Assembly (NCBI RefSeq): GCF_030684315.1
Contig: NC_081370.1
Coordinates: 16,260,106 to 16,324,105 of the forward strand
DNA length: 64,000 bases
Reading direction: 5' to 3'
DNA from: Stegostoma tigrinum
Taxonomy: Eukaryota
Part shown: positions 1 to 64,000 of the stretch, in pieces
How the letters are laid out: each line of letters starts with the position of its first letter
Numbering within the stretch: the first letter of the stretch is position 1
Made by a program: the position numbers and the translations under genes
The notes under the pieces: model-generated
The model's input: only the letters and a program-made list of their open reading frames with translations
Databases searched by the model: none
What the model was told of the DNA's origin: nothing

Positions 1-513
1 CATAGGCAGTAACTAATGGGATACAATATGGATCAGTGCTAAGTCCCCAAATATTCACATTATATATTAATGATTTATGAGGGAACTAAATGTAATGTTT
101 CCAAGTTTGCAGATGACACAAGGCTATGTAGGAAGGTTAGCTGTGAGGAGGATGCAACAACGCTTCAGTATGATTTGGATAAGTTAACTGAGTAAGGAAA
201 TGCACAGTAAATGAAATATAAAATTTTAACAGGAGTAGGCGGGATGTTCCCAATAATTGGGGAATTTAGAACCAGGGCTCTCAATCTAAGGATATAGGTT
301 GGATTGAGATGAGGAGCGATTTCTTCACCGAAAGAGTGTTGAGTCTGTGGAATTTTCTGTCACTGAGAACAGTTGAGGCCAAAACATTGAATATTTTCAA
401 AAAGGAACTAGATATAGCTCATAGAACTAAACAAGTTAAAGGGTACGTCGAGAAAGTAGAAACAAGATACTGAATTGAATGACCAGCTGATGGCCTACTC
501 CTGCTCCTATTTT
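1..513 (+). mobile_element. CR1-type LINE 3' fragment (degenerate RT C-terminus and 3' tail)
   Basis: ccaagtttgcagatgacaca (SKFADDT, CR1 RT motif) at ~101; FFTERVLSLWN-like block at ~320; CR1 tail tggcctactcctgctcctatt at ~491; many stops. Confidence 0.8.
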
Positions 514-514
514 C

Positions 515-920
515 TATAAGCACTGCTCCAAAAACAGCCTTTCTGAAATAATCCTCCCCATTATCTCCATAAACTTAGTCTCCACAAGCAACTTCTTTGT
601 AAGCCCAATCTCTAGAAACACCCTCTTCAAAATCACGCTCACCATAAATACACTCTCCATAATCACCCTCACCATAAAAACGCTCTCAATAATTGCCCTG
701 TCCATAAGCCCCCTCTCTATAGAGCACCAAATCACAATCATCCTCTCCATAAACACCCATTCTATAAAAACCTTCTCCATTAATAGCCTCTCCAAATACA
801 CTTCCGCTATAGTCACCCTCTCCATAAAACTCCTTTGTAAATCACCCTCAATAAACACCCTCTCTATTAGCGCCTTTTCCATAAACCCATTCTTGATAAA
901 ACCCCTCTCTTAAGAACAGC
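515..920. repeat. Degenerate ~15-bp minisatellite (aaacaccctctccat-like)
   Basis: Recurring ctctccataaa/caccctctcca units; explains the repetitive 514..882 ORF. Confidence 0.8.
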
Positions 921-1214
921 ACTGCACCCACTTTTCACTGTCTTTCATTCCACTGCACAACAACCCCAGTAATTTTTAATCCATTGAAGAATGACGAAGA
1001 AACTGCACAATGAAAAGCACTTATTCAATCTGGGATGCAAACTATGGAAATGATTACCAGCAGTGGGAAGTGTGCGCAGTCAAAATTCAGTTACAGTATT
1101 AGATTTGGTAATTAAACACCAGCAGTGCAATCATGACCAATGAATGAAAGGAGCTGTAGCTTTTCCTGGATAATAGTGCATAAAGGGCAAGAACAAATCA
1201 GCAGCGAGTTTTTC

Positions 1215-1565
1215 CACCCTGCTGGATGTTTATTTTTCCCACCTCAGTGTTTTTATAATATAGGGAAGTGCAACAACCATTTAAAAATAACAAGGTCCCA
1301 CAAACTGCAATGAAATATATAACTAAATAACAGGATTTTAATCATGTTGGCAATGACAGCAGGAGACCTCCTGTGCTTAAAATACTCTCATCCTGTCATG
1401 AGATCTTTAACATTCACCCAACAGATCATTCACGAGCATTGACCTGCCCTGAGCTATCAGATGAACCAAGTGAATCATAGTTATAGTCTAGTCCTCTCAC
1501 TTGTTTATAAATTGCAATTGAATCTATGATTTCCCTAAATATAGTTAAGATGGATAACTGAGGAG
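1215..1565 (-). mobile_element. Old SINE fragment, Deu-domain-like
   Basis: cacaaactgcaatgaaat...catgagatctttaacattcacc resembles the Deu domain as I recall it; heavily diverged. Confidence 0.35.
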
Positions 1566-1959
1566 TTTTAAACTAGAAATTAATTAACCTTGCCTTTTTC
1601 ATATCTAATGTCAGCCTCCATGTCAGAAGATCCAAATTGGATGCAGTGTTCTGACTGATGTATAACCTATCTTATACCAGAACAAAATGATATACTTTAT
1701 TTATTACAACCTGCAGCTGTATTTGCCTTGTGTCCATTTTCTTTGGCATTGATCCTGAAGCTTTAGAGAGTGATGCATTGTAACATCCAGACTGACATTC
1801 CTGTTTTCCTTCCCTTTTGCTTTCTTCACCTTCCTGTCTTCATCTTTCTTCCTTCAATTTTCTTCCTTACTCCCTCCCACCATCCTTTTTTTCCCCAGCT
1901 TCACTCTAGTAGTAGATCTGCCAAGTACATAACTCTACATTCTTCATCATTTATCAACA

Positions 1960-2205
1960 ACTGACAGCACAGAGATTGTGTTACTGCTCTAGAAATACAG
2001 AGGCCTGCATAACTGCTCTGAGTTCAAATCCCAAACAGCTGATGGAGAATTTAAATTCAGTTAATTAAGTAAACATGCAATGAAAACCAGCTATTAGTCA
2101 TGATGACCATACATGTACTGCATTGTCATTCAAACCAGATGGGATCCCCTTTAGGGAAAGAAACTTGGTGTCGTTATGCAACCTCGCCTGAATGTAACTT
2201 CAGAT
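1960..2205 (+). mobile_element. tRNA-derived SINE (degenerate), same family as 46045-46360
   Basis: B-box-like gagttcaaatccc, then tgatgaccat...tttagggaaagaaac blocks that match the reverse complement of 46045-46360. Confidence 0.55.
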
Positions 2206-2249
2206 TACAACAATAAAAATTAAAAGAAAACATAGAAATGTCAAGCAGG

Positions 2250-2830
2250 TGCAGGCAAGTTATGCAGGAGTCTGTACATCTCAGTTTCAAACTACTCATC
2301 AGAGTAAGGAGTAGGTTCAAATGATGATTCCTTAAATAGAGACATGTCCACACTACAACAAGGTTAGCTGAGCAGAGGGAGAGGGAGAAAGTTGAGAATG
2401 AATTAGTAATCAGAAACTCAGTGGTTAAGAGAGCAGGGAACTGTTTTTGCAGCTGCATATGTCTCTTCAGGATTGTATGCTGTCTCTCTGAAGCCAAGAC
2501 CAAGAATGCCACTGAATTCCTGCAGAATAATCTGAGGTGAAGTGTGAACAATGAGAGGTCATGGTCCATATTGGTATCAATAATAGATATAATTAAGTCA
2601 CAGTCCTGTAAGCAGATTTTAGGGACCAGGGCCTCAAAAGTAGTAATCTCTGGGTTACTTCCTGTGCTATACACAATTGAGTGTGCAAGCAGAAGGCTGG
2701 AGCTGCTGAATGTACATTTTCAGAGATAGTGTCAGAGGGAGGGATTTAGATTTCTCAGGCATTTGGACTGGTTTTAGGGATAAGTGGGGCCTATACAAAC
2801 TAAACAGCAGTATAAGTATCACTTGTATGA
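2250..2830 (+). mobile_element. CR1 ORF1 (SGNH esterase-like) relic
   Basis: gtccatattggtatcaataat (VHIGIN) and ORF 2544..2729 TRASKVVISGLLPV, typical of CR1 ORF1; broken frames. Confidence 0.6.
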
Positions 2831-3655
2831 GTTTCTTTACCTTCATTTTAAAAAGTGCAGCAATCCCTTCCACAATTTTGGCTTTAAAACAGTCCTTTTT
2901 CTATTTCAGATCACAATCAAAAAAGCAAAAAATTTATAAGACACAGAATTTACACAATTCAATTCCTTTATTTATGGTCCATTTTTGTCATTTTCAATTA
3001 TTACGTTAATTTTATGGAGCATTTATGATAATGAGTTATAGATGTTTCTTCTTTAACTGCCTCTCCCCGTTTTAGTTCATCATTTTTCCATCAATCTTCT
3101 TGACTTCTCCCTTCTGTCCTCCCTCATCTCTCCATTTTAATTTCAATTTCTTTCTTTCATCTATTCCTTCATTTCTTTATGCTTTATCTCTTATATGCTT
3201 TTATTTCTTTTAGCTTGACTCTGCCTTCCCATTTGACTGTATTCTCCAGCCTGATTTCCACGAGCAGGACTGCTGTGAAAATGAGGTTTGGAAATGGCAG
3301 GTCATTTCCTTCTCCTGACAATTCTTCCTTGTTCTTGCCAAACATTGCTGCTTCAGTGAGTAAATATAGTAACAAGAGTCAAGTCATCTTCCTGGGGCTA
3401 CAGAATGTGAGGAAAACCTCCCATTTTTAACATTAAAATGTGTTTAAACTTTGGCTTAGCTTAATGCAGCCTCTTTATAGATTTTTTTCTGTATCAAGAA
3501 ATAAAGCGTAGATGATTAATCAAGAAGTTAATTGTGGGTGGGAGGGAAATTAAGAGAAGTGGTTGATAGAGAGGTAAACAGCTTGTAGAGAGGCAAGACT
3601 GAGGTAAAGAGGTGTAGATGCTGAGAAAAGACAGCAAAACAGAAAGCAGAGAATA

Positions 3656-3850
3656 AGATAACACAGTGTGGAGTTGGAGAAGCACAATGGGCCAGGCAGC
3701 ATCAGAGGAGCAGGAAAGCTGACATTTTGGGGTCCCGGCCGAAAACATCAGTTTTCTTGTTCCTCTGATGCTGCCTGGCCTGCAGTGTTCCTCCAATTCC
3801 ACACAGTGTTATCTAAGATTCCAGCACCAACAGCTCTTACTAACTCTGAG
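3656..3850 (+). mobile_element. Penelope-like inverted-repeat micro-insertion
   Basis: ~75-bp inverted arms (3656-3730 / ~3740-3814), ~36-nt unpaired 3' tail, TSD gcagagaataag at 3646-3657 and 3851-3862. Confidence 0.8.
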
Positions 3851-5247
3851 GCAGAGAATAAGTATTTGTGACCCTTCCTGAGAGCGCATTGCTTAGAATC
3901 AGGGAAACCTGATGAAATGATCAACTTTTTATTTATGACTGAAAATAAAAGATCTCCCTTTGAAAATGGTGTCAGCCTTAGGTAGCACCAGGATTCAATT
4001 GTCCACTGGATACCTGATTTTTAATGCATGGTTGCTGTCCTTCCTACAATTAAAGTTTAGCTAAAGGTCTATTTAAAAAACTGTAACAACTAGCCTAGAA
4101 CAGAATAGACGTTTGCTCCTGATTTGTTTTTCTCCCTTGAAAAGTGTGTCTTTATTATGGTTGAGTTGTATAGCTCCTTCCCTTTGGTAGCCATCATGTT
4201 CAATGCCCAACCTTCCACTTTTCATGTCTGTGCTTAGGGAGTTTTGACAGGTTATTAAACCATTGGAGATCATCACAACCATGCTTTATTCTCTTCTCTC
4301 TTATTGCTCACTCTGCATCAGAAATAATTAGATACTGAGCATTGGATATACCCTGGATGATTGTCTCCCAAGTTATGACACAGACAGCCAAAACAAATCA
4401 GCTTCCCTGTACCCACAACACAGTAAAAGTAAAATACTCAATGACCCTCAAAATTGTCTCCAATGTTTCCTAATCAAACTTTTTGAATAACCAGTACCAG
4501 AATTTGTGAATAATTGAAACCAGACATCGGGTTTATAGCTCAAACAAAAGACTTAGCAATTTATTAGCAATTTAACAGTGAAGTTAACAAGGTAACCTAA
4601 TTAATGTCCAAAATTTAAACCCAAACTTCTTTCATTCTAGCCTCACGCTCTCACAAAAACAGACAAACTGATGCTGTTAAAGGATAAATTCAATGTAAAT
4701 AAAATCGAGAAGTAACTGGCCAGATCACCTGAGCAGTCTCCATTTGGCTCATGGGATTGTATCTTACTTGATTTCTGACATTGATGAAAACAAATATCTT
4801 CCAGTAGTCTCTAAAGAATATTGATTTAATTCTCATAACTGAGATTCTAAACTTTCAATAGGTTGATAATGAGAGGACAACCAAAGAGCAATCAAATTTC
4901 CACCCCGTAACTTTCACAGCCTCAAGCTGCACTGCTGTTTACAGTCCAAGTGTTATCTCCAGCTTCCAGCTCACAGTTTACAGTGATAGCTCCAAATGGA
5001 ACATGAATTTTTAAAAACTGAAAAGTCAGTGCTTATTCTAACAACTTCCTTAGACAAGGACTGCTGGGACTACACATAATGCCTCTGTTGCTGTGTTGGC
5101 CAAGGGGTTAGCTAACAACATGTACTCAAGTATCAAAGCTGGTATCTCTCAAGTCTTTATTTGGTATTTTGTCAGCAGAGCCCTCCCCATGAGACAATTA
5201 CAATTACAATTAAACATTATTTCATTCAGTTTTAACACCTCCAGAAT

Positions 5248-5495
5248 AACATAAGAAATGTTGACAAGAGACTATGATTCAATGAACTGTTCTCAATGTG
5301 AGCACAGTTGAACTTAAGCTTCAACTCCACTTTGTCACCTGGTCCCTATATCCCTACATTTCCTGACAGGTCTGACTATCTCAGTCTAAAATATATTTAA
5401 GTATGGGGCATCCACAAAACCACATACTACAGAATTCAAAAGATGCACAGCCTTTGAATGAAGAAATTTCTCTTTACCTCAGCTTTAGATAATTA
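5248..5495 (-). mobile_element. CR1 3' fragment (degenerate)
   Basis: cataagaaat tail and agaattcaaaagatgcacagcctttgaatgaagaaatttc (antisense of the CR1 FFxQRxVxLWN block). Confidence 0.55.
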
Positions 5496-5499
5496 GGTT

Positions 5500-6215
5500 G
5501 ATAACATGTGGGGTTGGAGGAACACAGCAGGTCAGGCAGCATCAGAGGAGCAAGAAAATCAACATTTCAGGTCTGAACCCTTCACCAGGACTGGGGAGTG
5601 GGAAGGGAGCTCATAAATAAATGGGGGGGGTTGCGGTGGCTGGGGCTGGGGGAATGTAGGTGAAGTGGTGCTAAGTAAATGCAGATAGGGTGTTGTGGAG
5701 ATTGGTCAATGGGAAGGGTGGAGCGGATAGGTGTAAAGGAAGATGGACAGGTTGTGTCAGGTCAAGGAGGTGGGTTGAGGGGGAAGGTTGGACATGGGAT
5801 GAAGCCAGGGTTGGGGAGATTTTGAAGCTAGCGAATTCTACTTTGAGGCCATCGGGCTGTCGGCTCCCAAAGTGGAATATGAGGTGCTGTTCCTCCAGTT
5901 TGCGTGTGGTCTCATTGTGATACTGGAGGAGGCCCAGGATGGACATATCTTCAAGGGAGGGGGAGTTAAAATGGTTGGTAACCGTAATGTGGTCTTAATT
6001 GGAGGGTACAGATGTTTTGCGAGTCAGTCACTGGGTCTGCGCTTGGTCTCTCCGATGTAGAGGAGACCACAATCGGGAGAAATGGATGCAGTAGACAAGG
6101 TGAGAAGACATACAGGTGAATCCCTGTTGGATATGGAATTATTGTTTGAGGTCTTGGATGGGGGTCAAAGAGGAGTTGTAGGGGAACGTGTAGCAGTTGC
6201 AGGGAAGGGTGCTTG
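5500..6215 (-). mobile_element. Penelope-like element fragment (GIY-YIG C-terminus + pLTR)
   Basis: ORF 5671..5946 SILGLLQYHNETTRKLEEQHLIFHFGSRQPDGLKVEF is homologous to the 40442..40912 endonuclease; pLTR at 5500-5590. Confidence 0.85.
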
Positions 6216-6404
6216 CTGTGTCTGCGTGCTATCTTTCTTTGTTTTTACAGAAGTACACTTAAGTCTCTCAGAACATCAACATTTACAACTTCTACACTTA
6301 TTTAAAACTATGTTCTGTTCTGTCTTTGCAACTAAACAAATCTCACATTTCATCTCATTATACTCCATCTGCCAGCTTGTTTGTCACTCAGTTAACATAA
6401 TAAC

Positions 6405-7870
6405 CTAATACAGCATAGAAAAAGGCCCTTTGACCAAATAAGCCCGCATCGATTCCTAGTCCTTATTTGGACCTATTACCTATTGGCCACACATGGTTTC
6501 TAACCCTCTGTTCGCACACCCCACCCCCAATTCATGTGTCAATCAAGATAAGTTTTAAATGTTGTCAATGTGCCTACTTCAACCATTTCAACTGGCAGTG
6601 TGTTCCAGGCCCCCACCATCACAATGTAAAAAGTTTTCCCGACACTTCTCCCCTACCCCTCTCACCCTGAACCTGTGCTCTCTTGTAGTTGACCTTTCCA
6701 CCATGGGAAAAAGCCTCTGACTATCCACCCTACCTATTCCTCTCATAACTTTGTAAACCTCTATCAGGTCACCACTCTGCCTGGGTCTCTCCAGTGAAAA
6801 CAATTCACATGTATCCAACCTCTCCTCATACCTGAAACTCTCTAAGCCAGGCAACATCCTAGTAAACCTTCTCTGTACCCTCTTCAAGGCATGCACGTCC
6901 TTCTGGTAGTGTGGCAATCAGAACTGCATGCAATATTCCAAATGTGATCTAAGTAAAGTTTTGTACAGCTGTAACATAAGTTACCAACTTTTACATTCAT
7001 TGCCCTGGCTGATGAAAGCAAACATACTGTATGCCTTCTTGACCACCTTATCCACCTGTGTTGCCAATTTCAGGATCTGTGGATCTGCACACCCAGATCC
7101 CTCTGTATGTCAATGTTCCTCAGGATTCTGTGATTTATCGCATAATTCACACTTGAATTTGATCTTCCAAAACCTCACGTTTGTTGAGATGAGACTCAGC
7201 CTGCCATATCTATACCCAAATCTCCAATTTATCTATATCCTGTTGTATCCTTTACAATCCTCACTATTTTCAACTTTACCAATTTTGTCATCCACAAACT
7301 AATCAGACCACCTACATTTTCCTCCAGATCATTCATTTATATTGCAAACAGCAATAGCCCCAGCATTGATCCCTGTGAAACACCACTAGTTATTAAACTC
7401 CATTCCGAACAGCAACCTTTCACCACCACTGTCTGTCTTCTATGACTAAGCTATTTTTGTATCTATCTATCCAGATCACCTTGGATCCCATGAGACTCTG
7501 CCTTCTATACCAGTTTTCCATGAGGACTTTATCAAATGTCTTACTAAAGTCCATGTAGATAACATCCTCATCAGGCATTTTTGTCCCTTGTCAAGAAAAC
7601 TCAAATCAAATTCATGAAATATGACCTTCTTTGCATAAACCTATGCTGCTTATCACTAACATTCGCTTTCAAATGTGAACAAATTCTGTCTTTCAGTATC
7701 TTCTCCAACAGTTTCCCCACCACTGACTTCAGTTTCACATGATTCTCGGTTTCCCTTCTTAAACAAAGGAACGAAATTGGCCAATCTCCAGTCTTCTGGA
7801 ACTTCATCTGAGGTCAAAGAGAAAGCAAAGATGTCTATTAAACATGCCTATAATCTCTTTGCAGCCTTTC
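6405..7870 (-). mobile_element. CR1/HER1-type LINE, 5'-truncated, degenerate RT
   Basis: ORF 6588..6917 PHYQKDVHALKRVQRRFTRMLPGL...GDLIEVYKVMRG; ORF 7601..7807 SVVGKLLEKILKDRI. Confidence 0.9.
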
Positions 7871-7944
7871 TATCTCCTCCTCACTGCTTGCATTTGCACC
7901 CAGCTTTGCATCATCAACAAACCTAGATACATTACTTACTGTCT

Positions 7945-8290
7945 TTGTTTTATCTAAGCCATTATCGCAGGATGTAAATAGCTCAGGCCCCCGTACTGAT
8001 CCTTACAGTACCTCACTAGTCAAAAACTGCCAACTTGTCACGTACCAGTAATCCCTGCATTCTGCTTCCTGTCTGTCATCTAACCATCTTTCTATTCTGA
8101 TATACAACCACCAACTTCATGAGTCCTTACTATGCATCAACCTTTTGTGTAAAATCTGGTTGGATGCTTTTTAGAAATCCAACTATTCCAGATCTATTGG
8201 TTCCCCTTTATCTTCCTTACCGGTTACATCCACAAAAAGAACTCCAATAAATTTGTAAAACAGGACTTCTCTTTCAATTCATGCTGAATT
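7945..8290 (-). mobile_element. CR1 RT relic
   Basis: Antisense of VYLDFxKAxN (tgctttttagaaatccaact) and GSVRGL-like motifs. Confidence 0.55.
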
Positions 8291-8482
8291 TGTTATGACT
8301 ACGTAAGGAGAGGCGAATTGGCTCCCTCTTTTCTATGTTCTCGGTTCATTTTGACAAAGATTTCATGGTTGTTTTCATGTAGCTATACTTCACTCCCAAT
8401 GAAATGCATTGAATGAGTTCACTAAAATCAAAAAGGTGCCAATTCCAAGGTTCTCTTGAGTGAAATTCAGGGCAAGTTTATT

Positions 8483-9172
8483 AAAAGCAAAATACTGTGA
8501 ATGCAGGAAATCTGAAATAAAAACGAAATGCTGGAGAAACTTAGCAGATCTGGCAGCATTGGTGGAGAGAATCAGAGTTTTACAGCACAAAAACAGTCCC
8601 ATTGGTCCAACTCATCCATACCAACCAGGTATCTTAAATTAATCTAGCCCCATTTGCCAGTATTTGGCCCCATCCCTTTAACACCTTCCTATTCATGAAT
8701 CCACTCACAAACCTTTTAAATGATATAATTTACCTGCCTCCACCATTTCCTCTGGCAGTTCATTCCGTACACACACCAACCTCTGGGTGAAAATATTGCT
8801 TTTTAGGTATCTTAAATCTTTCCTCTCCTACCTTAAACCTGTGCCCTTTAGCTTTGCACTCCCCTACCCTGGGGAATAGACCTTGGCTATTCACCCTATC
8901 CATGCCACTCTTGACTTTTTAAAACTCTACCAGCTCACCCCTCAGCTTCTGATGGTTCAGGGAAAATAGCCCCAGCCTATTCAGCCTCTCCCTATAGCTC
9001 AAACCCCCTAACCATGGCAACATCCTCGTAAATCTTTTCTGAAAATTTAAAATATGTCTTGATATGACTGTTCTGAAGAAGTTATAATGGATTTGAAATG
9101 CTAACTCTGCTTTTGTCTCCATAGATGCTGCCAGACCCACTGAATTTCTCCAGCATTTTCAGTTTTTATTCG
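8483..9172. mobile_element. Old Penelope-like inverted pLTR pair interrupted by a minus-strand CR1 3' fragment (~8572-9045)
   Basis: Arm 8483-8575 (aatgctggagaaacttagcagatctggcagcat) and inverted arm 9050-9172 (atgctgccagacccactgaatttctccagcatt); between them ORF 8919..9140 QKRFTRMLPWLGGLSYRERLNRLGLFSL. Confidence 0.75.
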
Positions 9173-9664
9173 GGCTATTTCATTGATTGCTGGAGAAGAA
9201 TAATAAAGATGTGAATGTCATATCAAGCACATGTATACAAACATAAGTACAATTAAAAAGGGAAAAGCATCCAATACAAAAAGGTTGGCAAAAAAAATGT
9301 AATTTAAAGTCATTAGGTTGTTCTTGGGAGTGTTAGATTTTATGTGACACCATGATGGGTTAGCAACATCCTAAGTCAAAGACAGCCATGAATATTGCAG
9401 GTATATTTGGTATTTGGATATTCCTGTAATTCATTTTGTCTCAGGCTTCTGTTCTTCCTGAGCGAACACAAAGTAAGAGAGACCTTTCTCCAGTTCCAGT
9501 GCCAAAGCTATTTTCCTAGCCTTGCTAAAGCAGTTGCTTAACCACATCGTACATTTGTTATCTCCAAACTGGACAGTTGCAAGTGATGTACTTTTATCTC
9601 CAACATACAAAATTTTCATAAAGCTATGAAACAAACAAAAGATATAAGTTTCTTCAACACACAA

Positions 9665-10310
9665 TCAAAAACAAAAATTGCTGGAAAAAGCTCAGCAGGT
9701 CTGGCAGCATCTGTGGGGAGAACTATGAGTTAATGTTTCGACTTGATTGACCCTTCCTCAGAAGTGATAGTTGCTGGGAGAATTCAGTTTATATGCAGAA
9801 GATAGAGTTGGGGGAGGGACTAAGGAGTAAGTGATAGGTGGGGATTCAGTCCAAAGAAAGAAAACAGTTGGACAGACAAAGGAGTCGGTAACGATCTGGA
9901 TAGGAGGCTGAATGGCTATTAATGTGTTACTGGCTAACAATGTAATAGCAGACTATGTGATAACAAGGCCTGGTGTGTGGGTATTGGGGCAAGGGCATGA
10001 GAGAGCTCAAGTCTTAAAGTTATTGAACTCAATATTGAGTCCAGAAGGCTACAGGGTCCCCAAGCAGAAAATAAGGTGCTGTTCTTCCAACTTGTGCTGA
10101 GCTTCACTGGAACACTGCAGCCAGCCTGAGACAGAGATGTTGGCCAGGGAACAGGGTGGTGTGTTAAAGTGGCCAGTAGCTGGAAGCTCAGGGTCTTTTT
10201 TTGCAGGCAGAATGTAGATGTTCTGTGAAGTGGTCACCCAGTCTACGCTTTGTTTCCCCCGTGTAGAGAAGACCACATTGAGCAGCGAATGCAGTAGGCT
10301 AGATTCTTCA
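9665..10310 (-). mobile_element. Penelope-like element fragment (GIY-YIG)
   Basis: ORF 10049..10276 PELPATGHFNTPPCSLANISVSG...HKLEEQHLIFCLGTL; pLTR-like end at 9665-9760. Confidence 0.85.
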
Positions 10311-10609
10311 AGTTTCTTTAGGTTTCTTCAAGCCTGACTAGCCTCTTTCACTAAAGATGTTAATTTCAGTTCAGACTGGTTCTTGTTTGTTGATGGTTTT
10401 GCAAAGCTTGCCTCAACCTGTGGTTATGTAATTATTGCAGTCCTTTTAAAGTCAGTGTTTCATTCTTTTTGAAACCATTTAATTCTACATGTCCCAAACA
10501 GATGATTGGGAAGTCGAAAATCAATATTTTATCAAAGTGATTACAACTTGTTCCAAACTGACTAAACATTTTTTAGTTCATATTTGGACTTCCCTAATGA
10601 TATATTCGA

Positions 10610-11345
10610 GCACTGTAGCAAAAACTGATGCCAGGTTAACTGACTTGAATGTCACTGTTTTCTAACTGTCTTTTTTTCTTAAAAGGGATTTACATTGGAA
10701 GTTAGCAATCTGCTAGGGCTGTTCCAAAATCTAACATTTTGGAAGGAGATTGCCATCACAAACATAATTTCTGCACCTATCTCTAGAATCCTAGGATGTA
10801 GGCCATCAGCTCCTGAGGGTTTGTCAGATTTTAATCGCTTGAGTTTCACCAGTACTTTTTGGTGCTGATATTATCTTAATTTCCTCAATTTTTTAACCTC
10901 CAAGCTTATATGCTGTTTCTCATATGTACCTTGTGTCCTCTACTATGAAAATAGAAACAAAGGATTTGCTCAATATTTGTGCCATTTCCTCATTCCCACC
11001 ATGATTTCTTCTGTCTCTGCTTCTGTAAGGGTTAATGTTTATTTTAGTCACTTTCTTCATTTTCATGTATTTACAATTGCTCTTTCAATCTACTTTTTTT
11101 AAACCGTCATTCAACTTTTTTCTCTTTTTAAAAAGAAAATCAACATTTTGGAGGCCCTTTTTTATTTTGAAAACATTGCCAAATAGAATCCTTAAACTTA
11201 CTATTTGTTGCAACATGATAAGCTTATCTTTTAATCTAATATCATTTATCACCCCCTCAGTCACGCACAGATAGACCTTACTTGCTGAATTTTGTTTGAA
11301 ATAAAATATGTTTTTGTTAATCCTTTTGAATCTCACTGTTCATGT
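10610..11345 (-). mobile_element. Highly degenerate CR1 ORF2 fragment
   Basis: Antisense LKSDKPSGADGLHPRIL-like stretch at ~10790-10840 and RxVTFKSVN-like block at ~10640. Confidence 0.5.
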
Positions 11346-11574
11346 ACCGCCACATGTTTTGGTTTATTTACCGGATCCAACCTTATCTAAATCTATCCTC
11401 TTACCTAGGTAATTAGCATTGCTTAAATTTAAAGATTTTTTTTGTTTGTTTTGGCTGGAATGTGTCATTTTCAAATTTACTGCAGAATTCAGTTGCATTA
11501 TGATTTCTATTTCCCAGTGGATCTTTTATTTTGACATAAATATAAAAAATCCGCTGCCTCACTGCATAATACAA

Positions 11575-11752
11575 GATTTGATTTGATTTATTGTTGTCAC
11601 ATGTACAGAAATACAGTAAAAAGTGTGGTTTTGCATGCTCTACAGACATATCATACCATGCAAAGCGCATCAGGAGCGGAACAGACTGCAGAAGACGTTG
11701 TTACAGCCACAGAGTGCAGAGACACAGATCAGAATTAACATTTGAGAGGCCC
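11575..11752 (-). mobile_element. Rex1/Babar-type LINE 3' tail
   Basis: gatttgatttgatttattgttgtcacatgtac is the reverse complement of the tail ending the 42020-42460 copy. Confidence 0.6.
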
Positions 11753-11846
11753 TAGCGAGTTTTGAGAAGATTTGTAGCTCAGGTTGAGGCTCTGGATGTA
11801 AGTTTGCGCACTTAACTAGCAGGTTGATTTTCAGACATTTTATCAC
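11753..11846 (-). mobile_element. Penelope-like pLTR fragment (separate family)
   Basis: agcgagttttgagaagatttgtagctcaggttgagg...ttttcagacattttatcac; minus strand begins gtgataaaatgtc, a decayed GAAACGTC-type motif. Confidence 0.55.
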
Positions 11847-11849
11847 TTT

Positions 11850-14800
11850 ATTTGAAAAAATATACTTTATTCATAGAATGTACAAAAAATAAAACATTTA
11901 TACACCTACCCAGTCATGCGAGCTGCTCTGGGTTACCCAGGGGGTACGTACACCAACTAAAAGGAAAAGAAAAGAAACAAAGGAAAAAAACACAAAGCAA
12001 AGAAAATACCCCGGCAGTCGTCTCCCCGCACAGTTCCTGTTGGCCCGCTGACCAGCTGGGGCCAGTTACCAGATAGGGCCCTTGTTTCTATTCTGGATGA
12101 GGGGTTTCATACAGTGGTCTTCCCCCACCGCACCTTGGCAGTGACTGCCCCAAGCTTTAGCGCGTCCCTCAGCATGTAGTCCTGGACCTTGGGGTGCGCC
12201 AGTCTGCAACACTCGGTCGGAGTCAGTTCTTTCAGCTGGCAGACCAGCAAGTTGCGGGCAGACCAAAGAGCGTCTTTCACCGCATTGATGGTCCTCCAGG
12301 CGCGGTTGATGTTGGTCTCAGTGTGCGTCCTGGGAAACTGCCCGTAGAGCACAAAGTCCCGTGTCACGGAGCTGCTCAGGACAAACCTCGGCAAACACCA
12401 CTGCATCCCCCCCAGACCTCCTGCGCATAGGCACACTCCAGAAGGAGGTGATAGACAGACAGACAGTCTCAGCCCCCCCGCAGCCGCCTCGAGGGCAGCG
12501 TGGGGTGGCGCAGAGATTCCAGGCTTGCATAAAGGATCTCACTGGCAGACCCCATCTCACTGCCAGAGAAGCAATGTCCTTGTGCTTGTTTGAAAGTTCT
12601 GGTGATGAGGCATTCTGCCAAACGACTTTGGCAGTCTGCGTGGGGAATCACACGACAGGATCCACCCTCTCCTTTTCCCAAAGGGTCTCGAGGATACTAC
12701 GTGCTGACCACTGCCTTGTGGTCAAAAAGGTGTTTCCTTTCAAAAATTTCTTCACGAAGGACAGGTGGTATGGGACGATCCAACTACTCAGAGCGTTCCG
12801 CAGCAATGAGGCCAAGGCCCATACTTTGCAACATCAGGGACAGGTAGAACCTCAGTAAGTAGTGACACTTGGTGTTTGCGTACTTAGGATCTACGCACAG
12901 CTTGATGCAGCCACACACAAAAGGTAGCCATCAGGGCGAGGGTGGAGTTCGGTACATCCTTTCCCCCCCCCCCCCAGTTTTCCAGGTCTTTGTACATGGT
13001 GTCCCTGCGGACCCGGTCCATCCTCGACCCCTAAATGAAGTGGAAGATGGCCTGGGTGACCGCAGCAGCGCAGGTCCAGGGAATAGGCCAGGCCTGCACC
13101 ACATACAACAGTACCAAAAGCCCCTCGCACCTGACAACCAGGTTCTTATCTGCGATGGAGGGGGGACTGGAGCGTCCACCTGCCCAGCTTCTGCTTCAGT
13201 TTGGTGATACGCTCCTCCCAAGTCTTAGTGCACACCCCAGGTCCACCGAACCAAACACTTAGCACCTTAAGGTAGTCTGTCCTGACAGTGAAGGGGATGA
13301 AGGAGCGGTCGTCCCAGTTCCCAAAGAACATGGCCTCGCTCTTACCCCTATTGACTTTGGCACCCGAGGCCAGTTCAAACTGGCCGCAGATGTTCAACAG
13401 CCTACTCACTGACTGACGATCGGTGCAGAAGACGGCGACATCATCCATGTACAGGGAGGTCTTGACCCGAAGGCCTCCACTGCCTGGGATAGTCACGCCC
13501 TTCAGGCTCACGTCCTTCCTGATGGATGCGGCGAAGGGCTCCATACAGCACACGAGCAAGGCAGGAGAGAGCGGGCAGCCCTGCCTGACTCCAGATCTGG
13601 CGGGAAAACTGTCCGATTCCCACTTGTTGATGGAGACTGCACTAACGATGTTGGTATAGAGCAGCTGGATCCAATTGTGGTTGCCCTCCCCGAACCCCAA
13701 TTTGGAGAGGACGTCCCTCATGTAAGCATGAGAGACCCTGTCGAAGGCCTTCTCCTGGTCCAGGCTGACGAGGCAGGTGTCCACCCGCCTGTCCTGCACG
13801 TAGACGATCGTATCCCTGATGAGCATGAGGCTCTCAGCGATCTTCCTGCCCGACACAGCGCAGGTTTGGTCAGGGTGAATCACCGACTCCAGGACAGACC
13901 TGACCCAGTTGGCTATGACCTTGGCCAGGATTTTGTAGTCCACGTTCAATAGTGAAATGGGACGCCAATTCTTGATTTCTTCCCTCTCCCCCTTCTTGGA
14001 AATGAGGGTAATGATGCCCTTCCTCATGGACTTGCACATTTCACCTGCCCGAAGCGCACTATCATACACCTCCAGCAGGTCCTGGCCGACCAGGCCCCAC
14101 AGAGCGGAATACAGCTCGGCCGGTAAGCCGTCACTCCCGGGAGTCTTATTCCTCTCAAAAGGACTTGAGGGGTCTGGTCAGCTCGGCCAGTCCAGCCACT
14201 CCCTTGTGCCGTTGTCTAAGACCTCCGTGATAGACAACAGGAACAACTCGGAGGCCGTGCTGTCCGTGGGCTTCACGTCGTACAGTCCGGCATAGAAGGA
14301 TCTGCTGATCCTCAAAAGTTGGGCCGAGACGACGTCACCGAGCCATCGTCCTCCTTCAGCCGGCTAAGCACAGGGCTCTCTTTGTGCACCTTCCAAAAGG
14401 AGGAACGCGAGCACGTCTCGTCCTGCTCCACGGAGCGGACCCTGGACCGGAAGATTATCCTGGAGGCCTCCGCGGTGAAGAGCGAGGCTTGCTGGCCCCT
14501 CACCTCGCAGAGGTCCTCCATGACATCGACCCCCATTGACTGCAGAAGGAGCAGGTTCTGCATCCTTTTCTGGATTCGCAACAGCTTTCCCCGCCTCTCT
14601 CTCTCGCCTTCCAAGCACCCTGGAGGACAAAGAACCTCTTGATGTTCTCCTTCACTGTCTCCCACCAGTCGCCTGGAGACTCAAAGAGGGGTTTCACGGT
14701 TCTCCAACCGGCATACTCCCTCTTAAGGTCCTCGATGCTCTCTGGGGTCAACACAGTCGTGTTGAGCTTCGACGTCCCCTTGCCGGCCTGCTGGTCATCC

Positions 14801-15670
14801 TGTAAGTGACAGTCGGCCAGCAGGAGGCAGTGGTCAGAGAAGAACACCGGCTCAATGCTGGTGGACCTGACTGAGAACACCCGTGACACAAACAGGAAGT
14901 CTATCCTTGAGCAGATAAGCCCATCTGGCCGTGACCAGGTGTATCTCCGCTGCGCTCCGTCTGCGGGCGTGCTGAAGACGTCGAGCAGCTTGGCGTCCTT
15001 CACCGTGCCTGTCAGGAATCTGGACGTGACATCCAGCTGACTCCCCCCATCCACTGTCCCCATGCCAGATCTTCCATCTGCATCAATGATAGTGTTGAAG
15101 TCTCCACCTAGGATGACCGGCCTGGACATCACCAGCAGGGGTGGAAGCCGCTGCAGGACGGCCAACCGCTCACTCTGTATCGCTGGGACGTACACGTTGA
15201 TCAGCCTCAGGGGAGCGTTCCTGTAGGTGACATCAGCCACTAGGAGGCACACACCCACCACCTCCTGAACTTGAGAGATGGTGAAGTTGCGTCCCTACAG
15301 CAGAATAGCCAGGCTCGAGGAGGGACAGTCATTACCCCCCCCCGCCCCCGACCAGATCGAAGGCCCACAGGTCCAGGCGCCCGACCATTTCCCTTACCTG
15401 CTCAGGTGTGGTATCCCGCACTCCTGCGGAAACAGGAGGTCTGCCTTGACGGTCAGGTAGGCCAACATGGACACATCTTGCGGTGGACTTGACGCTGCGC
15501 ACATTAACGCTCGCAACTCGTACCCCAATGTGGGCAGTGACCGCAGTAACCTCCCTGAGTCCCAGGTCCAGCCCCTCCTTCGGTCCCTTCATGCCCCTTG
15601 CCCAGGCGAACTGCTGGATGCTCTCAGGGCTCAGGAAACCATCCGTGCTGCCTTCCGGGTGGCATCTCTG
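11850..15670 (-). mobile_element. L1/Tx1-clade non-LTR retrotransposon: near-complete ORF2 (APE endonuclease, RT, Cys knuckle) plus end of ORF1; frameshifted
   Basis: APE motifs VASVNVRS (~15500), LINVYVP, ILGGDFN, SRIDFLF, FSDH (ORF 14500..15261); RT NWRPISLLNVDYK, SLDQEKAFDRV, GVRQGCPLSP, YMDD (ORF 13146..14069); CPRGGCGG knuckle ~12490; minus-strand AATAAA near 11870; GC/CpG-rich. Confidence 0.95.
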
Positions 15671-15785
15671 CCCCCCAACCCCGCCCACCCCCTCCCAACC
15701 CCCCCACCCCACCCGCACCCCCCACCCCACACCCCACCCCCAACCCCCACCCCCCCACACCCCCCCACCCCCACCCCACCCCGCC
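15671..15785 (-). repeat. G-run tract on the minus strand (GGGGT-like units), G-quadruplex-prone
   Basis: Plus strand ccccccaaccccgcccacccc...ccccaccccacc, >15 runs of three or more C. Confidence 0.85.
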
Positions 15786-16400
15786 TCTGTTAGTTTAAAG
15801 CCATTTATCCCCAAGTAGCAATTTCACCAGGTGCACTTTTATGTTTGTATGTCCTGTTCCTTGTCATAATCTAGTTATCATTCCTCCTAATGGCATACTA
15901 CACTCATGCTTTGTCTATTCTTTTTAGTTTTCCAAGTCTCCCCTCGCATTGACTGTCTCCCTTCCATTATTAAAGGCCTCTCAACAGGCTCCCCTAATTA
16001 TATGGCCTGAAAGGACACTAGTCACAGGGCAGTTGAACTCAGAATTGTTCTGATGGTACAGTTCCCTTTTTCCCCGCTACTAGTACCAGTGAATCGAAGC
16101 CTTGTTTCTCCCACAGTAATCGTTGAACCATACGTTTAACCTAGTGATCGTATTTACATTGTACCAAGTTGTTCATGGCTCAGGGAGTAAATCGTTTTAT
16201 TGCCATTCTGCTTTTTAATTTAAATCCTAGCTGCTCATACATCCTCAGCATAACATCACTTGGCCAATGCCACAACTAGTCACATGGACAAAGGCAACTG
16301 GATCCTTCTCCTCCCATTCTAAGTTGCTTGTCAGCCTAAAAAGCTTTACCTTTAACCTTTAAATTCCTCAACTTTTACACTGGGCAGCTAACACAGCCTT
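15786..16400 (-). mobile_element. CR1 ORF1 relic
   Basis: tagtttaaagcc (ORF1 end ...tttaaacta), antisense HGNxWxSTSSGEKRELY-like block and DPVAFVHV-like esterase motif. Confidence 0.5.
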
Positions 16401-16654
16401 CAGGACAGATATTCTCAGTTGGGTCACTGAATTTATTGAAGACTAAAATTTTTGACAGATCACGGAATCAAAGATTACAACAACTAAGCAGAAAACTGGA
16501 GATGGCTCAGCAACCAGATTGACCACAATCTTATCTAATGAAAGTGCAGGTTCATGGGGCTGAATAGCCTCCTCCTGTCCCAAAGTAATTGTTCCCCCAG
16601 CTGCGAGAACATCATACCTGTTGGACAATCACAGATGCTGAGGTACCTCCAGTG

Positions 16655-16932
16655 TTGCACAGTGACTCAGTGGTTAGCACGGCTGTCTTACAGCACCAGG
16701 GACCTGGGTTTAATTCCAGCCTTGGATGACTGTTTGTGGGTGCTCTGGTTTGCAGTCACAATCCAAAGATGTGCAGGTTAAATTGTCCTGTACTGTCCAT
16801 GGCTGTGCAGACTAGGTGCATTAGCCATTGGAAATGCAGGGTTACAGAGACAGGATGGGGTGCTCCTTGAAGGGTAAATGCAGATTCAATGGGCTGAATA
16901 GTCTCCTTCCATTTTGTAGGGGTTCTATGATT
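16655..16932 (+). mobile_element. HE1-type (V-SINE) tRNA-derived SINE
   Basis: A-box gtgactcagtggttagcac, B-box gggtttaattcc, ccaaagatgtgcaggtt core, CR1-like tail gggctgaatagtctcc...ttctatgatt. Confidence 0.75.
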
Positions 16933-17359
16933 CTGGGTCTGTATACCTGGCTCACTGGCAGTCACATTTTCCAAACCTTAACATAGGACCAAACTGGAAG
17001 TACCAAGCTGAAGCAGTTTGACTACCTCCAGATACAAAGTGTCCAGGTAAGTTTCCTCCGGCCTACTGGATCACAAAACAGATCATCAAACTGTGCCCAA
17101 AGTCTCTGAAGCTGCAGTTTGAGGGCATGCATTGGCAATGCCAGCAGAATACGTCGGTAATTCTCAGCAAGTCGGGCAACATTAATGGAAAGGGTAAGAC
17201 AGTGAAAAGTTTACGTAGATAGCCTGTTTTCTGATCTCTCATTGATTCTGTACACAACACTGTCAGTTCCACACTGGGCCCTGCAATGCCAACTTCACTT
17301 CCACTGCCCTGCACAGTCAACATCACCCTGTGCTCCACATTATTCACTCCAACTAGTGC

Positions 17360-18275
17360 CCCACACTGTCAGCTCCACCCCCCACACTGTCAACACCATC
17401 CACACACAGCCATCTTCACCACCCACTCTGTCAGCTCTACATCCCACAGATCACCTCCACCCCCCCACAATGTCAGCACCACCTCACACTATCAGCTCCA
17501 CCCACACACTCACAGCTCCAACACCACACAGTCGCCTTCACCCCAACCCTGTCAGCACCTCCCCCAGACAGTCACTTCCACCCCCACCCTGTCTGCTCTA
17601 CCCACACATTGTCAGCTCCACCCCACCCTGTCAGCACCAGCCCCCCCACTGTCAGCTCCACCCCCCCACACTGTCAGCACCAACCCCCACACTGTCAGCA
17701 CTACCCCACACTGTCAGCACCAACCCCCACACTGTCAGCACTACCCACACAGTGTCAGTTCACAACCCCCACCCTGTCACTTCCAACGCCACCCTGTCAG
17801 CACCACCCCCACACTGTCAGCTCCACCCACACACTGTCAGCTCCACCCACACACTGTCCGCACTACCCCCCACTCTGTCAGCATCAGCACCACACCATCA
17901 CCTCCACTCCCCACACTGTCAGCAGCACCCCCGACACTGTCAGCATCACACCCCACACTGTCTGCACCACCCCCACACTGTCAGCACCACCCTCCACACT
18001 GTCAGCACCACACACTGTCAGCACCACCCCCACACTGTCAGCACCACCCCCCATGCTGTCAGCACCACCCCCACACCGTCACCTCCATCCCCACACTGTC
18101 TGCACCACCCCCACACTGTCAGTATCACCCCCCACACTGTCACCTCCACCCCCCACTCTGTCAGCAGCATCCCCACTCTGTCAGCAGCACCCCCACTATG
18201 TCAGCACCACCCCCACGTTGTCAGCACCAGCCTCCATACTGTAAGCACCACACCCCCATGCTATCAGCTCCATCC
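17360..18275. repeat. Minisatellite, ~20-21-bp unit (ccacactgtcagcaccaccc), roughly 40 copies
   Basis: cactgtcagc recurs every ~20 bp; all three + frames stay open only because the unit lacks stops. Confidence 0.95.
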
Positions 18276-19057
18276 AGTGTCTGTACTGACATAGTTGGTG
18301 ACAGCTGCACGTCATCATTTCCACCTTTTGCCTTACATTCAGTTTCCAGACTGTCTTGAAACTGACAGACCCAATGACAGTCCTGAATTCTCAGCTCTGG
18401 TACAGGATAATTTTTATTTATGTGCCATTTAAGTTTCATTAAGCAGCATAAATAATGATGGCATGTGACTCAAAGGGGACTAGTGAGCTAGGAATGGCTG
18501 AAAGCTAGTTCACCATGGCAACACTACACTTTCCATTTCTGGAGACAGACTGCTCTCATGCTATGTTCTTTTTTCTGTTTGTGCTTGAAACTAGGTCAGA
18601 GCACAGCTAATATTTAATAGAATTCATCTTCCAGTTAAACTGCAATAGCGATGAAAGCAAGTATCTCAGTTTGGACAGGTTATTTAAACATAAGGCAGCA
18701 AGTCAGGGAACAGCACATGTTGGAACAAGCTTCCCTTCAAGCACATCACATTGTACTGTGAGCTCTGGTTTTCTTCATGCTTAGTCAATTAGAGAAATCT
18801 TTCAGATATTTGCCATACAGTTCAGTGGTTAAAAGAATTGCTCACTATTGTAATTCACAACAGGCCAGCACAATTAACCCAATCTCTAAACTAATGGTGT
18901 ATTTACTGGTCTCAGTTAGGGTAACAGTCAGTTCAACAATCAGTCCTCTGATGAGGTTGTGAAGAAAAAATCAGCTTCTGATTTGCTAGCTGCTACCCAA
19001 CCAGATAATGACACATCTACATGCATTGAGTGAGGACTGGCCTGGACTCAACCCAAG

Positions 19058-19373
19058 TGGCATGATGGCTCAGTGGTTAGTACTGCTGCCTCAGAGCACC
19101 AGGGACCCTAGTTTGATTCCAGCCTCAGGCAACTGCCTGTGTGGAGTTTGCACGTTCTCCCCACGTCTACGTGGATTTGCTCCAGTTTCCTCCCACAGCT
19201 ATAGATGTGCAGGGTAGGTGGATTGGCTATGCCAAATTGCCCATAGTGCCCAGGGATCTTTAGGTTAGGTGGGTTAGACTTGGGAAGTGGATCTGGATGG
19301 GATGCTCTTCAGAGGGGCAGCGTGGACTTGTTGGCTAGAATGACCTGTTTCCACAGAGTAGGGATTCTATGGT
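19058..19373 (+). mobile_element. HE1-type (V-SINE) tRNA-derived SINE, near full length
   Basis: tggctcagtggttagtactgctgcctcagagcaccagggaccctagtttgattcc head; gtgtggagtttgcacgttctcccc V-domain; tail ggacttgttgg...ctgtttcc...ctatg shared with CR1 3' ends here (e.g. ~31895-31940). Confidence 0.85.
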
Positions 19374-19779
19374 TCACATTGCAATTGTCTGCAAACACCC
19401 CTATCAGACCAGGTAAATACAACAAATTTCCTTCCCTAAAGGACATAGGTGGAACTTTTTGACAATCTACGATAGCTTCACAGTCACCATTACTGAGGTA
19501 AATATTCTGTTTCAACAAATTTTATTATTGAATTTAACTCGCATCAGTTCCCATGGTGAGATTTTAACTCACGTCCCCACTATAGCGCAGTCTCCTACCA
19601 AATGTATGGTTGCTACATCTGCTGGATGCTCAAAACAAAAGTTGTCTATATATACTTGAATTCTAGATTCCATGTGAAACTCTTAGCCTGAAAAATAGGG
19701 CTCAAGGCAACATCCAATACCAATTAGAACAAGTAAAGAAAACTGTTACCACTCATTTCAAAGGCAGCTTTTAACGAGG

Positions 19780-20890
19780 CAACGCTTTCTCCTAGAACAC
19801 TGAGGGCAGCTGATACATGGAAACATACCCCCTGCGAGCTCGCCTCCAAGCTACACACCATCCTTACTTAGAAATATATCACTGTTACTCCACTGTCACT
19901 ACATCAGAATCCAAAGTCTCCCTTCCCAGCAGTGGTGTGGATGTGTTCATTCCACTTGGACTTCTTAAAATTCATTCGTGGAACATGGGATGTGACTGGT
20001 GCTGGCTAGGCCAACATTTATTGCTTGTCCCTAGTTGTCCTTGAGAAGGTGATAGTGAGTTGCTGCCCTCAACTGCTGCAGTCCACCTGCTGTAGGTTGA
20101 CCCAGAATTCCCTTTGGGAGGGAATTCCAGGATTTATACCCAGCTACAATTAAGGAACAGTAATATATTTCCAAGTCAGAATGGTGAGTGGCTTGGATGG
20201 GAACTTACAAGTGGTGGTGTTGCCATATGTCTGCTGCCCTTGACCTTCTAGATGGAAATAATTGTGGATTTGGAAGGTTCTGTCTGAGAATCTTTGGTGA
20301 ACTTCTGCCGTGCATTTTGTAGATAGTACACACTGCTGCTACTGAGCATCAATGGCGAAGGGAGTGAATATTTGTGGAAGTGGTGCCAGTCAAGCAGGCT
20401 ACTTCGTCCTGGATGGTGTCAAGCTTCTTTAGTGTTGTTGGAGCTGCACCCATCCAGGCAAGTGAAGAGTATTCCATCACTCTCCCAACTTGTGCCTTGT
20501 ATATGATGGGCAGGCTGGGGGGAGTCAGGTTATGAGTTACTTGCTGCTGTATTCCTAGCCTCTGGCCTGTTATTGCAGCCACAGTGTTCATGTGGCAAGT
20601 CCAGCTGAGTTTCTGGTCAATAGTAAACCCAAGAATGTTGATAGTGGGGGATTCAGTATTGGAAACACCAATAAATGTCAAGTGGCAGTGGTTAGGTTGT
20701 TGTTTATTGGTGATGGGCAACACCTGGCATTTGTATGGCACGAATGGAACTTGCCACTTTTCAGTCCAAGTGGCAATGGCTTGCAACAATTGACGAAGGC
20801 AGCTCACCACCAGCTCCTCAGGAAATCAGGAATGAGCAAGAAACATTAGCCCAGCCAGCGTCGCCCACAGCCCATAAACAGATAAATTTT
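19780..20890. mobile_element. CR1/L2-group LINE 3' end (+) interrupted by an antisense copy of the same family (~19965-20770, -)
   Basis: ORF 20349..20810 WTEKWQVPF.PYKCQ...ILGFTIDQKLSW...YKAQVGRVMEYSSLAW; the + copy halves at 19780-19962 and 20775-20890 align consecutively with 25130-25420. Confidence 0.8.
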
Positions 20891-22119
20891 TAAAATGACT
20901 GTCCATTTTCATTTGTAAGAGGCTGGTTTAATTTTTCAAAGAAGTGTTCCTGAGAGCTTAGGTAACTCCTATATAATTAATTCCAGTTGTCTCATATTTA
21001 GGAATTGCTTTAATTTGTTGTATTTTGTAACTGCCTGATTTTGTGAATAAATGTGATTAATTGTTTTATGCAGCTGTATGACAGTCTGTTTGAGATATCC
21101 AAAGTGATTGTGGAAGCATAACTTAATCCGATTAGCAGTGTAGCAACTGGAATAAATGTTGATCACTAGAATCATACTCTCTACAGGGACTGAAAATTAA
21201 AAGAGGCAGATTTCAGATCTCAAACAATGCAATCTGCTGTGGAAACCGATGCCAGGCATATGAAGGAGAACATGATGATAAAGAACCCATAGCTGTAATA
21301 GTGGAAGCAAGGTGAGGTCTGATATTGTGGCAGTAGAGGTAAGAGGTGATGGATGAAAATACTTAGCCATGCACTTGAATTGGAAATTATGGGGTCACAC
21401 AGAACATGTGCTGATGTTTAGACTTCCCATGAAGAAATGTCCTCTTTATGAATTTTTTACAGAAGGGGTGCCCTTCTTGGAGGGCATTGCCATCTGTTAG
21501 TGAGAATTTGACACGTAGATTGAGATGTTGATTGCAAAGGCATCTGCTACGAGTAATGTGGGTACAAAGGACTATCAGTAGGAACGCTGTATCATATTGT
21601 TATTATATGTCATGAGTATAGGGAGTCTGAAATTGTGAAATCTCCTGAACATTTCTCTGTGTGAGATGTGTTATAATGTTGGACGGGGTTTTAAATGATG
21701 GTTTGATTGTTAGAAATTATATGGGTTCAATGAAGTATTGCAGTCATGGGGTGAAGGAAGGAAACACATACTCTGTATTGAATTTGTATTAAATCACTTG
21801 CTCTGAGGGGAAAGGCTTACTTAAAGTGAGAAACCATGGGTGGAATATGTAGGGCTAATTGTGATTTTTATTGAGTTTCATGGAGTGTTAGTCTCCACCA
21901 CGCCTAGGAGGCTTTCTCACAAGGTCATCCCAAACTCGCTTTATTAACTACCTTCAACATCTCTATGGTGCCTCCATCATCCGATGCTCACTGGATTCTA
22001 CTGTAGCTGGAAGCCCTGGTCATTGGCCAGATATGCCAAGTCAGGCTGCCATCCCTGGCACTGGTACCATATATAAAAAGCTGTTGTACATCTGCTAGTA
22101 TTCTGGAGCTGCCCAATTC

Positions 22120-22192
22120 ATGACCCTTGCTCCTGGCATGTCACACAAGGGGACATTGGAGCCCTGCTTTATGGACAGAGACCATGGTGTGT

Positions 22193-22239
<47 letters not shown>

Positions 22240-22418
22240 CGCGCGCACGCTGGTGCAGAGGAGGACCATCCCCTTCCCCAGGAACACCAGAGGAGGCTAC
22301 GACACCAGACTCTCAGCCTGGACCCAGGATGCCACCTGGATCAGTGCAGTCTTCACAGCACAGAGATACACACCCTAATGCTGCAAGAAGGTCAGTGACC
22401 ATCTCTGCTCTGCCAGGG
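22120..22418 (+). pseudogene. Harbinger Myb/SANT-like DNA-binding domain relic
   Basis: LVQRRTIPFP...LSAWTQDATWISAVFTAQRYTP*CCKKVSD.L.SAR followed by donor-like AGG|GTGAGA at 22418; matches Myb_DNA-bind_5 pattern W.xVAx.xxxxxxxxRTxxQCRKKxxDL. Confidence 0.7.
22187..22250. repeat. (GT)n(GC)n compound microsatellite
   Basis: About 22 GT units followed by 8 GC units. Confidence 0.97.
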
Positions 22419-23263
22419 TGAGAGCCACCATTTTCTCTCTGTTTCTTCACCCTCACTGTATCTTTGCTACTGCACCCAGCTCTCAGCAAGGCTCATGATC
22501 TCTCGGTCTCAGGGAAAGTGAATGTTGCATCATCCCTCACTCATTCTGACACACCCAAACCTTTACACTGCTAACCCCGTATCCCCTCAGTGCTGCCTAC
22601 TCACTCGGTATACCTCACCAGACACTCCCCACTGGTGCAAATAGCTGTTCCAGCCATATTCATCTCAATCCATCCTCCTACCTTTCATTCCAACGGAAAA
22701 CAGCCGATACAGCCAGGATGGTTATTGGGTTGCCAAATATTCAACTCCTCACCCCCACGGAGGAGAAGGTCTTGGCCCTTGTTGTCGAGGACCAGCAGCA
22801 GGTCCTGTGGAGACACTGAAACATCCATGTCCCAGCAACTAGGTAAAAAGTACAGTCCATAGCTCCCCATCACCCCCACTGTACGTGTCATTTCAACATT
22901 CCATAACCTCGGGCCCTTGGCTGCAACATTCTCTCTTTTGTGTAGTACAAGTACCAGCAGGATATTCATGACAGCTGTGGTGAAGACAGTATGGACCTAT
23001 CAGAGGAAGCACTGGGAAGGCAGCCTCCTGTATCTGCACCTCATTGGGTATTTCAGTCAGATAAGAATCTAAGTGTTTCTCGGGACTCTGGAGACGAAGA
23101 TGGCAGGTCTGGTGTAATGGCATCCTCTGGCTATCTTGGGAAGAGGAATGAGGCTCTGAGCCACCCAGTCTGCCAGAACCTCCAGATCCCAGCCCTATCT
23201 CCACAACTGGCCAAGGCAGAAACATCCCAGCTCATTGCTCCTCGGAGAACTGGCGAAGACCAG

Positions 23264-23357
23264 GGTAACAAAGTGTGGAGCTGAATGAACACTGCAGGCC
23301 AAGCAGCTTCTTAGGAGCACAAATGCTGACGTTTTGGGCCTAGACCCTTCGTCAGAA
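23264..23357 (-). mobile_element. Penelope-like pLTR micro-insertion with decayed hammerhead
   Basis: gtaacaaagtgtggagctg...gctgacgttttgggcctagacccttcgtcag; direct repeat agaccaggg at 23257-23265 and 23362-23370. Confidence 0.8.
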
Positions 23358-24184
23358 AAGCAGACCAGGGGCCTGCTCAGCCCCAAGCAGGACAGGTCCC
23401 GAAGGTGTGAGCAATTCCCATACAAGTAGAGACAGGAATAGTGGGAAAATTGTGCCATAGCTAAAGGTTGAAAGACTTCATTGTCTCTGTTGATACCATG
23501 CTGTCTCTGGCATGCAGACATCTGGCTGTTTCCATAGTCAGGTTGACAGCTTCCGTGAAGAGCCAGGTCCAGCAACCTCACGGTCTGCTAGATATATGCA
23601 CAGACCTGCACTCCATTGCCTTAGCCATTTGGCCACAGCACCAACAACAAGGCAGCCATGGATGAGGGTCATTGACCTCACTTCAGGTGCCCCTCCCTCA
23701 AAAATAGAGAGTACCAATGGGCATCCAACTGGAGGAGGAGCCACTTAAAGGTGCACACAGAAAGTCTCCTCTCTGGAAACTCCAGAGGTGGCTGGATCTT
23801 CCACGTCCACTCTGCCTACCCACCCCCACCCCCCCCCCCCCCCCCCCCCCCAGCCCTCTGGGAATTCAAGCAGAGGTGGGTAAGGTACTCTTACCTCTAG
23901 CAAGGGCACACTCAGTGTGCCTGGGACCTCAAGACAAAGCCACTCCCTGGGTCAACTGACCAGACCTCCAAAGCCAGTGGGCTCCACTGTGAGGCAGGCT
24001 CCCTCCAACTCCAGCTGCAGATATCAGGATTGCACCAAGGTGCAGGGGAGGAGAGATGGAGAAGAACCTTCTAAGTGAGCACTGATGGCATGTGTGACAG
24101 ATCAATGTACATAGTTTTCCACAACCATACATGTATGGTCACTTTTCTCAATCAGCTATGCCTGTGAGTCTCTGATTAGGATTA

Positions 24185-25420
24185 AATGTGATACATAGGA
24201 AGATGGTTGTGGTTGTGGGAGTTCAGTCATCTCAGCTCCAGGACATCGCTGCAGGAGTTCCTCAGTGCCAAATCCTAGGCCCAACCATCTTCAAGTGCTT
24301 CATCAATGATCTTCCCTCCATCATAAGGTCAAAGTGGGGATGTTCACCAATGATTGCACAATGTTCAGCACCATTTGTGATTCTTCAGATACTGAAGCAG
24401 CCCACATCCAAATGCAAGATCTGGACATCTATGCTTGGGCAAACAAGTGGCAAGTAACATTCATGTTGCACAAATGCCAGACGTTGACCATCTCCAATCA
24501 GAGGTAATCCAACCACTGCCCATTAACATTCAATGGTGCTACCATCACTGAATGCACCACTATCAACATCCTTGGGGTTACAATTGACCAGAAACTCAAC
24601 TTGACTCATCACATAAACACGGTGGCTATAAGAGCAGGTCAGATGCTTGGAATACTATAACCAGTAACATACCTCCTGACTCCCCAAAGCCTGTTTACCA
24701 CCTACAAGACACAGGTCAGGAGTGTGATGGAATACTCCCCACTGCCTAGATGAGTGCAGCTTCAACAGCACTCAAGAAGATTGACACAATCCAGGACAAG
24801 CCTCCTGCTTGATTGGCACCATATCCACAAGCATCCACTTCCTCTGCCACTGATGCTCAGTAGCAGCAGTGTGTAACATGTCCAAGATGCCCTGCAGATA
24901 TTCACCAAACATCCTTAGACAGCATGATCCAAACCCATGTCTATCTGGGTGAGGCTGGCAAAGCACAGCAGGTCAGACAGCATCAAAAGAGCAGGAAAGT
25001 CAACGTTTTGGTCCAAAACATTGACTTTCCTGCTCTGATGCTGTCTGACCTGCTGTGCTTTGACAGTCTCAAACCTATAGACTCTGGCTTCCAACATCTT
25101 ATTGTCTCATGTTCTAAACACATGACCACTTCCATCCAGAAAGACAAGGGCAGCAGATATATGGGAACATCACCACCCGCAAGTTCCCCTCCAAGCCACT
25201 CACCATTCTGACTTGAAAATATATCACCGTTTCTTCACTTTCGCTGGTTCAAAATCCAGGAATTCCATCCCTTAAAGGCATTGTGGATCTATCTACAGCA
25301 CATGGACTGCACAGTTCTAGAAGGAGGCTCACCATCACTTTCACAAGGATAACTAGAGACGGGCAAGAAATGCTGGCCCCGCAAGTGACACCCATGTGCC
25401 ATGAGTGAATAAGAATAAAA
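24185..25420 (+). mobile_element. CR1/L2-group LINE 3' part (RT to tail)
   Basis: AGVPQCQILGPTIFKCFINDLP (ORF 24188..24457), ILGVTIDQKLN, YKTQVRSVMEYSP; A-rich end gaataagaataaaa at ~25415. Confidence 0.85.
24940..25112 (+). mobile_element. Penelope-like inverted-repeat micro-insertion inside the LINE
   Basis: Arms ...caaagcacagcaggtcagacagcatc...aggaaagtcaacgttttgg / ccaaaacattgactttcctgctctgatgctgtctgacctgctgtgctttg; TSD-like tccaaacccatg (24928-24939) and tctaaacacatg (25113-25124). Confidence 0.75.
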
Positions 25421-26671
25421 CTGCAGTTACTGGAGTCTCCCGTGCCCATCCCTACATGATGCTTCATGGCCCAAGGTATGAAGTTTTCAGCTGTAGACTG
25501 AGACCTCAGCAACTCTGCTCCATCTTTTCAGATGCATAGATATTGTGATTACCCCACCGGTATTAATGGAGTTCAGTCATTATCCTGCATGAAATGATCA
25601 GGATTGCTCAGTGCCTGGCGTTTCAATGGACACAGTAGGCCACCACCCAAGATGGGGCAGAATGTCAAACTTGCAGGTTGACGTTCAGTGTGTGGGCGTG
25701 TGTCTAATGGTGTTGCCGTTTAAAATGTTTCATGCAGCCCCACCCCTGAAACAATGAAGCACTTGCCCCGGCCATTCCAGGAGTGGTCACAGTCATCTCC
25801 TTTAGCATTGTGCACTTCTGGACACGATGAAAGGCACCTGTGGGCACTCCTCGGACAATGAGTCTCAGGGCTCCAACTCTCTGTGTATGTAAACTCCTCA
25901 TAAACATGTCCATCCTGGGAGCTCTTCATGTCAACCCCAAAGATTTTACACCTCCCATGGTCCCTGCCTAACCTATCTACTTGGTTCTGTGTCTGTCCAT
26001 ATTGCCCCTACCCCGAGCCACATAAGGTTCACACACCAGGCCTGGTAATGCACTGTCCCACAACTTGAAGCCAGTGCCCTGCTCACCGCATGACTCCTTA
26101 CCCTCCAATGCTATTACTCTATCCTGCCCTGATATACTGAGTTGTCCCTCTTCACTTTTGACATTCCCCTGCATTCCAACATTCTGATTCCAATCCCCAT
26201 AATTATGTAGCCAGTCTCCATCCTACAGAACTGGGCCCAAATAACTGCATCCCTTGGCTTTCAATGGACAGACATCTCCATGATGACCATAGGCCACTTC
26301 CTTGAGTGACTTCTCTGGACAACCCCAAACAATGAGCAATCAGGTTCCTGCACGATATCTGCACAGCCCCCTGACTGTCTTCCTGCAACTCCCTAGATTG
26401 GGTGCATTTCACCCATGAGACTGACTGAGATCTGCTCCCTGGACTGCAGAGATACAGACCTCCAACAATAACCAGTGCATCCAGATGTCTGACAATGCCC
26501 AAGCCCAAGTGCAAGCCCATGGACTGACCGGGAGGCTGTCCTTGTCTATGTCAGGAAACCTGTGACTGATGCCAACTCTCCAGACCTTGGTCTTAGATGG
26601 TGAGGCACGGCTGTTGGCTTACAGCATGTAGCGGTCACCACGTAAGCTACAGGCATATGGTGCAGGTGTGA

Positions 26672-27455
26672 GGTAACAAAGTGTGGAGCTGGATGAACAC
26701 AGCATGTTAGCAGGAGAGGGTTCTGAAATAAATAGGGAGAGAGGGGGAGGCGGACTGAAGATGGATAGAGGAGAAGATAGGTGGAGAGGAGAATATAGGT
26801 GGGGAGGTAGGGAGGGGATAGGTCAGTCGGGGAGGACAGACAGGTCAAGGGGGCAGGATGAGGTTAGTAGGTGGGAAATGGAGGTGCGGTTTGAGGTGGG
26901 AGGAGGGGATAGGTGAGAGGAAGAACAGGTTAGGGAGGCGGGGATGAGCTGGGCTGGTTTTGGGATGCAGTAGGGGGAGGGGATGAGCCGGGCTGGTTTT
27001 GGGATGCAGTGGGGGAGGGGGAGATTTTGAAGCTTGTGAAATCCACATTGATACCATTGGGCTGCGGGGTTCCCAAGTAGAAAATGAGTTGCTGTTCCTG
27101 CAACCTTGGGGTGGCATCATTGTGGCACTGCAGGAGGCCCTGGATGGACATGTCATCTAAGGAATGGGAGGGGGAGTTAAGATGGTTCGCGACTGGGTGG
27201 TGCAGTCCCTATCCCCTCCCTACCTCCCCAACTATACTCCCCTCTCCACCTATCTTCTCCTCTATCCATCTTCGGTCCGCCTCCCCCCTCTCCCTATTTA
27301 TTTCAGAACCCTCTCCCCATCCCCCTCTCTGATGAAGGGTCTAGGCCTGAAATGTCAGCTTTTGTGCTCCTAAGATGATGCTTGGCCTGCTGTGTTCATC
27401 CAGCTCCACACTTTGTTATCTTGGACTCTCCAGCATCTGCAGTTCCCGTTACCTC
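26672..27455 (+). mobile_element. Penelope-like inverted insertion (GIY-YIG C-terminus + pLTRs)
   Basis: Minus arm 26672-~27204 (ORF 26930..27151 SIQGLLQCHNDATPRLQEQQLIF), plus arm ~27205-27420 and 35-nt tail; TSD tggtgcaggtgtga (26658-26671) / tggtgcagatgtga (27456-27469). Confidence 0.9.
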
Positions 27456-28149
27456 TGGTGCAGATGTGAACCGTTCATCAACAAGTCAACCTCCATGACT
27501 GACAGCTGCTGATAACATGATGAGCTGCATGGCTTTCTGTTTCTGCTTAGAGACAAGCCTCTGTGGAACAGTTCAGTGAGCCTAATGGCTCTGAGTGAGG
27601 AGGAAAAGCCCTCAAGGCGAGGCTGTGAGCATGCAGTTATGTGCTAAGTGAGTGAGCACTGAGAAAGCTGAGGTGAACCCTGACCCAGTCTGTGAGCTGG
27701 GTGCCTGTTCCTGTGTGTAAACTCAGCTTTGCAATGAGAAGTGCCTGAGCAGCCCAAAGTGCAGAAGTGTAATGTGAGTCAGATAGCAAGATCCATGGAC
27801 ATGGGCCTGTGGCTGCTGTCAGGAATTCTTATTGTCTGGTTTCTGTCTGGCATGTGGCAGAATAGAAAGCTGCTTATTAATGTGAGTGATAATGAGCAGC
27901 AATTCCCGTTAATAGGCATCTCGCCATCACTAACAAGAATCCTGTCCAAACATCCGGAACTTAATTGGAAAATGTGACTTGTTGCTCCCAACATCAAGAA
28001 AGGCTGTTCTGGACTTCTTATGTAATTCTCCCAGATTTTGCACCACAGTCTATGTCATTCAGGGCCCTATACGATTCTCCCCTGTGTATATTCAGAGCAT
28101 TTTAAATCTAAAATGTATTTTCTTTCTAGTACCCAATGATTCAGTGAAT

Positions 28150-28460
28150 CAATGTGACGTGGTGTCAAGTAATGCAGATCAGGGAGGAGCAAGTTTCAAT
28201 CTGTGTTGAAGTAGTGGATCTCTGAAAAAGCACAAGGACGAGTGTAACTAATAGTTTCTGTACCTCTGGACTTGGCTTAATTTAGAATTCCCACACTTAA
28301 CATCCCCATATTATAGATATGCAAGTGGAGATATTGAGTCTGATTGTGAATATGCAACAGGAGATGTTGGATGAGGATCAGGCTTTTCTAGGATCTCCTC
28401 CACAATTCAATAACCTGCTACACGCTCACAGCTTATGCTAAGGTTCTCAAATAGCCAATC
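28150..28460 (+). mobile_element. LF-SINE-like ancient SINE relic
   Basis: tctgtgttgaagtagtggatctc and gatgaggatcaggct...ccacaattcaataacctgctacacgctcac resemble the LF-SINE consensus as recalled; a second weaker copy at ~50480-50800. Confidence 0.4.
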
Positions 28461-29419
28461 AGAATCCATTTCCTGTCTACGAAACAAACCTATATCTCAC
28501 TGCAGGATGCATTTATTGGCTGCTGAAGTGACAGTGAAAGAACATCAATTTGTCCTTTTCCAGTCTTGCTCATCTATTCCGAAGCTGAAAACTAACATGT
28601 GAAAACAAAGGTGTCAAGGAAAGCAAGTGCAAAAGTTATTGATGGGGAGTCATAGACATGGTAAATCATTGAGAAATTGGAAATCACTGGGAACAGCTGG
28701 AGGAAGTAACCAGGAGAATTAGAGCAAGAAGACGGATAGAGAATCATAAGGAAAGAGTAACCGAAATATTAGTATGAAAACTGCAATTTATGTTCTAATT
28801 ATCACCTAAATCTAAGGCACTGAAAGTTTCTGGAAGAATTTATTCCTGTTCATTTTCCTCGAATTTTCATGTTACAGACTGTTGCCAAACTATAGCAATT
28901 TTCTCTCATGCAAGGTGATGTCTAAAGACAGGAAGCAGGACTGAGTTCTTTAAATTAAGAATAAACTGCGATGAATATCCAGCAAGGCAACTTGAAATAG
29001 TCCTGGAAAAGAATTGCAAGCTGATTGAACCAAATCACTGTAAGATTTTGATGTTACAGATGGAGAAAAGCCAGTTTAATTGGATAAGAGCTGCAAGGGC
29101 TGGTCTGCAAGGACCATACCATGAAGGCACACACATGTGATTTGGTGGCCAGTACTTCAGAAGTATTTGTTGTGTCAGGTGAGGCAAGGAGTTTCCTTCA
29201 AGCTAACATCCCGCGCAGTCTCCAATGTGGCAGCTATACAGAGAGGGGCCTCATAATATGCAAGTCCATGGAGACCCAAGGACATTGAAATCCCAGCAAG
29301 TAGCAAAGTGATAAGCTGCAGCTTAACCTACACATTCATTATTTCCCCAAAGTAAACTTTTCGGTGGAAAAGATAGGCTAGGTGCTACACTCAAGCAGAA
29401 CAATAATATAAGGAGTAAT

Positions 29420-29735
29420 ATTCAACAAAGTCCCATACAGAAGATTATTAGCTAAGGTGGAAAGCCTTGGAATTGAGGGCAAACTACTGACATGAACAGG
29501 AAATTGGTTGAATGGCAGTAAACAGGGGTTTGGAACCTTCTCCTCAAATGGCAGTCAATACTAATTCAATTGTTAAATTTAAGACTGACATAGACAAATT
29601 TTAATTAAGCAAGGTATCAAGGGATATGGGCCTAAAGCAGGCAAATGGAGTTAGATCACAGATGCGCCATGATCTTACTGAGTGGCAGAGTTACTTGTGA
29701 GGCTGAATGACCTGCTCTTGTTCCTATGCTCCTAA
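29420..29735 (+). mobile_element. CR1 fragment with internal deletion
   Basis: FNKVPYRRLLAKVE.LGIEG...GNWL, then tail ggctgaatgacctgctcttgttcctatg. Confidence 0.7.
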
Positions 29736-30169
29736 CATTGGGAACTTGAGCTGCCAGTCCTAACAGGTATTAGGCTACAAGAAAACCATAGCCCTCATTT
29801 TGATTTGACCTTTGTGTTAATCATTTATTTGTCATTAGAATAGATATTTTATTTTAAACACTGAGACGGCAGAAATGGCAGGAAACAGACACGAGTTACA
29901 CAGCTATGCACATGATCTTAACTTGTCAGTTAGATGCCCATATATCATGGAGTAAACCAACTGTATGTAAATAACTCACACTCAAGAGCTCTCATGGTAG
30001 AGGGTGGGGAAGGGGGCTGGTGAGGTTTGGTGAGAGTGAAGGGTTCATTTACCGCTATAGTTGCTAAAGAGACCACCTACACAGCTGTAAATAAATTCAC
30101 TGCTGCCAACTTTACTTCCCGGAACCTTTTCCGTAATAGTTCTGGAGCACTGCCAAAACTGGCCATATT

Positions 30170-30375
30170 TTCCAAATTCTGCTTTACTGATGCCTCCCTG
30201 ATGTGCTGCAGGAGGCAATGAGAGTAGGAGAGATTATTTTCCCAAGCAATGGGAGCAAGATGCCTGCAGTTGATGAATGTGTGGTTGGAGAGCACAAAAC
30301 ACACCAGCAGCAGGAATGTGGTGCTCTGCTTCAGTGTAGAAAGCAGTTTAATGACCTAAGAGGACAGGCAGTGTC
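30170..30375 (+). pseudogene. Second Harbinger Myb/SANT-like domain relic
   Basis: FTDASL / LQEAMRVGEIIFPSNGSK ... LQCRKQFNDL (ORFs 30027..30221 and 30203..30385), frameshifted. Confidence 0.65.
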
Positions 30376-30789
30376 AGCTCATTAGCATATTCTCCTACAT
30401 CCTGCAGCGTATTCTCTAACCATCTCGATTGCATTCTCCTCATTATTCCATAACAGACCTCACTTACCTTGCAGGTCCACTCATCCTCTCCTGTCCAAAC
30501 ATTTGCCCATAGTCTTCTCTATCCATCAACCATGAGCAAACACGGGTTGCCTGGTAGGTCAGAAAGAAGCTCTGAGCATCCCAAGCATTTAATGCCACAG
30601 TTCCATGAGGTGTATTGACCACCCGCCCCTTCTTCAGTTGCCATTCTGTTCTTGTCTTGCTTTCATTGGTTAAATTTCAGGGAGCCCAGCAAACCTATGG
30701 ACCTGAATAAAAATCAGAAATTGCTGAAGAAACTCAGCAGATCTAGCAGCATCTATGGGAAGAAAGCAGAGTTAATGTTTCCTACCCTT

Positions 30790-31950
30790 TAGTAAAGCCT
30801 TTGACAAGGATCCACGGTAGACTATCTAGCAAAGCTAGGTCACATGGGATTCAGGGTGAGCTTACCAATTTGATACAGAATTGGTTTCATGGCAGGAGAC
30901 AGAGAGTAATGGTGGAGGGTTGCTGTTTGGACTGGAGGCCTGTGACTAGTGGTATTCCACAGGGATTGGTTTTGGGGCCATTTTTGTTTGTCATTTATAT
31001 AAATGATTTGGATGTGGGTATAGAAAGCATGGTCAGCAAGTTTGTGGCCAACACCAAAATTGGTGGCACAGTAGACAGTGAAGAAGGTTTTCTAAAATTA
31101 CAAAGGGGCTGTGATCAAATGGGTCAATGGGCTGAAAAATGGCAGATGGAGTCCAATCTGGATAAGTGCAAGGTATTGCATTTTGGTACAACAAATAAGG
31201 GTAAGGCTTATACAATTAATGGTTTGGCCTTGGGTAGAGTTGTAGAACAAAAGCACCTAGGGGTGTAGGTACATAATTCTTTAAAGTTTGTGTCACGTAT
31301 AGACAGGGTGGTTAAAAAAGGCATTTTGCACACTTGCCTTCATTGCTCAGTACTTTGAGTATAGGAGTTGGGATATCATGTTGAGGATGTACAGGACATT
31401 GGTCAAGACTCTTCTGGAAAACTCTATCCTGTTCTGGTCACCCTGCCATAGAAAGGATATTTCTAAGCTGGAGAAGGTTCAGAAGAGATTTACCAGGAGA
31501 TTGCCAGATATGGAAGGTTTGAGTTATAAGGAAAGGCTGGATAAGCTGGAACTTTTTTCATTGGAATGTAGGACGTTGAGAGGTGACCTGGTAGAAGTAT
31601 AAAATAAAGAGAGGTTTAGATAGATTTGATGTTGTTGCCTTTTCTCTAAGATGGGGAAATTCAAGACTAGGGAGCACATTTTTAAGGTGTGAGGAGAGAG
31701 ATTTAAAAAAGACATAAGAGGCAAATATTTTTGCACAGAGGGTGGTTTGCATGTGAAATTAACTTCCTGAGGAAGTGGTGGATGTGGGTACAATTGCAAC
31801 TTTGGATGGCTATATGTCTAGGAAAAGTTTAAGAGGGATATTGGCCAGGGGCAGGAAGGTGGGGCTAGTTTAGTTTGGGACTATGTTCGGCTTGGACTGG
31901 TTTGACTGAAGGGTCTGTTTCCGTGCTGTATAACCCTATGACTACGACTG
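30790..31950 (+). mobile_element. CR1/HER1-type LINE 3' portion, preceded by an old Penelope pLTR arm (30705-30782)
   Basis: WRPVTSGIPQGLVLGPFLFVIYINDLD, WQME.N.DKCKVLHFG, LEKVQKRFTR...RGDLVEV; tail ctgtttccgtgctgtataaccctatgact. Confidence 0.92.
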
Positions 31951-32322
31951 TATAGCCCAGTGACTCCTGTGGGCCTAATGTTTAATTCAGAAGTGGGTTG
32001 AATAACTACTCTACTTCTGGTACCCCCTCTTCCCTAGCCCCAACCCACATGTACTAAAACCAGCGTGTTCCCTAATGTTATAATTAATCCTGTAATGCCT
32101 CATGGGGCATTTCCATATTGCAGTGCAGCACATTTCCAAGCTTCAACTTATAATAGGAATTCTTGCTGGACTTACATCTTGACCCTAGTTAGATATATAA
32201 TTTATAGATATGAGTAGAACTAATGCATAACATGGAGTCATAGAGTCCTACAGCAACAAACAGGCCCTATGGCCCACCATGTCTATGCTAATGGACACAC
32301 CAAGCTACACTTATCCTATTTA

Positions 32323-32425
32323 GAGACAGTGGAGAAGAAGAGTCCAAACCCAAAATGTCAGCTTTCCTGCTCCTCTGATGCTGTTTGGCCTGCTGTGTTC
32401 ATCCAGCTCTACGCCTTGTTATCAT
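32323..32425 (+). mobile_element. Penelope-like pLTR micro-insertion in a minus-strand CR1 3' end (32232-32540)
   Basis: Perfect 12-bp TSD ttatcctattta (32311-32322 / 32426-32437); content is gagacagt (tail remnant) + decayed hammerhead gaagaagagtccaaacccaaaatgtc + pLTR ending ccttgttatc. Confidence 0.8.
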
Positions 32426-32574
32426 TTATCCTATTTACCTGCATTTGGTCTATAACCTGCTATGTTCTGGCATCTTAAGTGCTTTTTAAAGTTTTAAAAA
32501 ATTTCAAATTGTTATAAGAGTTCCGAGGCAGAGGTCTGAAATTTATTCCACAGCACCACTAATGATTGCATCTT

Positions 32575-32705
32575 ATCACTTCACCTGACAAATGAACAGA
32601 GCTCCAAAAGCTTGTGATTTCAAATAAACCTGCTGGACTACAACCTGGTATCATGTGATTTCTGACTTTGTCCAATCCAGTCCAACACTGATACCTCCAC
32701 ATCAT
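32575..32705 (+). mobile_element. Penelope-like pLTR, third family, decayed hammerhead
   Basis: cacctgacaaatgaacagagctccaaaagcttg (CTGAnGA...GAAAGCTT-like) followed by aataaacctgctggactacaacctgg...ccagtccaacac. Confidence 0.55.
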
Positions 32706-35700
32706 GTTGGTAGCTGAGAGAGCTGAAAATAACAGGAGAACCCAATTCTGATCACTTCCAGCAGAGCCCACACAGATCGTCATGTTTTTACATGTCCATG
32801 AGGGATATCCTGTGGTGGGCACATGCAGAATGGGCAGATCATGAAATCAAACATGAGCTAATGCTGCATTAGTACCCAACATGGCATCACAGGCTATATT
32901 AACACCATCTCTTAAACACTCCAAACTGAATATGTGTTTAACAATACAAGGGATACCTCTCCACTTAACATCCTTATCTGCTCTTTCAAGGCATGAGCAT
33001 GAGACTTTTCAGTAAAGTGTTCACTTGTCGTCCTTATTTTGCTGCAGAGTGAGGAGAAACTCAGTGTTGGAGGAGTTTGAAAGAAAGAAATTCAAGTCCA
33101 AAGGGACTGATGCTGGACTTTGTCAAGGGGGTTTGAGTCTTGACAGTAGAAAGCCTGCTGTCCCTTTTGAACTGCAGTGTGACAGGGACATGCACCACAG
33201 TGATGGGAACTGCACATTAAAGAGAAAGAGGAGAGCTCTCAATAAAAGATCTATCCATTAAAGGGCCTCAGAGGACACTTCTCTTAACTCCATCTCAGCC
33301 AGGAGGTTTCATCAAAGAGGTGATTACTGAGCTGTGCTGTCTTGTCCAACTCAACATGTAGGATAGAGCAGGACAATGACAGCAACCCTTTCACTGGCCA
33401 ATGAAGATCATTCTCAATTTCCACACATGTGGATCCTTCTACTTGGGAGTCAACGACATCACTAAAACCCGTTACCATGCATTACTATATCAGAGATAAT
33501 TCGGGCCTGCCAATGCACCATGTATCTCTATGTTAATCCCCATCATGGGTGTGATTTGAATTACCTGCAGCAGAATTCATCCGAGATCTCTCCCTCTTGG
33601 ATTTGGCACACACACCAACCCTTTGTCCTGGCTTGGTTGAAGCTCACTATGTTTGGTGACTGATCATGTGCAGATCCCACTGCTGTACTCTCCACTAATT
33701 TCTGAGCTCACAGCTGTGAATGTCAGATAAAGTGGCAATGTTTTGCAACTCTTTGTTGTGAGGCTGCACTCATTGGAGAAGCAGCCAATCTTGCCTATAT
33801 GAAAATGAAAGATGAGGATTAGGGTGAGATGTAAAGTGTGGACAGAAAGCAAGATGTCCATGGTCACACCATCTGCATTTTGCACTTCATATCAGACAGC
33901 AGGATGAGGATGAGGTGAGATTGAGAAGATTCACAAGGGCAATGATGGGTGCATCGGCCTCATGCAAACTCTGCCAGGCCCACATGTGAAACACTAGCCT
34001 CTCCAAGGGTCTCTAGAGATGCAGGCATATGACTAGAGCCAGTTCTCTGTTGCTTTCTCCTATTATGTGTGACCTCGTCATAATAAAAAGATGGAAGACA
34101 ATAATGAAGTGTTTTGCAATGTGTTTGGATGATGTGCCACAACTGAACTCCTGGAAGAATGTGATAGCTGTGAGATTTGGCTGTGAGGCTGGCAACATTG
34201 CTGAGTGCACGGAACATCTACGTTAGCCGTGAATTATGTTTGCTGAATGGTGAGTGCCACATTAAGCCACATGAGAGGTTGGTAGTGCGGAGATATCATT
34301 TTGCTGACCAGCATCGCTCCTATGAAAATGTTGAATTTATTTTACAGAACTGCAACGAAATCCTTAAAGCCAGGCTCCTGGAATTCCCTGAGTTGGCCAC
34401 ATCCTGTCAATTCTTTATTCCTTGAGGGTTTCCTGAAGGCCTGTGTAGACAAGATCGCTCACCTCTTTTTGACCTCCTGCTCTAAAGCTTTCAATACTGC
34501 ATGAGGGAGCCTGGGAATCCTCACTCTTCCAATTGCTCCATTGATTGTCTTCTCCCTTAAAGTTTTTCTTTAAGTCTGCATAGTAATTGTGCCTCACCTT
34601 TCAGAGGGCCAGGGTACCTTTAGGAAGTACAGGCTAACCATTCAGAGAACAGGCCCCTTGTTGAGTTTGTGAAGTCTGAGTGCTGCCTGTACCACTTTGA
34701 GTCTCTGCAGGGTGACTATTAGCACAACAAGGTTTTTATGAAGGTTAAAACTTTAATATAGTTAATATTTAATATAGTTTAATATAGAATAATAGTACAG
34801 TTTAATATAGAATAAATGTACTGTGTAGAATTGCCCTTGTATATTATCTGGTTGATGCAGCATCTCAAATACCTCCTCCAGTTTTGTTTTTATCAAATGC
34901 TGAGTCATACGGGAGCTCTCGAGAAGTTTCAGGAAAGGACCACAGGGTTAGTAATCTAATTTAAATACCCTTTTTTTATATAAACTGACTTTTTATATTT
35001 TTGTAAAACATAGACTTTGGGAGGTTTCATTTGAGATATTTGAAATAACAAAGAGACTAGACAATGTCTGCATTATTAGACTAGTTGAATTAGATAGACT
35101 GGGGAGAATGAGAGGACGTGTTTTGGGCACACAGAAATGACAAGACTTTGGGAGGCTTTCTTTCCATATAGAGCCATTGTCAGTTGACGGAATAAGTGCA
35201 CTTTCCCTGAAAATATTCAAAAATGAGCTTGCTGAAGCTGATGTCACTGTGTACTCAAGGTTGGTGGAATGTCAGACCAATGCATCTCATGTCTCCATGG
35301 TATAAAATAAAGTTATAGCCAATCTGGAGAAAGTGCAAAATAAAATTCACAAGCGTGAAATCAGAATTTATACTTGTTAGGAAGGTTAGAGCAAGCTGGG
35401 CCTCTGAGGAAAGAAAACATTGGCAGTTGAGCTGATTCTAAAGGGTTTAACAGGTTACAGGCAGAAGCTCACAGCCATAACCAGACTAAGGGCCATAAAT
35501 ATAAATTGGTTTCTAATAATTTCAGGGGCACTCTACTAAGAGAGTGATAAGACTGTGAAACTCTACCATAAGGAGCAGTTATAGTGATGAGCACAGAAAC
35601 ATTTACAAAATAGCTTGATAAACACATGAGGAAGAAATAAATAGACGATATGTTGTTGAGATGAAGTAGTGGCTTGTGTGGAGCAATGATGCTGCCATGA

Positions 35701-38700
35701 AGTTGTTGGGCTAACTGGCGAGTTTCTGTGCTATGAACACTTTGCAATTCCTTATAAGGAAAAATGTGACTTCTTAGGCTATACCGTGATTATATTCAGG
35801 AATCAGTGAAGAATGTGACTGTATTTCCTTTCATGAATTGATCTCTGGTTAATCAAATATTGTTGCCTCTCCCAGGCAATACCCTGGCTGGGAACATTTG
35901 AAGTCATGATATTTAAGTGCTAGATAACAGTATGGGTAGGAAGAGTCAGTTGTCTGTTTCCTATTTTGTATATTTGTGCGTATACACAGAAAGATTATTC
36001 CTCAATGAAATGTAGCTGCTTATATATGTTCTGTTTTTTTCACACCTTGGGATTCAGATTGATCATCTGGGTGTCACTGTAGACTGTTTTGAAACTTACA
36101 CCATCTAACACCACTGTCTTGCAAGAATAGGTGACACGTGGAATCTAGAATGATATACACCCCATCATGCCATGGTTTTGACATGGATGTCCAATTAATC
36201 ACATTCCACTACCCAGTCTCCACAGTTCTGCAAATGGTTCTAATGCAAGTATTTATCAAATTCTCTTTTGAAAATTATTACTCATTATACTCTGACTATT
36301 TATTCAACAGTATTCCCGATCATACCAACTTGCTATAAAAGAAGAATTCTCACCAGACCCCTTTCTTTTATTAATTATCTTAAATCTACATCCTCTGATC
36401 TCTAAAGTTTCTCCTTATTCACGCTGTTAAAGCTGCTCACTGTCTGAAAGACCTGAATATCTGTTTAACCTTCTCTGCTCTGAGGAAAACACTCGTCACT
36501 CCGCCTTTCTCTCCACATAATTGAAGACTCCAGTATCAATTAAGAAAATTGCTTTTTCACTCTTTTTCATGTCTTAACACACTGAGAGTGGACCTGCACT
36601 AAAGCAATGAGAGCAAGAAGTTGAATCAAATGGCAAGAGTGAGGGCTGGAATAAAATGGCAAGAATGGATCTGGTTGAGTTCACTGCCTCACACCAGTTA
36701 AAGGACATGTCCTCATAGCCAGGAATGGCTTCAGTTATTGAGGTTCATGTTAGAACTAAAGACATCATTGAATTTAGGAATGATTATGGACTTTGAGGGA
36801 TTAGGATAAAAGCTAAAAAGCGAAAACTCAAAAGGTAATAATCTGAGGATTACTATCTCAAATGTGCAAACATCAGCATAGGACCAAACTGATTTAGGGT
36901 TTCATTGCATGGCTCAAAGAAAGATATGGGAGGCAATACATGAGGAAATTACCAGCCCTGGGAAAGAGCAAGTTGTACTACTGGGACGTGTTCTATTTAA
37001 ACTGCTGGGACCAGAGTCCTGATTAATCAAACATTCATCAGAATTAGGCCCTGGGCCATTTGGGCCCCCAAGCCAAGAAAAATCAGGACATAGCAAAGAA
37101 CAGCTACAAAGTAATAAAGGCAAGAAACCACCAGTGAGATTGGATTATAGACCTCCTACAGTTATCATACAAGCAAACAATAACATAAGAAATAGCAGCA
37201 GGCAGAGACCATATGGTGTGTCAAACCTGCTGTGTCATTTTGATCACACCTGCACTTTGGCCCATCTTTAGGTTCCCCAACTCGTACAAATAAACTCTCT
37301 GTGCCTACCACTTCAAGACCCTTCAGAGTCTTGTACGTTTTAGTGACAGCACCTCTCATTCTTCTAAGCCCCAGAGAACATAGGCTCCATATAGTCAGGC
37401 TCACATCAGACAACTACTCCCACATCCCAGGGACCAAATTAGCAAACTTAGCTGAAATCACTGAAGTTACAATTCAACTGATTTTTTTTTTGGCTTGATG
37501 CTATAATTACAGTTATAACACAATAAAATTGTGTATATAAAATACAATCTTATTAAGTCAAATTAGGTACTGTTGAATTTTCCAAGTTTTGTTTTGTGGT
37601 TTAGTGAATGAAAAATAATCATGCTGAATTTACCTACACAAGCAAGAATGCATTCTTAAGGAAGTAAGGAGGTAATAAAATACCATTAAGTCCGTAATGA
37701 TAAGGAGTTACAAAATATGCCAATCCGACCAATACCAATGATTATCAAGTCATTCGTAGGAAGAATCTTGTTAAAGGAACATTGAAACTTCTTCTGATTT
37801 CATTATCTCCAGGGGAATGGAGGCCTTGCAACAATATAAAGAATTGATTTCCATGATTCTTGGTATCCTCTAGAATTTTGGGGGTGGGGGTCTTTTAATA
37901 ATCAAAAAGGTATATTTTTGAAACAGTTCAATGGCATAATTTGACCATAACAGGTGACATCTTTGAGCACTCACAGAGCTGACTATGCAGAGATGAACCA
38001 ATTGCCAGAGGTTATGAGCAGATGCATAGAATGGGATAGGAAAAGTGATATGATATAAGCAAATGTTCGTATTGGATAAGTTATATCCCAGACTGAGATC
38101 TAGCTTGTTAAATCATATTTTCTTTTTTTTTCTTTGAAGTGCCAACTTGTTAAAACATAAGTATGCAATGTTGCAGATTTGGTTTAAACAATAAAACAAA
38201 GGTTTATTACAAAAGTAATGAAAATGGATTAAAATAAACCAAACTGTTTACATATAACACACAAAGATTTTGCAACACACAATAAGATAAAATCCATTAA
38301 TCCCAAACGTATCTCTTTATAGTCCTCATACCTTTCTTTATGAGTACCATATAAGTACTTTATGATTCTACTAAATATATAGACCAAAACTACACACACT
38401 GTGTTCCAGTTGTGGTCCCACGAAAAACCCTGTACAAATTTAACAAGTCTCCTTTATTCCTGTATTCAACCCTCTTATAATAAAGGCCAACATGCCATTT
38501 GTCAGATACTACAGCGGTGTCAGAGGGTCGGTGGCAATGGCGGTGGCAGTGCTCAGATCGAGGGCACCTGACCTCAGTAGGTCCAGAGGCTGAACTTGGG
38601 AATTTGGTGGGTCATCATCTGTGATAGAGCTTGGTGCCCAGAGCAGGGCTACAGTAGGCCCACAGCAGAGACTTGGTGGCTGTGGCAGTACTCGATGCTT

Positions 38701-38844
38701 GTTGGGTCATTGTCCGTGGTGGAGCTTGGTGCCCAGAGCGGGGCTGCACCTTTTGTGCAGTATAAGGTTGAGCTGGGTGCTGACTTTGTCATGAAGTGCT
38801 TTCTCTGTGATTTTCTTTTTTTTTGGCAACTTCCACCATGCTAC

Positions 38845-39150
38845 CCACAAAAATGCCAGGACAAAATGACAAGAATATTAGCAAGAAGCATCCAGGTGAT
38901 AAAATTGCAGGTGGTGCATGTAAAAGAAAGTCTATAGCATTGGAAGAGAAGCTAGATGCTATAAAGTGTTTTCAGCATAACGAGAGAACATGTGATGTAG
39001 TTTGCATAACAGGAGTGAAGGAGTCTAAAGTACACACCATTAGAGACAATGCAGAAAAGATTAAAGCAAGCTGTATTGCTGGAACAAGTCGGAGTGCTAC
39101 TAAATCTGTGTGGTCACGGACAAAGGAACTTGAGTAGATGGAGCGACATG
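38845..39150 (+). mobile_element. Tigger/pogo (CENP-B-like HTH_psq) transposase N-terminal relic
   Basis: ORF 38823..39137 KRKSIALEEKLDAIKCFQHNERTCDV...GVKESKVHTIRDNAEKIKAS...SRTKELE*MER; no DDE domain follows. Confidence 0.7.
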
Positions 39151-39239
39151 AAAACCTAACACATTCATGTTCCAAGATAATAAAATGTGAGGCTGGATGA
39201 ACACAGCAGGCCAAGCAGCATCTCAGGAGCACAAAAGCT

Positions 39240-39267
39240 GACGTTTCGGGCCTAGACCCTTCATCAG
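39240..39267 (-). ncRNA. Minimal type I hammerhead ribozyme motif (mirror copy)
   Basis: Exact reverse complement of 41137-41164. Confidence 0.7.
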
Positions 39268-41136
39268 AGAGGGGGATGGGGGGAGGGAACTGGAATAAAT
39301 AGGGAGAGAGGGGGAGGCGGACCGAAGATGGAGAGTAAAGAAGATAGGTGGAGAGGGTGTAGGTGGGGAGGTAGGGAGGGGATAGGTCAGTCCAGGGAAG
39401 ACGGACAGGTCAAGGAGGTGGGATGAGGTTAGTAGGTAGCTGGGGGTGCGGCTTGGGGTGGGAGGAAGGGATGGGTGAGAGGAAGAACCGGTTAGGGAGG
39501 CAGAGACAGGTTGGACTGGTTTTGGGATGCAGTGGGTGGGGGGGAAGAGCTGGGCTGGTTGTGTGGTGCAGTGGGGGGAGGGGATGAACTGGGCTGGTTG
39601 AGGGATGCAGTGGGGGAAGGGGAGATTTTGAAACTGGTGAAGTCCACATTGATACCATATGGCTGCAGGGTTCCCAGGCGGAATATGAGTTGCTGTTCCT
39701 GCAACCTTCGGGTGGCATCATGGTGGCAGTGCAGGAGGCCCATGATGGACATGTCATCAAGAGAATGGGAGGGGGAGTGGAAATGGTTTGCGACTGGGAG
39801 GTGCAGTTGTTTGTTGCGAACTGAGCGGAGGTGTTCTGCAAAGCGGTCCCCAAGCCTCCGCTTGGTTTCCCCAATGTAGAGAAAGCCGCACCGGGTACAG
39901 TGGATGCAGTATACCACATTGGCAGATGTGCAGGTGAACCTCTGCTTAATGTGGAATGTCATCTTGGGGCCTGGGATGGGGGTGAGGGAGGAGGTGTGGG
40001 GACAAGTGTAGCATTTCCTGCGGTTGCAGGGGAAGGTGCCGGGTGTGGTGGGGTTGGAGGGCAGTGTGGAGCGAACAAGGGAGTCACGGAGAGAGTGGTC
40101 TCTCCGGAAAGCAGACAGGGGTGGGGATGGAAAAATGTCTTGGGTGGTGGGGTCGGATTGTAAATGGCGGAAGTGTCGGAGGATAATGCGTTGTATCCGG
40201 AGGTTGGTAACCGGAGGTTATCCTCCGACACTTCCGCCATTTACAATCCGACCCCACCACCCAAGACATTTTTCCATCCCCACCCCTGTCTGCTTTCCGG
40301 AGAGACCACTCTCTCCGTGACTCCCTTGTTCGCTCCACACTGCCCTCCAACCCCACCACACCCGGCACCTTCCCCTGCAACCGCAGGAAATGCTACACTT
40401 GTCCCCACACCTCCTCCCTCACCCCCATCCCAGGCCCCAAGATGACATTCCACATTAAGCAGAGGTTCACCTGCACATCTGCCAATGTGGTATACTGCAT
40501 CCACTGTACCCGGTGCGGCTTTCTCTACATTGGGGAAACCAAGCGGAGGCTTGGGGACCGCTTTGCAGAACACCTCCGCTCAGTTCGCAACAAACAACTG
40601 CACCTCCCAGTCGCAAACCATTTCCACTCCCCCTCCCATTCTCTTGATGACATGTCCATCATGGGCCTCCTGCACTGCCACCATGATGCCACCCGAAGGT
40701 TGCAGGAACAGCAACTCATATTCCGCCTGGGAACCCTGCAGCCATATGGTATCAATGTGGACTTCACCAGTTTCAAAATCTCCCCTTCCCCCACTGCATC
40801 CCTCAACCAGCCCAGTTCATCCCCTCCCCCCACTGCACCACACAACCAGCCCAGCTCTTCCCCCCCACCCACTGCATCCCAAAACCAGTCCAACCTGTCT
40901 CTGCCTCCCTAACCGGTTCTTCCTCTCACCCATCCCTTCCTCCCACCCCAAGCCGCACCCCCAGCTACCTACTAACCTCATCCCACCTCCTTGACCTGTC
41001 CGTCTTCCCTGGACTGACCTATCCCCTCCCTACCTCCCCACCTACACCCTCTCCACCTATCTTCTTTACTCTCCATCTTCGGTCCGCCTCCCCCTCTCTC
41101 CCTATTTATTCCAGTTCCCTCCCCCCATCCCCCTCT

Positions 41137-41164
41137 CTGATGAAGGGTCTAGGCCCGAAACGTC
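41137..41164 (+). ncRNA. Minimal type I hammerhead ribozyme motif in Penelope pLTR
   Basis: CTGATGA-A-GGGT(CTAG)GCCC-GAAA-CGTC: intact core, stem II, palindromic ACGT stem III, GUC cleavage triplet; stem I only ~2 bp. Confidence 0.7.
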
Positions 41165-41689
41165 AGCTTTTGTGCTCCTGAGATGCTGCTTGGCCTGCTG
41201 TGTTCATCCAGCCTCACATTTTATTATCTTGGAATCTCCAGCATCTGCAGTTCCCATTATCTCTCTCACATTCATGTTCCAGCTATCTTGACCCCATTTC
41301 ACCTCACCACTGCCGCAATGAGCCCATGATGAGCATGATTCAATGTAGATCTGAGTGTGCATGGATTGAATGCTCACCCTGGATCTCCTTGGCAGTCATT
41401 ATATGTTCCTTCAGAGGAAGCCATCTGCCTCTATGCCTGAGACATGGCCAAAACTGATTGTGTGCATGCACTCCCTCATACCTGTATCAAGCTGCATCTA
41501 ATGCCTGGCAGTTCCACTGTGTTTTCCCCACTCCTCTGAGATGCATCTCACAGATATCTTGTGGTTGTGACCTGAGGCCAATCATGAGTGGGGTGCTCTG
41601 CACGGGTCTGATCCCCAACAATCCTCTGAACCTCTGGGGTCCTGGCTGATGGCTGCTGAGACGTATTTGTGGTATGCTCACCAGATTGT

Positions 41690-41727
<38 letters not shown>

Positions 41728-41738
41728 TGTGTGTGTGT
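41690..41738. repeat. (GT)n microsatellite
   Basis: Direct observation. Confidence 0.95.
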
Positions 41739-42019
41739 CGCGGGCGCGGTGAATGTGCTGCTAGAGGTAGGTGATACAGCATCCTCTGGGGCACTGGCTC
41801 CTACACCCCGGAGGTGGTGTTTTTGGGGTTCTCTCATCGTTGTGTGGATTTTGGATGATGATAACCTGTAGTGGACAGCAAGAAAACTCACATTAAGAGT
41901 CATCACAACCTGACAACTTCACATTCCATCATATCCACTCTGTGTGCCCCCATGCCACCTGCTGGATTGTTCCCTCTCGCTCCTTATTCCTGGTTGGTTC
42001 AGCCTTGCCAACTGCTACC

Positions 42020-42460
42020 TATTTAACACAGCCTAGTTCATCATGCAAGCCAACCTCCCATCCATTGACTCCATTTATACTCCTCACTGCTTTGGAAAGG
42101 CAGCCAACATCATCTAAGATTCCACCGCTCCCCCCCTTCCCCACCTCCACCCCCACCCTAATTATAATCTCTTCCAACCTCTTCTGCCGCGCAAAAGATA
42201 CAAAAGCGTAAACACGTATAGCAACAAATTTAAGAACAACTTCTTCCCCACTGTTATTAGACTTCTGAATGGACCTCTCAAATTTCAAATTTAATGTTGA
42301 TCTGCTCTTTGCACACCTTCTCTGCAGCCATAACATTGTATTCCTCACAACGTTCTATTACCCTAATGTACTTTGTATGATATGATCTGCCTGTACTGCA
42401 CGCAAAACAAAACTTTTCACTGTACCTAGGTGCATGTGATAATAATAAATCAAACCAAAT
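42020..42460 (+). mobile_element. Rex1/Babar-type LINE 3' end
   Basis: CFGKAANII..., FQPL...RYKS.NT..NKFKNNFFPTVIRLLN, tail aataaatcaaaccaaatc. Confidence 0.75.
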
Positions 42461-44039
42461 CTCTCTCTAGCTGTTGGGGTTCCTGAGGTCAGAAACTCTA
42501 CATCTTGGGCATCGTCTGTCCCTGATGCTGTGGGTCTGCTTAGCCTCACAGGTAATTTACAGGGTTAGTGACATGTCAAGTGACACCTCACCCCGGTATC
42601 CAAATGCATCGCCATCATAAATCCAGTCTTGCCATTCACACACTGCATTGAAAAGGTACAAAGAAGGCGAACTCCCACACACTTTAGCCTCAATTATCAC
42701 TAAAGCTGCCCTATAGTCAATTTTCTGGCATAGCTGCTGGTATAATTGCAGCTGATGTTACTATTGGATAAGTCAGATCCCAGTCTGAAATCTGGCTTGG
42801 TAGATCATATTTTGTTGTTTCTTTCATTGAAAAATAAACATACAAAGCTGCAAATCCAGTTTTGACAATAAAACAGAGGCTTATTCCACAAAAAACTAAA
42901 GATAAAAAATAATAATTCAAACCTATTAACATATAATTCAAATGTAAACATTTCAAACCACATAGTAAATACATATCATTAGTCCCTCATACCAGGGAGA
43001 AATTTCTTCCACTCACATCTCTCAGGCTTGCTATAACTATAACTATGGGTTCAATTCCCTTTAATGAGAATCTAATAGCCTCTGCCTGTAGCCTTCATAC
43101 AACTGAGCTTAGGCTCTTTCACCTTCTGATAACCCCTTCAGGGTTTGAACAAACCCTTCTCATCTTAAACTTGTAAACTAAACTCCATGTACTGGAGTAC
43201 ATTCTTTCTTAGTCCTAAATCAACCTTCCTTTCTCACAAGCAACCATTTATACATTCAACTTCAGCCAAGACTTTTGCAAACTGCCCTAAACTGTAAAAA
43301 AAACAATTTTTATTTAAGTTTTGCACAATTCCAGAATTTTCTATTTGAAAGTTTAATATACTGCGCTTTTTACTGAGTTTGCTCTTAAACAAAACCACAT
43401 AACTTTCTACAAAGTCCCTCTTTAATACTTTTTTCAAAAGAAATCGTTATGAGTACCGCAATACTTACAAGTTGATCATTAAACACATTCAGACACATAG
43501 AAAACCCATATGGTACTAGTTCAAAATTCAAAAATTCAAAAATAAAAAATATTAAAATATATTTAAACTACACACCTTAGGGAACACTGCACATCATCAT
43601 ATTGATGACCACACGAGAGACCCCTACTGAATGGTGAGACACCGGCACTTACACTTGCATCGGGCACAGGGTAAGTGGGTAACCTCTTCCATCTCCATCC
43701 AGGTCACTTTGGTCTGGTAACCGGGCCTTCTTATGCTATTTTCAGAAAGAGCAGCTCCCATTTTTCACTGATGCCCTGGAGGAGAACATAGAGGAGGCAT
43801 TGCTGATCGCTGAGCTAGAAAGCTGGTCTACTTCAACGATCACTCCACTTCTGAAGAATATGATGCTCTGAATCAATAGTGTATACTGATAGTAATGCAC
43901 TGCTGGCCGGTTTGAAGAGGAGACCACGTGTATAGGCAGCACTGTCAATGCCTTCCCACTAAACTGCATGCGTTTTGGATGCATACTGAAGCCATGTATA
44001 AACTTAACCTATTGATATGAAAAAGGGCAGAAAGAGAGA

Positions 44040-44755
44040 ATGTGGAAAGGCCAGTTAGTTCAGGCTATGATTGCAAGAAAGTCATGCTGTTAACAAAATC
44101 CCAGACTGAGAATAAAGCAGTTTTACTGTAATAGATAGGACTTTGGCGGTAATACACCAAGAATATTATATCAGAGATAACAAAGTGTTGAGCTGGATGA
44201 ACACAGCAGTCCAAGCAGCTTTTTAGGAGCACAAAAGCTGACGTTTCGGGCCTAGACTCTTATGTCAGATTCTGGTTTCCATCCCTACAAATCATATGTC
44301 TCCCAGGGACGGGATGGGGCCGGGCATGGGCAACAAAGATTCAGTAGACTTGTTTCCCTGCTGAGAAGGCTGTCCATTGTGGAGAGATGAAGTTCAAAAG
44401 AATGGGAGGTGATATCACTGAGGCAGCTTTAATTTTCAGACACTTGACATGACATAGGGTTTGAGACTGTTTGTCCTGGCTGCAGAGTTTAGAATTAGGA
44501 TTACAGTCTCAACATAAGTGGTCAGCCATTTAGCTCTTAGGGAGGGAGAAATTTCTTTGAATTTTTGGAACTGTGTACCCCAGAGAGCCCTGAATATTAT
44601 GTTCTTGTGGATTGTTGGACACTAAAGGAAATCCAGTGACACTGGGATAGAGCAGGAAAGAACTGATGTGAAGTTCAGCCATGATCTTATTGAATTGCAC
44701 CGCAAAGATGGAGGGGCCAAATGGCCTGTGCCTGGTCCTTATTTTTAACATGTTG
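44040..44755 (+). mobile_element. Degenerate CR1 3' fragment carrying a Penelope micro-insertion (44176-44259, -)
   Basis: CR1 tail gaggggccaaatggcctgtgcctggtcctta; insertion flanked by ttatatcaga (44166-44175) / ttatgtcaga (44260-44269). Confidence 0.7.
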
Positions 44756-44829
44756 TCATGTGCAAGATGGAAAGTCTTCCCTTTTTGCTTTATTAAAGCA
44801 TACCAGGCCAATGAATCATCTTGTAGTGT

Positions 44830-45575
44830 CAAAGAGCAAAGAAAATTACAGTACAGGAACACGCCCTTTGGCGTGCAGCCTGCACCAACATGCTGCTCGT
44901 CACAACTAAAACCCCCTACTCTTCCAGGGACTGTATCCCTCTATTTCCATCCTATTCATGTATTTTTCAAGAAGCCCTTTAAAAGTCACTGATAATGGGA
45001 ACTGCAGATGCTGGAGAATCTGAGATAACAAAGTGTGGAGCTGGATGCACACAGCAGACCAAGCAGCATCTTAGGAGCATAAAAGCTGACGTTTTGGGCC
45101 TAGACCCTTCATCAGCAAAGGATTTTCTTTTCTTCCACCCTGGGAAACAGCTTCTAACTGTCCAGTCTGTCCATGCCCTCCATAACCTGTAGACCTCTAT
45201 CAGGTTGCCCCTCAACCTCGATCGTTCCAATGAGAACAGCCCAAGTTTCTACAACCTCTCCTCATAGCTAATGCCCTCAATACCAGGCAACATCCTGGTA
45301 AAACTCTTCTGTACCCTCTCTAAAGCCACCACATCCTTCTGGTAGTGCGGTGACCAGAATTGAATACAATATTCCAAATGAGGCCTAACTAAGGTTCTAT
45401 AGAGCTACAATATTACCTGCCAATTTTTAAGCTCAATGCCCTAGCTGATGAAAGTAAGCGTGTCATTTGCCTTGTTGACTACCTTTTCCATCTGCGTTGC
45501 CACTTTCCTTGTACCTGTACACCCAGCTCACTCTGCCTATCATTGCTGTTAAGGGTTCTGCCATTTACTGCATAA
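44830..45575 (-). mobile_element. CR1 3' fragment carrying a Penelope tail+pLTR insertion (44990-45115)
   Basis: LERSRLRGNLIEVY (ORF 44979..45230); insertion gataatgggaactgcagatgctggag...cctagacccttcatcag. Confidence 0.8.
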
Positions 45576-45797
45576 TGTGTCATTGCTGATGTTATGTAAG
45601 CGTCTATTGTTTATGTATACTTGCAGTAGATAAGGTTCCTGAAAAACAATTAGTCAACAGCAACTTGCTTCAGCATGCCTGCAGTGAGTCATCAAAGCTT
45701 CTACAGATGAGCAATGTCTTCCCTCTCCAACCAACAACCAATCCTTCCCGATCATACACCATCAACCTAGCCAAAACACAAAGATTGAACTGTTAAG

Positions 45798-45990
45798 TTA
45801 AAGCAAAATACAGTGAATGCTGACAATCTGAAATAAAAATACAAACTCCTGGAGAAACTTAGCAGGTCTAGCAGCATGTAGAGAGAGCAGAAAGTTAATC
45901 ATTCAGGTCCAATGATGACGCTTCAGTTGCAAAGAAGAAACATTAGAGTTGAGATGTCAACTCAGTTTCTCTTTCTATAGATGCTGCAAT
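45798..45990. mobile_element. Old Penelope-like inverted pLTR pair
   Basis: gcagcatgtagagagagcagaaagttaa versus tcaactcagtttctctttctatagatgctgc. Confidence 0.6.
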
Positions 45991-46044
45991 ATAAGACAGA
46001 GATGCCATGGATGCCGTTGAAGTGCTGCTTATCTGGTAACAAAC

Positions 46045-46360
46045 ATATATTACCCATCCCTAATTGCCCAGAAGGCAGTTAAGAGTCAACCACATTGCTG
46101 TGGGCCTGGAGTCACATGTAGGCCAGACCAGGGAAGGATGGCGGTTTACTTCCCTAAAGGACATTAGTGAACCAGATGGGTTTTTCCCCTGACAATTGGC
46201 AATGAATTTATGGTCATCATTAGGCTCTTAATTCCAGATATTCAATGCATTCAAATTCCACCATCTGCCATGGCAGGATTTGAACTTGGGTCGCCAGAAT
46301 GTTATCTGGGTCTTTGGATTAACAGTCCAATGATAATACACTAGGCCATTGCCTCCCCCT
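46045..46360 (-). mobile_element. tRNA-derived SINE with a 3' tail shared with the CR1/L2-group LINE
   Basis: Minus strand ggggaggcaatggcctagtg (A-box) ... ccaagttcaaatcc (B-box); ends gggcaattagggatgggtaat, like the LINE tail at ~25350. Confidence 0.8.
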
Positions 46361-46599
46361 CTTTATGTCTCTCCACTTCTCTATTGACAGATTGTGTATG
46401 TGGCACCCATTCGTGGAGAGGGTATAATCTATAGTCTTTGGCCCTCAGCACAAAATTTTTGTTTGTTCTTCAAAGAAAAGTCTTACGTTTACCTTCTCTC
46501 TGTTTCTACTTTCCATTAATAAATTCCATTTCTTTACTTTGTTTTTAATTCCTCATTCCCTGCATATGATTCTGTCCCTTTCTGTCTTTCATTTATGAG

Positions 46600-47725
46600 A
46601 AAAATAAGGCCTAAGGCATGAAATTCCAGATTACCATTGGTATTACTGTACTGTTAACAAATCTGTGACCTAACACCTTGTGAGCAAATATACAATACGA
46701 TAAAGAGTAAATACAGTGCCTGTAACATGTTCACCCCGACTAAAGCACGAAGAAAACAATGGTTATGAGATAGGCTACTACATCTCCATCAGTGGTCACA
46801 ATGACAAAATCCTGCTCGGAACTGCTTTGCACCTTTGGCTACCTTAGGTCTGTGGTGAGAATCTGTCCCCTGAAGAAGAGTTAGATACACACATAGGAAA
46901 AGTGACAACCACCTTTTGTCAACTTACAAAATGCATGCAGGTTAAGATTAACTGACCCTTAGGCCAAAATCGGTGGTTTATAATGCATGCAATCTCAGCA
47001 TTTTATTGTAGATATTTAAATCAACCTACTTGGATACATTATAATACAGCTCTGAGGCGGGTGGGACTTGAACCTTCTGGCTCAAAGGTAAGAACACCAG
47101 CACTGTGCTAGGCTATGAAACATTGGCAACTTACAGCTACCAGGAAAATGAATTCAATAATTTCCATCCCCACTGCCTGTAGCAAATGATGGGCACATCC
47201 TGCCATAATGGGTATACCACATCATGGGTATATTCTGACGTTATTAGCATATCCTGACATTAGGAATATTTGACCTTATGGGTGTACCCTAACAGAACAA
47301 AATTATGAATCTTGTAGTCCTCTCAAAGGCATAGCTCCTAGGTATATTGACAACAATCAACAAGAGGTCACTTCAGTGGATTGGGTAGAAGAAAGATGTG
47401 TACCCAATGACCTTTAGTAAATGTGGCAGCTGGAACAGTGAAGGGGTGCCAAGGGATGCATCGCTTTAAGGATTCTTGTAAGCATTACGTGAAAGTCTTA
47501 AGTATTGACTATCGCACAAGGGAATCATTAGCTGCAAAACAGGGAAATGGCAACTGGGCTGGTGTGCACCACCATGATGATAAATGGCTACAGCAGCTTA
47601 ACAGCAGGAGCCAAACAACTGAGAGCTAGAACCTACAGCTTCACTTGGTATGTGTAGTACTTTGACAAGACCTGTATCTCAAAAACTGTCCTTTCTTAGC
47701 AATCTACAAAGGTGCCCCAGATGAA
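46600..47725 (+). mobile_element. RTE-clade LINE relic
   Basis: FGYLRS...NLSPEEELDTHIGKVTTTFCQLTK...VYNACNLSILL / YETLATYSYQE..FNNFH.HCL, the RTE RT C-terminal pattern; small SINE-head insert at ~47010-47110. Confidence 0.7.
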
Positions 47726-47739
47726 GACCCTCCTCCCCC

Positions 47740-47875
47740 ACCTGAAAGGTAGGGTCACCAGACCCAAAACGTTAATTCTGATTTCTCTTCACAAATGCTG
47801 CCAAACCTGCTGAGCTTTTCCAGCAATTTCTATGTTTGTTTCTGATTTACAGCATCCGCAGTTCTCTTGGTTTTT
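47740..47875 (+). mobile_element. Old Penelope-like pLTR with decayed hammerhead
   Basis: ctgaaaggtagggtcaccagacccaaaacgttaa...atgctgccaaacctgctgagcttttccagcaattt. Confidence 0.7.
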
Positions 47876-48544
47876 AAATGGATGCTTTGTTGCACATTCA
47901 TCATCTGTTATACATGGAAGCATACCATTTCTGACCATTAACAATCCACTTCATTCAGTGCCAAACCCACCATTGCAGCCATTTCCGTTCCAATGCTCCA
48001 GTTTGAGTTCAGACCAGGAGATTCTCCTTTCATATGAGACCAGAGACATGTGGGCGTATCTGGATATCCCAACCCTGCAGCTTTGTGGGTCGCAGGTTCA
48101 GATGTCCTGGCTGATAGACACTGCACAGGTCCTGTAGCAGAGTTATGGTGAAATCTTTGTGGTGACAGATTTGTGGATCTTCTTGGCTGTCAAAACGTGT
48201 TCAACTTGTGAAATAGCAATGGAATCAAGCTCTTGTTAGTTAAGAATTGCAATCTACAGAAGACAACAGTGCCTTGCCAAGCATATCAATGCACAATCAT
48301 AAATCATATAAACCAATTTTGTGGCTTAAAAGATCTCAGACTTAGAGTTGGTGTGTTTATGCCGGTCACATGTGCAACTACAATAGGCTTAAGTTTCTCA
48401 TCTTTCACAGCCTCCAATTGGACAAATCTCTTCCCATAATATTAGCTATGTCTCTACCTGTAATCTGTGAGTATGCTGCATCAATGTTTATTTAGAGAGC
48501 CTCTTCACATAGCAATTTGATGTTCGGATGTTGCAGGAAAAGTC

Positions 48545-50010
48545 ATTCATAGAGTCAGAGAGATGTGCAGCATGGAAACAGATTTTATAAACGTCTATAA
48601 GGTCACCCCTTGACCGTCAACACTCCGGGGAAAATAGCCCCGACCTATTCAGTTGAATTTATCCATGCTGAACAGATATCCTAAATTAGTCTAGTCCCAT
48701 TTTCCAGCATTTGGCCCAGATCTCTCTAAACCCTTCCTTTTCATACACCCATCCAGATGCCTTTTAAATGTTGTAACTGTACCAGCCTCCACCAATTCCT
48801 CTGTCAGTTCATTCCGTACACGCACCACCCTCTGCATGGAAAAGTTGCCCCTTAGGTCCCTTTTAAATCTCTCCCCCTTCGCCTTAAACCTAAGTCCTTT
48901 AGTTTTGGAACCCCCAACCCTGGGGAAAAGACCTTGACTATTTGCCTTATCCATGCCCCACATGATTTATAAATCTCTATAAGGTCACCCCTCAGCCTCC
49001 AACATGACTTCCCAACTCCTATATTCAATACATTGAACAATAAAGGCAAGTGCACCAAATGCCCTCTTTAATAGTATCAGAGATAATGGGAACAGCAGAT
49101 GCTGGAGAATTCCAAGATAATAAAATGTGAGGCTGGCCCTCTTTACTATGCTATTTACCTGCGACTCCACTTTCAAGGAAAGATGAACCTGCACTCCAAG
49201 GTCTCTTCGTTCAGCAACATTCACCAGTTTCTTACCACTAAGTATATAAGTCCTGCCCTGACCTGCCTTTCCAAAATAAAGCACCTCATATTTATCTATA
49301 TTAAATTCCACCTGCCAATCCTCGTTCCATTTATCCATCTGATCAAAGTCAGTTTGCTGTCCACTACATGACCAATTTTGGCGTCATCTGCAAACTGACT
49401 AATCTTACCTCCTATATTCATATACAAATCATTTATATAAATGACAAAAACCAGTTGACCCTGTACTGATCCAGTCCAAAAGGCAACCGTCCTCTATTTC
49501 CTACCTTCAAGCCAATTTTGTATCCAAATGGCTAGCTCTGTCCATGTGATTTGACCTTGGTAACCAGTCTACCATGAGGAACCTTGTCAAAAGCCTTACT
49601 GAAGTCCATGTAGACGATATCCACCGTTCTGTCTTCATCAATCCTCTTGGGCACTTACTCAAAAAGTCAAGTTAGTGAGACACAATTTGCCACACACTAA
49701 GTCATGATCTCGATCCCTAATCAGTCCTTGCCTTTTTAAATACATGTAAATCATGTCCTTCAGAATCCCCTCCAACCACTTGTCCATCACTGATGTCAGG
49801 CTCACCGATCTATCGTTCCCTGGCTTTTCCTTACCACCTTTCTTAAATAATGGTGCCATGTTAGCTAACACCCAGTCTTCCAAGGCCTCACCCATAGATA
49901 TATTTGATACAAATATCTCAACAAATGGCGAGCAGTCCTTAGCTTCCTGCAGAATGCTCGGGTACATCAGATCCGATCCCAGAGATTTATTCACCTTTAC
50001 GCATTTTAAG
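48545..50010 (-). mobile_element. CR1/HER1-type LINE fragment with a ~58-bp Penelope tail insertion (49078-49135)
   Basis: ORFs 49659..50024 (W.LAN.APLFKKGGKEKPGN.RSVSLTSV), 48985..49338, 48691..48963; insertion flanked by gccctcttta repeats at 49061 and 49136. Confidence 0.9.
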
Positions 50011-51054
50011 ATGTTTTTCCTCATACTTTACATCATTTTTTGAACTTGTAAAAAATTTATCCTGGGACCTACTTTGTATTATCTATTTTGTTCATTTTTT
50101 TTGTGTAAATGTGTTTTATCATGTAAATTGCATTCAAAATGGAAAAACATCCCTTGCGCGTTAAATGAATTGAATTTTCATGTTTAAGGAATTAATGTAT
50201 TGTGTGGATTTCATACATTAATTTGGAGATTTGAAGGATACTTTAGCATAACTTGGCATCAGCAAAATGAGATACATTTTCAATTCTAACTTCTGGGTCA
50301 CTTCCATGCAGAACATTCCAGGCCCCAGAAGACTTTACTGTATTACTTGGAGCTACTTGCAAAATTGTGAGAATGAATGAAGTTGAATGCCTTTATACTA
50401 GCTGCTTGTAACTTTGAAGTGTTGATAAATGAAATAACCAGATCATTTTACCATTATTTTAACATCATTCATGGTCTATTCCATAAAGATTGTTGCATTA
50501 AGCCAATCTGAACAACACAATCCTCGATTTAATCCCTGTTCTGTTTCAAAATAATTGGTTTCTGCAGTCATAGTATTTATAGTGTTATAGTTACCTTCAG
50601 TGTCCTTGGGTTAGACTGGGGAAAAATAAACCTTGAGTATGCCTCCCAAAATGTGTGTGTCGTTTTGAGATAAAATAAGGCATGCTCATATTCCATGCTT
50701 CAGTTCAGACTTGATGAAGGCCATTAGCTTGATATACATAGGTTTGTTTGTACGTTTCGACAACAAGAGTCAGAACACGTAGAAGAGATTGAAAGCAATG
50801 CTGTACCTTTTTGAGAAAGGTCAGAAAATGGATGAAGTCTGATGATTGTATATTTGATGGACATCCAATGATTGGCACTCTTCAGTGCTGCATTTTCACG
50901 TAAAATAGAAATGTTTGAAGTTTACAGAACTGAACCTGCAGGATGCAAAGTGATTTGAAACAAAACACCTGCTATTGAACATATCACAATTGAGGAAATC
51001 TTGAGCCATGTAAATATTTCAATCCTTGTCCTACATCAATGTTCCAGTCTTTAG

Positions 51055-52732
51055 ATGCAATAGAAAGGATAGAAAAGGAGGCAAGAAAGAGGGGGTGGGG
51101 AGTTGGTGTTTTTGATCTTGATTAAGGAATACATTACTGCTGTAAATAAGGAAGATATTTCTGAAAAATCGTCCAGTGGATATATGTGGTTAGGAATTAC
51201 AAATAAAAAAGGAAAGATCACTTTAATGGGATTGTACTATAGGCCCCCCCCAATAGTATGAGGGAAACTGAGAAACAAATCTGTAGGGAGAGCTCAGATA
51301 TATGAATGCATAATAGGGATGTAATAATGGGGGATTTTAATTTTTCAAGCATTGACTGGGGCTTCCACAGTGTTAAAAGTTTGGATGGTGAAGAATTTGT
51401 CAAATGTGTTCAAGAAAATTTTCTTTATCCTACTAGAGAAGGAGCAAAACCAGACCTTCTTTTGGGCAATAAGGCAGGACAAGTGACTGAAGTAAGCATG
51501 GGGGACACGTTGGGTCAAGCGATTATAACCTAATAGTTTCAGAATGGTTATGGGAAAGGTTAAGCCTTCCATAAAAATTAAAATATTTATTTGGAGTAAA
51601 GCAAATTTTAGTGGTATGAGACAAGAACTTTCAAAAGTTGATTGGAATAGACTGTTCACCGATAGAAGGACATCTGACAAGTGGGAGGCTTTCAAGAGTG
51701 TGATGATGGGAGTTCGGAGGCGTTATGTTCCTTTAGAGAGAAGGGTAAGGCTGGTAAGACCAGCAATGCTCCATAGGGATCAGTTGTGGGTCTTCTTTTG
51801 TTTGTCATTTATATAAATGATTTGGATGTGAATACAGGAGGCAATTTTGTGGAAGACACCAAAATTGGTGGCACAGCAGACAGTGAAGAAAGTTTTCTAA
51901 GTGACAAAGCGATCTTGATGAAATGGGTCAACGGGTTGAAAAATGGCAAATGGAGTTCAATCTGGGTAAGTGTGACATACTGCACTTTGGTACAACAAAC
52001 AAGGATAGGGCTTAAACAGTTATTGGTATGGCCTTGGGTAGTGTTGTAGAAGCGAGGGACCTAGGGGTGCAGGTGCATAATTCATTGAAGTTTGTGTCAC
52101 ATATAGACAGGATGGTGAAAAAGGTATTTGGCACACTTGCCTTCATTGCTCAGTCCTTTGAGTATAGGAGTTGGGAAGTCATATTGAGGTTGTACAGGAC
52201 ATTGGTCAAGTCTCTTCTGGAATACTGTATCCAGTTCTGGTTGCCCCAATTCTAGGCAGGATATTATCAAGCCAGAGAATGTTCAGAAGAGATTTATTAG
52301 GATGTTGTCAGATATTCAAGGTTTGATTTATAAAGAAAGGCTTGGACTTTTATTGCTGGAGTGTAGAAGGTTAGGAGGCAACCTGATAGATGTTTATAAA
52401 ATAATGACGGGCATAGATAGTTAACCATAGTTGTCTTTTCCTTAGGATGGAAGATTTCAAGACTAGGGGCCACATTTTTAAAGTGAAATGAGAGAGATTT
52501 AAAAAGACATGAGGCAGATTTTTTACACAAAGGGTAGTTCACATGTGGAATTTCCTGATGAAGTGGTGGATGTAGGTACAATTACAATGGTTAAAAGACA
52601 TTTGGATAGATACACGAGATGGAAAGATTTGGAGGAATATAGGCCAGAGCAGGGGAGTGGGGCTAGTTTAGTTTGGGGTAATGTTCGGCTTGGACTGATT
52701 GGACCGAAGGGCCTGTTTCCATGCTGTATGTG
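51055..52732 (+). mobile_element. CR1/HER1-type LINE (APE part joined to RT 3' part by internal deletion)
   Basis: GL.YYRPP, VIMGDFNF..IDW, PTREGA..DLLLGN (endonuclease); LLFVIYINDLD, RDLGVQVHNSLK, LYRTLVKSLLEYCIQFW; tail ggaccgaagggcctgtttccatgctgtatg. Confidence 0.92.
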
Positions 52733-53392
52733 AAAAAGCGGGACAGATTTTAAATTTGTCTGACTGGCAGAAACTGAATATCCTCTCTCACAGCTTACTT
52801 ATCCAACTTTCAGGTATCTGATTTTCATAATACCGAAGTAAGTGAACTGCTTTCATTGAACACTTATTTTAGTTGAGGAGCTGGGTGGTGGAATGTTAAT
52901 GAGGACAGGTTGCTAAAATGGACTGGGTTGTATTTCCTGAGAATGGGGCCTGAGCATTCCACCAGCTGGTCACCAAGGAGTTGAAATCTCCCCAAAACAT
53001 CTACTCAACTTCGCCCTTCATTATCCCATCAAAGTCTTCATGTCTTCTGGTGAATGCAATCACCAGAGAATCTCATTGCACCACCTAACACTCCATCAGA
53101 GATGTGCGTGCACTAAATTTAAGTAGGCCTTAGGGTGAAAGCACAGTAACCTTTAGGGTATTGGTTATCATACAGTCACAGAGTCATACAGCACAAAAAC
53201 AGACCCTTCAGACCAATTCTGTGGTGTGTGGCATATAGCTGCCTCTTGTTAGGTCAAAACCCAAAATGTTGTTTTCACATACAAGTGAGATGGTATCCAT
53301 TCCTGAGAGTCCACTATAGCATTTGAAGGAAATAAGGCCATTTACCTTTTTTAAGTCTTTGTTGCCAATGGTGTCAAATCTCTCTGTCTAAT

Positions 53393-53423
<31 letters not shown>

Positions 53424-54184
53424 CTGTGTGTTTGGGGGGGTGGGTAGGGGCATGGGGGGAATACATGTAAGGCACACTGATAATTTCTTCTGGTGTCCAT
53501 ACATTTGAGTGATTACTGCATTACCAGTAGGCAAGGAGGAGCAGAGGTTCTGTGTTCCACTGAGCATAGTACGTTGTAAAATGGGCATGAGATTCAAACT
53601 GGCCTGTTCTGACTGGGCAGGTTGAGTTAAAATAACCCACAGTGGGCTTGGTTTATCTCCAAGTTATTTTTAAACACAAAATTAATATCACCCAATTTCC
53701 TGTTAGATACTGGATGTCTCAATCTCTTCTGCCAAGGATGGATTGGAGTTCAGAAACTAGAATCAAGCAGACCGTTAATTTAAACCTACAGCATCATTCA
53801 ACCTCATTGTCAAGAGGAGTTTAAAGTGAGGTTGAACAACATTAGCAGCAATGCATTAGAAAATGTTGGCAGCACTCATTCTTCCCAAAAGGATCCTGGA
53901 TCTTTCAACAGCTAGGTGACCTTTTGAATAATAAAATTTATAATTAAACACATTTTAAAATTATAGATAGATTTTAAAACTAATATGAACTGTTGGCAAT
54001 AAGTAACACCTTTCCCAGCCCATCAAGGCTTATACATTCATGGTTTGAAGATCTGTCTCATACCACCAGTCTAAGCACTCTTTATTTGTATTTGAACAGA
54101 ACAGTGAATGCATCGGTGCACAGCCCACATTAAAAAAAACAAAATAAACTAAACAGTGCAAGCAGAGGATAAGTTAATACAAAA

Positions 54185-54190
54185 TTTATT
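54185..54190 (-). promoter_or_regulatory. KCNC1: Candidate KCNC1 polyadenylation signal
   Basis: Minus-strand AATAAA ~850 nt after the Kv3.1b stop, followed ~30 nt later by a GU/U-rich tract (tgtttagtttattttgtttttttt); a second AATAAA at 54081-54086. Confidence 0.5.
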
Positions 54191-55041
54191 TCATGCTAGA
54201 CTTTTTTTGCATATCATATTGTGCATGCACGTATTCAGAACTAAATTGCATACAGTGCTGAAGTATTGATTCCAACTTTAGGAGTCCAAATTGGAGTGAA
54301 GTTATTCGCTGACTCGAGCTGGCAGTCCTGCCACAGCAAACTGACACGGATAAATTGATACTGTTCAATGGAATGCACACTTGCTAATTGAGAGTCTGTA
54401 AGTCTGAAATATACAGTAGTAAATGGAAAGAGGCCAAGACCATCTGGATGAATAGTTAATATCCATGGAGATACACATGTCCAGAAAATACAAGATCACT
54501 AGCATGCCAACCTAATCAGAGACAGGGGCAAAAGTGCTTTCTGAATACATAATTTTAAAGGCTTGTATCCGATGTAGCTCTGAAGCATAGAGGAATGGTC
54601 AATATGACCGATCGCCATGTACATATATTTTTCTCTAATCTTGCACTGATTCATGGATTGTACAAAAAAAGCAATTCATCGCAAATAATGTAGTTAATTA
54701 TAATTCTTTTACATTATGGTTACATCAGAGTTATGTAAAATTAAAAGAGTTTGAATAAAACAGAACTTCTGATTTAAAGGTTAATAATAGAATTACAGTT
54801 TTTATAACATGCAGTTCATGCTGGCAAATAATTACAAATCTTCTACAGTTTTTTTTCCAGAAACAATCTGTTGTAGAAACATCCAACAACTCTGGGTCAA
54901 ATCTGTAACATACAGTGGTCCTTAGAAATCTGTTTGGCTTGGAGTAGTTTTGCTTCTCCTAAAGGGGTTGGTCGTCTTCTCTTGAAATGTTCCCATTGGG
55001 CAGATAATTGCCCACAGAGCGTCCAATTCTGTCCCAGCACA

Positions 55042-55106
55042 TTAAGTTACTCTGACTGCCCCTGCTTGCATATATTTAGCAATGACAGGGCTGCCTTTGC
55101 AGAAAT
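55042..55106 (-). CDS. KCNC1: KCNC1 terminal coding exon, Kv3.1b-type tail
   Basis: Acceptor ctttgcatgcag|; phase 1; (D)[20 protein letters not shown] versus mammalian [21 protein letters not shown]. Confidence 0.95.
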
Positions 55107-55227
55107 CTGCATGCAAAGAATACAGTGAATACTTGAGCTTCCTTCCCCTGCCCTCCAACATATATGTGGCATTTTGTTTCTGTTAAATAAAATGATAGCT
55201 ACATGCAGAGGCGGCAGTGTCTTTCTT

Positions 55228-55361
55228 CTAAAGACCTTTGCATGCACCCGGACTAATTGGTACCTCTACAAAGTATTGCTTGCAACCGGTTTGGCTTCCA
55301 TGCAATGGCTCAAACTGCATGTTTGCCTGAACTCCTTCAGGGTCCAATGGCTCAAAAGATC
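55228..55361 (-). CDS. KCNC1: Possible further alternative terminal exon of KCNC1
   Basis: Acceptor gatttctttctcag|; phase 1 open for 43 codons (G)SFEPLDPEGVQANMQFEPLHGSQTGCKQYFVEVPISPGACKGL*; no convincing homology recognised. Confidence 0.3.
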
Positions 55362-55749
55362 CTGAGAAAGAAATCTTCAAACGTTGACCAGGTGCAGCAG
55401 CAGACATAAAGTTTACCCATTCCCAAAAAGCCAGTAAATTCATAATTGGAAAGCTAAGCACCCATAGCATTTGGGCTGCACCAACAATTATTGGGAACTG
55501 CATGTGGCTGCATAACCTTCAACTATGCACCAAACACATGCAGCAAATGGACCACCGGTGCCTCTGTGTCCCTGCATAATGTCATTTAGAAACTACCATG
55601 GTTCGTTCCACCTAACGTCAACAGTAGAACCACCAGAAGCAAGGTGCTACCCAGAGACATGCGATCTTCAGACTTATTACCTGGTTTTATGCAAGACAGT
55701 ATAGGCTGTAGGACTAAAGCTTTGGACCATTCTCAGTTACTAATCCATG

Positions 55750-55889
55750 CTATAAAATGGATGGTATGGGAGACGGAGAATGCCTCAATGGACAAGGAGA
55801 GCTGTAGAGCGAAGAAGACACTGAAGACAATTTTAGTATATTTCTGCTCATGCCAGCTCTGTTGTTTAGGCTCCTTGAGTTTTCAAAAC
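55750..55889 (-). CDS. KCNC1: KCNC1 alternative terminal exon, KCNC2/KCNC3-type SRSLNN...PSIL tail
   Basis: Acceptor ttgcatttttccttacataaag|; phase 1 matches exon 3; (G)[45 protein letters not shown] versus recalled human KCNC2 [45 protein letters not shown]. Confidence 0.85.
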
Positions 55890-58708
55890 CTTTATGTAAG
55901 GAAAAATGCAAAGTACAGCATTGGATCAACAATAGAATGGATAATGATGAGTCTACATCATTGCCAGTCTGGTAAAGCATCTCCATGCATTTGCATGCTC
56001 AGAGTAGTATCACCGTTAATGAAAGACAAAGAGCAGTTACTAGGGCTCGCTCCTACCTCCAAGGTTCATAATTTTTATTTCACCAGACAGTATTTCTTAA
56101 GAAAGCACTCGGGTGATGCAATAGCTTTGAATGTTACATTGGACATGTTGTTCATAGTGCTTGCCCTTGCAGTATTCTGATTGTAGTTCAGTTTCAGGGA
56201 ACTATTAAACTTTGTTTAGTCAAAATATAATTCATTCACTGATTTAAGAGGCTAGGACTGTCAGTTTTAGGTAAATTATTACAACAGCACAGCTAACAGG
56301 TTAAAAAATTGAACAACATATATTCCTTTGTATCATCCCTGAGATGGCAACAATTCACTCAAACTTCATCCAAGTGCAGCAAACGGACAACAAAAATGTA
56401 ACTGGACTGCAAGTGGAAATAGCTGCCAAGTCCAATTCAGCTAAGCTTCTGGCCTCCACAGATAGACAATTTCCATGTTCCCACATTTCCTTTGCCACTA
56501 TTGATTACTTATATTAAACTGATGGTGCTCAACATTTGGCAATATTTCAAATGGAGTCGGGAAAATGTTTCCAAATCAAAGTTACGTCATGGCTGGTGAT
56601 GTGAGAACAGTTGGCAGCCCTTACTCTAAAGTGGAGTCGACTTGCCAAGACAAATGGAAACATGGGCTTTTGAGACTTAAACTGTAGTACACAAATGTCT
56701 GAGGTGCATCAAACAGGGCAATTTTGAACTGGTAAATATTGACTTAAAAATAATTTTTGATTAGAGAACAAAAATACAGAAAGCAAATAAACAGTTGCTA
56801 TGTTGTGTTGTAGATCTTTTCTGAGGTAGGAATTATAAAATGAGAAAGTCAGTTATTTTCAGATACCTAGTTATAGTTACCATTGGAGACAAGTGAGAAG
56901 TGAAATTAATCTAAACTGTTACCATAGCCATGGCAGAGCCTAAATGGAGATATTACTGGAAAATTTTTGAAAGATTCATATACACAGTTTAAACTTCTCA
57001 TGTGGATTTTGAACATAGCAAGATGGAAGATTTTGGTCCTGAAGAAACAACTTTTTCCATTCAGCAATGACCATATCAAGCACTCCTAGGTTGGGCATTA
57101 TATGTCTAATGGCTAATTTAGAGGAGGAGTGGAACTCTTTCTAACCTGCTTCAGCAATATCCCACTGCCCTTAGCTTAGAGAGGGCTGTCTGTAATGCAC
57201 TTTCATGCATTTGCCCACACCCTCCAGCATGTCAATTTGCCAAATTAGGTTTAAAAGTTTCAGTGCAGAAGGATCAATCTCATCCAGAAGTGCTCAAGAC
57301 TGTCCAGACTTACTGCTCAAAAAAAAAGAGGATTTTGCATCTTATCAGTATAACAGTGAAATGAACCCAGTTTGCAAAGGTAAAAGATGAGCACCTAATC
57401 ACCAATGTACACCACTACTCTCTTTCCATTTGGCAGCTTTCGATTTTCAAACTAGGAAAGTGCTACATTTTTACATATATCAGGGATGTGGTTAAAATTG
57501 CTTCATTCCCAACAGAAAATGAATGCATCAAAAATATAAGGTAATTCAATAATTTTGAGTTAGTGACCTAGTCAGCAAGGTGTTAACTCTATTTCTACAT
57601 ATTCAACTCCCTAAGACACGAACAATGAAATAAATGTCATAAATAATGAAAATATGTAAACACTAAAATAACTTGAACAAAAAAATGGAAAGCTCAGTGT
57701 ACTGGTAAAATAAGCTGCGCCAAAGGTATTTTACTTGGATTTATTTGCTAAGTGAATAACTAAAAAATGGGTCAGCCAATTGGCTTTATCACATTTCAAT
57801 CCATAGAAATCCTTCCATAGGTCATCAGTGTCAACTCAGTGATGAAAACCAGAGTGATACAAGTTTGGGTGTTATGAGGTTAAGTCCCATGATATCTCGC
57901 TCTTTTTAATGCCTGGAGTGAGCTGAAGGAATAACTGGGAACTCTTTAGTCTTTCATATATGTAGGAATTGGCTTCTTTTACATGCCAATTTGATACTAT
58001 TCTGAAGTCCATTGAAGCGTTTGAAGACTAGGCATGCAACCAATTCCATTTCAAACATGCACAAAAAACTTAACATTGAACTGATCTACAAAACACGTAC
58101 AGGATGAATATAAGCTGAAAGGGTTCCATCGTTCATGCTGGTAGAAACACACTTCCACGGGCCAACAATATGCTGACATTGAAACACACTAGTGAATTAC
58201 TCTTTAGCCAATCTGTCCAATACGGAATCAAATTCAACACTTTGCTACAAAGATAATTTTAGCTGAGGTTTTTGAGCTACTTTCTTATGAAAGTGTTGTG
58301 ATCATTTTTTTTAGTCTGGCTTTTGATTTACTTTATAAATTATATTTACATATTAAATGTTCTCTATAGAAGACTGTCCATCAGAAATGACACATGAAGC
58401 TCCTATATACCACACCAATGGTATGGTTTGGATAATACTGTCTCTCTATGTATAGGTCTATATATATACACATATATATACAATACACCAGTGAGAGGAC
58501 TTGAATGAAGTTCTACACTTTAATTCATGGCGCTTAGCGTCTTTCTAAAATCTCTATGGAATTTCATAGACAATTACTCTACACAGCTAAGCATTGCTTA
58601 TTAATCCACGATATACCTTTTAAATGCAGCTGCATATCCTAGCAATTAGATTAACAGATTGATATGTATACCTATAAGGTTACTGTATCTTGCCTGTGTG
58701 TTACGTAC

Positions 58709-58906
58709 CCTTTCTTATTCCTCCATCGGGTGGACATGCAAATTCCCCGGTTGATAAGAGGAAGCAGGGTCCGTCTCTGGCATTCCTCTCCCTGGTGTTA
58801 GAACGAGTGAAGGGGAGGTGATCCTCAGGCGTCATTGCCTGGTCAATATGAGGACAATCTTCGTTTGCCAATGCTGCATTTGCTGCATCACCGTTCTGTT
58901 TAAAAT
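58709..58906 (-). CDS. KCNC1: KCNC1 exon 3 (198 bp, phase 1-1)
   Basis: ttgtatatttgaag| ... AAGG|gtacgt; (D)[65 protein letters not shown], matching Kv3.1b. Confidence 0.96.
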
Positions 58907-60327
58907 CTTCAAATATACAAGCAAAAGCTGAATGAAATGCTAGGTACTGTGTTTGCGTTTCTTACTAAAGGTTAGTAGAATCTACGCTTTGTAACGCTCT
59001 ATGCAATCCACTAAATTACTCCAGAGGCAGCACATTCAGCCAGTAAAATATTTTGCATTTGCAAATAAAATCACACAAATATAGTAAGCAACGGCACCAA
59101 AATGTGAAATAGGTTTCATACTTCTAAAGGAAAAATGTGCATGGAATAGAATGAGCAGAACTTTGAAAGACTGAAACAATCAAGTTCTAAACATTTGCTG
59201 ACGAAGAAGTCTAAATACACACTACTATGATAAATGTGTTGTACAGGGGATACTTTTAAGTAATTTCAATAGTAGGAAATGACCATCAAAAAGTATTGAC
59301 TGCCGATACTCTGGCCAGTGGGCGTAATTCAAATGTGATTTGGGATAGATCAGGTCAAGCCTGTTGATCAAAGATTGGTACTATATTTGATGTATAGATT
59401 GAAACTTTAAGAAATATCTTTTTCACCCACAATCATGTCCTTGATTTGTGTGGCAGGCAGCAAGGCTTTTAATCATCAGTGCGGGCTTATTACCATGTGG
59501 CATCAAACAGCAATAGTCTATCAGCCACTCGCATCCATCAGTAAAATCCAACTTCAATTCAATGCAGGGTCACCATTTTCATTATTAGCAATTACTTTCC
59601 TTTGATCACAAATACACATCCCAACATCACAAACTGTGTGAATTCACAACATCTATCACTTGCACATGACACTGTCACAATGAAGAGGTGCAGGGCTTTC
59701 CTTTCCCCAAAATCCAAAACTGCTCAGTAAATACAACGAGTGACTTTGTGTAGGTATGTGAACATGGCAAACAGTGAATGTTAAAAGAAGGGTACAAGAA
59801 AAATATTGAAGTAATAATGGAGAGAAGATGACAGCATTATGAAGAGCACAGAAAGAAACCTGAAGAAGACATGGAGGTGGACAGTGGGCTAGCGAATAGA
59901 TTTTTCCAGCATTCAGTAACTGGATATACTTGGCTACATTGCAATTGGGGAGTTTAAGTACCAGCTCATTAAGTAAAGATTTATGATTTAATCTTGCTTG
60001 TTTATGCTGTCAGACCAAAAGCAGAATGGCTACAATGTATCAAAGTGCTAACTGTGTGATTTTTTTCCTATTCTCTCTCCACCTCTCTGGTGACCTTTAT
60101 TAATCAATATATATTGACCATTTGTGGATAGTACATAGACATCATGGGCAAAGGGATTGTTGCCAGCTGGAGACAGTTAGGTAAAGAACAGTAGTGCAAA
60201 ATATGCATTTTACATTGGCCTTGTTCAATTAAATTAAACTGCCACATAGAAGAGACATCACTCGAAAAAAAAGTTCCTCTGGGAATTCAGTAATTTACTT
60301 TACTCTTTAGCGTGGTTAACTTGCTTT

Positions 60328-60557
60328 GGGGATCCGTTAGCTCAGTTGGCTGGGTCGCAAATTGCAATGTAGTGTGATACCAGCAGCATAGGTTCAATTC
60401 TTGTCTGGGACATGGTTACCATGAAGGACTTCCCTTCTCAATCCCTCCCCTTGCCTGAGGTATGGTGACCCTCACTACCGGTCATCTCTTTCTCTCTCTC
60501 TCTGTCTCTAAAGGGAAAGCAGCTCTATGGTTCAGTTGGACTCTGGCAACTTTAATG
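60328..60557 (+). mobile_element. tRNA-derived SINE in the KCNC1 intron
   Basis: ggggatccgttagctcagttggc (A-box), aggttcaattc (B-box), tail ctatggttcagttggactctggcaacttt. Confidence 0.65.
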
Positions 60558-60609
60558 TGCTACCCAACTAATTATTCTCATGCATGTTAATTTGCATGAG
60601 CTGAACCAG

Positions 60610-61860
60610 ATACAAAAGTAAAATTCCACAGATGCTGGAAATCTGAAATAAAGAAAAACATCTGGCAATACTCAACATTTCAGGCAGCACCTTTGGAGAC
60701 AGAGAAACAGAGTTAACATTCCAGGTCAGTGACCCTTGTTAGAACTGGCATAAGTTATAAAAGCAGGTTTTAAGGAATGCTAAAGAAGGAATGTTGGCTA
60801 ATGGAGAGAATAAAAGGGAAGATTTGTGATAGGTTGGAAAACAAGACAGATTAACGGGCAAAAGGAATGATGATACCAATCAAAACAATGATATTAAAAC
60901 CTGCGAAGAAACAACAGACAGGTCCAGTGGAAGACAAAATGGAGAAATACACAATTGTCACCAAAGTCTGAAAGCATGGGGACAGAGATATTGATCTAAA
61001 GTTGTTGAAAGCAATGCTGAAAACTGTAAAGTTCTGCATTGAAGGGTGATTTCTGTTTCCTGAGTTTGCAGGAAGCCTTATTGGAATAATCTTAGAAATA
61101 GAGAAAAAATGGTCAGAATGCTGGGGCAGCAAACAAAACTAAGAGGAGACTGGAATCTCAGGATCATAATTGCAAACTGAATGGAGGTGATGTGCAGACC
61201 ATCTGCCTAAGTCACCTCTGGCCTTTTTTATGAAAGGAAACCACACTGGGGGCAGCAAATACAGAATACTAAATTCAAAGTAATAAAAACATTGTTTCAG
61301 AGACAGTAGAAACTGCCGATGCTGGAGAATCTGAGATAACAAGGTGTAGAGCTGGATGAACACAGCAGGCCAAGATTTCTGAAGAAGGGTCTAGGCCCGA
61401 AACATCAGCCTTCCTGCTCCTCTGATGATGCTTGGCCTGCTGTGTTATTCCAGCTCTACACCTTATTATCTCTAATAAAAAATCGTTGTTTCACTGAATA
61501 GAGTGTTTCAGACAAAGTATGTAAGAAGCAAGGAATTAATGGGTGCTTTGTCTTCTGCATTACATGGTAGAATGCCAGGAGAAGGGATTTGGGAGAGTTG
61601 AGGAGTGGACCAAATTGGAGAAACTTTCTTTAGAGTGTTGAGAAGGGAGAATGGGCCAGGATTGTGTTTAGTAGTGATCTCAAGTTAAAGGGAATGCATG
61701 TGTCAAAGGGTAATCTGGTGAAGCCAGGTAAGTATGGATTGTAAAATGAGAAAATGTTTTTGAGTTTCTGGGAAGATGGGAGAGTGGTGAGAGCAGAGGT
61801 GCAGGAAATGGAGCCGACAGGTCAAAGGCACTGTCAATCACTGCTCAGCTGAGGAAAAAG
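60610..61860 (-). mobile_element. Old degenerate Penelope-like element in the KCNC1 intron
   Basis: pLTR cagatgctggaaatctgaaataaag...cagagttaacattccaggtc at 60630-60745; decayed antisense GIY-YIG stretch at 60980-61280. Confidence 0.6.
61300..61472 (-). mobile_element. Younger Penelope inverted micro-insertion nested in the old copy
   Basis: 33-nt tail, 42-bp inverted arms 61333-61374 / 61431-61472 (39/42 identical), hammerhead motif ctgaagaagggtctaggcccgaaacatc at 61379-61406 (+); TSD-like taataaaaacattgtttca / taataaaaaatcgttgtttca. Confidence 0.85.
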
Positions 61861-63552
61861 ATAAACATTGGATTACTTTCAATTTAGACTTCAAATTCTT
61901 TGAGAAATAAACTGAGGGTGTCTGTAAGTGTGCATGTGGGTCATGACAGGTCTGGGTGTGGCAGTTGGATTGGAGTTGGAATGCAAGTGTGGTGTTGTGC
62001 GAGGTGGTGATGAGATGTGGTAATAGATTAGAGATAATCCATGTTTCTACATGCCAATGCCTTTAACAGATTATATTTTACCTCTTAGTACCCTTAAGGT
62101 GGGGAAATATCAGGATGTCAGTTTACATTCTAATCACCACGGAAACATTGATTTAACCAAGCAGAAAAATAAAGCATGCTAAAAGGAGATCCATCATCAA
62201 AAAAATAGTGAATTTCAAAATAGAGTCAGTGATGTGGAAATTATTGTTGACAATGTCATTGTAAGATTGCTTCCTGCAATTTGAAGTCCCCTCTCACTAT
62301 TTAACAGACGATAATGATTGATTAAAAAGAGAAATAAATTTGGTAGGAGTGCATTACATGTTCATACGACAACCTTCTGAACCATTATGTCAACTCTTTT
62401 GTTTTAGAAACATAGTTCATAGCTAAATATTCCAGGATTAACTTCTCTGTTTGTAATTTGATATCTCTTTTGCTCTCAGAAAGCAAAATTGTGAAAAGAA
62501 AACAAAACATTTCTTTTTGAGATATTAGCAGACGCACACTTAAAGCAGTTGCCTGACACTCCTATTTTAATACAGGTGTTAACCTGTTTATTTAAATGTG
62601 CTCATTAGTATACAAATAGCAATTCCTAGGCTAAAAATTTTTAATACTAAAATAGGTGTTAGAAACATCTTAATTTGATGTGATTATGTGACTATATTTC
62701 TCTCATTGAAAGAGTTAAACATCTTTTGTACTAAAATGCACAATTATTTTACGCTAATTCACTCTGAAACAGCAGGGAAAGTGGCTTCATCTTACACTAT
62801 GTTGCAGAGATATAATATTGTTTGTAATATTGCACTATGTTATTTCAAGGAATATACGACAGAATTTTAAGAGCAACTGAGATATATTTACAGAAAGACA
62901 AACTAAGGTCAGGAGTAATATTCTTTGCTGTGAAACTCTTCTAGACCACTTTCCTAGGAGTTTCAAGCCTAACCCTCTATATATTTTCATGCAACAAGAT
63001 TCCTGTAGGAGGTGGGCAATAAATAGTCTCCAGAGAAATGATTTGGAACCTGAAAGCTCTTAATGTAATCAATCTTCATTAATCTCATATTTCCTTACCC
63101 AGAAACTATTGTTATCCCCCAGTCTTAAAGGGATTCTCCTCAACCCACTTCCTACACTGCAATACCTAGTTCTAGAAACTACTAACCAGTAAATTGTGAA
63201 TAATGCTAAATAGTTCTAGTACATATAATGTTTTGATAGCCATTCTGAGATATAAATCTTTTACAATTTTTGTTATTTTATGCAAAAAGGAAAATTGGCA
63301 GAAGCTATCAATTTACAGATTATCGTAAAAATCGACAACAGGCTGGTGATATTGAATTATTTCAATGATGAATGATTTGTCTCAAAGTAGGATCTACTGG
63401 ATTGACTACATCCTATTTGGTAACATGCTTACTAAAAGGACATTTCTTACAAAACACGGGCATGGCTTAAATGTGCTGCCTTTCTAGAAACCCAAAGCTG
63501 GTTGGGATATAAAATGACTACCAGGGATAGGTGCAAAGGAAGCATTTGAGGG

Positions 63553-64000
63553 TCAGATGGACATTCCTCTAAGAGGTTTCCTACCTGCTCTGTTTATTTC
63601 TAAAATCTCTTCCTGAGCGAGTGGGCATGTGTCACTCTGTGTACTGTGATGTGGAGAGTTTACACCAGATTTACAATAATTGGGGGATCCCAGCTGGGGC
63701 GGTCTCGGTATATGCTTCTTTTTCTTCTTTGGTAATTTTTGTTTGGCCATCGCTAAGGAGTAATACATTCCAAAATTATTGACAATGACAGGGACTGGCA
63801 TAGCAATGGTCAGCACGCCCGAAAGAGCACAGAGGGCTCCTACCAACATGCCCGACCATGTCTGAGGAAACATGTCTCCATAGCCAAGTGTAGTCATGGT
63901 TACCACGGCCCACCAGAATCCAATCGGAATATTTTTGAAGTGTGTGTGTCGATCAGCTCTCAGGTCGTGGGGACTAGCACCTATCCTCTCAGCATAGTAG
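63553..64000 (-). CDS. KCNC1: KCNC1 (Kv3.1) exon 2, partial: turret, pore, S6, proximal C-terminus; Kv3.1a read-through tail to stop at 63553; internal donor for spliced isoforms after 63585
   Basis: YYAERIG...[59 protein letters not shown]...[14 protein letters not shown]...[10 protein letters not shown]|RKPLRGMSI*; GCAG|GTAGG donor; the tail is Kv3.1a-specific. Confidence 0.98.

Follow-up and report, generated by a model that had tools for sequence, protein, structure and literature searches.

The question raised by this locus is whether the Kv3.1 channel of a shark has more ways to end than the two usually considered. The C-terminal tails of Kv3 channels are thought to set the location of the channel and not its gating, and the Kv3.1 gene is taken to have two isoforms. 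Papers on mammals describe just two Kv3.1 isoforms (PMC12994180), zebrafish kcnc1a is reported with a pair of distal exons separated by about 1 kb (PMC2933717), and three variants are known for Kv3.4 (PMC6088260). An earlier note on this DNA had proposed a third terminal exon, retained by the shark in KCNC1, and that proposal is followed up here.

The window, i.e., the whole stretch of 64,000 nucleotides of the Stegostoma tigrinum contig NC_081370.1 that was analysed, contains, on its minus strand, the 3' half of a gene for a Kv3 potassium channel, and the rest of the gene lies outside it. The 3' part of exon 2 (63585..64000, minus strand), encoding S5-pore-S6 and the proximal C-terminus, is identical to the matching part of the protein predicted for the same genome (P0002), and read-through of its donor gives the Kv3.1a end (63553..63584, minus strand), which matches the end of human Kv3.1a (PDB 7phh) in every letter. 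Exon 3 (58906-58709, minus strand, 198 nt) carries the ankyrin-R motif EDCPHI and is identical at 64/65 positions to Scyliorhinus and at 49/64 to plover KCNC1. The Kv3.1b-type terminal exon (55042..55106, minus strand) encodes 21 residues with the junction codon, identical at 16/21 positions to the tail of the tarsier protein P0081 and at 12/21 to that of the eel protein P0147; the former, which bears the name 'member 3', resembles a KCNC3/KCNC1 chimera, and nothing but its b-type tail was used. The pore/S6 coding region also gives a match to the Rfam family K_chan_RES, the potassium channel RNA editing signal (63775-63888, minus strand, 92.5 bits, above the gathering score), which is probably generic channel similarity.

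By far the best call for this gene, on sequence comparison, is KCNC1 (Kv3.1) and not KCNC2 or KCNC3, in agreement with the earlier note. The protein core, with the terminal exon removed, is closest to plover KCNC1 (432/504 identical), compared with 388-393/499 for shark KCNC3-type proteins and 378-384 of about 499 for shark KCNC2, and a 148-residue alignment to human Kv3.1a (PDB 7phh) has an E value of 2e-94 with identical last residues. In a 31-protein tree the window protein is placed outside the KCNC2 and KCNC3 clades, each supported at 100/100 and each including shark members; its join with amniote KCNC1 has a branch support below 80% and is drawn open in this set of 31 rows, which is without KCNC4, KCNC1L and an outgroup. 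That open join is one of the points in favour of a different assignment, in which the gene would be another Kv3 paralogue (KCNC3, or the 'KCNC1L' of birds and squamates) and the tail a known Kv3.3-type variant. Others are the name 'member 1-like' given by NCBI to the shark relatives, a label often misapplied in the Kv3 family (PMC10241522), the KCNC3-like N-terminal extension of the shark models, and synteny, as no host gene neighbouring KCNC1 was identified among 150/162 candidate frames of window positions 1-54000, where small exons could escape and where the same scan gave only retroelement domains and two weak sub-threshold matches. This assignment is nevertheless very improbable in view of the core identities, of the separate shark members within the KCNC2 and KCNC3 clades, of the presence in the window of both the Kv3.1a read-through end and the Kv3.1b-type exon, and of the tailed turtle and bird proteins described below, which are named KCNC1 and match human Kv3.1 over the aligned stretch.

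Several proteins named 'KCNC1' or 'KCNC1-like' of Xenopus, other frogs, lizards, skates, and rays (P0013, P0015-P0018, P0012, P0035, P0039, P0115) group in the KCNC3 clade. The shark and ray KCNC1 models P0003-P0005 have at residues 1-28, which are encoded outside the window, an extension similar to that at the N-terminus of shark KCNC3, with the Cys at position 6 replaced by His; the own-genome model P0002 begins at the second Met. Such an N-terminal extension mediates fast inactivation in Kv3.3 (PMC2933717) and, by analogy, the Kv3.1 of cartilaginous fishes may keep an inactivation ball.

As for the alternative tail, the acceptor, the Gly phase of the junction, the 45-codon frame, and the 643-nt spacing given by the earlier note were recomputed from the sequence and all the coordinates proved correct. 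The minus-strand acceptor (...tttgcatttttccttacataaag/GT) is located at 55890/55889; it is an AAG and not a YAG, its polypyrimidine tract contains 15/20 pyrimidines (tract and acceptor together, 55890..55914, minus strand), and its position agrees with the junction in the shark and ray models P0003-P0005 and in P0002. The coding part of the exon measures 140 nt, from 55889 down to the stop at 55750 (minus strand). Exon 3 has the donor AAG G/gtacgt and is in phase 1 at both ends, so that the junction codon with the 55889 acceptor is G/GT, coding for Gly, and exon 3 can be skipped in frame; the exon 2 donor at 63585/63584 (minus strand) is in phase 1 as well, and exon 2 can thus splice directly to the 55889 exon. 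After the split codon the frame runs for 45 residues, ending with SPIPSIL and a stop, and the tail including the junction Gly has 46 residues, among them 13 Ser/Thr and 5 Pro with three Ser-Pro sites. The shark KCNC1 tail is one residue longer than the 45-residue tails of KCNC2, shark KCNC3, and bird KCNC1. As in the PSIL-type tails of Kv3 channels, the acceptor is in phase 1 and is joined after the proximal C-terminal exon. The Kv3.1b-type acceptor (55107/55106, minus strand) comes 643 nt past the alternative-tail stop, and the two terminal acceptors, 55889 and 55106, are 783 nt apart. An AG followed by an open frame is by itself weak evidence for an exon: on the minus strand, 10/226 AG sites in the 3.6 kb that separate the exon 3 donor from the b acceptor open at least 45 codons in the needed phase. 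Among these 10, the 55889 acceptor has the most pyrimidine-rich upstream tract.

Decisive evidence that the exon is more than chance comes from sequence homology. Five long tails, from catshark KCNC2, vole KCNC2, skate KCNC3-type, plover KCNC1, and carp kcnc3b, were used as tblastn queries and all (5/5) match 55890-55753 best in the window, with E values from 3e-16 to 4e-11; the next-best matches of these tails in the window have an E value of 0.078 or worse. The frame in related sharks, which the earlier note had put forward as a test, is intact, and two sharks and one ray keep 43-45 of the 46 residues (Carcharodon 45/46, Scyliorhinus 45/46, Hypanus 43/46), while the KCNC1 tails of turtle and plover are identical to each other at 44-45/45 positions. 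Most KCNC2 and KCNC3 tails share 25-32/46 residues with the window tail. The description of the exon as specifically KCNC2-like does not hold, since the identity to KCNC2 (31-32/46) is to be set against 29-31/46 for shark KCNC3 and 29-30/46 for turtle and bird KCNC1. Nowhere is the tail more invariant than over its last seven residues. The SPIPS[IV]L end occurs in 117/130 named or own proteins, a set enriched by its retrieval with the tail in the query, and by type in 9/22 KCNC1, 86/86 KCNC2, and 21/21 KCNC3 proteins and in one unclassified protein of this tail-enriched set; an R-x-x-S site is found at the same position in the four of four tails checked for sequence. No Pfam family and no PDB chain matches the tail, and the ESM Atlas gave no usable match for exon 3 plus tail; the tail is probably disordered.

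The tail type is carried at the same junction by KCNC1, KCNC2, and KCNC3 of cartilaginous fishes and, because all three paralogues have it there, the comparison of sequences indicates that the exon is older than the KCNC1/2/3 duplications and represents an ancestral Kv3 tail, as the earlier note had supposed. The long tail of KCNC2 (Kv3.2) is found from chimaera to mammals in NCBI and UniRef models, at the same junction after ...GGIRK and with 31-32/46 residues identical to the shark KCNC1 tail. It is nearly invariant (44/45 identical from shark to vole), whereas the KCNC1 copy has diverged and in sharks and rays has one residue more. In the tail-only tree the KCNC1 tail diverged more than that of KCNC2, with stems of 0.36 and 0.30 changes per site, and the shark KCNC1 tails are not joined with those of turtles and birds. 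In this tree KCNC2 lies closest to the ancestral tail, and the KCNC1 copies diverged on both stems, with conservation within each group afterwards. As for the second, short-tail acceptor, which the earlier note had supposed to be shared with KCNC2, short-tail KCNC2 proteins were absent among the 86 KCNC2-type matches (0/86), a set retrieved with the long tail in the query.

The tail is also present in existing annotation, at variance with its supposed unannotated status. A search with the 45-residue peptide found four proteins among 28 candidates: the predicted protein of the same genome (P0002) and the NCBI 'member 1-like' models of Carcharodon (X6), Scyliorhinus (X1, in a cluster of 80), and Hypanus (X8). 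The shark and ray models are 93-98% identical to the window peptide and have the same gene, junction, and end. X-numbered NCBI models are usually based on RNA-seq introns. The Scyliorhinus model (P0004) splices exon 3 to the 55889-type exon, in line with the earlier note; in the models of the own genome (P0002), Carcharodon (P0003), and Hypanus (P0005) exon 2 is joined directly and exon 3 is skipped, which gives a predicted Kv3.1 lacking the ankyrin-R motif and bearing the S-I-L end.

Retention of the tail is not confined to sharks, as the earlier note had framed it. Exon 3 plus tail, used as a query, gave 246 matches among 350 candidates, of which the best 120 of 246 were listed; among these matches listed, the closest after shark are KCNC1 proteins of turtles (Natator X5, Trachemys X3) and birds (Charadrius X4 and X1, Columba), and Charadrius X4 leads a cluster of 662. 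The models of Natator, Trachemys, Charadrius, and Columba share with the shark the gene, the junction, and the end of a homologous tail, although the tails are just 29-30/46 identical. The tail was seen in 0/3 mammalian and 0/5 teleost KCNC1-type proteins among the matches listed. Since a mammalian KCNC1 with exon 3 alone was listed, a tailed mammalian KCNC1 would be listed if it were a cluster leader; finch and human Kv3.1b are 96.5% identical (PMC10241522), and mammalian tailed versions could therefore sit inside the 662-member bird cluster. A loss of the tail in mammals and teleosts is thus weakly suggested. A search of representatives at 50% identity gave 17 matches, 16 of them unnamed, and another search gave 27 matches with 19 further unnamed proteins.

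The tail is therefore predicted in public gene models of sharks, rays, turtles, and birds, and for KCNC1 it is apparently uncharacterised, being known in both shark/ray and turtle/bird KCNC1 from computed models alone. In the literature searched, which mostly did not cover the older Kv3 cloning papers in subscription journals, no description of a KCNC1 tail of this type was found, nor any functional study of tailed KCNC1 of sharks and rays, turtles or birds, and 'Kv3.1c' occurred solely as run-together 'Kv3.1channel(s)'. Five predicted finch Kv3.1 transcripts with C-termini of differing length are mentioned in one paper without further description (PMC10241522). Splice geometry, homology, conservation at the protein level, and presence in database models are the parts of the reading that can be stated with high confidence.

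A separate third terminal exon, as it was conceived in the earlier note, should have its own poly(A) signal before the next acceptor. A scan for AATAAA and ATTAAA between the alternative stop and the b acceptor (55750-55106) found neither hexamer, and the GT[AG]AG consensus donor is also absent from this interval; for these reasons the 'third exon' is probably the upstream acceptor of a single shared last exon with a common 3' end. The 643-nt spacer (55107..55749, minus strand) would then be 3' UTR in the new isoform and intron in the Kv3.1b isoform, and the first two AATAAA hexamers downstream of both stops (54190 and 54086, within 54081..54190, minus strand) are candidate shared poly(A) signals. 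When other KCNC1 ends of teleosts and birds (P0155, P0157, P0141, P0162, P0040) were compared with the window by local tblastn, no additional terminal exon came to light (best E 0.14).

The best explanation of the whole, which is considered quite probable, is a real and selected alternative 3' splice site of KCNC1 that gives access to an ancestral tail, whose most likely role is PDZ-type targeting. In this mechanism exon 3 (or exon 2) would be spliced to 55889 and not to 55106, and a 46-residue Ser/Pro-rich tail with an S-I-L end would replace the 21-residue tail; the Kv3.1b coding stretch would then become part of the 3' UTR, still within one last exon, and for this reason nonsense-mediated decay is not expected. 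The exon goes back to the Kv3 gene preceding the duplications and is kept in KCNC1 of sharks, rays, turtles, and birds. Class I PDZ ligands have a Ser or Thr at position -2 and a hydrophobic last residue, and the P-S-I-L-stop end fits this pattern, consistent with the PDZ-type end that the earlier note had considered possible. The S-I-L end would bind a class I PDZ scaffold and favour placement in soma and dendrites, as has been reported of fish Kv3.3, altering the location of the channel and leaving its gating unchanged. The motif of Apteronotus Kv3.3 is presumably the same PSIL-type tail. In Apteronotus, dendritic localisation of Kv3.3 is reported to depend on a PDZ motif at its C-terminus (cited in PMC13282929), and EDCPHI is needed for the binding of Kv3.1b to ankyrin-R (PMC8257253). 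The isoform with exon 3 would keep the ankyrin-R motif and the isoform that skips exon 3 would lose it, keeping the PDZ-type end; by analogy, the isoform most likely alters scaffolding and location. For expression in this animal, the shared poly(A) site, PDZ binding, and targeting, the chances are put somewhat short of even. Points against the explanation are the AAG form of the acceptor, the greater divergence of the KCNC1 tail in comparison with that of KCNC2, the failure of the shark and the turtle/bird KCNC1 tails to join in the tail-only tree, and the two isoforms to which papers on mammals confine Kv3.1.

Other roles have been weighed against targeting. The tail could be mainly a phosphorylation or gating module acting through its Ser-Pro sites, a reading for which the 13 Ser/Thr and three Ser-Pro sites in 46 residues and the fixed place of R-x-x-S in the tails checked can be adduced. 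It is judged unlikely, as the zebrafish kcnc3a variants PSIL and WIKP gated alike in oocytes (PMC2933717) and conservation is strongest over the last seven residues; a phosphorylation or gating role and a PDZ role are in any case compatible and not exclusive. Still less probable is a minor or vestigial exon, an ancestral relic kept by slow evolution in sharks or by constraint on the 3' UTR or on splicing, seldom translated and with no distinct role. The faster divergence of the KCNC1 tail with respect to that of KCNC2, the lack of the tail in the mammalian and teleost KCNC1-type matches listed, and the isoform being known here from predicted protein models alone would agree with such a relic, but within turtle/plover (44-45/45) and within sharks and rays (43-45/46) the tail shows conservation equal to that of the channel core (97-98% among these fishes), and the frame and the position of the stop are kept in both groups. 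A bolder form of the targeting explanation, offered tentatively and thought to be rather doubtful, is that a third, PDZ-ligand isoform of Kv3.1 is ancestral and is still made by sharks, rays, turtles, and birds, its loss or silencing having occurred independently in mammals and in teleosts.

The nearest known system is zebrafish kcnc3a, whose 'PSIL' variant was amplified and cloned and has a gating like that of the other variant (PMC2933717). As in the shark, a homologous distal exon is joined after the proximal C-terminal exon, ends in P-S-I-L (in an alignment with rat Kcnc3 variants), and alternates with a second distal exon (PMC2933717). However, kcnc3a is another paralogue, its variant was cloned and recorded whereas that of shark KCNC1 is predicted only, and its distal exons are about 17 kb apart in comparison to the 783 nt between the shark acceptors (PMC2933717). 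With respect to mammalian Kv3.1a and Kv3.1b, both ends are present in the window and the PSIL-type tail is a further option.

The exon does not represent a new mechanism, and public annotation already contains the tail sequence. That birds, turtles, and cartilaginous fishes have a conserved third tail bears on songbird and auditory work on Kv3.1, and it offers a simple picture of how Kv3 tails were divided among paralogues after duplication. If the bolder reading of an ancestral third isoform is true, the optional exon 3 and the choice of tail would form a combinatorial code, in which the ankyrin-R motif is either included or not and the end is of the PDZ or of the b type, and fast-spiking neurons of birds would use a differently targeted Kv3.1 that is missed by antibodies to the b tail. 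If the exon survives in mammals, it would be an overlooked coding exon of an epilepsy gene.

Other elements were found elsewhere in the window. Remains of LINE-type retroelements, in which reverse transcriptase and endonuclease domains are recognised, are located at 12100-15300 (minus strand), 30747-31265 (plus strand), and 51306-51530 (plus strand), and a 20-nt unit repeated about 44 times in tandem (17359-18255) is the source of three long low-complexity open frames. At 39170-41234 there is a perfect inverted repeat of 1017 nt with a 31-nt spacer and a GIY-YIG-like frame in each arm, which would be either a very recent pair of Penelope-like retroelements or a fold-back artefact of the assembly.
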